From the NCBI GenBank assembly GCA_964016885.1, contig OZ024743.1, positions 235,290,001-235,354,000 on the forward strand: 64,000 nucleotides of DNA, given 5' to 3'. This DNA comes from Eledone cirrhosa. Its lineage: Eukaryota. Made by a program: the position numbers and the translations under genes. A model generated the notes under the pieces. It was not told where the DNA came from. It made no database searches and saw only the letters and a program-made list of their open reading frames with translations. Shown here one piece after another: positions 1-64,000 of the stretch. Positions within the stretch are counted from its first letter, which is position 1. Every line of letters starts with the position of its first letter.

Positions 1-1875
1 AAAAGGCAGTGCTTCAATTTGAGCAGCGCATAGCAACCAGCCCTGACAGTAAGGTGTTCTGGAAGTATGTTCACTCAAAGCAGAGGCCTCACTCTCCAGT
101 TGGTCCTCTTCGCAATCCCCACACAAGCCAGGTTACTGATGACCCCAAGGAATGCGCAGAGCTCATTGCTGAATGCTATGCAGGCATTTTCACCATTGAA
201 GACCAGAGTGTACCATCTCCACCACCTATGACACCGGACTCTATTACAACCATGGAATTTACACCTGCAATGCTGCGACGTAACCTAAAAAATAAACGCA
301 ACCATGCCTCTCCTGGTCTTGATGGTGTTACGTACCTGCTTCTTAAACGTGGTGGGTACTTCCTTCTACACCAGTTATCACGCTTCTTCCAATTCTGTCT
401 GAACAACAGTGCTACTCCAGAACAGTGGAAAACTGCCAGTGTCATTCCTCTGTTCAAAAAGGGTGACCGCACATCACCTGTGAACTATCGTCCAGTCAGT
501 CTTACTAGTTGCATCGCCAAACTGATGGAATCCTGTGTCAGAGAAACACTTTGGAACTTCTGGAGCTCTCACAGTCTTATCCGGCCCTCGCAATTTGGAT
601 TTATCCCCAACTCCAGCTGCTGTGATCAACTTATAGAGTTTCTTGAGGACATCACCCGGATCACTGATGGCGGCTTATGGGTGGATGTTGTTTACCTTGA
701 CTTTGCGAAGGCCTTCAATTCTGTGCCACACAAAAGGCTTATGGCAAAACTCTCTGCAATGGGTGTGAAGGATGATCTTTTTAACTGGTTGAAGTCCTTC
801 ATACTCAGTCGAAGAGAGGTAGTCACGGTTCTGGGACAGCATTCCTCACCATATGAGATGTCATCTGGTGTACCTCAGGGATCTGTTCTTGGCCCCCTTT
901 TGTTTGTGGCATATATTAATGACATAGATGCCAACTTAAGGAATGCCACAGTACTAAAGTACGCAGACGACATCAAGCTGTACCTTGAGATAAAAAGGAC
1001 AGATCCTGAACACTATAGTTCTTGCTTGCAGTCTGACCTGGACACAATGCAACAGTGGATCTCAGACTGGCAACTCAAGCTAACTGTGGACAAGTGCACC
1101 ACCATGCATTTTGGGAGTAAAAACCCAGCGTCCACATACTCCCTCCACAGCACTAATATCAAGAAGTCTTCCTGTGAACGTGACCTGGGCATTACGGTCA
1201 GCAGCGATTTGCGTTGGACGAGGCGCGTCTCTAAAATTGTCAAGAGGGCCGAGGGTGTCTTAGCATCACTCAGCAAGACCTTTGTCAGCCGCTCTCCAGA
1301 TATCTATTTAAGGCTGTATACAGCTATGGTGCGACCACACTTAGAATTTGCATCACCAGTCTGGAACCCCTATCTTGCTCAGGACATTGACCGCCTGGAA
1401 ACTGTTCAGAGACGTGCAACCAAGCGAATACCCTCCATCAGGCATCTACCATACTCTGAGCGCCTTGCTTCCCTGGGCATGGATTCATTGAAGCTCCGAC
1501 GCCTGGCAACTGACTTGGTAAACACCCACAAAATTGTTAACCATGTTGCCAACAACAACCCTGAGTACCTTTTCGATTTCCATGTGTCTAACACACGTGG
1601 ACAGGCCCACAAAGTAAGAAAAAAGCACAGTTCCCATGACTTTTGGAAACATTTTTTCACGCTCAGAGTTGCTGAAGCATGGAACAAACTACCTGCATCA
1701 GTTGTTAGCTGTCGAGACACTGCATCCTTTAAGGCCTCCATGCTTCCCGAGATCCGCCAACACTACAGCTAACACATACAAACATGTACTTCCCTGACAT
1801 TTGTGTATTATTCTATGTACTATATTGACGAGTTGTAGTGCACCTGAGCACTTTACACAATAATTTCATTATTAT
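1..1875 (+). mobile_element. CR1-clade non-LTR retrotransposon, 3' part (cut by the window edge)
   Basis: Open RT frame followed by a ~100-bp 3' UTR and a short (ATT)n tail ending at ~1875. Near-identical to the copy at 9599-11538. Confidence 0.92.
9..1772 (+). CDS. LINE ORF2 reverse transcriptase region (CR1 clade), N-terminally incomplete
   Basis: Motifs SPGLDG, NYRPVSLTS, YLDFAKAFNSVPH, SGVPQGSVLGPLLF, YADD, ERDLGI and RPHLEFASPVWNP. No stops in 587 aa. Confidence 0.92.
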   Translation: MLQFEQRIATSPDSKVFWKYVHSKQRPHSPVGPLRNPHTSQVTDDPKECAELIAECYAGIFTIEDQSVPSPPPMTPDSITTMEFTPAMLRRNLKNKRNHASPGLDGVTYLLLKRGGYFLLHQLSRFFQFCLNNSATPEQWKTASVIPLFKKGDRTSPVNYRPVSLTSCIAKLMESCVRETLWNFWSSHSLIRPSQFGFIPNSSCCDQLIEFLEDITRITDGGLWVDVVYLDFAKAFNSVPHKRLMAKLSAMGVKDDLFNWLKSFILSRREVVTVLGQHSSPYEMSSGVPQGSVLGPLLFVAYINDIDANLRNATVLKYADDIKLYLEIKRTDPEHYSSCLQSDLDTMQQWISDWQLKLTVDKCTTMHFGSKNPASTYSLHSTNIKKSSCERDLGITVSSDLRWTRRVSKIVKRAEGVLASLSKTFVSRSPDIYLRLYTAMVRPHLEFASPVWNPYLAQDIDRLETVQRRATKRIPSIRHLPYSERLASLGMDSLKLRRLATDLVNTHKIVNHVANNNPEYLFDFHVSNTRGQAHKVRKKHSSHDFWKHFFTLRVAEAWNKLPASVVSCRDTASFKASMLPEIRQHYS

Positions 1876-4800
1876 AGAATCACATCTTATTGTCTTATAT
1901 ATCTTCACATACTAGAAATAGCAGCTAGATCTTCCACAAATCATACTTTACTGTCTTATATATCTTGACATGCTAGAAATAGCAGCTAGATCTCCCTCAA
2001 ATGACACCATACCGTCTTATATATGTTGACATGCTAGAAATAGCAGCTAGATATTCCACAAATCCCACTTTACTGTCTTATATATCTTGACATAAATAGA
2101 AATAGAAGCTATATCTCCCTCAAATCTCACCTTATCGTCTTATATGTCTTGACATGCTAAATATAGCAGCTACATCTCCCTCAAATCCACTTTATTTCTT
2201 ATATATCTTGACATGCTAGAAAAAGCAGCCACATCTCCCTCAAATCACACTTTACTCTCTTATATATCTTGACATGCTAGAAATACCAGCTAGATCTGCC
2301 TCAAATCACACGTTACAGTCTTATATATCTCGACATGTTAGAAATAGCAGCTAGATCTCCCTCAAATCACACCTTATTGTCTTATATATCTCAACATGCT
2401 CAAATCACACCTTATTGTCTCATATACCTTGACATGCTAGAAATAGCAGCCAGATCTCCTTCAAATCAGCCTTTACTGTCTAATATATCTTGACATGCTA
2501 AAACTAGCAGCCAGATCTCCCTAAAATCACAATGTACTCTTTTATATATCTTGACATGCTAGAAATAAAAGCTAGATCTCCCTCAAATCACCCTTTACAG
2601 TCTTATATATCTTGACATGCTAGAATTAGCAGCCAGATCTCCTTCAAATCAACCTTTACTGTCTAATATATCTTGGCATGCTAAAAATAACAGCAAGGTC
2701 TCCCTCAAATCACACTTTACTGTCTTATATATCTTGTCATGCTAGAGATAGCAGCTAGACAAACCCCAAATTACACCATACCGTCTTATATATCTTGACA
2801 TGCTAGAAATAGTAGCAAGATCTTCCTGAAATCACACTTTACTGTCTTATATATCTTGACATTCTAGATGTAGCAGCTAGATCTCCCTCAAATCATCCTT
2901 TACTGTCTTATATATCTGGAAATGCTAGAAATAGCAGCTAGATGTCCCTCAAATCACACTTTACTGTCTTATATATTTTGACATGCTATAAATAGCAGCT
3001 ATATCTTCCTTAAATCACAATTTACTCTCTTATATATCTGGACATGCTAGAAATAGCAGCTAGATCTCCCTCAAATCACACCTTATTGTCTTATATACCT
3101 TGACATGCTAAAAATAGCAGCTAGATCTCCTTCATATCACACCTTACTGTCTTATATATCCTCACATGCTAGAAATAGCAGCCAGATCTCCATCAATTCA
3201 CACTTTACTGTCTTATATATCTTGACATGCTAGAAATAGCAGCCAGATCTCCATCAATTCACACTTTACTGTCTTATATATCTTGACATGCTAGAAATGG
3301 CAGCCAGATCTCCATCAAATCACACTTTACTGTCTTATATATTTTGACATGCTAGAAATAGCAGCTAGATCTCCCTCAAATCACACTTTACTCTCTTATA
3401 TATCTTGACATGCTAAAAATAGCAGCCAGATCTCCCTCAAATCACACTTTACTCTCTCATATATTTTGACATGCTAGAAATATCAGCCAGATGTCCCTCA
3501 AATCACATTTTACTGTCTTATATAAGTTGACATGCTAGAAATAGCAACTAGATCTCCCTCAAATCACACTTTACCGTCTTATATGTCTTGAGATTCTAGA
3601 TATAGCAGCTAGATCTCACTTAAATAACTCTTTACTGTCTTATATATCTGGGCACGCTAGAAATAGCAGCCAGATCTCCCTCAAATAACATCTTACTGTC
3701 TCATATATCATGAAATGCTAGAAATAGCAGCCAGATCTGCATCAAATCACATTTTACTGTCATATATCTTGACATGTTAGAAATAACAGCTAGATCTCCC
3801 TCAAATCACACGTTACAGTCTTATATATCTCGACATGCTAGAAATAGCAGCTAGATCTCCCTCAAATCACACCTTATTGTCTTATATATCTTGACATGAT
3901 AGAAATAGCAGCTAGATCTCCCTAAAATCACAATTTACTGTTTGATATATCTTGACATGTTGGAAATAGCAGCCAGATCTCCCTCAAATAACACTTTACT
4001 GTCTTATATATCTCAACATGCTAGAAATAGCAGATAGATCTCACTCAAATCACACCATATTGTCTCATATACCTTGACATGTCAGAAATAGCAGCCAGAT
4101 CTCCTTCAAATCACCCTTTACTGTCTAATATATCTTGACATGCTAAAACTAGCAGCCAGATCTCACTCGAATCATACTTTACTGTCTTATATATCTTGAC
4201 ATGCTAGGAATAGCAGCTAGATCTCCCTCAAATGATACCATACCATCTTATATATTTTGATATGCTAGAATAGCAGCCAGATCTCCCTAAAATCACAATT
4301 TACTCTTTTATATATCTTGACATGCTAGAAGTAAAAGCCAGATCTACCTCAAATCACCCTTTACAGTCTTATAGATCTTGACATGCTAGAATTAGCAGCC
4401 AGATCTCCTTCAAATCAGCCTTTACTGTCTAATATATCTTGACATGCTCAAAATAGCAGCAAGGTCTCCCTCAAATCACACTTTACTGTCTTATATATCT
4501 TGTCATGCTAGAAATAGCAGCGAGACCTCCCTCAAATTGCACCATACCGTCTTAGATATCTTGACATGCTAGAAATAGCAGCAAGATCTTCCTGAAATCA
4601 CACTTTACTGTCTTATATATCTTGACATTGTAGATATAGCAGCTATATCTCCCTCAAATCATCCTTTACTGTCTTATATATCTGGACATGCTAGAAATAG
4701 CAGCTAGATGTCCATCAAATCACAATTTTCTGTCTTATATATTTTGACATGCTAGAAATAGCAGCCAGATCTCCATCAAATCACACTTTACTGTCTTATA

Positions 4801-7800
4801 TATCTTGACATGCTAGAAATAGCAGCTAGATCTCCCTAAAATCACACCTTATTGTCTTATATGCCATGACATGCTAGAAATAGCAGCTAGATCTCCCTCA
4901 AATCATACCTTACTGTCTTATATATATCGACAAGCTAGAAATAGCAGCCAGATCTCATTCAAATCACCCTTTAATGTCTTATATATCGTGGCATGCTAGA
5001 AATAGCAGCTAGACCTCCCTCAAATTACACCATACATTCTTATATAGCTTGACATGCTAGAAATAGCAGCCAGATGTCCCTCAAATCATATTTTACTGTC
5101 TTATATATCTTGATATGCTAGAAATAGCAGCTAGATCTCCCTCAAATCACACTTTACTGTCATATACCTTGATGTGCTAGAAATAGCAGCTAGACCTCCC
5201 TCAAATTACATCATACCATCTTATAAAGCTTGACATGCTAGTAATAGCAGCCAGATCTCCTTCAAATCACCCTTTACTGTCTAATATATCTTGACTTGCT
5301 AGAAATAGCAGCTAGATCTCCCTAAAATCACACCTTATTGTCTTATATGCCATGACATGCTAGAAATAGCAGCTAGATCTCCCTCAAATCACACCTTACT
5401 GTCTTATATATATCGACAGGCTAGAAATAGCAGCCAGATCTCTTTCAAATCACCCTTTACTGTCTTATATGTCTTGACATGCTAGAAATAGTAGCTAGAT
5501 CTCTCTCAAATCACAATTTACTCTCTTATATATCTTGATATGTTAGAAATAACAGCCAGATCACCCTCAAATCACCCTTTAATGTCTTATATATCTTGAC
5601 ATAAATAGAAATAGCAGCTATATCTCCCTCAAATCTCACCTTATCGTCTTATACGTCTTGACATGCTAAATATAGCATCTACATCACCCTCAAATCCACT
5701 TTACTTTCTTATATATCTTGACATGCTAGAAAAATCAGCTAGATCTCTCTCAAATCACACGTTACAGTCTTATATGTCTCAACATGCTAGAAATAGCAGC
5801 TAGATCCCCCTCAAATCACACCTTATTGTCTTATATATCTTGACATGCTAGAAATAGCAGCTAGATCTCCATAAATCATAATTTACTGCCTGATATATCT
5901 TGACATGTTGGAAATAGCAGCCAGATCTCCCTCAAATAACACTTTACTGTCTTATATATCTCAATATGCTAGAAATAGCAGATAGATCTCACCCAAATCA
6001 CACCATATTGTCTCATATACCTTGACATGTTAGAAATAGCAGCCAGATCTCCTTCAAATCACCCTTTACTGTCTAATATATCTTGACATGCTAAAACTAG
6101 CAGCCAGATCTCACTCGAATCATACTTTACTGTCTTATATATCTTGACATGCTAGGAATAGCAGCTAGATCTCCCTCAAATGATACCATACCATCTTATA
6201 TATTTTGATATGCTAGAATAGCAGCCAGATCTCCCTAAAATCACAATTTACTCTTTTATATATCTTGACATGCTAGAAATAAAAGCCAGATCTACCTCAA
6301 ATCACCCTTTACAGTCTTATAGATCTTGACATGCTAGAATTAGCAGCCAGATCTCCTTCAAATCAGCCTTTACTGTCTAATATATCTTGACATGCTAAAA
6401 ATAGCAGTAAGGTCTCCCTCAAATCACACTTTACTGTCTTATATATCTTGTCATGCTAGAAATAGCAGCGAGACCTCCCACAAATTGCACCATACCGTCT
6501 TAGATATCTTGACATGCTAGAAATAGCAGCAAGATCTTCCTGAAATCACACTTTACTGTCTTATATATCTTGACATTCTAGATATAGCAGCTAGATCTCC
6601 CTCAAATCATCCTTTACTGTCTTATATATCTGGACATGCTAGAAATAGCAGCTAGATGTCCATCAAATCATAATTTTTTGTCTTATATATTTTGACATGC
6701 TAGAAATAGCAGGCAGATCTCCATCAAATCACACTTTACTGTGTTAGATATCTTGACATGCTAGAAATAGCAGCTAGATCTAACTAAAATCACACCTTAT
6801 TGTCTTATATGCCATGACATGCTAGAAATAGCAGCTAGATCTCCCTCAAATCATACCTTACTGTCTTATATATATCGACAAGGTAGAAATAGCATCCAGA
6901 TTTCATTCATATCACACCTTATTGTCTTACATATCCTCACATGCTGGAAATAGTAGCCAGATCTCCATCAATTCACACTTTACTGTCTTATATATCTTGA
7001 CATGCTAGAAATAACAGCTAGATCTCCCTCAAATCACACTTTACTCTCTCATATATCTTGACATGCTAGAAATATCAGCCAGATGTCCCTCAAATGACAT
7101 TTTACTGTATTATATATGTTGACATGCTAGAAATAGCAGCTAGATCTCCCTCAAATCACACTTTACTGTCTTATATGTCTTGAGATTCTAGATATAGCAG
7201 CTAGATCTGCATCAAATCACATTTTACTGTCATATATCTTGACGTGCTAGAAATAGCAGCTAGACCTCCCTCAAATTACATCATACCATCTTATAAATCT
7301 TGACATGCTAGAAATAGCAGCCAGATCTCCTTCAAATCACCCTTTACTGTCTAATATATCTTGACTTGCTAAAAATAGCAGCTAGATCTCCCTCAAATTA
7401 CACCATACCGTCTTCTATATCTTGACATGCTAGAAATAGCAGCTAGATCTCCCTCAAGTCACACCTTACTTGACATGGTAGAAAATAGCAGCTATATCTC
7501 TTTCAAATCACCCTTTACTGTCTTATATGTCTTGACATGCTAGAAATAGTAGCTAGATCTCTCTCAAATCACAATTTACTCTCTTATATATCTTGATATG
7601 TTAGAAATAACAGCCAGATCACCCTCAAATCACCCTTTAATGTCTTATATATCTTGACATAAATAGAAATAGCAACTATATCTCCCTCAAATCTCACGTT
7701 ATCGTTTTATGTGTCTTGACATGCTAAATATAGCATCTACATCACCCTCAAATCCACTTTACTTTCTTATATATCTTGACATGCTAGAAAAAGCAGCCAG

Positions 7801-9598
7801 ATCTCCCTCAAATCACAATTTACCCTCTTATATATCTTGACATGTTAGAAATAACAGCTAGATCTCCCTCAAATCACATGTTACAGTCTTATATATCTCG
7901 ACATGCTAGAAATAGCAGCTAGATCTCCCTCAAATCACAACTTATTGTCTTATATATCTTGACATGCTAGAAATAGCAGCTAGATCTCCCTAAAATCACA
8001 ATTTACTGTCTGATATATCTTGACATGTTGGAAATAGCAGCCAGATCTCCCTCAAATAACACTTTACTGTCTTATATATCTCAACATGCTAGAAATAGCA
8101 GATAGATCTCACTCAAATCGCACCATATTGTCTCATATACCTTGACATGTTAGAAATAGCAGCCAGATCTCCTTCAAATTACCCTTTACTGTCTAATATA
8201 TCTTGACATGCTAAAACTAGCAGCCAGATCTCACTTAATTCACAATTTACTGTCTTATATATCTTGACATGCTAGGAATAGCAGCTAGATCTCCCTCAAA
8301 TGATACCATACCATCTTATATATTTTGATATGCTAGAATAGCAGCCAGATCTCTCTAAAATCACAATTTACTCTTTTATATATCTTGACATGCTAGAAAT
8401 AAAAGCCAGATCTACCTCAAATCACCCTTTACAGTCTTATAGATCTTGACATGCTAGAATTAGCAGCCAGATCTCCTTCAAATCAGCCTTTACTGTCTAA
8501 TATATCTTGACATGCTAAAAATAGCAGCAAGGTCTCCCTCAAATCACACTTTACTGTCTTATATATCTTGTCATGCTAGAAATAGCAGCGAGACCTCCCA
8601 CAAATTGCACCATACCGTCTTAGATATCTTGACATGCTAGAAATAGCAGCAAGATCTTCCTGAAATCACACTTTACTGTCTTATATATCTTGACATTCTA
8701 GATATAGCAGCTAGATCTCCCTCAAATCATCCTTTAATGTCTTATATATCTGGACATGCTAGAAATAGCAGCTAGATGTCCATCAAATCACAATTTTCTG
8801 TCTTATATATTTTGACATGCTAGAAATAGCAGCCAGATCTCCATCAAATCACACTTTACTGTCTTATATATCTTGACATGCTAGAAATAGCAGCTAGATC
8901 TCCCTAAAATCACACCTTATTGTCTATATGCCATGACATGCTAGAAATAGCAGCTAGATCTCCCTCAAATCATACCTTACTGTCTTATATATATCGACAA
9001 GGTAGAAATAGCATCCAGATCTCATTCATCTCACACCTTATTGTCTTATATATCCTCACATGCTGGAAATAGCAGCCAGATCTCCATCAATTCACACTTT
9101 ACTGTCTTATATATCTTGACATGCTAGAAATAGCAGCCAGATCTCCATCAAATCACACTTTACTGTCTTATATATTTTGACATGCTAGAAATAGCAGCTA
9201 GATCTCCCTCAAATCACACTTTACTGTCTTATATGTCTTGAGATTCTAGATATAGCAGCTAGATCTCACTTAAATAACTCTTTACGGTCTTATATATCTG
9301 GACACGCTAGAAATAGCAGCCAGATCTCCCTCAAATAACATCTTACTGTCTCATATATCATGAAATGCTAGAAATAGCAGCCAGATCTCCTTCAAATCAC
9401 CCTTTACTGTCTAATATATCTTGACATGCTAAAACTAGCAGCCAGATCTCCCTCAAATTACATCATACCGTCTTCTATATCTTGACATGCTAGAAATAGC
9501 AGCTAGATCTCCCTCAAGTCACACCTTACTTGACATGGTAGAAAATAGCAGCTAGATCTCTTTCAAATCACCCTTTACTCTCTTATATATCTTGATAT
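1876..9598. repeat. 61-bp tandem satellite, block 1
   Basis: Consensus atatatcttgacatgctagaaatagcagctagatctccctcaaatcacactttactgtctt. The register shifts 1 nt per 60-nt line, giving a 61-bp period. Confidence 0.97.
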
Positions 9599-11538
9599 AA
9601 TAATAATAATAATGAAATTATTGTGTAATGTGCTCAGGTGCACAACAACTCGTCAATATAGTACATAGAATAATACACAAATGTCATGGAAGTACATGTT
9701 TGTATGTGTTAGCTGTAGTGTTGGCGGATCTCGGGAAGCATGGAGGCCTTAAAGGATGCAGTGTCTCGACAGCTAACAACTGATGCAGGTAGTTTGTTCC
9801 ATGCTTCAGCAACTCTGAGCGTGAAAAAATGTTTCCGAAAGTCATGGGAACTGTGCTGTTTTCTTACTTTGTGGGCATGTCCACGTGTGTTAGACACATA
9901 GAAATCGAAAAGGCACTCAGGGTTGTTGTTGGCAACATGGTTAACAATTTTGTGGGTGTTTACCAAGTCAGTTGCCAGGCGTCGGAGCTTCAATGAATCC
10001 ATGCCCAGGGAAGCAAGGCGCTCAGAGTATGGTAGATGCCTGATGGAGGGTATTCGCTTGGTTGCACGTCTCTGAACAGTTTCCAGGCGGTCAATGTCCT
10101 GAGCAAGATAGGGGTTCCAGACTGGTGATGCAAATTCTAAGTGTGGTCGCACCATAGCTGTATACAGCCTTAAATAGATATCTGGAGAGCGGCTGACAAA
10201 GGTCTTGCTGAGTGATGCTAAGACACCCTCGGCCCTCTTGACAATTTTAGAGACGTGCCTCGTCCAACGCAATCGCTGCTGACCGTAATGCCCAGGTCAC
10301 GTTCACAGGAAGACTTCTTGATATTAGTGCTGTGGAGGGAGTATGTTTTACTCCCAAAATGCATGGTGGTGCACTTGTCCACAGCTAGCTTGAGTTGCCA
10401 GTCTGAGATCCACTGTTGCATTGTGTCCAGGTCAGACTGCAAGCAAGATCTATAGTGTTCAGGATCTGTCCTTTTTATCTCAAGGTACAGCTTGATGTCG
10501 TCTGCGTACTTTAGTACTGTGGCATTCCTTAAGTTGGCATCTATGTCATCAATATATGCCACAAACAAAAGGGGGCCAAGAACAGATCCTTGAGGTACAC
10601 CAGATGACATCTCATATGGTGAGGAATGCTGTCCCAGAACCGTGACTACCTCTCTTCGACTGAGAATGAAGGACTTCAACCAGTTAAAAAGATCATCCTT
10701 CACACCTATTGCAGAGAGTTTTGCCATAAGCCTTTTGTGTGGCACAGAATTGAAGGCCTTCACAAAGTCAAGGTAAACAACATCCACCCATGAGCCGCCA
10801 TCAGTGATCTGGGTGATGTCCTCAAGAAACTCTATAAGTTGATCACAGCAGCTGGAGTTGGGGATAAATCCAAATTGCGAGGGCCGGATGAGACTGTGAG
10901 AGCTCCAGAAGTTCCAAAGTGTTTCTCTGACACAGGATTCCATCAGTTTGGCGATGCAACTAGTAAGACTGACTGGACGATAGTTCACAGGTGATGTGCG
11001 GTCACCCTTTTTGAACAGAGGAATGACACTGGCAGTTTTCCACTGTTCTGGAGTAGCACTGTTGTTCAGACAGAATTGGAAGAAGCGTGATAACTGGTGT
11101 AGAAGGAAGTACCCACCACGTTTAAGAAGCAGGTACGTAACACCATCAAGACCAGGAGAGGCATGGTTGCGTTTATTTTATAGGTTACGTCGCAGCATTG
11201 CAGGTGTAAATTCCATGGTTGTAATAGAGTCCGGTGTCATAGGTGGTGGAGATGGTACACTCTGGTCTTCAATGGTGAAAATGCCTGCATAGCATTCAGC
11301 AATGAGCTCTGCGCATTCCTTGGGGTCGTCAGTAACCTGGCTTGTGTGGGGATTGCGAAGAGGACCAACTGGAGAGTGAGGCCTCTGCTTTGAGTGAACA
11401 TACTTCCAGAACACCTTAGTGTCAGGGCTGGTTGCTATGCGCTGCTCAAATTGAAGCACTGCCTTTTTTGTCACCTGTTTGAGGTGGTTGGGCGATCTAT
11501 TTCGCCTCTTCCTATTAATGTCTGATTTGTGAAGTTTG
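9599..11538 (-). mobile_element. CR1-clade LINE, 5'-truncated pseudogenised copy inserted in the satellite
   Basis: Reverse complement of 1-1875 plus ~70 bp more 5' sequence, with its tail at ~9599-9613. Lesions: nonsense codon (RRNL*), 12-bp deletion (NPAS lost) and a 1-bp frameshift near 10270. Confidence 0.93.
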
Positions 11539-14500
11539 TATGTTAGAAATAACAGCCAGATCACCCTCAAATCACCCTTTAATGTCTTATATATCTTGAC
11601 ATAAATAGAAATAGCAGCTATACCTCCCTCAAATCTCACCTTATCGTCTTATATGTCTTGACATGCTAAATATAGCATCTACATCACCCTCAAATCCACT
11701 TTACTTTCTTATATATGCTGACATGCTACAAAAAGCAGCTAGATCTCCCTAAAATCACAATTTACTGTCTGATATATCTTGACATGTTGGAAATAGCAGC
11801 CAGATCTCCCTCGAATAACACTTTACTGTCTTATATATCTCAACATGCTAGAAATAGCAGATAGATCTCACTCAAATCACACCATATTGTCTCATATACC
11901 TTGACATGTTAGAAATAGCAGCCAGATCTCCTTCAAATCACCCTTTACTGTCTAATATATCTTGACATGCTAAAAATAGCAGCAAGGTCTCCCTCAAATC
12001 ACACTTTACTGTCTTATATATCTTGTCATGCTAGAAATAACAGCGAGACCTCCCACAAATTGCACCATACCGTCTTAGATATCTTGACATGCTAGAAATA
12101 GCAGCAAGATCTTCCTGAAATCACACTTTACTGTCTTATATATCTTGACATTCTAGATATAGCAGCTAGATCTCCCTCAAATCATCCTTTACTGTCTTAT
12201 ATATCTGGACATGCTAGAAATAGCAGCTTAGTTTCCATCAAATCACAATTTTCTGTCTTATATATCTTGACATGCTAGAAATAGCAGCTAGATCTCCCTA
12301 AAATCACACCTTATTGTCTTATATGCCATGACATGCTAGATATAGCAGCTAGGCCTCCCTCAAATTACACCATACATTCTTATATATATCGACATGCTAG
12401 AAATAGCAGCCAGATCTCATTCAAATCACCTTTTAATGTCTTATATATCGTGGCATGCTAGAAATAGCAGCTATATCTCCCTCAAATCACACTTTACTGT
12501 CTTATATGTCTTGAGATTCTAAATATAGCAGCTAGATCTCACTTAAATAACTCTTTACTGTCTTATATATCTGGACACGCTAGAAATAGCAGCCAGATCT
12601 CCCTCAAATAACACCTTACTGTCTCATATATCATGAAATGCTAGAAATAGCAGCCAGATCTGCATCAAATAACATTTTACTGTCATATATCTTGACGTGC
12701 TAGAAATAGCAGCTAGACCTCCCCCAAATTACATCATACCATCTTATAAATCTTGACATGCTAGTAATAGCAGCTAGATCTCCTTCAAATCACCCTTTAC
12801 TGTCTAATATATCTTGACTTGCTAAAAATAGCAGCTAGATCTCCCTCAAATTACACCATACCGTCTTCTATATCTTGACATGCTAGAAATAGCAGCTAGA
12901 TCTCCCTAAAATCACACCTTATTGTCTTATATGCCATGACATGCTAGAAATAGCAGCTAGATCTCCCTCAAGTCACACCTTACTGTCTTATATAAATCGA
13001 CAGGCCAGAAATAGCAGCCAGATCTCTTTCAAATCACCCTTTACTGTCTTATATGTCTTGACATGCTAGAAATAGTAGCTAGATCTCTCTCAAATCACAA
13101 TTTACTCTCTTATATATCTTGATATGTTAGAAATAACAGCCAGATCACCCTCAAATCACCCTTTAATGTCTTATATATCTTGACATAAATAGAAATAGCA
13201 GCTATATCTCCCTCAAATCTCACCTTATCGTCTTATATGTCTTGACATGCTAAATATAGCATCTACATCTCCCTCAAATCCAATTTACTTTCTTATATAT
13301 CTTGACATGCTAGAAAAAGCAGCCAGATCTCCCTCAAATCACAATTTACCCTCTTATATATCTTGACATGTTAGAAATAACAGCTAGATCTCCCTCAAAT
13401 CACACGTTACAGTCTTATATATCTCGACATGCTAGAAATAGCAGCTAGATCTCCCTCAAATCACACCTTATTGTCTTATATATCTTGACATGCTAGAAAT
13501 AGCAGCTAGATCTCCCTAAAATCACAATTTACTGTCTGATATATCTTGACATGTTGGAAATAGCAGCCAGATCTCCCTCAAATAACACTTTACTGTCTTA
13601 TATATCTCAACATGCTAGAAATAGCAGCTAGATCTCCCTCAAATGATACCATACCATCTTATATATCTTGACATGCTAGAAATAGTAGCAAGATCTTCCT
13701 GAAATCACACCTTACTGTCTTATATATCTTGACATTCTAGACATAGCAGCTAGATCTCCCTCAAATCATCCCTTACTGTCTTAAATATCTGGACATGCTA
13801 GAAATAGCAGCTAGATGTCCATCAAATCACAATTTTCTGTCTTATATATTTTGACATGCTAGAAATAGCAGCCAGATCTCCATCAAATCACACTTTACTG
13901 TCTTATATATCATGACATGCTAGAAATAGCGGCTAGATCTCCCTCAAATCATACCTTACTGTCTTATATATATCGACAAGCTAGAAATAGCAGCCAGATC
14001 TCATTCAAATCATACCGTCTTCTATATCTTGACATGCTAGAAATAGCAGCTAGATCTCCCTCAAATAACACTTTACTGTCTTATATATCTCAACATGCTA
14101 GCAATAGCAGCTAGATCTCCCTCAAATCACCCTTTACAGGCTTATATATCTTGACATGCTAGAATTAGCAGCCAGATGTCCTTCAAATCAGCCTTTACTG
14201 TCTAATATATTTTGACATGCGAAAAATAGCAGCAAGGTCTCCCTCAAATCACACTTTACTGTCTTATATATCTTGTCATTCTAGATATAGCAGCAAGATC
14301 TTCCTGAAATAACACTTGACTGTCTTATATATCTTGACATTCTAGATATAGCAGCTAGATGTCCCTCAAATCAAAATTTACTTCTTATATATTTTGACAT
14401 GCTAGAAATAGCAGCCAGATCTCCATCAAATCACACTTTACTGTCTTATAAATCTTGACATGCTAGAAACAGTAGCTAGATCTCCCTGAAATCACACTTT

Positions 14501-17500
14501 ATTGTCTTATATGCCATGACATGTTAGAAATAGCAGCTAGATCTCCCTCAAATCACACTTTACTCTCTTATATATCTTTACATGCTAGAAATAGCAGCCA
14601 GATCTACCTCAAATCACACTTTACTCTGTTATATATCTTGACATGCTAGAAATAGTAGCTAGATCTCCCTCAAATCACACCTTACTGTCTTATATATCTT
14701 GACATTCTAGATATAGCAGCTAGATCTTATTCAAATCATCCATTACTGTCTTATATATCTGGATATGCCAGAAATAGCAGTTAGATCTCCCTCAAATCAC
14801 ACCTTATTGTCTAATATACCTTGACATACTAGAAATAGCAGCTAGATCTCCTTCGAATCACCCTTTCCTGTCTTATATATCTTGACATTCCAGAAATAGC
14901 AGCTAGATCTCACACAAATAACACCTTACTGTCTTATATATCTTGACATGCTAGAAATAGCAGCTAGATCTCCCTCAAATCACACCATACTGTCTTATAT
15001 ATCGTGACATGCCAGAAACAGCAGCCAGATCTCCATCAAATCACACTTTACCCTCTTATATATCTTGACATACTAGGAATAACAGCTAGATCTCCCTCAA
15101 ATCACACGTTACTGTCTTATATATCTTGACATGCTAGAAATAGCAGCTAGTCCTCCCTCAAATTACACCATACCGTGTTATATATCTTGACATGCTAGAA
15201 AGAACAGCCAGATCTCCCTCAAATCACACTTTACACTCCTATATATCATGACATGCTAGAAATAGCAGCTAGATTATCTCTCAAATCACAATTTACTCCC
15301 TTATATCTTCTAGAAATAGAAGCCAGATCTCCCTCAAATCACCCTTTAATGGCTTATATATATTGACATGCTAGAAGTAGCAGCTATATATCCCTCAAAT
15401 CACACTTTACTCTCTTATATATCTTGACATGCTAGAAATAGCAGCCAGATATCCCTCAAATCACAGCTTACTCTCTTGTATATCTTGACATGCTCAAAAT
15501 ATCAGCCAGATCTCCCTGAAATCACATCTTACTGTCTTATACAACATGACATGCTAGAAATAGCAGCCAGATCTCCCTCAAATCACACCTTATTGTCTTA
15601 TATAACTTGACATGCTAGAAATAGCAGCTAGATCTCCCTCAAATGACACTTTACTGTCTTATATATCTTGACATGCTAGAAATAACAGCTAGACCTCCCT
15701 CAAATTACACCATACCGTCTTATATATCTTGACACGCTAGAAAGAGCAGCCAGATCTTCACAAATCACACTTTACTCTCTTATATATCTTGACATGCTAG
15801 AAATAGCAGCCAGATCTCCCTCAAATCACACTTTACTGTCTTATATATCTTGACCTTCTAGATATAGCAGCTAGATCTCCCTCAAATCATCCTTTACTGT
15901 CTTATATATCTGGACATGCTAGAAATAGCAGCTAGATGTCCCTCAAATCACACTTTACTGTCTTATGTATCTCGACATACTAGAAATAGCAGCCAGATCT
16001 CCCTCAAATCACACCTTATTGTCCTATATATTTCGACATTCTTAAAATAGCAGTTAGATCTCCCACAAATCACACTTTACTGTCTTATATATCTTGACAT
16101 GCTAGAAATAGCAGCTAGATCTCCCTCAAATCACACCTTACTGCCTTATATATCTCGACATGCTAGAAATAGCTAGTAGATCTCCCTCAAATCACACTTT
16201 ACTGTCTTATATATCTTGATATGCTAGAAATAGCAGCTAGATCTCCCTCAAATCACAATTTACAGTCTGATATATCTTGACATGTTGGAAATAACAGCTA
16301 GATCTCTCTCAAATTACACTTTATTGTCGTATGTATCTTAACATGCTAGAAATAGCAGCTAGATCTCCCTCAAATCACACCTTATTGTCTGATATATCTT
16401 GATGTGTTGGAAATAGCAGCCAGATTTCCCTTAAATCACACTTTACTGTCTTATATATCTTGACATGCTAGAAATAGCAGCCAGATCTCCTTCAAATCAC
16501 CCTTTACTCTCTTATATATCTCGACATGCTAGAAATAGCAGCCAGATCTCCCTCAAATCTCACTTTATTTTCTTATATAGTTTGACATGCTAGAAATAGC
16601 AGCTAGATCTCCTTGAAATCATCCTTTACTGTCTTATATATCTTGACATTCTAAAAATAGCAGCTAGATCTCCCTCAAATCACACTTTACTGTCCTATAT
16701 ACCTTGACATGCTAGAAATAGCAGCTAGATCTCCCTAGAATCACACTTTACTGTCTTATATATCTTGACATTCTAGATATAGCAGCTAGATCTCCCTCAA
16801 ATCATCCTTTACTGTCTTATATATCTGGACATGCTAGAAATAGCAGCTTAGTTTCCATCAAATCACAATTTTCTGTCTTATATATCTTGACATGCTAGAA
16901 ATAGCAGCTAGATCTCCCTAAAATCACACCTTATTGTCTTATATGCCATGACATGCTAGATATAGCAGCTAGGCCTCCCTCAAATTACACCATACATTCT
17001 TATATATATCGACATGCTAGAAATAGCAGCCAGATCTCATTCAAATCACCTTTTAATGTCTTATATATCGTGGCATGCTAGAAATAGCAGCTATATCTCC
17101 CTCAAATCACACTTTACTGTCTTATATGTCTTGAGATTCTAAATATAGCAGCTAGATCTCACTTAAATAACTCTTTACTGTCTTATATATCTGGACACGC
17201 TAGAAATAGCAGCCAGATCTCCCTCAAATAACACCTTACTGTCTCATATATCATGAAATGCTAGAAATAGCAGCCAGATCTGCATCAAATAACATTTTAC
17301 TGTCATATATCTTGACGTGCTAGAAATAGCAGCTAGACCTCCCCCAAATTACATCATACCATCTTATAAATCTTGACATGCTAGTAATAGCAGCTAGATC
17401 TCCTTCAAATCACCCTTTACTGTCTAATATATCTTGACTTGCTAAAAATAGCAGCTAGATCTCCCTCAAATTACACCATACCGTCTTCTATATCTTGACA

Positions 17501-20500
17501 TGCTAGAAATAGCAGCTAGATCTCCCTAAAATCACACCTTATTGTCTTATATGCCATGACATGCTAGAAATAGCAGCTAGATCTCCCTCAAGTCACACCT
17601 TACTGTCTTATATAAATCGACAGGCCAGAAATAGCAGCCAGATCTCTTTCAAATCACCCTTTACTGTCTTATATGTCTTGACATGCTAGAAATAGTAGCT
17701 AGATCTCTCTCAAATCACAATTTACTCTCTTATATATCTTGATATGTTAGAAATAACAGCCAGATCACCCTCAAATCACCCTTTAATGTCTTATATATCT
17801 TGACATAAATAGAAATAGCAGCTATATCTCCCTCAAATCTCACCTTATCGTCTTATATGTCTTGACATGCTAAATATAGCATCTACATCTCCCTCAAATC
17901 CAATTTACTTTCTTATATATCTTGACATGCTAGAAAAAGCAGCCAGATCTCCCTCAAATCACAATTTACCCTCTTATATATCTTGACATGTTAGAAATAA
18001 CAGCTAGATCTCCCTCAAATCACACGTTACAGTCTTATATATCTCGACATGCTAGAAATAGCAGCTAGATCTCCCTCAAATCACACCTTATTGTCTTATA
18101 TATCTTGACATGCTAGAAATAGCAGCTAGATCTCCCTAAAATCACAATTTACTGTCTGATATATCTTGACATGTTGGAAATAGCAGCCAGATCTCCCTCA
18201 AATAACACTTTACTGTCTTATATATCTCAACATGCTAGAAATAGCAGCTAGATCTCCCTCAAATGATACCATACCATCTTATATATCTTGACATGCTAGA
18301 AATAGTAGCAAGATCTTCCTGAAATCACACCTTACTGTCTTATATATCTTGACATTCTAGACATAGCAGCTAGATCTCCCTCAAATCATCCCTTACTGTC
18401 TTAAATATCTGGACATGCTAGAAATAGCAGCTAGATGTCCATCAAATCACAATTTTCTGTCTTATATATTTTGACATGCTAGAAATAGCAGCCAGATCTC
18501 CATCAAATCACACTTTACTGTCTTATATATCATGACATGCTAGAAATAGCGGCTAGATCTCCCTCAAATCATACCTTACTGTCTTATATATATCGACAAG
18601 CTAGAAATAGCAGCCAGATCTCATTCAAATCATACCGTCTTCTATATCTTGACATGCTAGAAATAGCAGCTAGATCTCCCTCAAATAACACTTTACTGTC
18701 TTATATATCTCAACATGCTAGCAATAGCAGCTAGATCTCCCTCAAATCACCCTTTACAGGCTTATATATCTTGACATGCTAGAATTAGCAGCCAGATGTC
18801 CTTCAAATCAGCCTTTACTGTCTAATATATTTTGACATGCGAAAAATAGCAGCAAGGTCTCCCTCAAATCACACTTTACTGTCTTATATATCTTGTCATT
18901 CTAGATATAGCAGCAAGATCTTCCTGAAATAACACTTGACTGTCTTATATATCTTGACATTCTAGATATAGCAGCTAGATGTCCCTCAAATCAAAATTTA
19001 CTTCTTATATATTTTGACATGCTAGAAATAGCAGCCAGATCTCCATCAAATCACACTTTACTGTCTTATAAATCTTGACATGCTAGAAACAGTAGCTAGA
19101 TCTCCCTGAAATCACACTTTATTGTCTTATATGCCATGACATGTTAGAAATAGCAGCTAGATCTCCCTCAAATCACACTTTACTCTCTTATATATCTTTA
19201 CATGCTAGAAATAGCAGCCAGATCTACCTCAAATCACACTTTACTCTGTTATATATCTTGACATGCTAGAAATAGTAGCTAGATCTCCCTCAAATCACAC
19301 CTTACTGTCTTATATATCTTGACATTCTAGATATAGCAGCTAGATCTTATTCAAATCATCCATTACTGTCTTATATATCTGGATATGCCAGAAATAGCAG
19401 TTAGATCTCCCTCAAATCACACCTTATTGTCTAATATACCTTGACATACTAGAAATAGCAGCTAGATCTCCTTCGAATCACCCTTTCCTGTCTTATATAT
19501 CTTGACATTCCAGAAATAGCAGCTAGATCTCACACAAATAACACCTTACTGTCTTATATATCTTGACATGCTAGAAATAGCAGCTAGATCTCCCTCAAAT
19601 CACACCATACTGTCTTATATATCGTGACATGCCAGAAACAGCAGCCAGATCTCCATCAAATCACACTTTACCCTCTTATATATCTTGACATACTAGGAAT
19701 AACAGCTAGATCTCCCTCAAATCACACGTTACTGTCTTATATATCTTGACATGCTAGAAATAGCAGCTAGTCCTCCCTCAAATTACACCATACCGTGTTA
19801 TATATCTTGACATGCTAGAAAGAACAGCCAGATCTCCCTCAAATCACACTTTACACTCCTATATATCATGACATGCTAGAAATAGCAGCTAGATTATCTC
19901 TCAAATCACAATTTACTCCCTTATATCTTCTAGAAATAGAAGCCAGATCTCCCTCAAATCACCCTTTAATGGCTTATATATATTGACATGCTAGAAGTAG
20001 CAGCTATATATCCCTCAAATCACACTTTACTCTCTTATATATCTTGACATGCTAGAAATAGCAGCCAGATCTCCCTCAAATCACACCTTATTGTCTTATA
20101 TAACTTGACATGCTAGAAATAGCAGCTAGATCTCCCTCAAATGACACTTTACTGTCTTATATATCTTGACATGCTAGAAATAACAGCTAGACCTCCCTCA
20201 AATTACACCATACCGTCTTATATATCTTGACACGCTAGAAAGAGCAGCCAGATCTTCACAAATCACACTTTACTCTCTTATATATCTTGACATGCTAGAA
20301 ATAGCAGCCAGATCTCCCTCAAATCACACTTTACTGTCTTATATATCTTGACCTTCTAGATATAGCAGCTAGATCTCCCTCAAATCATCCTTTACTGTCT
20401 TATATATCTGGACATGCTAGAAATAGCAGCTAGATGTCCCTCAAATCACACTTTACTGTCTTATGTATCTCGACATACTAGAAATAGCAGCCAGATCTCC

Positions 20501-21454
20501 CTCAAATCACACCTTATTGTCCTATATATTTCGACATTCTTAAAATAGCAGTTAGATCTCCCACAAATCACACTTTACTGTCTTATATATCTTGACATGC
20601 TAGAAATAGCAGCTAGATCTCCCTCAAATCACACCTTACTGCCTTATATATCTCGACATGCTAGAAATAGCTAGTAGATCTCCCTCAAATCACACTTTAC
20701 TGTCTTATATATCTTGATATGCTAGAAATAGCAGCTAGATCTCCCTCAAATCACAATTTACAGTCTGATATATCTTGACATGTTGGAAATAACAGCTAGA
20801 TCTCTCTCAAATTACACTTTATTGTCGTATGTATCTTAACATGCTAGAAATAGCAGCTAGATCTCCCTCAAATCACACCTTATTGTCTGATATATCTTGA
20901 TGTGTTGGAAATAGCAGCCAGATCTCCCTTAAATCACACTTTACTGTCTTATATATCTTGACATGCTAGAAATAGCAGCCAGATCTCCTTCAAATCACCC
21001 TTTACTCTCTTATATATCTCGACATGCTAGAAATAGCAGCCAGATCTCCCTCAAATCTCACTTTATTTTCTTATATAGTTTGACATGCTAGAAATAGCAG
21101 CTAGATCTCCTTGAAATCATCCTTTACTGTCTTATATATCTTGACATTCTAAAAATAGCAGCTAGATCTCCCTCAAATCACACTTTACTGTCCTATATAC
21201 CTTGACATGCTAGAAATAGCAGCTAGATCTCCCTAGAATCACACTTTACTGTCTTATATATCTTGACATGCTAGAAATAGCAGCCAGATCTCCTTCAAAT
21301 CACCCTTTACTCTCTTATATATCTCGACATGCTAGAAATAGCAGCCAGATCTCCCTCAAATCAAACCTTATTGTCTTATACATCTTGACATGCTAGCAAT
21401 GGCAGCTAGATCTCCCTCAAATCACACTTTGCCGTCTTATATATCTTGACATGC
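11539..21454. repeat. 61-bp tandem satellite, block 2, containing a ~4.6-kb tandem duplication
   Basis: Same monomer as block 1. Sequence at 12121 recurs at 16741 (offset 4620), and the identical 65-aa ORFs at 13917 and 18537 show the same offset. Confidence 0.97.
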
Positions 21455-23587
21455 AAGCAGGGGCGTAGTAACGCCGATCAGGAAAGAGGAGAAGAAGGGG
21501 GACGAACTAAACATCTTTAGGCCCATAACTCTGCTCAACACAGAGTTAAAGATCTTGGCCAAGGTGTAAGCAACGAGTTTGGCGCTTGTCGTCGAGAACC
21601 TGACAGGGAAAGTGCAAACGTTTGCAATCCCGATCAGGTTCATACACTATAACCTCCATCTCATGTGATACATCATAGAGCGGGTGGGTGTAAAGCCGGC
21701 TTCGGTGGGGCTCTGATCAATTTAGATCAGTGTAAGGCGTTCGATAGGGTCGACCATCGATACTTGGAAGCGGTTCTCAAGTCGGTTTCGGACCCGTCTT
21801 CAGAGGCTGGATTGCCACAATGCACACCAACATCTGCTCGATGTTCTAGGTGAACGGCTACCTATCGGACCCGTTCGCAATCACGCGTTACATCCGATAG
21901 GGATGACCTCTCTCCTCCATTCTGTACGTACTGACTCTAGAGCCACTACTGCGGAAGTTGGAGCTGCTGCAGGGCATCCCGTTGGAACCGGGACTGCGGA
22001 AAGCAGCGTCGGCTTCTGCCGACGACGTGACAATAATGGTGTCGGTAAACCTCGGAAATAGGGGCGATCGGCAACTTACTGCAGGAATACGAAAGGCTCA
22101 CAGGAGCAAAACTAAACCCGGACAAGTCTGTCGGTTTGCAACTCGGGACGTGGAGAGGCAAACCGATGCCGTCCGACAGCGTCGTCGGACGGACCGGTGA
22201 AATTGCTCGGGGTCTGGTTCGGTCCGGACCTCCAGATTGAGAAAATCTGGAACGAGGTCATGGCCAAGGTATTTGCGCTCACCCAGAAGAGTGTAAACTA
22301 TCCTTGAAAGGTTGAGCGGAGGTGGTGAACACTTTCATAGCGTCCGTCATCTACTACCGCTTGACCGTCGTGCCTTGTCTCCGTGAATACCTCACCATGA
22401 TGGAACGCATGCTCTTCCAGTTCCTTTGGAAGAAGCAGGCTCCTCTGGTGAGGAGGTACATCTGCTGTCAGCACCCTTCCAACGGAGGGCTGGGAATGCC
22501 GTGGCTAATGATGCGCAAACATGCGCTGAGGCGACGGCATCTACAGGTATTCCTCACCGATCAACCAGTGTGGGCACCGTTTTTGAGACAGGCCTTCCCG
22601 CAACTTGTCTCGCCCACGGAGCTGAAGTCCTGGGTCAAGCGGAGACCGAAAAAGATGGGCGCCTGGAACATTGAATGCGCTCAGTCCTCTGTCAAGCGGG
22701 CACAGCAATCAGTGGAGACTCCACTTCGACATTCTATAGAGGGTTAGTACGTCACAAGGGTGACGACGTGTTCGGAGAGACTCTGGGCGTCGAAGACGAC
22801 GAACTCACCAGTCTGTTTGGTAGGACTTTCCGCCCAGGACCTATGGACAACTTTCAGAGGTCCCTGGCCTGGGAGTGCTACCGAGGAGCTCTACCAGTTC
22901 GAGACAAGATCTACAGGCACGGACGCCCCGGCAGGGATCCTTCCAAGTGGACGTGTCCAATATTCGAGCAGGACATTGAAACCGTCTTTCACGCAAGTGT
23001 ACACTGCCCGGGCGTAACCGACCTGTTGAACTACGCAGAACAACTGCTGTCGCGTATGGGACAAATCCAGTTGACTGCCGAGTCCATAGTAAGGATCAAA
23101 CCGCCAACCTCTTTCAAAAACGAAAGAGAGGCGGTTTTCCTCTGTATAGTGGCTATGGTGAAAGAATGTATATGGTGGACGAGATTGAGAGGACAGATGC
23201 CTTTCTCTCCGGACAACAACTCATTCCCTTCTTTAGGTACCACTTTAGAAGGAGAATCAGAGTGGAGAGAGAGGCACTGCACCCCAGTAAATTTACTGAA
23301 AGGTGGGTGAATATGGCAAAAATGGCCCGAGTGATTGGGCCTTCTCTGTATATAAACCTGTAGGTTGAAGAAGAGAGCAAAAGGAAGAAAGGAGCACTTG
23401 CACAACACGCTCCTGAAGTTGAGGGTTGTTGTATAAAACAACCCATTTGTGGCGCCTCCCCCCTATTGGGGATTTCGATTGTTTAATCTGTTTATTTCAA
23501 TATTTTTACACGATTGTATGTAAAATCCCCGGCATGTGTCTTTGTGTTGTCCCCTTTTCTTCTGCGCCCTTGTAACAAATAAAGAAA
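21455..23587 (+). mobile_element. Degenerate 5'-truncated Tx1/L1-clade LINE (RT plus C-terminal zinc-binding region)
   Basis: Frameshifted motifs FRPITLLNTELKILAK, LINLDQCKAFDRVDH, SADD, GGLGMP and LAWECYRGALPVR..CP..HASVHC. Colinear with 35600-37807. Ends AATAAAGAAA followed by (TCTA)n/(TA)n. Confidence 0.88.
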
Positions 23588-23623
23588 TCTATCTATCTAT
23601 ATGTATATGTATATATATATATA

Positions 23624-24049
23624 TATAACAGGACACTGGGTTGTATGAATATAACAAGACACTCGGTTGTATGTACAATGTTTATTTAACAAGGTTGAGC
23701 TATGTAGAGCAGAATAGTTGACATGCCAAGAGAGATGGAAGGATGAATTAAAGTTAGTTGTTTACCGTTTTGACTGGTCAGAAAGCGAGAGACCAAGAGA
23801 TCTTTACATTACCATGTTCAGGTTGCCAGAGAGTACACCCTCGGCGGAATGCGCCTGGCCGAAGGGCCAGGCAGGTTAAAAGAGAGGGAGTTAGCTTTCG
23901 GCTCTCTCCTTTATAGAGTCCCTGGACGGAAGTGACAAAGAAGGTTCTGCCACCTCAACGGGAAGTAACTCCAGCTACTTCCTGTCTAGAGAGCGCTACT
24001 GGTGATGTGATCGTCACAACAAGGGAGGCAACTCTTGCTACACCCCCCC
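23624..24049 (-). mobile_element. LTR remnant (3' LTR with polypurine tract) embedded in (TA)n
   Basis: On the minus strand G7 (24049-24043) is followed directly by TGTAG. A TATA-like CTATAAAG lies at ~23916-23909 and AATAAA at ~23686-23681. The far end reads ..TGTTATA (degenerate ..TGTTACA). Confidence 0.55.
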
Positions 24050-24053
24050 ACAT

Positions 24054-24136
<83 letters not shown>

Positions 24137-24274
24137 TATAATAACCACAGACCATCCATCTCAACACTACTTTTGAAAAGCAGAAGAACTGCGAAACCGG
24201 TAAAGGAACTAAATAAATATATATATTTTAAAAAAAATAAGACTCCAGTTGCATTTTCGATTTCATCTTTTTTT

Positions 24275-24332
<58 letters not shown>

Positions 24333-24335
24333 TAA
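24050..24335. repeat. (TA)n microsatellites
   Basis: Two TA runs at ~24060-24140 and ~24278-24330. Confidence 0.9.
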
Positions 24336-24993
24336 AAAATAAGTTGACAGTTACAATCTTTAGTTAATTCTTAATTGTGTTGTTATATATATATATGTGT
24401 GTGTGTGTAAGTATGCATCTATGTACATAAACATATACATAAATAAATACACACAAACGCGTGCGCGCGCATATACATACATATATAGAAAGATATTTGT
24501 CTTCTATTATATGTAGCTATTAACAAGTTTCAAGTGTTTGAGGTCCTCCACCGTTTGACTTCAGAAATTCAAATCCAAATTCAGATATTTTGGGCGAGAT
24601 TTCAATGTATTTTCAATGTATAAACAAATATTTTACGGAAAATCTACAAGAATTGTATTGAAACCTGATTGAAGAAATTACAATTAATTCATTAACATTT
24701 TCACTAACAAAGTATATATTGTCTACGTAGTTTTGTGTTATAAATTGTTTACAAATCATTGTAAACACATTGATTGACATGTGCAGCAAATTACTTTGAA
24801 ATATAAATAACTTGGGAATTTGTTTCCCAAGCTATTGTAATATGTCACTGGTAAAGGTGGCACCCACATCTTCAAGGATATTTTGGGGTAAATGGTGGTT
24901 TCTTAAAATGTAAAAATAAATTCAAAAGAAGTGAAACTGAATAAATTAATGTTGTTTAATTAATTAATTCAGTTGATCACGTTGAACAGGGGT

Positions 24994-25002
24994 TATATAA
25001 AG
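24994..25002 (+). promoter_or_regulatory. TATA box of the cysteine-rich secreted protein gene
   Basis: TATATAAAG about 100 bp upstream of a perfect Kozak GCCACCATG (ATG at 25097). Confidence 0.65.
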
Positions 25003-25096
25003 CGTTCTTCTTAGACATTTGTTAAGCCTGTCCTTGTTTCGAATAAGATAACGACCATCACAATTCTACAACAGGAAGATAAACCAACTGGCCACC

Positions 25097-25157
25097 ATGT
25101 TGTACGAAATTCTAGTAGTATTAGCATCATTTTCATTCGTAAACTGCTACACCAACT
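25097..25157 (+). CDS. Exon 1 of pacifastin/VWC-like multi-domain secreted protein (signal peptide)
   Basis: Encodes MLYEILVVLASFSFVNCYTN with a hydrophobic core. A phase-1 donor GTAAGT at 25158 matches the phase of exon 2. Confidence 0.85.
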
Positions 25158-25209
25158 GTAAGTAAATCATATTACTATATTTTTGTATATTTCTTGGTTT
25201 CTTTCTTCA

Positions 25210-25522
25210 TATTATTATGATCTCTGAGTTACACATTCTATCGAGCAACGATACTCCAGCCGACTGATTTTAGACCTGCCAGTCGTGATACCATTTACAA
25301 CCCGGCTACACATGTCAATCTTGTTCATAAAAGTAATGAACAGGAGAGGGGGCCGTATGCACCCCCAGCGGAATCCGTCTCTCGCATTTAATGGTATCGA
25401 TCTAGCACCATTTGTCCGAATAGAAATTCTCCTCTATATTCGTATAGAGACATCAGGGAAGCAAAGAAGCTGACAATCGATCCCATACTCCTGCAGAACC
25501 TTCCACAGCAGGTTCCGACTAA
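25210..25522 (-). mobile_element. Degenerate RTE-clade RT fragment in intron 1
   Basis: The minus strand gives SRNLLWKVLQEYGID and GFRWGCIRPPLLFITFMNKID, resembling the RT QG..SPLLF block. Confidence 0.6.
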
Positions 25523-26673
25523 AGTGGTGCTTTTCAAAATATATTTTGAAATAATTCTAGTCTACATTAATGTAATCTGGACGATAATAGAAACAAGTAA
25601 AGTCTCGACCACAGAAGAAACTCTAAAAAAAAAAAAAAAAGGACAGACACTGGATATCGTTCCAAAAGATAAAGAAATGAACGGCAAATTTCAAGAGAGT
25701 AGACTTTGTAGCAGATGACATTTCGTGTTTAAAGTATAGATTCTGATTGAACATGATTTAAAAAGATAAGTTATAACACTGGCCATCCCGCTAAATCACA
25801 AATATCTATGCTACAGAAACTTTCCTTATTGCAGTAACTGTGAAAGACATATATTTCTGGGGTTAATGGGGGTCTAATTAGATGGAATATCAGATTTAAT
25901 GAAGCCTCTCACATTGTTAAGGATAGGGAACCAATAGTGAAAACAAATTGGTGAATATAAAGTGAACAAAATCTCTTCTGTTGGAGAAGATGGTGAAGAA
26001 ATAATCATATTCTATTCTAAAAAAGGGAGTCTCTGCTCTTAATCAAGTGTGTGTGTGTGTGTATATGTGTGTGTGTATATGTGTATATGTGTGTGTGTGT
26101 TTGGAGGTGATACGTGCACGTACACTGTTTTCCGATAGATGTGTTAATACAAAGATATTGTAATAGATTCAGGTGTCCATATATCACATTTGTTGTAATT
26201 TACTAATGTAAGAAAATATTTTGAACTAGAAAAGGTGTTGCACTCAATATATAATAACATTTTTATTTAATATAAGTTTAAAACTCATTATCTTGTGAAA
26301 CAACATATTTTTGAGGGCCCTGCAATAAAAGACATTAGAAATTTTAAAGAAAAGAGTTAAACTTTTACATCGTTAAGTAGTATATCTAATTGTTATAGAT
26401 ACAATAAACTAATACAACATTTTATAAACAAACAGAAATAATTATGATTGAAATCTAATTATCTTGCGAAACCCCAGAATGTTTTCAGGGACCTCACTGT
26501 GGAAAATACAGCATTAAATATTTGAAATTTTTTACATTAATGCAAAGAAAGAGTTTAACTTTGATATTGTTAAGTATTTTTATATCTAATTGTTATAGAT
26601 TCTATACAAATAGAAATATCAATGATGTATATTAAAGCTATATATTGAGATGATACTGTTATTCTTTTTACAG

Positions 26674-27929
26674 ATGAATGTATCCATAATGGAAGAAGGT
26701 ATGAAGGTGCATTTAGCATCGACTGTAACACGTGTCTGTGTCTTGAAAGTGGACGAGCGCAGTGTTCAAATAAGATATGTGACTACGGACAACGATCAAC
26801 ATGTTGGTATGAAGGTAGACGTTACACAGTAGGACAGACGATCCAACAGTCGTGTAATACATGTGTATGCAGAGCCAATGGTCAAATGGATTGTACAAAG
26901 AATACATGTCAGTGTACATATAAAGGACAAAATTACAATATTGGCCAGAGGTTTAATGAGGATTGCAACCAATGCGAATGTTTATCTAGTGGTATTGTAC
27001 GGTGTTCTAACAAACGATGTCAATGTTTTGCCAATGGAAGAACATATCCAGTGGGGGCTACCTTTCAAAAAGAATGTAACACTTGCAAGTGTGACATTAA
27101 CGGCAGAATAGTGTGTACTGACAACCTATGTAAATGTTTTGAAAATGGAAGATCTTACTCCATTGGTGCTACATTTAGCAAGGACTGCAATACATGCACA
27201 TGTCGACAACATGGACAGGTCCAATGTACAAATAACCCGTGTCAATGTTCATATAAAGGACAGGTTTATCAAGTTCGTCAAAGATTTAATGATGATTGCA
27301 ACCAATGTGAATGTTTATCCAGCGGTACAGTGCAATGTTCTAACAAGCCATGTCAATGTTTTGAAAATGGAAGATCTTACCCCATTGGTGCTACATTTAG
27401 CAAGGACTGCAATATATGCACATGTCAAATAGATGGTCGTATACAATGTACAAGCAACCCATGTACTTGCACCTACAACAATATGGCCTATAATTTCGGA
27501 CAACAATTCAGGAAAGGTTGTAACACCTGCACTTGTCAACAAAATGGACAGTTCCAATGTACAAATAACCCTTGTCAATGTTCATACAACGGTAAACGTT
27601 ATGATGTTGGTTCTATATTCTACAATGATTGCAACAAATGTCAGTGCCATGATGATGGAAGAGTCCAATGTGAACAGAAAGTATGCTCCAAACCATGCGT
27701 ATTCAACGGACAAACATATTCTGTGGGAGAATCGTTTAAAAATGACTGTAATACATGTACATGTGGTCAGTTTGGTCAAGTAGGATGTACTAAAATGTAC
27801 TGTCCTAAAACATGCCAATACAACGGAAAAATCTACACAGCTGACCAAATATTCAAGGCTCAAGATAATTGCAATACATGTCGATGTTCAGCTGGGAAGG
27901 TCAAATGTACCAACTTAATATGTGGTCCA
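26674..27929 (+). CDS. Exon 2: eleven ~37-aa six-Cys modules (C-x3-G-x2-Y..C-N-x-C-x-C-x3-G-x3-C-[TS]-x3-C), pacifastin/VWC-like
   Basis: Acceptor ttctttttacAG ends at 26673. The frame is open from YECIHNGRRY through the 26886 ORF to ..CTNLICGP. Phase-0 donor GTGAGT at 27930. Confidence 0.9.
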
Positions 27930-28199
27930 GTGAGTATGGTTTTTATTACTCCTTTATTGTCTCAAATATTAACAATTCTATCTTTCCTCGTATGTAATTT
28001 GTAGTCCTTTAGACATACTACACAAAGAAATCATTACAATTTCCCTGTGTAATTACTGCTGTGATATAAGAAACAGGGGAACATCATTAGCATAGCTACC
28101 ATTTAGTGATGTTTGTTAGAGTATGACAGAGGTGATGGCATTCATTCATTGCTCCCTTATGACCGATGAGATTAATTTTAATAATCTTTCACATAAATT

Positions 28200-28400
28200 G
28201 CTGCAAGTTGATGCCGGTAGGTATGACGGGAACATGGAGAAAATTCCAGAAGGCCGATATTCTCTGTAGGACAGGTAACGCGTAGAGGGTTTCTGTGGAT
28301 CCTGGAGGGCAGACGCAATATGAGTGATAAGAAATGGAGATACGATTGAGTTGGAATTGTCTGAGTGGAGGTGACATGAAACCAGCCACCTTGGAAGCTA
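28200..28400 (+). mobile_element. Probable degenerate RTE-type LINE 3' fragment in intron 2
   Basis: GC-richer island with remnants resembling the RTE C-terminal 'GH..R....GR...W' block. Heavily decayed. Confidence 0.3.
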
Positions 28401-28728
28401 TATACCATTGTAGTAGTAGTAGAAAGGGTAATGAAATAAGTCATTACGACAGTGCTTAAGAGGCTGGGATGTGACTTTAAACCGATTAGTCAAGAACATT
28501 TATCTGGATGTAGAACATCATATCTCTAGTCGATGTCAAAATAAATGGCAATGTTATCGTCACTTTTATATAACTATGAAATATATATTCTCTTTCAAAG
28601 AAATGCTTCAGTGGGAATGTTATTGGACTTACCAACATTCTGGTTAAAGGTTCAAACGTTCACTGCTGTTTCGTTTAATTTCCAACTAAGGGAGTTAATT
28701 CAACGTAACTTCGTTCCTTTATTTAACG

Positions 28729-28797
<69 letters not shown>

Positions 28798-28905
28798 ATG
28801 TTAAGGAATTTTACCTATATCTAAATTGTTATATTTTGTAAGTTATTAATTTGATATTGTTTCAATATTAATAGTAATACAATATAAAACTTTATTTCAT
28901 TACAG

Positions 28906-28920
28906 ACTGGATACTACTAA
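28906..28920 (+). CDS. Exon 3 coding part (TGYY*)
   Basis: Acceptor tttatttcattacAG ends at 28905. Phase 0 gives ACT GGA TAC TAC TAA, and AATAAA follows ~150 bp downstream. Confidence 0.7.
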   Translation, partial: TGYY

Positions 28921-28959
28921 AGAACACAGGCTGTTTTCTGATTCGGGATAATTATGTTT

Positions 28960-29060
28960 CTGAATATTAATTGCAATTTTTGTGAATAATAATTGCAATT
29001 TTTGTGAATAATAATTGCAATTTTTGTGAATAATAATTGTAATTTTTGTGAATAATAATT
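28960..29060. repeat. 22-bp tandem repeat in the 3' UTR
   Basis: About 4 copies of tttttgtgaataataattgcaa. Confidence 0.8.
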
Positions 29061-29073
29061 TAAATATTTTTTT

Positions 29074-29084
29074 AATAAAATAAA
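29074..29084 (+). terminator. Polyadenylation signal(s) of the secreted protein gene
   Basis: Overlapping AATAAA/AATAAA followed by a T-rich tract. Confidence 0.6.
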
Positions 29085-29636
29085 CAAACATACAACAACA
29101 ATTTATTGTTTTCCTAGATTCTTCTTCTTATTATTATTAGTCTAATCGGACAACTTTTTGCTCGCTTCCGTAAGTCCTTTTATTTACCTGCCATAATTAT
29201 TTATTGTTAAATTGTTGTTGTTGTGTAAAGGATATAAGCCCTTGGACTTTGCCCTGTGAAGGGAAAAGTATAATATTTGGGCCTTTTGGCCCAAATATTC
29301 GAACCTTTTACATTTAAAAATTATCGAAAAAAAATATGGCTGAGACACGCCCCCAGCGATATGTCTGCTGTCGTGCGACAACGACGCAAAAGTTGAAAAG
29401 AGTGTTACGGCGAACACAGAAATTGATACAACAAACACCACCACAAACAACGTGAACAAAGACAGCAATGACAACGATATTGAGAATACTAATTTTGAAA
29501 ATAATGACCACACCAACCACAACAGTAACAGCGACAACCAAAATACAGACAACAGAAAAAATGGCAACAAATGCAACAACAATATTAACACCACTAACAT
29601 GAAAACAAATAGCGACAACACCAACAGCAATGATAT

Positions 29637-30193
29637 TGTAGTGACCTACATTCCGCGGGCTCACATACATTCTCTGTTCGTGATTTGGCTCAGTTCAGCC
29701 AATCAGCGCCAGTAGAAGAAGATGTATCTCTACGCGCCCTGAGGAAGAAATTCCCCGCGAAGATTTGAAGAATCTCTCTCTTGTACCGGGAACTTCGAAC
29801 CAGCAACACGCACAATGTAACGGTGAGATTTTGCACCCTAGCCTCGCCGGCTTAACGGCGCAATGGCACATTCCCTTTTGTAACCTCTTTTTATCTGTAA
29901 CTTCAACCATATAAGTTAACAAACATTGTTTGTGCTACATCAAAAATAAACATACATTTCATCTCTAATTTCTGCTGTTGAAATCATTATTATGTTACTC
30001 GCGTCTCAATAACATCAATAATCCATGCTGCTGGAATTGGCGACCTGACGAAAGGAATATTGTAAATACAAAGATGGTAAATAGATCGAGGGACCTTCCC
30101 TCACGTCTATATCGATATTTAATCCAACGAGGATACTATCATTTTACCACACTGTCAACTAACAACACTTCATACTTCTACTACCCTGCTAAA
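29637..30193 (+). repeat. 5' LTR
   Basis: TGTAGTGACC...CTGCTAAA. About 7 differences from the 3' LTR by eye. Confidence 0.88.
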
Positions 30194-30194
30194 G

Positions 30195-30207
30195 TGGTGA
30201 CCGACGT
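30195..30207 (+). promoter_or_regulatory. Primer binding site, tRNA-Trp-like
   Basis: TGGTGACCGACGT one base after LTR1. It matches the complement of the eukaryotic tRNA-Trp 3' end (TGGTGACCCCGACGT) with a 2-nt deletion. Confidence 0.7.
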
Positions 30208-31852
30208 AAGAATTTAACGCAGCCCTTCTTTTTTATTCAGTTGAACTTTTATTGCCACGTTGCCAACCTTTTCGCAGCTTGCGAAGATACAATATATTCC
30301 TTTCAAATTTTCTTTTGAAAAATTAGCAGTATTTAAAAAATTTTTCGCCACGAGGAAATTTCAAGATGGCTACCGACAAGTCCTGGCTACACTCGACAAC
30401 AACAACGACAGCAGCAGCAGCAGCAGCGACAACATTGTTTAACCACTGACCAACGACAGGGAATAGTGAGATGGCAGCTTCATAGCCTTACCGACGCAAA
30501 CCACCACACATCGGAAATTTCAAAACGGCTTGTAACTTTACCGACGCAACCACCATACCTTCTGTCTCGTTACCACAGGGACTCGAGAAATTGAGACAGT
30601 AGTTTTCTCACCATTATGGCGTCAGACGTGGCTGCCATGTTTGGTGACTGCTACTCTACAGAAGATTCTTTGACTTTGCTTTAACAATAAGCAACACAAC
30701 CTTATGCCACACAAGGTGGCAGGACGGTAAAATGGCCACGAAAACTCACAAAAACACCATACATCTAACCCCTTACGGCATTAACAAACTTCTTTTTCAG
30801 TTTTCAGATAGAACTAGTGTCTGTACACTGGTGATGTGTGAACTATTTGACTTTGAAAAACTTTGAACTTTTCATTGAGCAATTTCTCTGCTCCCTTAGA
30901 TTGACTTTGAATTATCAGTTTGTTACATTCACATATTTCTTTGTGGAATGCATTTACTTGTTTTGTGCTCTTTTGCTATTTGCTTGCTAATGGTTTTTGT
31001 TCATTCACATACTTTGCTGTTTTACATGCCTGCATATGCACACATTTTTTTGTCACACACCAACATGTTGTTCTTGGTATATGTTCTTCAAACGTAATAT
31101 TCTGCGAGTCCCTTTTCACCTGGTTGAGGTGCTGTCACATGCTAGCAGCTCATTGAGCTTAATCCACTGGATTCAAACAGGCACCGCAACACGAGAATAC
31201 TAATTGCAGCTGAACTCAAACAGTTTTGCATCTCGTTGCACACTGATCATCCATGACGGCCTTCGTCTTGCTGTTTTTGCCCGACTCGCTGGGAAAACAG
31301 CAAATAGAACTGGACTTGTCAGCATTTCGGCCACTTCTGTGGATTCGCCCGAATTATGGAATTTACACTGCAACCCACCTACAGATTAAACTTCCGTTTT
31401 TTCTTTTCAAAGCAACCAGCCATTTTTTCCTGGCTCCCTAGCACATTCGGCAATACATCTGGGAGGCCAACATTTTCTCGCCTACTCATCATCTTCTTGC
31501 CAGCACTGGTAAACTACCATAATAGCTTCGTCCACAGCTACTGGTACAGCACTTACCATTAACATTAAATGCAAGAACAGCAACTTCGCCCATGTCAGAC
31601 TTTATCCGTTTTTGTTAGACCTTTACTGGTCACGTATAAACAACAAAACAGCTGGTCATTTGACACAGCGGCTCAACACGGCCCGTAGCGCCTCATTTTT
31701 TTTCTTGCATGCAGCCTTCTGCTCAATTATTTTTTAAACTGATGTGCTCTTTCAGCATTTGTTCTTGCTGATTCAATAATCTGTATCGACTTCCTTGTGG
31801 GTCTTTGGCTTCTTCGTTTACGATTTTCGGCTAAAAATCTGCTCGGAGGTAT

Positions 31853-32410
31853 TGTAGTGACCTACATTCCGCGGGCTCACATACATTCTCTGTGCGTGAT
31901 TTGGCTCAGTTCAGTCAATCAGCGCCAGTAGAAGAAGATGTATCCCTACGCGCCCTGAGGAAGAAATTCCCCACGAAGATTTGAAGAATCTCTCTCTTGT
32001 ACCGGGAACTTCGAACCAGCAACACGCATAATGTAACGGTGAGATTTTGCACCCTAGCCTCGCCGGCTTAACGGCGCAATGGCACATTCCCTTTTGTAAC
32101 CTCTTTTTATCTGTAACTTCAACCATATAAGTTAACAAACATTGTTTGTGCTACATCAAAAATAAACATACATTTCATCTCTAATTTCTGCTGTTGAAAT
32201 CATTATTATGTTACTCGCGTCTCAATAACATCAATAATCCATGCTGCTGGAATTGGCGACCTGACGAAAGGAATATTGTAAATACAAAGATGGTAAATAG
32301 ATCGAGGGGACCTTCCCTCACGTCTATATCGATATTTAATCCAACGAGGATACTATCATTTTACCGCACTGTCAACTAACAACACTTCATACTTCTACTA
32401 CCCTGCTAAA
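31853..32410 (+). repeat. 3' LTR
   Basis: Direct repeat of 29637-30193. Confidence 0.88.
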
Positions 32411-34173
32411 ATACAAATTGCACCGAGAACAACAACAACGGCAGCACCAAAGACACAACCAACTACAACAGTGATAACAGCAACAACACCAACTACATCA
32501 TTTGTAGCAACAGCACAAACAGCATGACTAGTAGCAGCAGTAGTGGCGGCAACAATGATGCCAATGAAAAAGGGACCATCTCTTTTGCAAAGGTGGCTCG
32601 CAACGTAGAAACAGTCCTGATAATAGAGGAGGAGATGGCGGTCGCAAGACACATGGTAACCAGAACTGAATTTTCAGTGTCCTTGAAACCACCAACCGAC
32701 TTCCCGGAGGAACAAGAGCGACGCACAGTGTCATACCGCACGATTGCCACGAAATCACGTCGTGTGGAGAGAGCCTCGGCGGCCCAAATCCAGAAGGCCT
32801 TAGGAATTGTGTGGGCACGGAAAACCCACATCACCCGAGACAAGAAATATGCTACCGTGGACGTTCTTTTTGCTACCACCAGGAAGCAAAATCACACTCA
32901 CTGAGGACCCTACGAAGTGATGAAATAACTTTAATCCCGTTTTACTGCGGGAAAAAAAATTGCAAAGGTCAGGGTAACCCAGGTTCCGCACTACGTATCC
33001 ATGCCTTGGCTGGTCCTGTCTGTTCTTGCGGGCATCGAGGATAGAACAACCATTATGCAGGTACAGAAGTTGGGGAGAGAAGACTGTTCCGGTATTGGAA
33101 TGGAGATGCTCATCCAAACCGACCAGGATTGCATCAGCGCTAATCCCGACATAATAGATCTCTGGAATGGCTCCCAAATTCCCATATCTGTGGAAGGAAG
33201 GCGCCCAAAATGCTTCAACTGTGGATCAAAGTCTCACCTCAGGGCCTTCTGCCCAGAGAAAATAACAAAGGCGAAGCCCCCCTCCTTCCAACGCCAGAAC
33301 CGCTGCCATCAGAAACAGAGCAGTCAGCGAAAAAGTCGGGATCTTCTACAGAGAGTAGGAAGACAAGGTCCGTGGCACCCACACCAAAGTCACCGTCAAC
33401 AAAAACGGCGGCGGCAGCTGAAGCAACAGAAACATTTGTACTTGTGCCAAGAACGACAGAGCAGGCTCCACCACCACCACCACCACCACCACCAACAGCA
33501 ACAAAGACAAATGAGAGGGGAGAACTCATACCCCTCCCCGACCTCTCACAGTCGAACATGGAGTGTGAGGCGCCTGAGGAGTGGAAAACGGTTGTCAAAA
33601 AAACAAAAAAACAAACAAACGCAAAAACACCACAGCTTCTCCCTCCAAAAGGGAAAGCAAAGAAAGAGGGTGTAAAGGCTGCAAGGAGACTTGAAGCAAC
33701 GCCACCACCATCACCACCACAAGCATCACCACCAACAACAACAACCACACCACCATCAGCATCACCACAAACAGCAACATCGCAAACACAACAAAGTACA
33801 CACACCCAACAGCAACAAAACCACCGCCCCCCCCTCCCAAAAGTACACAGCCATAAACATTTCACACAAAGGATTAATGGAACATATAAAACAGCACACC
33901 GATATTTCAGACTTAAATTACCACACCCCACCAACACCAAGAACATTACCCAAAAACATTACAATTGTCGCAATTAAACCGGAAGACTATAAACAATTAA
34001 AGCAAAAATTCCCCAACGAAGTTAGGGATTTCAGGGGGTCACTCTCCAAAAGAATATATACAGATATCATCTTGGAGACACCCATGACCAGCCGAAGGGA
34101 AGGTTCTACTGTCTCTTCCTCACACGATCAAGGTAAGTGATCCTTTCTCACTTACCCTATTTCCTCATCTAGC

Positions 34174-37100
34174 ATGGCCGTACTTAGAATAGGTAGTATA
34201 AATGTAGGTGGCCTGGGGTCATCTTGGAAGCAGGGTCACCTGCTGAACGACCTCAGATCACTAAACATATATGTGGTGGACATCAGTCTACGCACCGATC
34301 TTCGGCGGCTACGATGTATACGCATCTCCCAGTCGTCCGGGATCGGGGGAGGAGTTGCTGTGCTCTTTCGGAGAGGCTTGGATCTCGCCATATGGGCCAT
34401 CTTCCTGGACCCAGAAGGTAAGTCGGTGGTATTGGACGTGACCGGCAGCGAAGGCAATGCTTTCAGGATAGTAGCCGTCTACGCCCTAACAGGGGCAGGA
34501 CGGCCAGATTTCTTCAGACGTCTAGAGACCTTTCTTGGAACGTCCCGCTCTTTAGTGTTAGTGGGCGACTGGAACCGTATCTTAGATGCATGGTGGGATT
34601 ATGTGGGGATAGTAGACAGGGGGTGGGGGTGGTGTAAAAGCCTCAACAACCTGTTCAGACGTTTTGAACTGTCTGACAGGTATAGACTGGATTATCCGAA
34701 TGTGCCAATGTGGCCATGGGCAAACCGCATCGGGTCATCCAGATCGTATCTAAATACGGTATTCTGTAGGGAAACAGATAAGGCTAGTGTAGGATGTCCA
34801 CAATTTAAAATAGTCGACTATACGGACCACACATTTGTAATCTGGGAAGTTGACTTGGATAGACTCTATAGGTAAGGGCCCGGTTACTGGAAGCTGAACG
34901 CGTCGTTCCCGGCGCGCAAAGCTTACAGAGACCGGATTAGCGAATTAGTTAAGCGTGCGTTGACAGGTGCGATCGTCAACAACAGGTGGTGGTTTACCGC
35001 GAAAAGGGCTATTAGAGTAGAATCGATAAGGCTTAGCAAAGGAGTAGTGATAGAGGAAAATAGGGCAGAGGGAGAGCTAGTTAGAAAGTTAGAAGAGGCG
35101 TTTAGGACAGGCATCGCAACAGACGTGATTGCGGCGAGATTGACACTCGATCAATTCTTCAACGCAAAGCCTGAAGGCTGCGTTGTCAGAGCTAGAGCGC
35201 GTACTCTAAGACGCGAGGGGACGAAAGCCGTTCAAATGGCCCGGGTGGTGGAGGCGCGACGTGGTAACAAATCCAAAATTCGGTCTTTGCCTGATCAAAA
35301 CGGGTGCATGTTGCTCGAACCTGAGCAGGTGTTTGCTGCTTTTCAACAGCATTTTGCTCAATTGTTCGGGAGCGGCAGCGGGCCGGATCGGAGTATGAAC
35401 TTCGGTGCATACCTCGACGGACTGCCGCGGCTATCGCAGTGCTGTGAAAAGCCGATAACAGCAGGTGAAATACGGGAAGCGATGTCTGACTGCAAGAGGG
35501 GTAAATCGCCAGGTTTGGATGGTCTGCCCTACGAGCTTTATGCGTACATGCCAGACTTGTTCGGCGACCTCTTCGCAGATGTCTACTGCAACTGGCAGCA
35601 GAACGGGAGCATTCCCAGTTTTGTGAGCTGGGGAGCGGTGGCGCTGCTGAGAAAAGACCCGAACAAGGGGGACGTTATAGACAACTTCAGGCCCATAAAT
35701 CTGCTAGACGTAGAGTTCAAGATTTGGGAAAGGTGTTAGCAAATAGATTGGCACTTGTCGTCGGTGATCTGGTGGGAGAGGCGCAGACATGCACAATTCT
35801 GGACAGATCCTCCCACGACAACCTCCATCTCATGCGGTACATCATAGAGAGGGTGGTTAAGGAACCTGGCACGGGTTGGGCCCTGATCAACTTGGATCAA
35901 TCTAAAGCATTAGATAGGGTCGACCATCGGTACCTGGCTGCGGTCCTCGGTGCGGCCGGCTTCGAGCCCGTTTTTAGGGGCTGGATCGCTGCGATGCACA
36001 GCGACATCTGCTCGATTGTGAGAGTGAATGGTCACCTATCGCAGCCGTTCAGCATCATGCGCTCGGTCCGCCAGGGTTGTCCCCTCTCGTCCCTCTTGTA
36101 CGTACTGGCCCTCAAGCCATTACTGCACAAATTGGAGACCATGAGGGGGGTCCCACGCGAACTGAGATGCGGGAGATCCGTGTCAGCTTACGCCGACGAC
36201 GTCATCGTGGGGGTGTCGAGCACCAAACACGTCCAGATGCTCGGCACCGCTCTCAAGGAATACGAAGCGGTGACAGGAGCAAAGATAAACCGGGAAAAGT
36301 CGGTGGGCTTGCAACTCGGCACCTGGAGAGGCAAGTCGATGCCGTACCACAGCGTCGTGGGCGCTGGACGGAAGGATCGGTTAAATGTCTCGGGGTCTGG
36401 TTCGGTCCGGACCTCCAGATGGAGAAAAACTGGAGCGAAGTGACGATCAGGGTGGCCTCTCTCACCCAGAAATGGGCCGAGAGGAGCCTGTCTCTGAAAG
36501 GTCGGGCGAGGGTGGCGAATGCGTACATCGCGTCCCATCATCTATTACCAGCAGACCGTCGTGCCTTGGCCCCGCCTAACTTTGACCAAAATGGTGCGCC
36601 TTCTATTCCGCTTTTTGTGGACATGCTCCCATGGTCAGACGATCCATTTGCTGTCAACACCCGTTGCGTGGAGGACTAGGCATGCCGTGGCTGATGATGC
36701 GCAAACATGCGCTGAGGCTGCAACATTTCTGGTGCTTCCTTGATGGTGAACAGGTGTGGTCGCCGTTTGCCAGACGCGCTTTTCCCCAGCTCGACTCCTT
36801 GACGGAGCTGCAGTTCTGGATCAAGAAAAGAGCGAGGGATAGCGCTTGGAAGCTGGAATGTCTCCAAGCGCTCACCGCCCTCTACCAGCTGGGCACTAGT
36901 ATGGCTGGAACATCCACCTCGGCGTTCTATAGAAGGCTAGTGGAGGGAAAGAGCGACGACGTTCTCGGGGAGACCCTGGGCGTCGAAGACGATCAGCTTT
37001 TCGCTCTCTTCAAGAGAACTTTCAGACCGGGGCCTATGGACAACTTCCAGAAATCCCTGGCCTGGCAGTGCTACCGGGGAGCGTTGCCGGTTCGGGATAA

Positions 37101-37545
37101 GCTCTACAGGCGCGGAGGTGCTGTCAGCCGAGCCTGTCCGAGATGCGTGCAGGGCGACGAAACCGTCCTGCACGCACTCGTTCAGTGCCCGAGGATTACT
37201 GACTTGTGGAGCTATGTCGAACAGCTATTGCAACGTGTAGGACGGATCCGGTTATCGACTGAGTCCATTGTGCAGATAGCCCCGCCATCCTACTTTAAAG
37301 AGGAGGAAGGGCAGGCAGTTTTCATCTGCCTGGTGGCCATGGCAAAAGAGATTGTGTGGTGGACAAGGTTGGAAGGGTTGAAGACGGATACTTTCCTCTC
37401 CGGCCAATCCCTGATTAACTTTTTCAAGTTTCACTTGAAGAGGAAAGTCAGGGTGGAGATGCAAGTGCTGTCTTCTAGTTGAAAGATGGGTAAAACTGGC
37501 GAGTCTGGTCCGAGTGAACGGGCCCGCTCTGAGTATGCACCTGTA
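34174..37545 (+). pseudogene. Tx1/L1 ORF2: APE endonuclease, RT, C-terminal zinc-binding domain (frameshifted)
   Basis: SINVGGL, LVGDWN, TDH, KSPGLDGLP, FRPINLL, RQGCPLS, YADD (36189), GGLGMP, CPRC..ETVLHALVQC. Confidence 0.9.
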
Positions 37546-37808
37546 GAGTGAGGAGTGGGAAAAGTGAGAGAGGGCGCCTGCCCTGGTGGTCAGGGTGGCC
37601 GTTGTCTTTTGTGTGGTTTTCACCACGAGTGACCCTCGGAGGTTTCCCCTTTCTTGGGGAATTTTTGTTGTTTGAATTTTTTTGATTTCTAGTCCGATTT
37701 TGTTATAACCCGTTTGCACGACCAAAACCCACTTTGTATCGTCCTGTACTGTTCTGTGCCGTCTCTAATGTTTTTTTCATGTTAGCCCTTGTGGCCAATA
37801 AAGAAACC

Positions 37809-37815
37809 ATTATTA

Positions 37816-37855
<40 letters not shown>

Positions 37856-40800
37856 AGTTGCATTTATCTTTATGTTCATACGTATTATCTTTATGTTCAT
37901 ACATATTATCTTTATGTTCATACGAGTTATCACCAAGTCACAACCAGTGACCTCAAGAGACAACAAGGTCCGCCATGTTCAAGGAAGAACATACATACTC
38001 ACACATGCATCTTTAGTGTTTAGACTTGTGATGTACTTATATTGACAGAATCTTCTTTAGTATATGGGCAGTTCCCATTAGTACTATCTTTTGTATTTCT
38101 CCTATACGCGGGTTTCCTGGGATCTGCGATAAGTAATCATTAGACCCCTTAGGTATCATTCCCAGAGCGCCTACAACCACTGGTATTGTTTTAGTTCTCA
38201 ATTTCCACATTTTTCCAATTTCTATTTCCAGGTCCTTATACTTGCTCAATTTTTCAAATGTTTTTATAGATACATTCTTGTCTATTGGAACAGACATATC
38301 AATTAGCAGGCATACCCTCTTTTTAAAGTCCTTCAATATTATATCAGGTCTATTTGCATCTATTTTTCGGTCTGTTTGGATGCTAAAGTTCCACAAGATT
38401 GAGATGTGATCTTTTTCAAGTATGGGAGGTGGTTGATGCTCCCACCAATTCTTTTGATGGGGCAGGTCAAAATGCTTACACATTATCCAATGTATGTATT
38501 GTGCAGCTCTGTCATGCCTGTTTAGGTATTCGGTTGGAGCTATAGGACTGAACATTGAAATTATATGATCAATGGTCTCTGGTTGTTTTTTACATACACG
38601 GCATAATGGGCTGCATCCATTTTTTATTATGTTGGCTTGGTAATTTTTTGTTGGCAGACACTGATCTTGTGCTGATATAATCAGTCCTTCAGTCTCCGAT
38701 TTCAGTCCAGAGGATGCCAACCACTAATGGGTTAAAGTTTTGTCAACATCAGGATTGTTAGCTCGCTCTGGGTATTTTCCATACAGAGGCTTTTCTTGCC
38801 ATTTCTTAGCCAGTTTCTGTAGCAGTTCTTTCTTTGCAGTTACTTTTACCTGCTTTGCTTTTTCTGTGTTTTCCATTTCAGCAGTAAATGGGACTTCTGA
38901 AATTTGTAGTCCATTACTGTATCTTTGTGCATCTTTTGTAATGGAATATGATCTTTTGATGCTTTCGTGTTTCAAAACGAGTTTGATCATCCAATCATGT
39001 GATTCCCTTAGATATGTAGATAATCCAATTGTTGCAGTTTTCAACGCAATGTCTAACTGGATTAACCCACGTCCTCCTTCTTTCCTAGGGAGATATATTC
39101 TATCTATATCTGCCTTAGGGTGATGCATTCTGTGCATGGTTAAGAATTTTCGAATTTTTGTATCGAGCCTACGGATCTCTGTGCTTGACCAGTTGATGAC
39201 ATTGTAACTGTAGGTTACTACTGGTATGGCAAGCGTGTTTATGGCATCGATCCTATTCCTTGCAATCAATTCCGTTCTTAAGATTGCTCTTACTCTGCGG
39301 TAACATTCCTTCCTTATCCTTTCCCTCATTGTCGAGTGCTTGATTCCGTCTCCTTCACAAACACCTAGATATTTGTAAGTTTTTTCTTGATCAAGTTCTC
39401 TTATCACGTTCCCCCGATCAAGATTAATGTCTGAACTCTTCAGCAGCTTTCCTCTGGTGAACGTTGCTTTGGCGCATTTATCTCGTCCAAACTCCATTTT
39501 AATGTCATCACTGAACTGCTCCACAGTGGATAATAGCCCTTGCAATTGTTCATCATTTTTTGCAAATAGTTTCAGGTCATCCATGTAGAACAGGTGATTA
39601 ATGGTTTTGTCATAGACTTTATATCCATGTTTTGTTTCATTGAGCATTTTACTTAATGGTATAAGTGCGATGCAGAATAAAAGCGGTGATAAAGAGTCAC
39701 CCTGAAAAATTCCACAATTAATATTAACTTCTCCAGCTTCCAGTGATTTTGTTTCACTATTCAAAAGGAGTGTCGTTTTCCATGTCTTCATACTGAATGA
39801 CAAAAACCTCCTGACAACGGGGGATATTTTGAAAATCTCTAAACATTTTTCAATCCAACTGTGTGGCAAACTATCGAATGCTTTTTTATAATCTATCCAA
39901 GCAATCGATAGATTTTTGTGTCTATTATGACAATCTTCCAGTATCATTTTGTTAACCAGAAGCCGATCCTTACAGCCATATGAGCCTCGTTTACACCCTT
40001 TCTGCTCAATGGGAAATAGGTCATTTGTTATCAGGTGGTCATATGTGTATTCAGTTAGGACTGATGTTAAAATTTTATACATTGTGGTCAAGCAAGTTAT
40101 CGGTCTGTAATTTTGGGGATTGTTTGTCTCATCATTCTTCGGAAGCAGGAATGTAATGCCGTTAACTAGCCATGATGGTATCTTTTCTGGCTCCTTAACT
40201 ATTTCATTGTAAAGTTGGGCTAACAGCTCATGAGACTCTGTGAAGGCATTTATCCAAATGTTTTGTATTTTGTCTTTTCCTGGAGATTTCCATTTGCTGG
40301 TTTTTCTTAGAGCCAAGCGCAACTGTTCAACTGTTATATTTTCCCATATTTGTTCCTCAAGGTGAGCTGTATCTTTCATTTGTCTGTCTATCCATGGGGC
40401 ATGTATGTTATGAACTTTTTCTTCGGCCCAGATCTTTTCCCAGAATTCTTGCACTTCCTCCTTGGGTGGTATTGATTTAGCAGTTATTGTTGACTTACCA
40501 ATTTTTCTGTAGAAGTTTCTTTGGTTGTTTTTGAACATATTATTGTCCTTATAGAATCTAGATCGTTTTTCAAAGCGCCTTATACGAGCAGCTTTGGCCG
40601 ACACTTTTTGCTTGATTATTTCTATCAGCATGTCTATGTCACATGTTGATTTTATACTGTACTTTTTTTTCAATTTTCTAAGTTTAGTTTGTTTAACATG
40701 TTCACCTACTTTATAGTTTGTTAAAATTTCTATGTCAGATCGGAGAAGGTTTATTTGGCGATTGATGTTCTCTTGCCAAGTAGATTTCTTGTGGGAATTC

Positions 40801-41850
40801 CTTTGTTTTTTCATCTTCACTCCACATAAGTGAGTGGTGACTTTAGCCGATGCATAATAGAGATGATTTAAATCAGTAATGTTTAGTTTGTTTGTGATGA
40901 TAATGTTTTTGAGAATTATGTTAGTCTTGTGTATTATCTTTTGGTTCTGTTTGGAGTTCTGGATCTTAGGGAGGGTGTCTCGTTGCCCCATGTCAGATTC
41001 TTTCATTTTCATCCATTCGATCATAATTTCATCCTTCAAGTTGGCAAGTTCATTCTCATTCATTTCTTTATCATTTACGATCTCATTATTTTCATTTGGA
41101 GTTTCATCCTGAGCATGCACTCCCTCCACTTTTTCGATCCTTTCTTTAATTTGTTCTGTTGCCAGTGATTCCGCCCCAACCCTGGGGTTCGAAGTGTTAC
41201 AGTTTACCTCGTTTTCACTGACACATGTTTCATTTTCCCTTCGCTGACTTTGTGCTAATAGCTTGATCTGATCAATTTCTATATCAGTTAGTAACTTTTT
41301 TCTTACAATATTTCTTCGTATATTGGCTAGTTTGTTACTGTCAATATAGCCTCTGTTTTCGGGATGTTTCTTTTTCCAGTTGATATATGTCTGTTCTGTA
41401 TTCGATGTATTTGATGGGTAGTACATGGCAGTGTAGAAAGCCTCAAGGACTTCTTTATTATCTTCCCTTGACCATTTTTCTCTCTTTTTCTTTGGATTTC
41501 TTGGTGGTGAGCATGGAGGGCCAACAGAAGGAGTATTCCGGTTATGGGAGGTCTCCAGCTCCGAAGTGATGGGAAGGTTTGAACCATTAGCTGATTTTTC
41601 GACCCCAGTCTGGTTCCTCTCTGAGGGACGCGGCCCTTTTTTACCCGGGTGACGGCCGATCCGGTATGAGATTTTATCATTAGGCATTTACTTTATTTTG
41701 TCGCGTTTTATCCTTATCCGCCAAGGGGTAATCATTTCGTGTTACCACTTCTAGAACGAGTGTCAACCAAGACTAGAGGGGTCATTCTCCCCTAGAGACA
41801 CGGCTATTCCCCGCCGGCCGCCATCCCGGTATTTCTTGGTCACGGGGTTT
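37809..41850 (-). mobile_element. R4/Dong-clade non-LTR retrotransposon (single ORF, RT plus restriction-like endonuclease), apparently full length
   Basis: (TAA)n tail at 37809-37854, 3' UTR with three ~21-bp repeats, long ORF, and a ~160-nt GC-rich 5' leader. Confidence 0.9.
38037..41687 (-). pseudogene. R4/Dong ORF (~1215 aa) with one in-frame TAG
   Basis: RT motifs [30 protein letters not shown] and YMDD. After the stop (TH*WLASS, same frame) come CRVC..H, RHD, RPDI..IDMSVP..K..KY. Confidence 0.9.
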
Positions 41851-41929
41851 TCTTTTTGTTGTTTTTTTTAAATTGTTATTATCATAAGTGGTTCCTTAAT
41901 GTGAGTATTGCGTGGCTTAAGAATGAAAT

Positions 41930-41985
41930 TATTAATAATTGTCTCCACTTCAGGCACAAGGCCAGCAATCACCCAGTGCATTACA
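41930..41985 (-). mobile_element. 3' tail fragment of the SINE family seen at 45416
   Basis: Reverse complement gtaatgcactgggtgattgctggccttgtgcctgaagtggagacaattatt matches 45558-45609. Confidence 0.6.
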
Positions 41986-42819
41986 ATAATATAATATACT
42001 TTTTGCTGTAGTTGCCTGTTATTGTTGTTGGCTATGTCGGTGGTGGTGCCGGGGCTTTTTATATTGTTGGTGAGGAAGGGGTGAGCCAGCAGTCCCATAG
42101 TTGTTGATGTTGACGTTTGGCCGGTGGCCAGGTCACTAAGTCAATCTATTTATATATTTTGCTAGCCTCTCCCTTGTCTACTGATACCGCCACCTTCCCC
42201 TTTCTCTCTCAAGTTAACAGGGGAATAGTGGTGGTAGCAATGAAGGAGTGGTGGCGGCGGCGATGGGATAGTGGTAGCAAGAAGATGGATGGGGTGGTAG
42301 CGGCGGTGGCTTTGTGGTTACTGGGTTTTGTGATATGTAGTATCTATGAGTTTGTGTTCGTATGTTTAATATATATTGTGTTGACATATTCCCGTAAAAT
42401 TGGAATTAAACATTTTGTTAAAATTTGAGACAATAATAATAGTAATTATTATTATCATGCCGGGATTGATGGTGGTGGTGGTGAACTTGCCGTTATCTGG
42501 CTGTTATATTTAGTGTGATGGGATAGGTGGTGTATCAACTTTCTGGTGTTGGTGAAATTGCTGTTATTTGGCTGTTCTATATAGTGTAGACAGAGGGTGT
42601 TTTCTTCCATTTATAACCATTTTCTTTTTTTGAATACAAAATATATAATACAAAATTGAATATTTGAGCGATATAACAATATAATATGGATCCGAAATTT
42701 TATGGGACTTCATTCGGTGGATTATGCAACACTTGTACTAAGAATTGTTATTCACAATTGATTTAAGTATGTTAAAAATCAAAAACTTACGGGAGCGATT
42801 TCATGACCTTCTACCACCT

Positions 42820-43253
42820 CGTGCGTCTTCTTAGCAAGCATGCCCTTTGAAGTGTTCCAAATTATTATTATTATTATTATTATTGTTCTTTGAGTCTCAG
42901 TCATTGATGTTATTTAACTGTAAAGTTTGTTGAAATGAATATCAAGCCGCTACCTGCAGCGTCAGACATTCAGGACGTATCGGAGGGTTCTTGCTGTTCC
43001 CAGCAAGCATGCCCTTTGAAGTGTTCCAAAAAGCGGGGCTGGACTAATCTTCTTTAACCATCCTTTGAAACTCTTTGAGATAGTACCTAGTGCGCCTATG
43101 ACAATGGGGACGACCTTGATTTCATGGCAGTTCCAAATCCTTTTTAACTCCCACTTTAAATCCTGGTATCAGTTAATTTTCTCCCTCTCCTTTTTTTGCA
43201 CTCTCGTGACAAATGGGCAGGCTACATCTACAATCAGGCACGATCTTTTTTCC
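42820..43253 (-). mobile_element. Two short 3'-end fragments of the second R4/Dong family
   Basis: 42861-43253 is tail plus 3' UTR plus RLE C-terminus, paralleling 43254-43650. A smaller piece at ~42830-42860 repeats agcaagcatgccctttgaagtgttccaa. Confidence 0.8.
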
Positions 43254-45375
43254 TTATTATTATTATTATTATTATTGTTGTTATTACTCTTTGAGTCTCA
43301 GTCATTGTTGTTAGTTAACTGGAAAGTTTGTTGAAATGAATATCAAGCCACTACCTGCAGCCTCAGATATTCAGGACGTATCGGAGGGTTCTTGCTGTTC
43401 CCAGCAAGCATGCCTTTTGAAGCGTTCCAAAAAGCGTGAAGGGGCCAATTTTCTTTAACCATCCCTGGAAACTTTTTGAGATAGTCCCAAGTGCGCCTAT
43501 GACAATCGGGATCACTTTGACTTCATGGCAGTTCCAAATCCTTTTTACCTCCCACTTTAAGTCCTGGTATCGGTTAATTTTCTCCCTCTCCTTCTCTTGC
43601 ACTCTCGTGTCGAATGGGCAGGCCACATCCACAATCAGGCACGATCTTTTTTCTTTGTCCACAACCACCAGGTCAGGTCTATTGTGTTCCAGTTTCTTGT
43701 CCCTCTGTATCCTAAAATCCCACAGCACCTTCACCTGATCGTTTTCTATCACCGCCTCTGGCTTATGCTCATACCACTTCTCAGAATGTGGTAAATTGTT
43801 TACTTTGCATAGGTGCCAGTGGATCACCCTGCCCATCACATCATGTCTCCAGCCCTTATAGTGAGTCTGGGCTAGGTGTTTACACTCGGATACAATGTGA
43901 GCCACAGTCTCCTCTCTCTCTCCACAGATCCTGCACAGTGGGCTAGCCTCCTCCTTGTAAATATGGTGTTTCAACCACTTCGTTTTGAGGGCCTGCTCCT
44001 GCGCAGCCATTAACATTGCTTCTGTAGCCTTTTTAAGGTCTCCTCTTTTCAACCAGTTCCATGTCTGTGGATCTCTAAATTCAGTTTTCTCAAACAAGGT
44101 ACTATGAAGGGATTTTTCCTGAAGGCTGCTCTTTCTCCTTGATGTTATTTCCTCCTTGGACATCCCCTGGCCTATTGTCCCCTCCTTCAGTACAGTTCTG
44201 AGCATTGGCTCCTTACTATCAGTCACGTATTTGTGTAGGTTGTTTTTCTCCATCTGAACACAGTCCTCTATGCTGATAAGACCTCTTCCACCCTCAGATC
44301 TCCTTAAGTAGAGTCTATCGACATCACTCCTCTTGTGGAACATATTGTAGATAGTCAATAGCTTCCTAGTCTTCCTATCCATTTTTGTTTGTTCAGCAAC
44401 ATTCCATCTCAGAATTCCCGCACTGTACCTAATAATAGACACAGCTCGGGAATTTACTGCACTTATGGCATTCCTACTGTTCAGATGTGACTTTAATACG
44501 CTCCTTACTCTCCGAATGTATTCAGTTCTTATCAATTCCTTCATTTTTTTGTTCTTGATGTCATCAGCCTCCAGAACGCCCAAATACTTGTATCCTTCTT
44601 CAGAGTCAATTTCCTTTATCATCTCACCCGTTGGTACCTGGATTCCGTTACTTCTGCTCAACTCACCCCTCTTCATCACAATGACTCCACACTTACTAAT
44701 ACCAAATTGCATACATATATCATTGGTGAAAATACGGACAGTGTCAACAAGCACATCCAACTCCTTCTCACTCTTCCCGAAGAGCTTAAGATCGTCCATG
44801 AAGAGGAGGTGATTGATGGTAAGCCCTCCCTTTCCCAACCTGTATCCTGCTCTCACTTTTCGCAGTACACTGGTCAGGGGCATCAGGGCAAGGACAAACA
44901 ACAGAGGGGACACACTATCTCCCTGGAAGATACCTCTCTTGATCTTCACGCTTCCCAAGGATTCTCCAGTTGATGTTAACTCTGTTTCCCAGGACTTCAT
45001 ACTTTTGCCCAACAACTGTCTGATGTTATCTGCCACCTTGAAGATCTCCAGGTTTTTGGTGATCCAAGAATGAGGCACCATGTCAAATGCCTTTTTGTAG
45101 TCTATCCATCCCATGGCAAGACCAGTGTGTCTCCTCTTGCAATTCCTCATTACCATCTTATCAATAAGTAACTGGTCCTTTGTACCACGTGACTTCTTTC
45201 GGCATCCTTTCTGTTCGTCCGGTAACAAGTTGTTTGTGTGGAGGTGATGGTAGATTTCCTCAGACATAATGCTTGTCAACAGTTTCCACATTACGGACAG
45301 ACATGTGATAGGTCTATAGATGGTAACATCATTATCCTTGATTCGGTCTTTCATTATCAGAACTGTGGTACCTCT
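43254..45375 (-). mobile_element. 5'-truncated R4/Dong-clade LINE, second family (open 663-aa RT-RLE frame 43363-45354)
   Basis: [45 protein letters not shown] and a (TAA)n tail. Confidence 0.9.
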
Positions 45376-45415
45376 ATATATATATATTATTATTATTATT
45401 AATATTAATAATCAA

Positions 45416-45620
45416 GGGCGGTGGATTGGCAGTATCGGTAGAGATTCGGACACCATGCTTTGACGCATTGAGATACGGCCCTTGCCATTCTGAGTTCTAA
45501 TCCCGCCGAGGTTAACTTTGCCTTTCATCCTTACGGGGTCGATAAAATAAAGTACCAGTAATGTACTGGATAATTGCTGGCCTTGTGTCAAATGTAGAAA
45601 CAATTATTATTATTATTAAT
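45416..45620 (+). mobile_element. tRNA-derived SINE with Nin-type central domain
   Basis: A-box-like TGGCAGTATCGG, B-box-like GAGTTCTAATCCC, central GCCTTTCATCCTTACGGGGTCGATAAAATAAAGTACCAG, and an (ATT)n tail. Confidence 0.75.
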
Positions 45621-45629
45621 ATATATATA

Positions 45630-45667
<38 letters not shown>

Positions 45668-45729
45668 ACGAGAAAACTATATATTTTCGACTGTTCTCAA
45701 GTCCAGCAGTCGCAAGCGTGGGAGGTATC

Positions 45730-45767
45730 ATCCTGACGAAGACTAATTAAGTCTGAAATGCATCGAC
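45730..45767 (+). ncRNA. Minimal hammerhead ribozyme core (stem I degenerate)
   Basis: CTGACGA-agact(aatta)agtct-GAA-ATGCAT-C, with a palindromic stem III. Confidence 0.5.
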
Positions 45768-46149
45768 TATTGTCCCCCTTGCTTCTGCTGGACACAACCA
45801 GAGGGCGTTAGCCCCGGTGTTTTTTGCATAGCTACAGCCTCCTAAATGTTTAAGGTATAAACATACCGTATTTCTTAAGAAATACGAAATTTCTATACAT
45901 ATCTATATATATATATATATATATATACAATTAAGTTAAAAATGTACATCCACATATGTATACTGAAATACTAGTATGCATATGAATACACACACGTATA
46001 CATATGTAGATGTACCGAGTTTTTCACTGGTCACTTTACTGTGAGTGTCCAGCTATTCTGTATGTAAACACACAGACAAACCGGTTTTTAGAGTCATACT
46101 GGTTTTTGAGGAAACACCTTTCCTCTATTCTCCAGAAAGCCAGACAAGG

Positions 46150-46194
46150 AATATTGAACTAGTTTCGATGTTGTTACATCTCATCAGCAACATT
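46150..46194 (-). ncRNA. Type-I minimal hammerhead ribozyme (element A, inverted copy)
   Basis: aatgttg-CTGATGA-gatgt(aaca)acatc-GAA-ACTAGT-T-caatatt on the minus strand. Confidence 0.8.
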
Positions 46195-46573
46195 TACCTA
46201 TCTTCCGGCCTTTCTAGAGAATCGTAAAAGCACATATCGTTATATGCTTTTTCTATGAAAATTAGTAGTGGGCAGACTAATTTGCATAGAGCGTGAGTAC
46301 GTACCGGTTCAACGGAGACGATAAAAACAAATAACGAAGCGAAATTAAATTTCGTTTCGTTTGTAACTCACCTTTGTATGACTGACGCTTAAACAATTAA
46401 GTTACAAACGAAACGAAATTTAATTTCGTTTCGTTATTTGTTTTTATCGTCTCCGTTGAACCGGTACGTACTTACACTCTATGCAAATTAGTCTGCCCAC
46501 TACTAATTTTCATAGAAAAAGCATATAACGATATGTGCTTTTACGATTCTCTAGAAAGGCCGGAAGATAGGTA

Positions 46574-46618
46574 AATATTGCTGATGAGATGTAACAACAT
46601 CGAAACTAGTTCAATATT
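46574..46618 (+). ncRNA. Type-I minimal hammerhead ribozyme (element A)
   Basis: aatattg-CTGATGA-gatgt(aaca)acatc-GAA-ACTAGT-T-caatatt: 7-bp stem I, 5-bp stem II, palindromic stem III, GUU site. Confidence 0.85.
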
Positions 46619-47039
46619 CCTTGTCTGGCTTTCTGGAGAATAGAGGAAAGGTGTTTCCTCAAAAACCAGTATGACTCTAAAAACCGGTTTGTCTGTGTGT
46701 TTACATACAGAATAGCTGGACACTCACAGTAAAGTGACCAGTGAAAAACTCGGTACATCTACATATGTATACGTGTGTGTATTCATATGCATACTAGTAT
46801 TTCAGTATACATATGTGGATGTACATTTTTAACTTAATTGTTTAAGCGTCAGTCATACAAAAGTGAGTTACAAACGAAACGAAATTTAATTTCGTTTCGT
46901 TATTTGTTTTTATCGTCTCCGTTGAACCGGTACGTACTCACGCTCTATGCAAATTAGTCTGCCCACTACTAATTTTCATAGAAAAAGCATATAACGATAT
47001 GTGCTTTTACGATTCTCTAGAAAGGCCGGAAGATAGGTA

Positions 47040-47084
47040 AATATTGCTGATGAGATGTAACAACATCGAAACTAGTTCAATATT
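47040..47084 (+). ncRNA. Type-I minimal hammerhead ribozyme (element A, second tandem copy)
   Basis: Identical to 46574-46618, offset by 466 bp. Confidence 0.85.
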
Positions 47085-47372
47085 CCTTGTCTGGCTTTCT
47101 GGAGAATAGAGGAAAGGTGTTTCCTCAAAAACCAGTATGACTCTAAAAACCGGTTTGTCTGTGTGTTTACATACAGAATAGCTGGACACTCACAGTAAAG
47201 TGACCAGTGAAAAACACGGTACATCTACATATGTATACGTGTGTGTATTCATATGCATACTAGTATTTCAGTATACATATGTGGATGTACATTTTTAACT
47301 TAATTGTTTAAGCGTCAGTCATACAAAAGTGAGTTACAAACGAAACGAAATTTAATTTCGTTTCGTTATTTG

Positions 47373-47411
<39 letters not shown>

Positions 47412-47414
<3 letters not shown>

Positions 47415-47612
47415 ACGAAGGAAGTATGGTAAGATACCAGGTGAACCATAACACACCAGAGTACTCGATACTTTGGTAGTAAAGTGGATAATAGGAAAAT
47501 GTTCAAGACCCCGACGGCAGAGCTCAAGCCTTTCGACGGCTATTTCTGGACTGAAATAGCCGTCGAAACGGCTTGAGCTCTGTCGTCGGGGTCTTGAACA
47601 TTTCCCTATATT
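47412..47612. mobile_element. Fold-back copy of dispersed element D (other copies at 58522-58660 and ~61800-61992)
   Basis: ~56-bp inverted arms around tggact at ~47547-47552. Abuts (TA)n at ataacgaagg. Confidence 0.65.
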
Positions 47613-48239
47613 TATAATTTAAAATTCAGTAAGATCAAGGATTGTTATTTATTTATCTACGAACGTTTCAATGCAGCCAGAATATTTCACCAAAAGTGGA
47701 GAAAAACCGAACATTCTCAGTTAATTAACTCCACAATAAATGATTTACTTCAGGCCGTATCTCTTCAGGAAATACAATAAAACAATAATTTGTTTAACAT
47801 CAAAAGGCAAAAACACAAGAATTACACAAGATTTATATTCCATAAACAGAAAACCACAGTGTGTATTTTAGAATGTTTCCATTAAATCCTGACTAGAAAA
47901 TAATAGATAAATATCTACACATACTTTGGGGGGTTTATATATCTTTAAAAAATTCTTTTTATAAAATTATTACAATAATAATTCACTTGTAGTATGAGAA
48001 TCTTGTACGAATTATGCTATAAACATTGGTACATCTTTCAGATATTTACGATATAAAAATTGGAAATAAGCACTGAAATGTTATTTTACAACAATTTTTG
48101 GTATAACTAATTGACAACTACAATGTGTTTTAACATATGAATAATACACTTAACCTTTTATTTTGTATGTCCACAAACATACGATCTTGATTATTCGATT
48201 AAAACAGATAGAAAATCCTATAACCAAAACACCAAGAGC

Positions 48240-49480
48240 TATAAATATATACAGCATACAGAAAACAGCATTGCCAGACATATAAATATATACAGCATAC
48301 AGAAAACAGCATTGCCAGACATATAAATATATACAGCATAGAGAAAACAGTATTACCAGACATATAAATATATACAGCATACAGAAAACAGTATTACCTG
48401 ACATATAAAGATATACAGCATACAGTAAACAATGTTACCAGACATGAATAAATACAGCTTACAGTAAACAGTGTTACCAGACATATAAATATATACAGCA
48501 TACAGTGTTACCAGACATATAAATATATACAGCATACAGAAAACAGCATTACCAGACATAAATATATACAGTTTACAGTAAACAGTATTACCAGACATAA
48601 ATATATATACAGCTTACAGTAAACAGTGTTACCAGACATATAAATATATACAGCTTACAGTAAACAGTGTTACCAGACATATAAATATATACAGCATATA
48701 GTAAACAGTGTTAACAGACATATAAATATATACAGCTTACAGAAAACAGTATTACCAGACATATAAATATATACAGCTTACAGTTAACAGTGTTACCAGA
48801 CATATAAATATATACAGCATACAGTAAACAGTATTACCAGACATATAAAGATATACAGCATACAGAAAACTGTTACCAGACATAAATATATACAGCTTAC
48901 AGTAAACAGTGTTACCAGACATATAAATATATACAGCTTACAGTAAACAGTATTACCAGACATATACATATATACAGCTTACAGTAAACAGTGTTACCAG
49001 ACATAAATATATACAGCATACAGTAAACAGTATTACCAGACATATAATTATATACAGCTTACAGTAAACAGTATTACCAGACATATACATATATACAGCT
49101 TACAGTAAACAGTGTTACCAGACATATAAATATATACAGCTTACAGTAAACAGTATTACCAGACATATACATATATACAGCTTACAGTAAACAGTGTTAC
49201 CAGACATAAATATATACAGCATACAGTAAACAGTATTACCAGACATATAATTATATACAGCTTACAGTAAACAGTATTACTAGATAAATAAACATATATA
49301 GCATACAGAAAACTGCATTACCAGCTAGTTAAATATATAGAGCATACAGAAAACAGCATTACCAGATAGATAAATATATACAACTTACAGAAAACAGCAT
49401 TACCAGATAGATAGATATATACAGCTTACAGTAAACAGTGTTACCAGACATATAAAGATATACAACATACAGTAAACAGT
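48240..49480. repeat. 41-bp (39-41) minisatellite, about 30 copies
   Basis: Consensus atatatacagcttacagtaaacagtgttaccagacatataa. Confidence 0.93.
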
Positions 49481-50411
49481 ATAACGAATCATTCTCTCAA
49501 TACACCAAAACCAACCATACACATAGCCAAGACACAGAGAGCTGTGCCCGATAATACCGTGTTAGCACACATTAAAAATATAGTCTAATAATAATAACAA
49601 CAACAGCAACAACTACAACAACAACTACAACGACGAGCATGGAGATAACTGCAACAGCAACAGCAGTAAAATGAATCCAATTCGATTAAAATAATATTTT
49701 CATTATTTAAAAAAAGTTAGCTCTTCTTGGCAATAATCCGTTTGTGTCGCAGTGAGGTTAACAAAAGCTGCAAGGTCGGCCATTAAAAATTGATTTTGCA
49801 AGATTATATGGTGGCCTATATGTGCTAAAACATTCTCGAAAGATAACCAAGTTCTCTTTAGTTCCCCCCCCCCTCTCTCTCTCTCTCTCTCTATTTATAT
49901 ATATATGTAACCCATGTGCAACCACGCAGCACTCCATTTTTCTTTTATTTATATTTTTTTCCTCAGCTGCGATTGTCTGTTTCTTTCTTACTGCTTCCCC
50001 TCTCTCTGTATCTCTCACCTTCTTTTTACCCCCTCTGCCTATCACACTCTCTCTCGGCTGGCCTCTTCCTCACACTTCCACTCACTCACTCTCTGCTTCT
50101 CCCCCTCTCTCACTTCCTCCCGTTTGACCTGTGTGAAACCCTTTTCTCGCTCACATCTCACCCATGTCGGATGGTCTGTATCTCTCTGTATCACCAAGCT
50201 TAAGCTTATAGACATCATGTACTTGTCTCTTCCTATCTTTCCGTTGCAATACCATCTTTGTTTGTTTACATGTCTCGCTCGCTTCACACGCTATTTTACT
50301 TGTCCCAATAACTTTATTTAGTTATTGCTCGAGCCAACCAGAGGTGTCTGATTTTTAAAGCGATGAAATACCAATGAAAGTTGGAAGATCACTGATGAAG
50401 GACTAATTTTA

Positions 50412-50414
<3 letters not shown>

Positions 50415-50493
<79 letters not shown>

Positions 50494-50558
50494 CTGTCTT
50501 TTTACATTCAGACACTTATTATCTTCATCTTGTACGCACACACACTTTCTCTCTACCC

Positions 50559-50629
<71 letters not shown>

Positions 50630-51035
50630 TTTCTCTCTACCCTCTCTCTCTCTCTCTCTCAAACACACACACACTTTCTCTCTCTCTCCCACTCTACCCC
50701 TCGCTCTCTTTCTCTCTCACACACACACACCCACTCAACCACACTATCTACCTTTTGTATACACCCACATAATCTCTCTCTCCCCCTCTCTCTCTCTCCC
50801 AACTCTATGCAAACTCTTAATCTCTCACTTTCGGTCTCTTCTCCATCGTCTCTCTCTCTCTCTCTCCTCAGTCTCTCTCTCCCTACCCCAGGCACACTCA
50901 TAATCTCTCCCCCTCGGCCACTTCTATCTACCGCTCTTCTTTCTCTTTCCCTCCCTCTCTCTAACATTTCTCTCTTTTTATCCTTCTCCTTTGTCTCCCT
51001 CCTTCACACTCTCTCTCTCTCTCACACACTATCTC

Positions 51036-51067
<32 letters not shown>

Positions 51068-51378
51068 TCTCTCTCACTCTCTCTCTCTGACTTTTTCTCT
51101 CCCCCTCTCCATTTATCTCTCCCTCTCACTCTCTCGACTCTCTTTCTCCCCTATCTCTCCCTCTTTTGACCCCTCCCTCTCCCCCCCTCTCTATCTCTCT
51201 CCCTCTCTCTATCTCTCTATCGCCCCTCTCCTTCTCTATCTCCCTCCCACTCCTTCTCTCATTACTAAACTACAGTAACTCCCATCACCAAATTACACCT
51301 TTGCCTGATTAATCATGAAAGTGTAATTTCAGTGAAACTAATAACAGTACAACACACCTCCATCCCCACCACGATCCT

Positions 51379-51440
<62 letters not shown>
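50415..51440. repeat. (TA)n, (CT)n and (CA)n microsatellite/low-complexity region
   Basis: Simple repeats read directly. Confidence 0.9.
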
Positions 51441-51442
<2 letters not shown>

Positions 51443-51744
51443 CATCACTGTCACACTCACACAACCCACATCTACATGACAACATTGTCTCTACCAAACT
51501 GTCGTCACTATGTCACCATCTGAAGATGGTAACGTGATAGTGGAACTAACAGAGCTTTGTACTACCACTATTCTTATTACATCAAATCTGTGATAGATCT
51601 TCCATCGTTTTCGACGATGAGCATTCAATCGTTCAGTCAGCTGCATGTCAGGTTAACGTGTAAACGGTTATGTATCCCACAGGTGTGTGTGTGTGTGGGG
51701 GGGGGGGTGACTACTCTGTCCCTAAGACACTCTCAGGATTAATG

Positions 51745-51846
51745 GGAAGAGGAGGAGAAGAAGAAGGAGGAGGAGGAGGAGAAGAAGAAGAAGAAGAAGA
51801 AGAAGAAGAAGAAGAAGAAGAAGAAGAAGAAGAAGAAGAAGAAGAA
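51745..51846. repeat. (GGA)n/(GAA)n microsatellite
   Basis: Simple repeats read directly. Confidence 0.9.
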
Positions 51847-51990
51847 ATACGTTTCTTTATTTAATCAATAAATGGTGCCAAGTTACCAATGAGAAACCTT
51901 AATTGTGTGCCTCTTGTCAATGTTGGGTGGTATTTGAGACAGACACACCCTCACTTTATGTTTTATTTCCATGGCTGTTATATATGAACT

Positions 51991-52219
51991 TTAACTCTTT
52001 ACCATTTACATTACTCAATATTTACTATTGTATTTTTCTGGTAAAGGCTTTATCTCACACAATTATCTCATATAATATTGAATCTATGAGATTTTGATAT
52101 TATTTATTTTAAGAATAATATCTTAACATTAGTATGTGTGGCTGCTTACAGCCAGTTTGAACAGAAAGAGGTGAGAGAATTCTGGCCGGATATGGCCGTT
52201 TTATATGCTGAAGGGTTAA
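51991..52219. mobile_element. Degenerate piggyBac-type MITE
   Basis: TTAA at both ends (51991-94 and 52216-19). Imperfect TIRs ctctttaccattta versus cccttcagcatata (reverse complement of the right end), 10/14 identical. Confidence 0.5.
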
Positions 52220-52271
52220 TGAGAGTTTCAATAGAGAATATTTACATCTTGTAATAGAATCTCGTTCTTTA

Positions 52272-54116
52272 GCGCGGCGCATTTAACAACTCCTCGCGGA
52301 GATCTAGTTCCCCGAATCACTCAGTTTGGGGACCACGGGTATTGTTACCTACTCAAGGGGCCATTGCGGCGCATTTAACAACTTCCCGCGGAGATCTAGT
52401 TCCCCGAATCACTCAGTTTAGGGACCACGGGTATTGTTACCTACCCAAGGGGCCATTGCGACGCATTTAACAACTTCCCGCGGAGATCTAGTTCCCCGAA
52501 TTACTCAGTTTAGGGACCACGGGTATTGTTACCTACCCAAGGGGCCATTGCGGCGCATTTAACAACTTCCCGCGGAGATCTAGTTCCCCGAATTACTCAG
52601 TTTAGGGACCACGGGTATTGTTACCTACTCAAGGGGCCATTGCGGCGCATTTAACAACTTCCCGCGGAGATCTAGTTCCCCGAATCACTCAGTTTAGGGA
52701 CCACGGGTATTGTTACCTACCCAAGGGGCCATTGCGACGCATTTAACAACTTCCCGCGGAGATCTAGTTCCCCGAATTACTCAGTTTAGGGACCACGGGT
52801 ATTGTTACCTACTCAAGGGGCCATTGCGGCGCATTTAACAACTTCCCGCGGAGATCTAGTTCCCCGAATCACTCAGTTTAGGGACCACGGGTATTGTTAC
52901 CTACTCAAGGGGCCATTGCGGCGCATTTAACAACTTCCCGCGGAGATCTAGTTCCCCGAATCACTCAGTTTAGGGACCACGGGTATTGTTACCTACCCAA
53001 GGGGCCATTGCGGCGCATTTAACAACTTCCCGCGGAGATCTAGTTCCCCGAATTACTCAGTTTAGGGACCACGGGTATTGTTACCTACTCAAGGGGCCAT
53101 TGCGGCGCATTTAACAACATCCCGCGGAGATCTAGTTCCCCGAATCACTCAGTTTAGGGACCACGGGTATTGTTACCTACCCAAGGGGCCATTGCGGCGC
53201 ATTTAACAACTTCCCGCGGAGATCTAGTTCCCCGAATTACTCAGTTTAGGGACCACGGGTATTGTTACCTACTCAAGGGGCCATTGCGGCGCATTTAACA
53301 ACTTCCCGCGGAGATCTAGTTCCCCGAATCACTCAGTTTAGGGACCACGGGTATTGTTACCTACCCAAGGGGCCATTGCGACGCATTTAACAACTTCCCG
53401 CGGAGATCTAGTTCCCCGAATTACTCAGTTTAGGGACCACGGGTATTGTTACCTACTCAAGGGGCCATTGCGGCGCATTTAACAACATCCCGCGGAGATC
53501 TAGTTCCCCGAATCACTCAGTTTAGGGACCACGGGTATTGTTACCTACCCAAGGGGCCATTGCGACGCATTTAACAACTTCCCGCGGAGATCTAGTTCCC
53601 CGAATTACTCAGTTTAGGGACCACGGGTATTGTTACCTACTCAAGGGGCCATTGCGGCGCATTTAACAACATCCCGATACTCAGATCTAGTTCCCCGAAT
53701 CACTCAGTTTAGGGGACCACGGGTATTGTTACCTACCCAAGGGCCATTGCGACGCATTTAACAACTTCCCGCGGAGATCTAGTTCCCGAATTACTCAGTT
53801 TAGGGACCACGGGTATTGTTACCTACTCAAGGGGCCATTGCGGCGCATTTAACAACATCCCGCGGAGATCTAGTTCCCCGAATCACTCAGTTTAGGGACC
53901 ACGGGTATTGTTACCTACCCAAGGGGCCATTGCGGCGCATTTAACAACTTCCCGCGGAGATCTAGTTCCCCGAATTACTCAGTTTAGGGACCACGGGTAT
54001 TGTTACCTACTCAAGGGGCCATTGCGGCGCATTTAACAACTTCCCGCGGAGATCTAGTTCCCCGAATCACTCAATTTAGGGACCACGGGTATTGTTACCT
54101 ACCCAAGGGGCCATTT
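52272..54116. repeat. 92/93-bp GC-rich tandem repeat, about 20 copies
   Basis: Unit gcggcgcatttaacaacttcccgcggagatctagttccccgaatcactcagtttagggaccacgggtattgttacctacccaaggggccatt. Confidence 0.96.
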
Positions 54117-54404
54117 AGTAGGATTAAACCCGGAATTTCGTGATTGCGAAACGAATGTCTTGAGCACCAAGACGAATTAGTGAAAGCTTAGATGGAGGGA
54201 CTTGTATTGTTGTAGATGATATAGCAGCCTGACTGAACATCCGACTAATTACCTGCTTTTAATTAATTCTATATGTATGGGATTAATTGCTATGAGAGAA
54301 GGGATCAAGTAAACGCAGTTGAACATTTTGAGCTTAAGTTTAGGTTAAAGGACGGGGAAGAGAGGGGTGGGGTGGAGTCGGGTGGAATGATTGTAGTGGG
54401 AATG

Positions 54405-54430
54405 AAAGAGAGAGAGAGAAAGAGAGAGTT

Positions 54431-54461
<31 letters not shown>

Positions 54462-54502
54462 TAGATAGAGTGCGATTAAGAGAGAGAGAGAGAGAGAGAG
54501 TT

Positions 54503-54539
<37 letters not shown>

Positions 54540-54542
54540 GTT

Positions 54543-54574
<32 letters not shown>

Positions 54575-54798
54575 TAAGGGAGAGAGGGATAGAGTTTGTG
54601 TGTTTGTGTGTGACAGAGAGAGAGAGAGAGTTTATGTGTGTGTGAAAGAGAGAGGTAGAGAGAGAAAGAGAGCGAGAGTTTGTGTGTGTGTGAGAGAGAG
54701 AGAGAGGTGGAGAGAGAAAGAGAGCGAGAGTTTGTGTGTGAGAGAGAGAGAGAGAGGTGGAGAGAGAAAGAGGTGGAGAGAGAAAGAGAGAGAGAGTT

Positions 54799-54832
<34 letters not shown>

Positions 54833-55297
54833 GTGGAGAGAGAAAGAGAGAGAGAGAGTTTGTGTGTGTGAGAGAGAGAGAGAGAGGTAGAGAGAGAAAG
54901 AGAAAGAGAGTTTGTGTGTGTGAGAGAGAGAGAGAGAGGTGGAGAGAGAAAGAGAGAGAGAGAGAGTTTGTGTGTGTGTGAGAGAGAGAGAGTTTGTGTG
55001 TGTGTAAGAGAGAGAGAGTTTGTGTGTGTGTAAGAGAGAGAGAGAGGTGGAGAGAGAAGAGAGAGAGAGTTTGTGTGTGTGAAAGAGAGAGAGGTAGAGA
55101 GAAAGAGAGAGAGAGTTTGTGTGTGTGTGAGAGAGAGAGAGAGGTAGAGAGAGAAAGAGAGAGAGAGGTAGAGAGAGAAAGAGTGAGAGAGAGTTTGTGT
55201 GTGTGTGTGAGAGGTAGAGAGAGGTAGAGAGAGAAAGAGAGAGAGAGTGTGTGTGTGTGTGAGAGAGAGAGTCAGAGAGAGAAAGAGAGAGAGAGTT

Positions 55298-55350
<53 letters not shown>

Positions 55351-56021
55351 GAGAGAGAAAGAGAGAGAGAGAGTTTGTGTGTGAGAGAGAGAGGTGGAGA
55401 GAGAAAGAGAGAGAGAGAAAGAGAGAGAGAGTTTGTGTGTGAGAGAGAGAGAAGTAGAGAGAAAGAGAGAGAGCGCGTGTGTGTGTGTGAGAGAGAGAGG
55501 TAGAGAGAGAGAAAGAGAGAGAGAGAGAGTTTGTGTGTGTGAGAGAGAGGTGGAGAGAGAAAGAGAGAGAGAGAGAGAGAGTTTGTGTGTGTGAGAGAGA
55601 GAGAGCGAGAGGTGGAGAGAGAAAGAGAGAGAGAGTGTGTGTGTGTGAGAGAGAGAGAGGTGGAGAGAGAAAGAGAGAGAGAGAGTTTGTGTGTGAGAGA
55701 GAGAGAGGTAGAGAGAGAAAGAGAGAGTTTGTGTGTGTGAGAGAGAGAGAGGTGGAGAGAGAAAGAGAGAGAGAGTTTGTGTGTCTGAAAGAGAGAGAGG
55801 TAGAGAGAAAGAGAGAGAGGTAGTGAGAAAGAGAGAGAGAGTTTGTGTGTGTGTGAGAGAGAGAGAGGTAGAGAGAGAAAGAGAGAGAGAGGTAGAGAGA
55901 GAAAGAGTGAGAGAGAGTTTGTGTGTGTGTGTGAGAGGTAGAGAGAGGTAGAGAGAGAAAGAGAGAGAGAGTGTGTGTGTGTGTGAGAGAGAGAGTCAGA
56001 GAGAGAAAGAGAGAGAGAGTT

Positions 56022-56074
<53 letters not shown>

Positions 56075-57093
56075 GAGAGAGAAAGAGAGAGAGAGAGTTT
56101 GTGTGTGAGAGAGAGAGGTGGAGAGAGAAAGAGAGAGAGAGAAAGAGAGAGAGAGTTTGTGTGTGAGAGAGAGAGAAGTAGAGAGAAAGAGAGAGAGCGC
56201 GTGTGTGTGTGTGAGAGAGAGAGGTAGAGAGAGAGAAAGAGAGAGAGAGAGAGTTTGTGTGTGTGAGAGAGAGGTGGAGAGAGAAAGAGAGAGAGAGAGA
56301 GAGAGTTTGTGTGTGTGAGAGAGAGAGAGCGAGAGGTGGAGAGAGAAAGAGAGAGAGAGTGTGTGTGTGTGAGAGAGAGAGAGGTGGAGAGAGAAAGAGA
56401 GAGAGAGAGTTTGTGTGTGAGAGAGAGAGAGGTAGAGAGAGAAAGAGAGAGTTTGTGTGTGTGAGAGAGAGAGAGGTGGAGAGAGAAAGAGAGAGAGAGT
56501 TTGTGTGTCTGAAAGAGAGAGAGGTAGAGAGAAAGAGAGAGAGGTAGTGAGAAAGAGAGAGAGAGTTTGTGTGTGTGTGAGAGAGAGAGAGGTAGAGAGA
56601 GAAAGAGAGAGAGAGGTAGAGAGAGAAAGAGTGAGAGAGAGTTTGTGTGTGTGTGTGAGAGGTAGAGAGAGGTAGAGAGAGAAAGAGAGAGAGAGTGTGT
56701 GTGTGTGTGAGAGAGAGAGTCAGAGAGAGAAAGAGAGAGTTTGTGTGTGTGTGAGAGAGAGAGAGAGAGCGAGAGAGAGAGGTAGAGAGAGAAAGAGAGA
56801 GAGAGAGTTTGTGTGTGAGAGAGAGAGAGGTGGAGAGAGAAAGAGAGAGAGAGTTTGTGTGTGAGAGAGAGAGAAGTAGAGAGAAAGAGAGAGAGCGCGT
56901 GTGTGTGTGTGAGAGAGAGAGGTAGAGAGAGAGAAAGAGAGAGAGAGAGTTTGTGTGTGTGAGAGAGAGGTAGAGAGAGAAAGAGAGAGTTTGTGTGTGT
57001 GAGAGAGAGAGAGAGGTGGAGAGAGAAAGAGAGAGAGAGAGTTTGTGTGTGTGAGAGAGAGAGAGGTGGAGAGAGAAAGAGAGAGAGAGAGTT

Positions 57094-57125
<32 letters not shown>

Positions 57126-57309
57126 GGAGAAAGAGAGAGAGAGAGTTTGTGTGTGTGTGAGAGAGACGGAGAGAGGTAGAGAGAGAAAGAGAGAGAGAGT
57201 TTTGTGTGAGAGAGAGAGAGGTGGAGAGAGAAAGAGAGAGAGAGTGTGTGTGTGAGAGAGAGAGAGAGAGAGGTGGAGAGAGAAAGAGAGAGAGAGAGTA
57301 TGTGTGTGT

Positions 57310-57340
<31 letters not shown>

Positions 57341-57342
57341 TT

Positions 57343-57377
<35 letters not shown>

Positions 57378-57401
57378 GGTGGAGAGAGAAAGAGAGGGAG
57401 A

Positions 57402-57432
<31 letters not shown>

Positions 57433-57552
57433 GTGGAGAGAGAAAGAGAGAGAGAGTGTGTGTGTGTGTGTGAGAGAGATAGTTAGAGAGAGAAAGAGAG
57501 AGAGAGTTTGTTTGTGTGTGAGAGAGAGAGAGAGAGAGAGGTGGAGAGAGAA

Positions 57553-57590
<38 letters not shown>

Positions 57591-57646
57591 TTTCTGTGTG
57601 TGACAGAGTGAGAGAGAGGTGGAGAGAGAAAGAGAGAGAGAGAGTT

Positions 57647-57697
<51 letters not shown>

Positions 57698-57722
57698 GAG
57701 AGAGAAAGAGAGAGAGAGAGTT

Positions 57723-57755
<33 letters not shown>

Positions 57756-57784
57756 GGTAGAGAGAGAAAGAGAGAGAGAGAGTT

Positions 57785-57842
<58 letters not shown>

Positions 57843-57871
57843 TTTGTGTGTGAGAGAGAGAGAGAGAGAGA
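54405..57871. repeat. Compound (GA)n/(GT)n microsatellite with a 724-bp internal duplication
   Basis: Identical translated stretches at 55394/56118, 55533/56257 and 55733/56457. Confidence 0.93.
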
Positions 57872-57965
57872 CTATTCTGTTGGGTTAGTACAGCAAATAT
57901 TGACAAGAGAAGACTTACCATATGTTAGGTTCACAGTAATTGAAAATTATATAACGAACAACAAT

Positions 57966-58380
<415 letters not shown>

Positions 58381-58521
58381 ATGTTGATTTCTCCGGAATG
58401 AAACAGTTCTTGTCCTGTAGAAGCCATTTCTATATTAAATATTTATACTCTCCTTTGTATTGAGTACCTTACTTACTGTGGTTACCCCCGATTGAACCTG
58501 GGATAACATATATATATATAT

Positions 58522-58658
58522 ATAACGAAGGAAGTGTGGTAAGGAACCAGGTGGACCATAACGCGCCAGAGTACTCAATACTTAGGGTATAGAGTGGGTC
58601 ATAGGAAAATGTTTAACCACAACGGCTTGAGCTCTGCCGTCGGGGTTAAACATTTTTC

Positions 58659-58660
<2 letters not shown>
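58522..58660. mobile_element. Second fold-back copy of element D between (TA)n tracts
   Basis: Matches 47412-47505, then switches strand to aacggcttgagctctgccgtcggggttaaacatttttcta. Confidence 0.6.
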
Positions 58661-58726
<66 letters not shown>

Positions 58727-58739
58727 AGAAAATAAATGG

Positions 58740-59280
58740 ATTCTACAGGACTAGAACTGTTTCATTCGGGAGAAATCATCAGGAAGCCAAAGGACTTCCT
58801 GATTATTTCACCAAGGTATCTGGCAAGTGTATCTGACTTCTGCCGTCTCCTCTTTGCTTTATGCTTGTGAAACGTGGATCACATACAGAAAGCACCTCAA
58901 GGATCAGGAGAGGTTTCACCAACAATCTCTTCGTAAGTTACTTGGGGTGCAATAGAAAATGTTCGTCAGTGATTTGGAAGTTCTCGAACGGAGCAGGTGT
59001 GTGACTACAGAGAGGATGGTCTTTCGGCATCGGTTGGGGTGGTGAGGTCACGTGGTCCGGATGCCTGATGATCGTATTCCAAAGCAACTTCTGTGGAGAA
59101 CTGTGTGAAGGAAGGCGCCCACCACACAAACCAAAAATGCGGTACCGGGACTGATGAAGAGTAATCACCCAGAAACATTAGTGTCTGCAGTTCTGTTTAC
59201 TTGCCAACACTAGAGCAAGAATGAGGGTTCATTCTACTGACATGGCTTAAAAAAGAGGTTGTTTGGATAATTGCAAACGA
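58740..59280 (+). mobile_element. Degenerate RTE-clade LINE 3' fragment
   Basis: LLYACETW..RKHLK..ERFHQQSLRKLLGV and W*GHVVRMPDDRIPKQLL..GELCEGRR..KPKMRYRD. Confidence 0.8.
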
Positions 59281-59342
59281 ATCGAATATTATTATCATTA
59301 TTCGAAAAACTCAGATTACATTTATCATATATATTTCTATAT

Positions 59343-59372
<30 letters not shown>

Positions 59373-59375
<3 letters not shown>

Positions 59376-60025
59376 CGAATATATTACACAGAGAGAAGTG
59401 TGTTACACAGTGAGATGTGTGTAAAGAATTAATACATGTGAGTTTAACCGTTACTGTGTGGAAAACAACACCTACAGGTTGGCAATTAAATAGAAAGAAC
59501 ACTAAGTCAGAATCAAATCTCCGAAGTAGAGTTTTAAATTACCAACCTTATCTTCCCCAATTCATGAGAGCCGTTATTTGATGCAAATAACACGTGTTTT
59601 CGCCCTGCTCTGGGCAGCGTGTATATTTGCGTTCTCTCTTTCCATTAGGCTAGATGTGTAGCTAACAATTCCACACTCGTGGACTGAGGACCCTGTGTAC
59701 TTTTACACTACACATTTCAGTGGCGAAACGAACTAGATTCGTATCAGCAAGCTTATAGTTATAAGGTTGGTAATTTAAAACTCTACTTCGGAGATTTGAT
59801 TCTGACTTAGTTTTCTTTCTATTTAATTGCCAACCTGTAGGTGTTGTTTTCCATACAGTAACGGTTAAACTCATATGTAATAATTCTTTACACACATCTC
59901 ACTGTGTAACACACTTCTCTCTGTGTAATATATTTGTATTTGAGCTCAGTTGAAAATTCTCTGTTCTTCTTTGAGCTAATATTATTATTACTGTGAACTG
60001 CGGAATACTCTAATTCCGATCCTTG
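59373..60025. mobile_element. Penelope pLTR/retrozyme-like element C (inverted arm plus forward arm) in (TA)n
   Basis: 59373-59551 is the reverse complement of ~59761-59939. Hammerhead-like core at 59684-59743. Confidence 0.65.
59680..59748 (+). ncRNA. Hammerhead ribozyme candidate (element C)
   Basis: CTGAGGA-[ccctg/tgtgta..tacaca/cagtgg]c-GAA-Acgaa(ctaga)ttcgT-A. Stem I has only 2 bp. Confidence 0.5.
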
Positions 60026-60121
<96 letters not shown>

Positions 60122-60366
60122 TAGATATAGATATAGATATATATATATGTATATATATATATAAGTATGTACACGTACATACATATATGTATACAGACGT
60201 ACAGTAGTATGTATATATATATACAAACATGCACACATATATATATGTACATATGGATTCACCGAACATTTATTATAATGCTCGGTGTGTTTGTAAACAA
60301 ACATCCCGTATTAAGCCGTAGTGTCTAGTAACCATCGTTGCTCGTTTGTTCAGCACTGACAAAGGA

Positions 60367-60409
60367 ATGCTGTACCAGTTTCAAGCTTATTAGCTATCGT
60401 CAGCAACGT
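60367..60409 (-). ncRNA. Minimal hammerhead ribozyme (element B, inverted copy)
   Basis: acgttg-CTGACGA-tagct(aata)agctt-GAA-ACTGGT-A-cagcat on the minus strand. Confidence 0.62.
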
Positions 60410-60675
60410 ATACCTTCCTGCCAGAGTCTTAAACGTATATACTTACCTTATGCATACTACTGTACGTCTGTATACATATATGTATGTACATGTACATACT
60501 TATATTTAAGTAACAGCCGTACTAAGAGTGGGAAATGAAAATTTCGTTTCATTTTTTCCGTTTATCGTTTTCGCTGCACCCGGCCGATTAACCCACTCAA
60601 TATGCAAATTGGGCTACTCAGCCGTTAATATGCATAAGGTAAGTATATACGTTCAACAATCTGGCAGGAAGGTAT

Positions 60676-60718
60676 ACGTTGCTGACGATAGCTAATAGGC
60701 TTGAAACTAGTACAGCGT
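60676..60718 (+). ncRNA. Minimal hammerhead ribozyme (element B)
   Basis: acgttg-CTGACGA-tagct(aata)ggctt-GAA-ACTAGT-A-cagcgt, with palindromic stem III and a GUA site. Confidence 0.72.
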
Positions 60719-60984
60719 TCCTTTGTCAGTGCTGAACAAACGAGCAACGATGGTTGCTAGACACTACGGCTTAATACGGGATGTTTGTTTACAAACACAC
60801 CGAGCATTATAATAAATGTTCGGTGAATCCATACGTACATATATATATATGTGTACCTGTATGTGTATATATAAACATACTACTGTACGTCTGTATACAT
60901 ATATGTATGTACGTGTACATACTTATATTTAAGTAACAGCCGTACTAAGAGTGGGAAATGAAATTTCGTTTAATTTTTTCCGTT

Positions 60985-61079
<95 letters not shown>

Positions 61080-61799
61080 ATATAGATATATATATGATTT
61101 TTAAGATAGAATTGGCCGAATACGCTTTACTAACCATTTATAGCAGATGTGTTAGACCCCTGTAATTTTGTATCATTTTTGTTACTAATCCAATTCTACA
61201 ATTTCAAAATTTCTTATTTAGTATTTTCTATTCTCAACTTATTAACCTGTAGTTGTAAGATAGCATTGGTGGAATACGCTTTACTAACTATTTATAGTAG
61301 CTGTGTTAGACCCTTGAAAAGTTTGCATTATATTTTTTCACTACTCACTTCTACAATTTCTTATTTAGCATTTTCCATTCTCAACTTATTAACCTTTTCT
61401 ATAGCTTTGGCCGTACAAGCAACAACTACTAATTAGAGCAGCTGTTTCTAGGCTCTACTGTTTTTGTTTATTTTTCCATTTCTCACTATCTAATTTTATA
61501 TTTTTCTTTTATATTTCTTTCTATTATTTTTTATTGTCTCCTACTTTCATTTGCTTTACCTATTCTATAACCTCCCTCCTCCATTTTCTCCTGAACAATT
61601 TTTCGACTTTTCATACACTATCCTTAGAATCTGCTGTACAGATTTCACTTTCAACGCTTGACCAGCTCCAATCACTCCCTCATTGTTCTACAGGCAAGTT
61701 CATCCACCCCTACCTCCCACCAAATGCCATGACAGACTTATTTGTGTTTACAACGAATTTTGACCAATCCTCTTAACAACACAATCTTCCCATATAAGG

Positions 61800-61991
61800 A
61801 AGTACCCCTTGACAAGTTCGGCTATTTATTTACCAGGCTAAAAATTCTAATTTAGTCCAGAAATAGCCGTCGAAACGGCTTGAGCTCTGCCGTCGGGGTC
61901 ATACTTTTTCCTATTACCCACTCTACTACCCTAATTATTAAGTACTCTGGTGCGTTATGGTCCATCTGGTTCCTTACCACAATTCCTTCGT

Positions 61992-61992
<1 letters not shown>
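61800..61992 (+). mobile_element. Longer forward copy of element D with a decayed hammerhead-like fold
   Basis: cttgacaa-gttcggctattt...gaaatagccgtc-GAAAcggct, ending ccttcgtta(TA)n. Confidence 0.5.
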
Positions 61993-62026
<34 letters not shown>

Positions 62027-62079
62027 ACAGAGAGTGACAGACAGACATGGAGGGAGGGGTAACAAGAGAGAGGGGGATG

Positions 62080-62960
62080 AGAAGAAGAAGAAGAAAAAGA
62101 AGAAGAAGAAGAAGAAGAAGAAGAAGAAGAAGCTTAGTTCACGTGACCAGAATAGTCGGTATGATTTCTGTGTACAAAGCCCGTCGTTGTTTTGTCGTGA
62201 CAGAAATAGCACTGACGAACAGCATAGTAAAGAAACACACATATATATACACACACATATACACATATATACACATATACATATATACATACACATATAC
62301 ACATATTTACGCATACATATATACACATACACATATACACGTGCCTGTATCGATGTGTGTATATACTTGCATGAATGATTGTGAATGTATGTGTAAGAAT
62401 ATATCTGTGTGTTTGTATATACGTGAACTTGTGTACATGTATGCGTATTTGCGTGCATATATGTATATATATATGCATACGTGTGTGTAAATATATGTAT
62501 CCATGTATTTATATACATACCTGCATATGTGTGTCCATGTTTGCATGTATATTCATTCATACCTGTGTGTGTGTGTGTGTAAGTATATGTGTGCATGTAT
62601 GTGAGCATATATTAGTGTGTTCATGCATGAACACACTAATATATGCTCACATGCATGCACACATATGCGCACATGCTTTCATGTGTATGTGTATGCATGT
62701 CTGCATATGTATATGTATGTGCATGCATGCCTGCATGTGTATGTGTACACATATGTACGTGCATGTGTGTCTGTATCTGTATGTGTACACATATGTAATA
62801 GCATGTTTGTCTGCATGCGTACATACATGCATATGTACGTGCCTGCTTCTCTGCATGTGCATGTCTGTATGTGTATGTGTACACATATGTATGTGTATGC
62901 ATGTCTGTATGTGTATGTGTACACATGTGCATGCATGTCTGTATGTGTATTTGTGCACAT
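62080..62960. repeat. (AAG)n and (ATAC/ATGT)n low-complexity region
   Basis: Simple repeats read directly. Confidence 0.88.
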
Positions 62961-63027
62961 TGTAGAAATCTCTTTGTGTAGTATTTCTCTGAAAACAATC
63001 ATGGCGACAGCATAACATACGAACCAA

Positions 63028-63892
63028 GACAGCAACAACAATAACAACAACAACAACAGTAACAACAACAGTAACAACAACAACAACAACAACAGTAACA
63101 ACAACAGTAACAACAACAAGAGCAACAACAACAGCAGTAACAGCAGCAGCAACAACAACATCAACAGGAACAACAACAGTAACAAAAACAGCAGCAGTAA
63201 CAACAACAACTACGGTAACAACAACAGTAACAACAACAACAACAACAACAGTAACAACAACAACAGTAACAACAACAACAACAGTAATAACAACAACAAC
63301 AACAACAACCACAACAGTAACAACAACAACTACAGTAGAAACAACAACAACCACAACAGTAACAACAACAACTACAGTAGAAACAACAACAACCACAACA
63401 GTAACAACAACAACAATAAGAGTAACAGTAACAACAACAGTAACAACAACAACAGTAACAACAACCACAACAGTAATAACAACAACAACAGGAACAACAA
63501 CAGTAACAACAACAACAACAGTAACAACAATCACACCAGTAACAACAACAACAACTACAGTAACAACAACAGTAACAACAAACACAACAGTAACAACAGT
63601 AACAACAACAACAACAACAACAATAACAACAACAACAGTAACAACAACCACAACAGTAACAACAACAACAGTAACAACAACAACAACAGTAACAATAACT
63701 ACAGTAACAACAACAATAACAACAGTAACAACAACAAAAACAATAACAACAACCACAACAGTAACAACAACAACAACAGTAACAACAACCACAAAAGTAA
63801 CAACAATAACAGTAACAACAACCACAACAGTAACAACAACCACAACAGTAACAACAACAACAGTAACAACAACCACAACAGTAACAAAAACT

Positions 63893-63925
<33 letters not shown>

Positions 63926-64000
63926 GTAACAACAACAACATCAGTAACAACAACAACAACAGTGACAACAACCACAACAGTAACAACAACAGCAGTAACA
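63028..64000. repeat. (AAC)n/ACAGTA compound microsatellite
   Basis: Simple repeats read directly. Source of the poly-V/T and poly-L pseudo-ORFs. Confidence 0.93.

Follow-up and report, generated by a model that had tools for sequence, protein, structure and literature searches.

A 466-bp hammerhead retrozyme in Eledone cirrhosa with a U6-type promoter match and paired ends that point to mobilisation by Penelope-like elements

Non-LTR retrozymes have been defined as a class, with RNA circles shown in coral, mussel and axolotl and Penelope-like elements (PLEs) named as candidate mobilisers (Cervera and de la Pena 2020, PMC7229834). A study of Xenopus retrozymes added homology to the terminal repeats of PLEs (pLTRs) and obtained in vitro cleavage from only one of nine dimers (Li, Clavereau and Pollet, bioRxiv 10.64898/2026.07.22.740005). 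Both sources state as open how animal retrozymes are transcribed and mobilised; in those of their sections available to us, the link to PLEs is drawn from co-occurrence and pLTR homology, and neither a two-site end rule nor a promoter is reported. In-unit promoters are described for newt satellite 2 (snRNA-type Pol II) and for the schistosome hammerhead satellite (Pol III), and cleavage in amphibians depends on dimers (PMC2220036, PMC7229834). Insertions of PLEs carry an inverted arm and a tail of 30-40 bp at one end (PMC8557442, PMC3846280). In work with a purified PLE protein, both strands of AT-rich DNA were nicked and extended, priming started at two internal RNA sites, and the interval between these sites forms the genomic tail; the later steps of integration are called unvalidated (PMC11167929).

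The window analysed here is a stretch of 64,000 nucleotides from Eledone cirrhosa (GCA_964016885.1, contig OZ024743.1, forward-strand positions 235,290,001 to 235,354,000). The element in it is one copy of the known class of non-LTR retrozymes, a young insertion of a 466-bp hammerhead repeat that is non-coding and present in many copies. An earlier note on this DNA had described three near-identical non-coding units of 466 bp, one inverted and two in tandem, between (TA)n tracts, and this picture was borne out by TRF (period 466 bp, 2.1 copies, 46400-47379), by a 99% inverted repeat pairing 45924-46408 with 46826-47310, and by three ribozyme cores. The inverted-plus-tandem arrangement stood; the arms, however, are not whole units cut at the ribozyme. 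Numbering the unit so that phase 1 is the first base after the predicted cut (46612), the inverted arm (45927..46404, minus strand) holds about 1.0 unit and has its 3' end at a site that we call S1 (phase ~230), whereas the forward arm (46400..47379, plus strand, from TRF and end mapping) holds 2.1 units and has its 3' end at a second site, S2 (phase 302). The arms meet head to head with a 5-base overlap at 46400..46404. Only the end of the forward arm carries the interval between S1 and S2, a tail of 70-74 nt at 47306..47379 with a 13-bp hairpin. Target tracts of (TA)n were delimited by TRF on the left (45894..45927) and on the right (47377..47414), and since both ends lie within them a target-site duplication is unreadable.

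The two units of the forward arm differ at 3 of 466 positions, G+C amounts to 166 of 466 in the monomer, and the longest ATG-started frame in the unit has 50 codons, so that the unit holds no ORF; the tail encodes no ORF start. No ORF for a telomerase-like RT or a GIY-YIG endonuclease, of the kind that an autonomous PLE carries, was found in the element, and no PLE ORF was seen in its surroundings in the window, which consist of satellites and of RT frames of LINE type. Two elements with a LINE-type RT (Pfam RVT_1), possibly R4/Dong-like, lie on the minus strand at 38037-41687 and 43363-45411; one of them consists of a 987-aa frame, one stop and a 228-aa frame. The window also contains a short high-copy hairpin element of very high contig depth that adjoins (TA)n (47415-47610 and 58525-58660), two long 99% inverted repeats (1,122 and 667 nt) around a 61-bp satellite array (1-1875 and 9606-11467), and an inverted-arm element with 179-nt arms and a hammerhead-like core with a longer stem III and no assignable stem I near 59682 (59373-59939).

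Like metazoan non-LTR retrozymes, as far as these are described in the parts of the reports available to us, the element consists of non-coding tandem units with one type I hammerhead each, a GC content below 50% and a structured monomer, in a genome that contains PLEs (PMC7229834; 10.64898/2026.07.22.740005), and its unit falls in the 51-972 bp range of the preprint (10.64898/2026.07.22.740005). It differs from them in that its link to PLEs is an insertion footprint, no pLTR homologue being found among 35 GIY-YIG loci compared, and in having a U6-type element in each unit; circles have been shown in known retrozymes and are predicted here. With EN+ PLEs (PAc, PMC11167929; PMC3846280; PMC8557442) it shares an inverted 5'-truncated arm joined to a tandem arm, a tail at one end, (TA)n or AT-rich targets and a hammerhead in the repeat. 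Unlike EN+ PLEs, the family has no RT or GIY-YIG ORF, its tail measures 70-74 nt instead of 30-40 nt, its arrays reach about 32 units, and its hammerhead is canonical and not minimal. Newt satellite 2 and the schistosome hammerhead satellite are likewise hammerhead repeats with in-unit promoters (PMC2220036, PMC7229834), but the promoter match in the 466-bp unit is to the host U6, U6atac and MRP genes and not to U1, U2 or U5. Non-autonomous Chlamys PLEs such as MRC1 resemble it as non-coding, multicopy head-to-tail insertions mobilised by a PLE; they are, however, similar at the 3' end to their autonomous counterparts, and canonical hammerheads are lacking in PLEs with an N-terminal endonuclease, according to the sections of that source available to us (PMC8557442). 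The class itself is already described; the strict paired ends, the U6-type promoter match and some arrays that are letter-identical across both arms go beyond what the sources cited here report. No cephalopod retrozyme, U6-type promoter in a retrozyme or two-site retrozyme end rule was found by title in the full-text literature searched, in which coverage of subscription papers was thin.

Every unit contains a full hammerhead core with a 7-bp stem I, a 5-bp stem II and an ACTAGT palindrome in place of stem III, just as the earlier note had described. The motif and an Rfam search agree in placing hammerheads at 46574..46618 and 47040..47084 on the plus strand and at 46150..46194 on the minus strand, with cores starting at 46581(+), 47047(+) and 46187(-). 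The cleavage nucleotide H17 maps to 46611, 47077 and 46157, the first two being the cuts predicted before. Rfam model Hammerhead_HH9 matched all three at 34.9-36.5 bits (E 1.6e-6 to 5.1e-6), scores that lie below its gathering score of 52; Rfam microRNA matches over the region were rejected as hairpin matches below the gathering score. One point had to be corrected: the ribozyme had been taken for the minimal type, and its motif instead fits the canonical metazoan type I hammerhead, with its short palindromic helix III (PMC4209133), and not the min-HHR of PLE pLTRs. The change of a stem I pair from A-U to G.U in the inverted copy is real (A-to-G at 46191), but it is weak evidence by itself because only 145 of 466 possible transitions would break a predicted pair.

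Comparison among copies gave further information on pairing. In all, 65 loci were examined, a small share of the family: 21 were taken by similarity to the unit in the window, 20 comprised first-listed core matches on contig 1 and a single locus met by chance, and the remaining 24 came mostly from a second form of stem II, in which a U-A pair replaces A-U. Across the genome the exact 30-nt core pattern occurs 2,603 times with A-U and 5,218 times with U-A, against 3 + 3 copies with mismatched forms; this swap counts as a single compensatory event and not as thousands. A predicted pair is broken by 22 of 89 variants that loci have in common, compared with 30 of 67 private variants (Fisher p = 0.01), and seven compensatory pair types occur in the predicted fold of the unit. 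No core position varies across the 65 loci, against 138 of all 466 positions, a comparison in which 43 loci came from core-pattern samples; in the 22 loci not chosen by core, 0 of 11 core positions vary, which is not significant relative to the flanks (P ~0.12). The sister family described below keeps the core and has different but paired stems.

Folding indicates how two ribozymes might act together. The predicted cut-to-cut monomer RNA of 466 nt (46612..47077, plus strand) is highly structured, with a fold z of -12 against shuffles. For a transcript running from the predicted start through the second ribozyme, the minimum-energy fold is a double-hammerhead pairing in which the palindromes pair with each other and the stem I strands are swapped; the constrained double form reaches -187.5 kcal/mol, compared with -183.2 for two single forms. 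Pairing probabilities are about 0.05 for local stem I, 0.9 for the swapped stems and 0.48 for the palindromes, and the inner stem of the double hammerhead is supplied by the monomer's own fold.

The family comprises at least 7,821 exact ribozyme cores and at least 2,002 end junctions in the 3.0-Gb genome, and it shows the retrozyme traits of dispersed high copy number, low GC and a structured monomer. One end junction was found at least 2,002 times as an exact pattern, all dispersed; the pattern of the other end gave 739 forward matches, with a reverse count inflated by multiple gap lengths. The 65 loci contain 118 arms, of which 6 are cut by the edge of the sequence taken for that locus, 52 end at S1 (phases 226-234), 55 at S2 (299-303) and 5 elsewhere. 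Thus 107 of 112 uncut arms end at one of two sites about 70 nt apart, and 90 of these 107 run into TA-rich DNA, the kind of target also seen at the 2,002 exact junctions. Head-to-head pairs number 50; 6 have an end out of view, and among the 44 fully seen pairs 40 combine S1 with S2, in the two orders 22 and 18 times, while none uses one site twice. These 40 pairs show the inverted 5'-truncated arm with a tail at one end only, and the other four have one odd-ended arm (L039, L057, L124 and L131). The rule is present in each of the three samples (14, 14 and 12 pairs), and by our own arithmetic 40 discordant pairs would arise under independent 50:50 choice with a probability of about 1e-12. The sister family has homologous ends; S1+S2 accounts for 6 of its 8 pairs in full view, and no pair is same-site.

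Such paired ends very probably represent the tail footprint of Penelope integration, in which the acting enzyme is deduced from the pattern that it would leave. A pairing of 40 to 0 is also a strong genomic constraint on the integration mechanism of Penelope. Together with the lack of an ORF and of coding flanks, the footprint supports the proposal of the earlier note that this is a non-autonomous hammerhead tandem retroelement mobilised in trans. The same statistics bear on the idea of satellite DNA spread by recombination at the DNA level, with a decayed or incidental ribozyme. Long arrays with satellite-like shared variants are what it would lead one to see, but at least 2,002 dispersed junctions at one fixed site, paired S1/S2 ends with random 5' truncation and selection on RNA pairing speak against it; the end statistics have already largely refuted this idea, which we regard as extremely improbable. 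Two other explanations of the ends were rejected. S2 is not a Pol III terminator, as the homologous end in the sister family lies 8 nt beyond a T run, and simple fold-back synthesis of the second arm is not the rule, as the two 5' phases usually differ (possible exceptions are L040, L044 and L048).

A partner was sought among GIY-YIG genes, with the best 150 of 10,597 candidates scored and 35 loci examined for similarity to the unit, using BLAST and a two-family profile. None of these 35 loci yielded an autonomous PLE with sequence in common with the unit. Homology to pLTRs amounted to two weak low-complexity end matches, both confined to the sister family (p 0.01-0.02 in a set of 36 comparisons), and a 30-nt match in three GIY-YIG loci was discarded as chance, since it came from A-rich coding sequence and lay on the opposite strand. 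Of the 18 RT+GIY-YIG loci that were looked at, three (L092, L098 and L101) had both ends clear and lying in TA, and in each of them just one arm bore a tail, of about 36-40 nt. Three RT+GIY-YIG proteins were confirmed by Pfam, and 4 of 5 carry, before the nuclease, the CX2-5CxxC motif of the Neptune and Nematis clades (PMC8557442). Because the ends of the 466-bp family match the PLE footprint and native RT+GIY-YIG loci show one-tail arms, the putative mobiliser is most likely a PLE of this genome.

The units could alternatively be truncated terminal repeats (pLTRs) of an ordinary autonomous PLE. An inverted-plus-tandem insertion with a tail is indeed the normal form of a PLE (PMC3846280, PMC8557442), and the partner search took in only 35 loci of the 10,597 candidates. 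However, an arm that exceeds one unit in length continues into the unit again and can cross as many as 31 cut sites, and the 5' ends of arms with no detected partner arm enter shared or coding sequence in 0 of 18 cases. The tail, moreover, has no ORF start, and short-read contigs showed no common branch leaving the unit except into TA among the loose ends listed. We therefore consider the pLTR explanation very unlikely, and return to a non-coding repeat copied in trans.

What served as template was approached through the 5' ends and the arrays. The 5' ends are spread evenly along the unit (KS p = 0.29), with 1 of 118 within 5 nt of the cut, and 11 copies genome-wide start at the cut, compared with about 8 expected from uniform truncation by our own estimate. 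Because of this uniformity and the lack of an excess at the cut, a cleaved linear monomer is not the main template, and the ends of the element are set by two sites other than the ribozyme cut. Complete arms cross at least one predicted cut in 93 of 107 cases and at least two in 38 of 107, in loci that had been chosen because they contain a core or a full unit. Arrays with at least three full units number 17, and 10 of them have no variants common to units; units are identical over both arms in L177 (14 of 14), L044 (7 of 7) and L033 (6 of 6). Letter-identical arrays favour rolling-circle copying, though identity between units could partly reflect assembly polishing. From these arrays and from the circles of other retrozymes, the template was probably a predicted RNA circle.

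A different course would be that the same PLE-mobilised element is copied from a linear multimer that stays uncut and arises by read-through of an array already in place, with ribozyme and circle having no part in insertion. Seven of the 17 arrays have variants shared between units, four of them at 7-14 such sites, and in L037 seven shared variants span both arms, a pattern not obtainable from a single monomer circle by itself. A 4-base deletion, found in three arms from two loci, is limited to the 5'-most unit and hints at some linear copying; the S1/S2 footprint requires no circle; and in an anole PLE the ribozyme is dispensable for insertion and unprocessed RNA is used (PMC11167929). On the other hand, many subfamilies have differences (up to 13) fixed throughout the units of both arms, a state that requires a one-unit stage and subsequent re-expansion. 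Nor do 5' ends cluster where transcription is predicted to start (2 of 118 lie in phases 405-418), and the ribozyme has undergone compensatory change. A linear multimer as the template thus appears unlikely. The circle explains both the arrays without shared variants and the subfamilies with differences fixed in all units, and mixed arrays need later exchange or a multimer template. Two further observations concern sequence variation. A rare variant near phases 319-331 is present only in the 5'-most unit of an arm in L038, L039, L044, L048 and the window, in three subfamilies. A footprint of A-to-I editing was rejected, shared changes being A>G in 18 cases and T>C in 20.

Inspection of sequences upstream of host small RNA genes revealed a promoter match inside the unit. 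Phases 335-352 match an 18-nt element located at -77 to -79 of three independent U6 loci, which by matrix lies at 46480..46497 (+), 46946-46963 (+) and 46271-46288 (-) in the window. A matrix built from the three U6 loci scored 18.9 bits on the monomer, a value reached by 0 of 1000 dinucleotide shuffles, and 11.3 bits on the sister family (8 of 1000 shuffles); nine dispersed U6 copies were left out of the matrix as they had no promoter-like upstream region. Held-out MRP and U6atac genes carry the element at -78 (11.2 and 13.8 bits), U6atac in one of three loci, the other two copies being without it, as is one U6 array variant (L120). Eleven U1/U2/U5 loci and the RNase P gene scored at most 4.8 bits, and a Pol II snRNA promoter was rejected since the element is absent from the 11 U1/U2/U5 loci.

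A TATA-like box follows 44 nt after the element begins, at 46523..46528 (+), 46989-46994 (+) and 46240-46245 (-); it is unchanged in the 65 loci and gives a predicted start at about 46554-46558. The unit thus has the upstream element and TATA box of a host type 3 Pol III unit without the host spacing: the two are 43-44 nt apart in the repeats and 47-49 nt apart in five host genes, a difference of 3-6 nt. The usual unit has T runs no longer than T5, whereas host U6 terminators are T7-T10; T7 or longer occurs inside 48 units, several of them in multi-unit arrays, and the element is altered in some amplified copies (342G in 7 of 65 loci). The shorter spacing, these alterations and the internal T7 runs speak against Pol III. 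Across the genome, the element upstream of a hammerhead core was found 24,674 and 9,016 times in two distance windows, with 1 and 4 matches in reversed controls. The first set is nearly all sister family, and the second mostly the 466-bp family, among the matches listed.

The element is shared with two other hammerhead families, and the three families may have one ancestor, so that they would not count as independent captures. The sister family, with a 423-bp unit 68% alike in part, is represented in the window at 60156..60987 by an inverted-plus-forward insertion with S1/S2 ends, the U6-type element and a hammerhead; by the promoter-plus-core pattern (24,674 matches) it is about three times as abundant. 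A 5'-truncated, decayed copy of the third family neighbours the 466-bp element and is separate from it (45661..45895, plus strand, core 45733). This family has an ATGCAT palindrome, and its other copies, apparently circularly permuted non-coding units, have the U6-type element with TATA at 44 nt.

On the basis of these results, we consider it likely that the whole forms one cycle: a 466-bp retrozyme with a U6-type promoter, predicted self-cutting and probable circles would be copied in trans by a PLE into (TA)n. Pol III would probably start about 55 nt upstream of the cut site, from a promoter in the same repeat unit, and read through T4-T5. Successive ribozymes would then, with good likelihood, form a double hammerhead by pairing at their ACUAGU palindromes and release unit-length RNA, which, judging from other retrozymes and the identical arrays, would probably be ligated into a circle. 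For insertion, the footprint makes it very likely that a PLE protein would nick both strands of a TA tract, one priming at S1 and the other at S2; both cDNAs would go round the template for a random length and be joined head to head. Unequal exchange may later mix long arrays. We tentatively put forward a wider reading, in which more than 30,000 hammerhead repeats would be self-contained Pol III circle factories, their in-unit U6-type promoter regenerated by tandem copying, with a dimeric Penelope protein priming both nicked strands on the circle at two fixed sites. They might then be promoter-capturing Penelope parasites and not decayed pLTRs, and if so, their insertions would record the two-site mechanism of Penelope thousands of times. 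The 466-bp family offers a short, abundant and recently active substrate with exact predictions: transcription should start near 46554-46558, the RNA should be cut after 46611 and 47077, and two priming sites about 70 nt apart should always act as a pair. Its natural promoter-plus-twin-ribozyme unit is, in addition, a candidate cassette for the production of circular RNA.

Several observations were made on U6-type elements and snRNA genes beyond these families. More dispersed hammerhead-like motifs lie behind a U6-type element (L213:1500-1700; L245-L250), some with the host-like 48-nt spacing; in L213 a T9 run follows, as in a small Pol III gene, and no Rfam hammerhead match was obtained there at E 0.01. 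Comparison of U1, U2, U5, RNase P, U6, U6atac and MRP loci (L106-L116, L187-L189, L222-L232) indicated two apparent snRNA-type upstream elements, one near -57 (U1, U2, U5, RNase P) and one at -78 (U6, U6atac, MRP), so that the upstream element of the RNase P gene groups with Pol II snRNAs. Promoterless U6 and U6atac copies begin directly after (TA)n-like tracts (L168-L170, L175, L190, L191), which suggests that Pol III RNAs have been retroposed into the same (TA)n-like targets.
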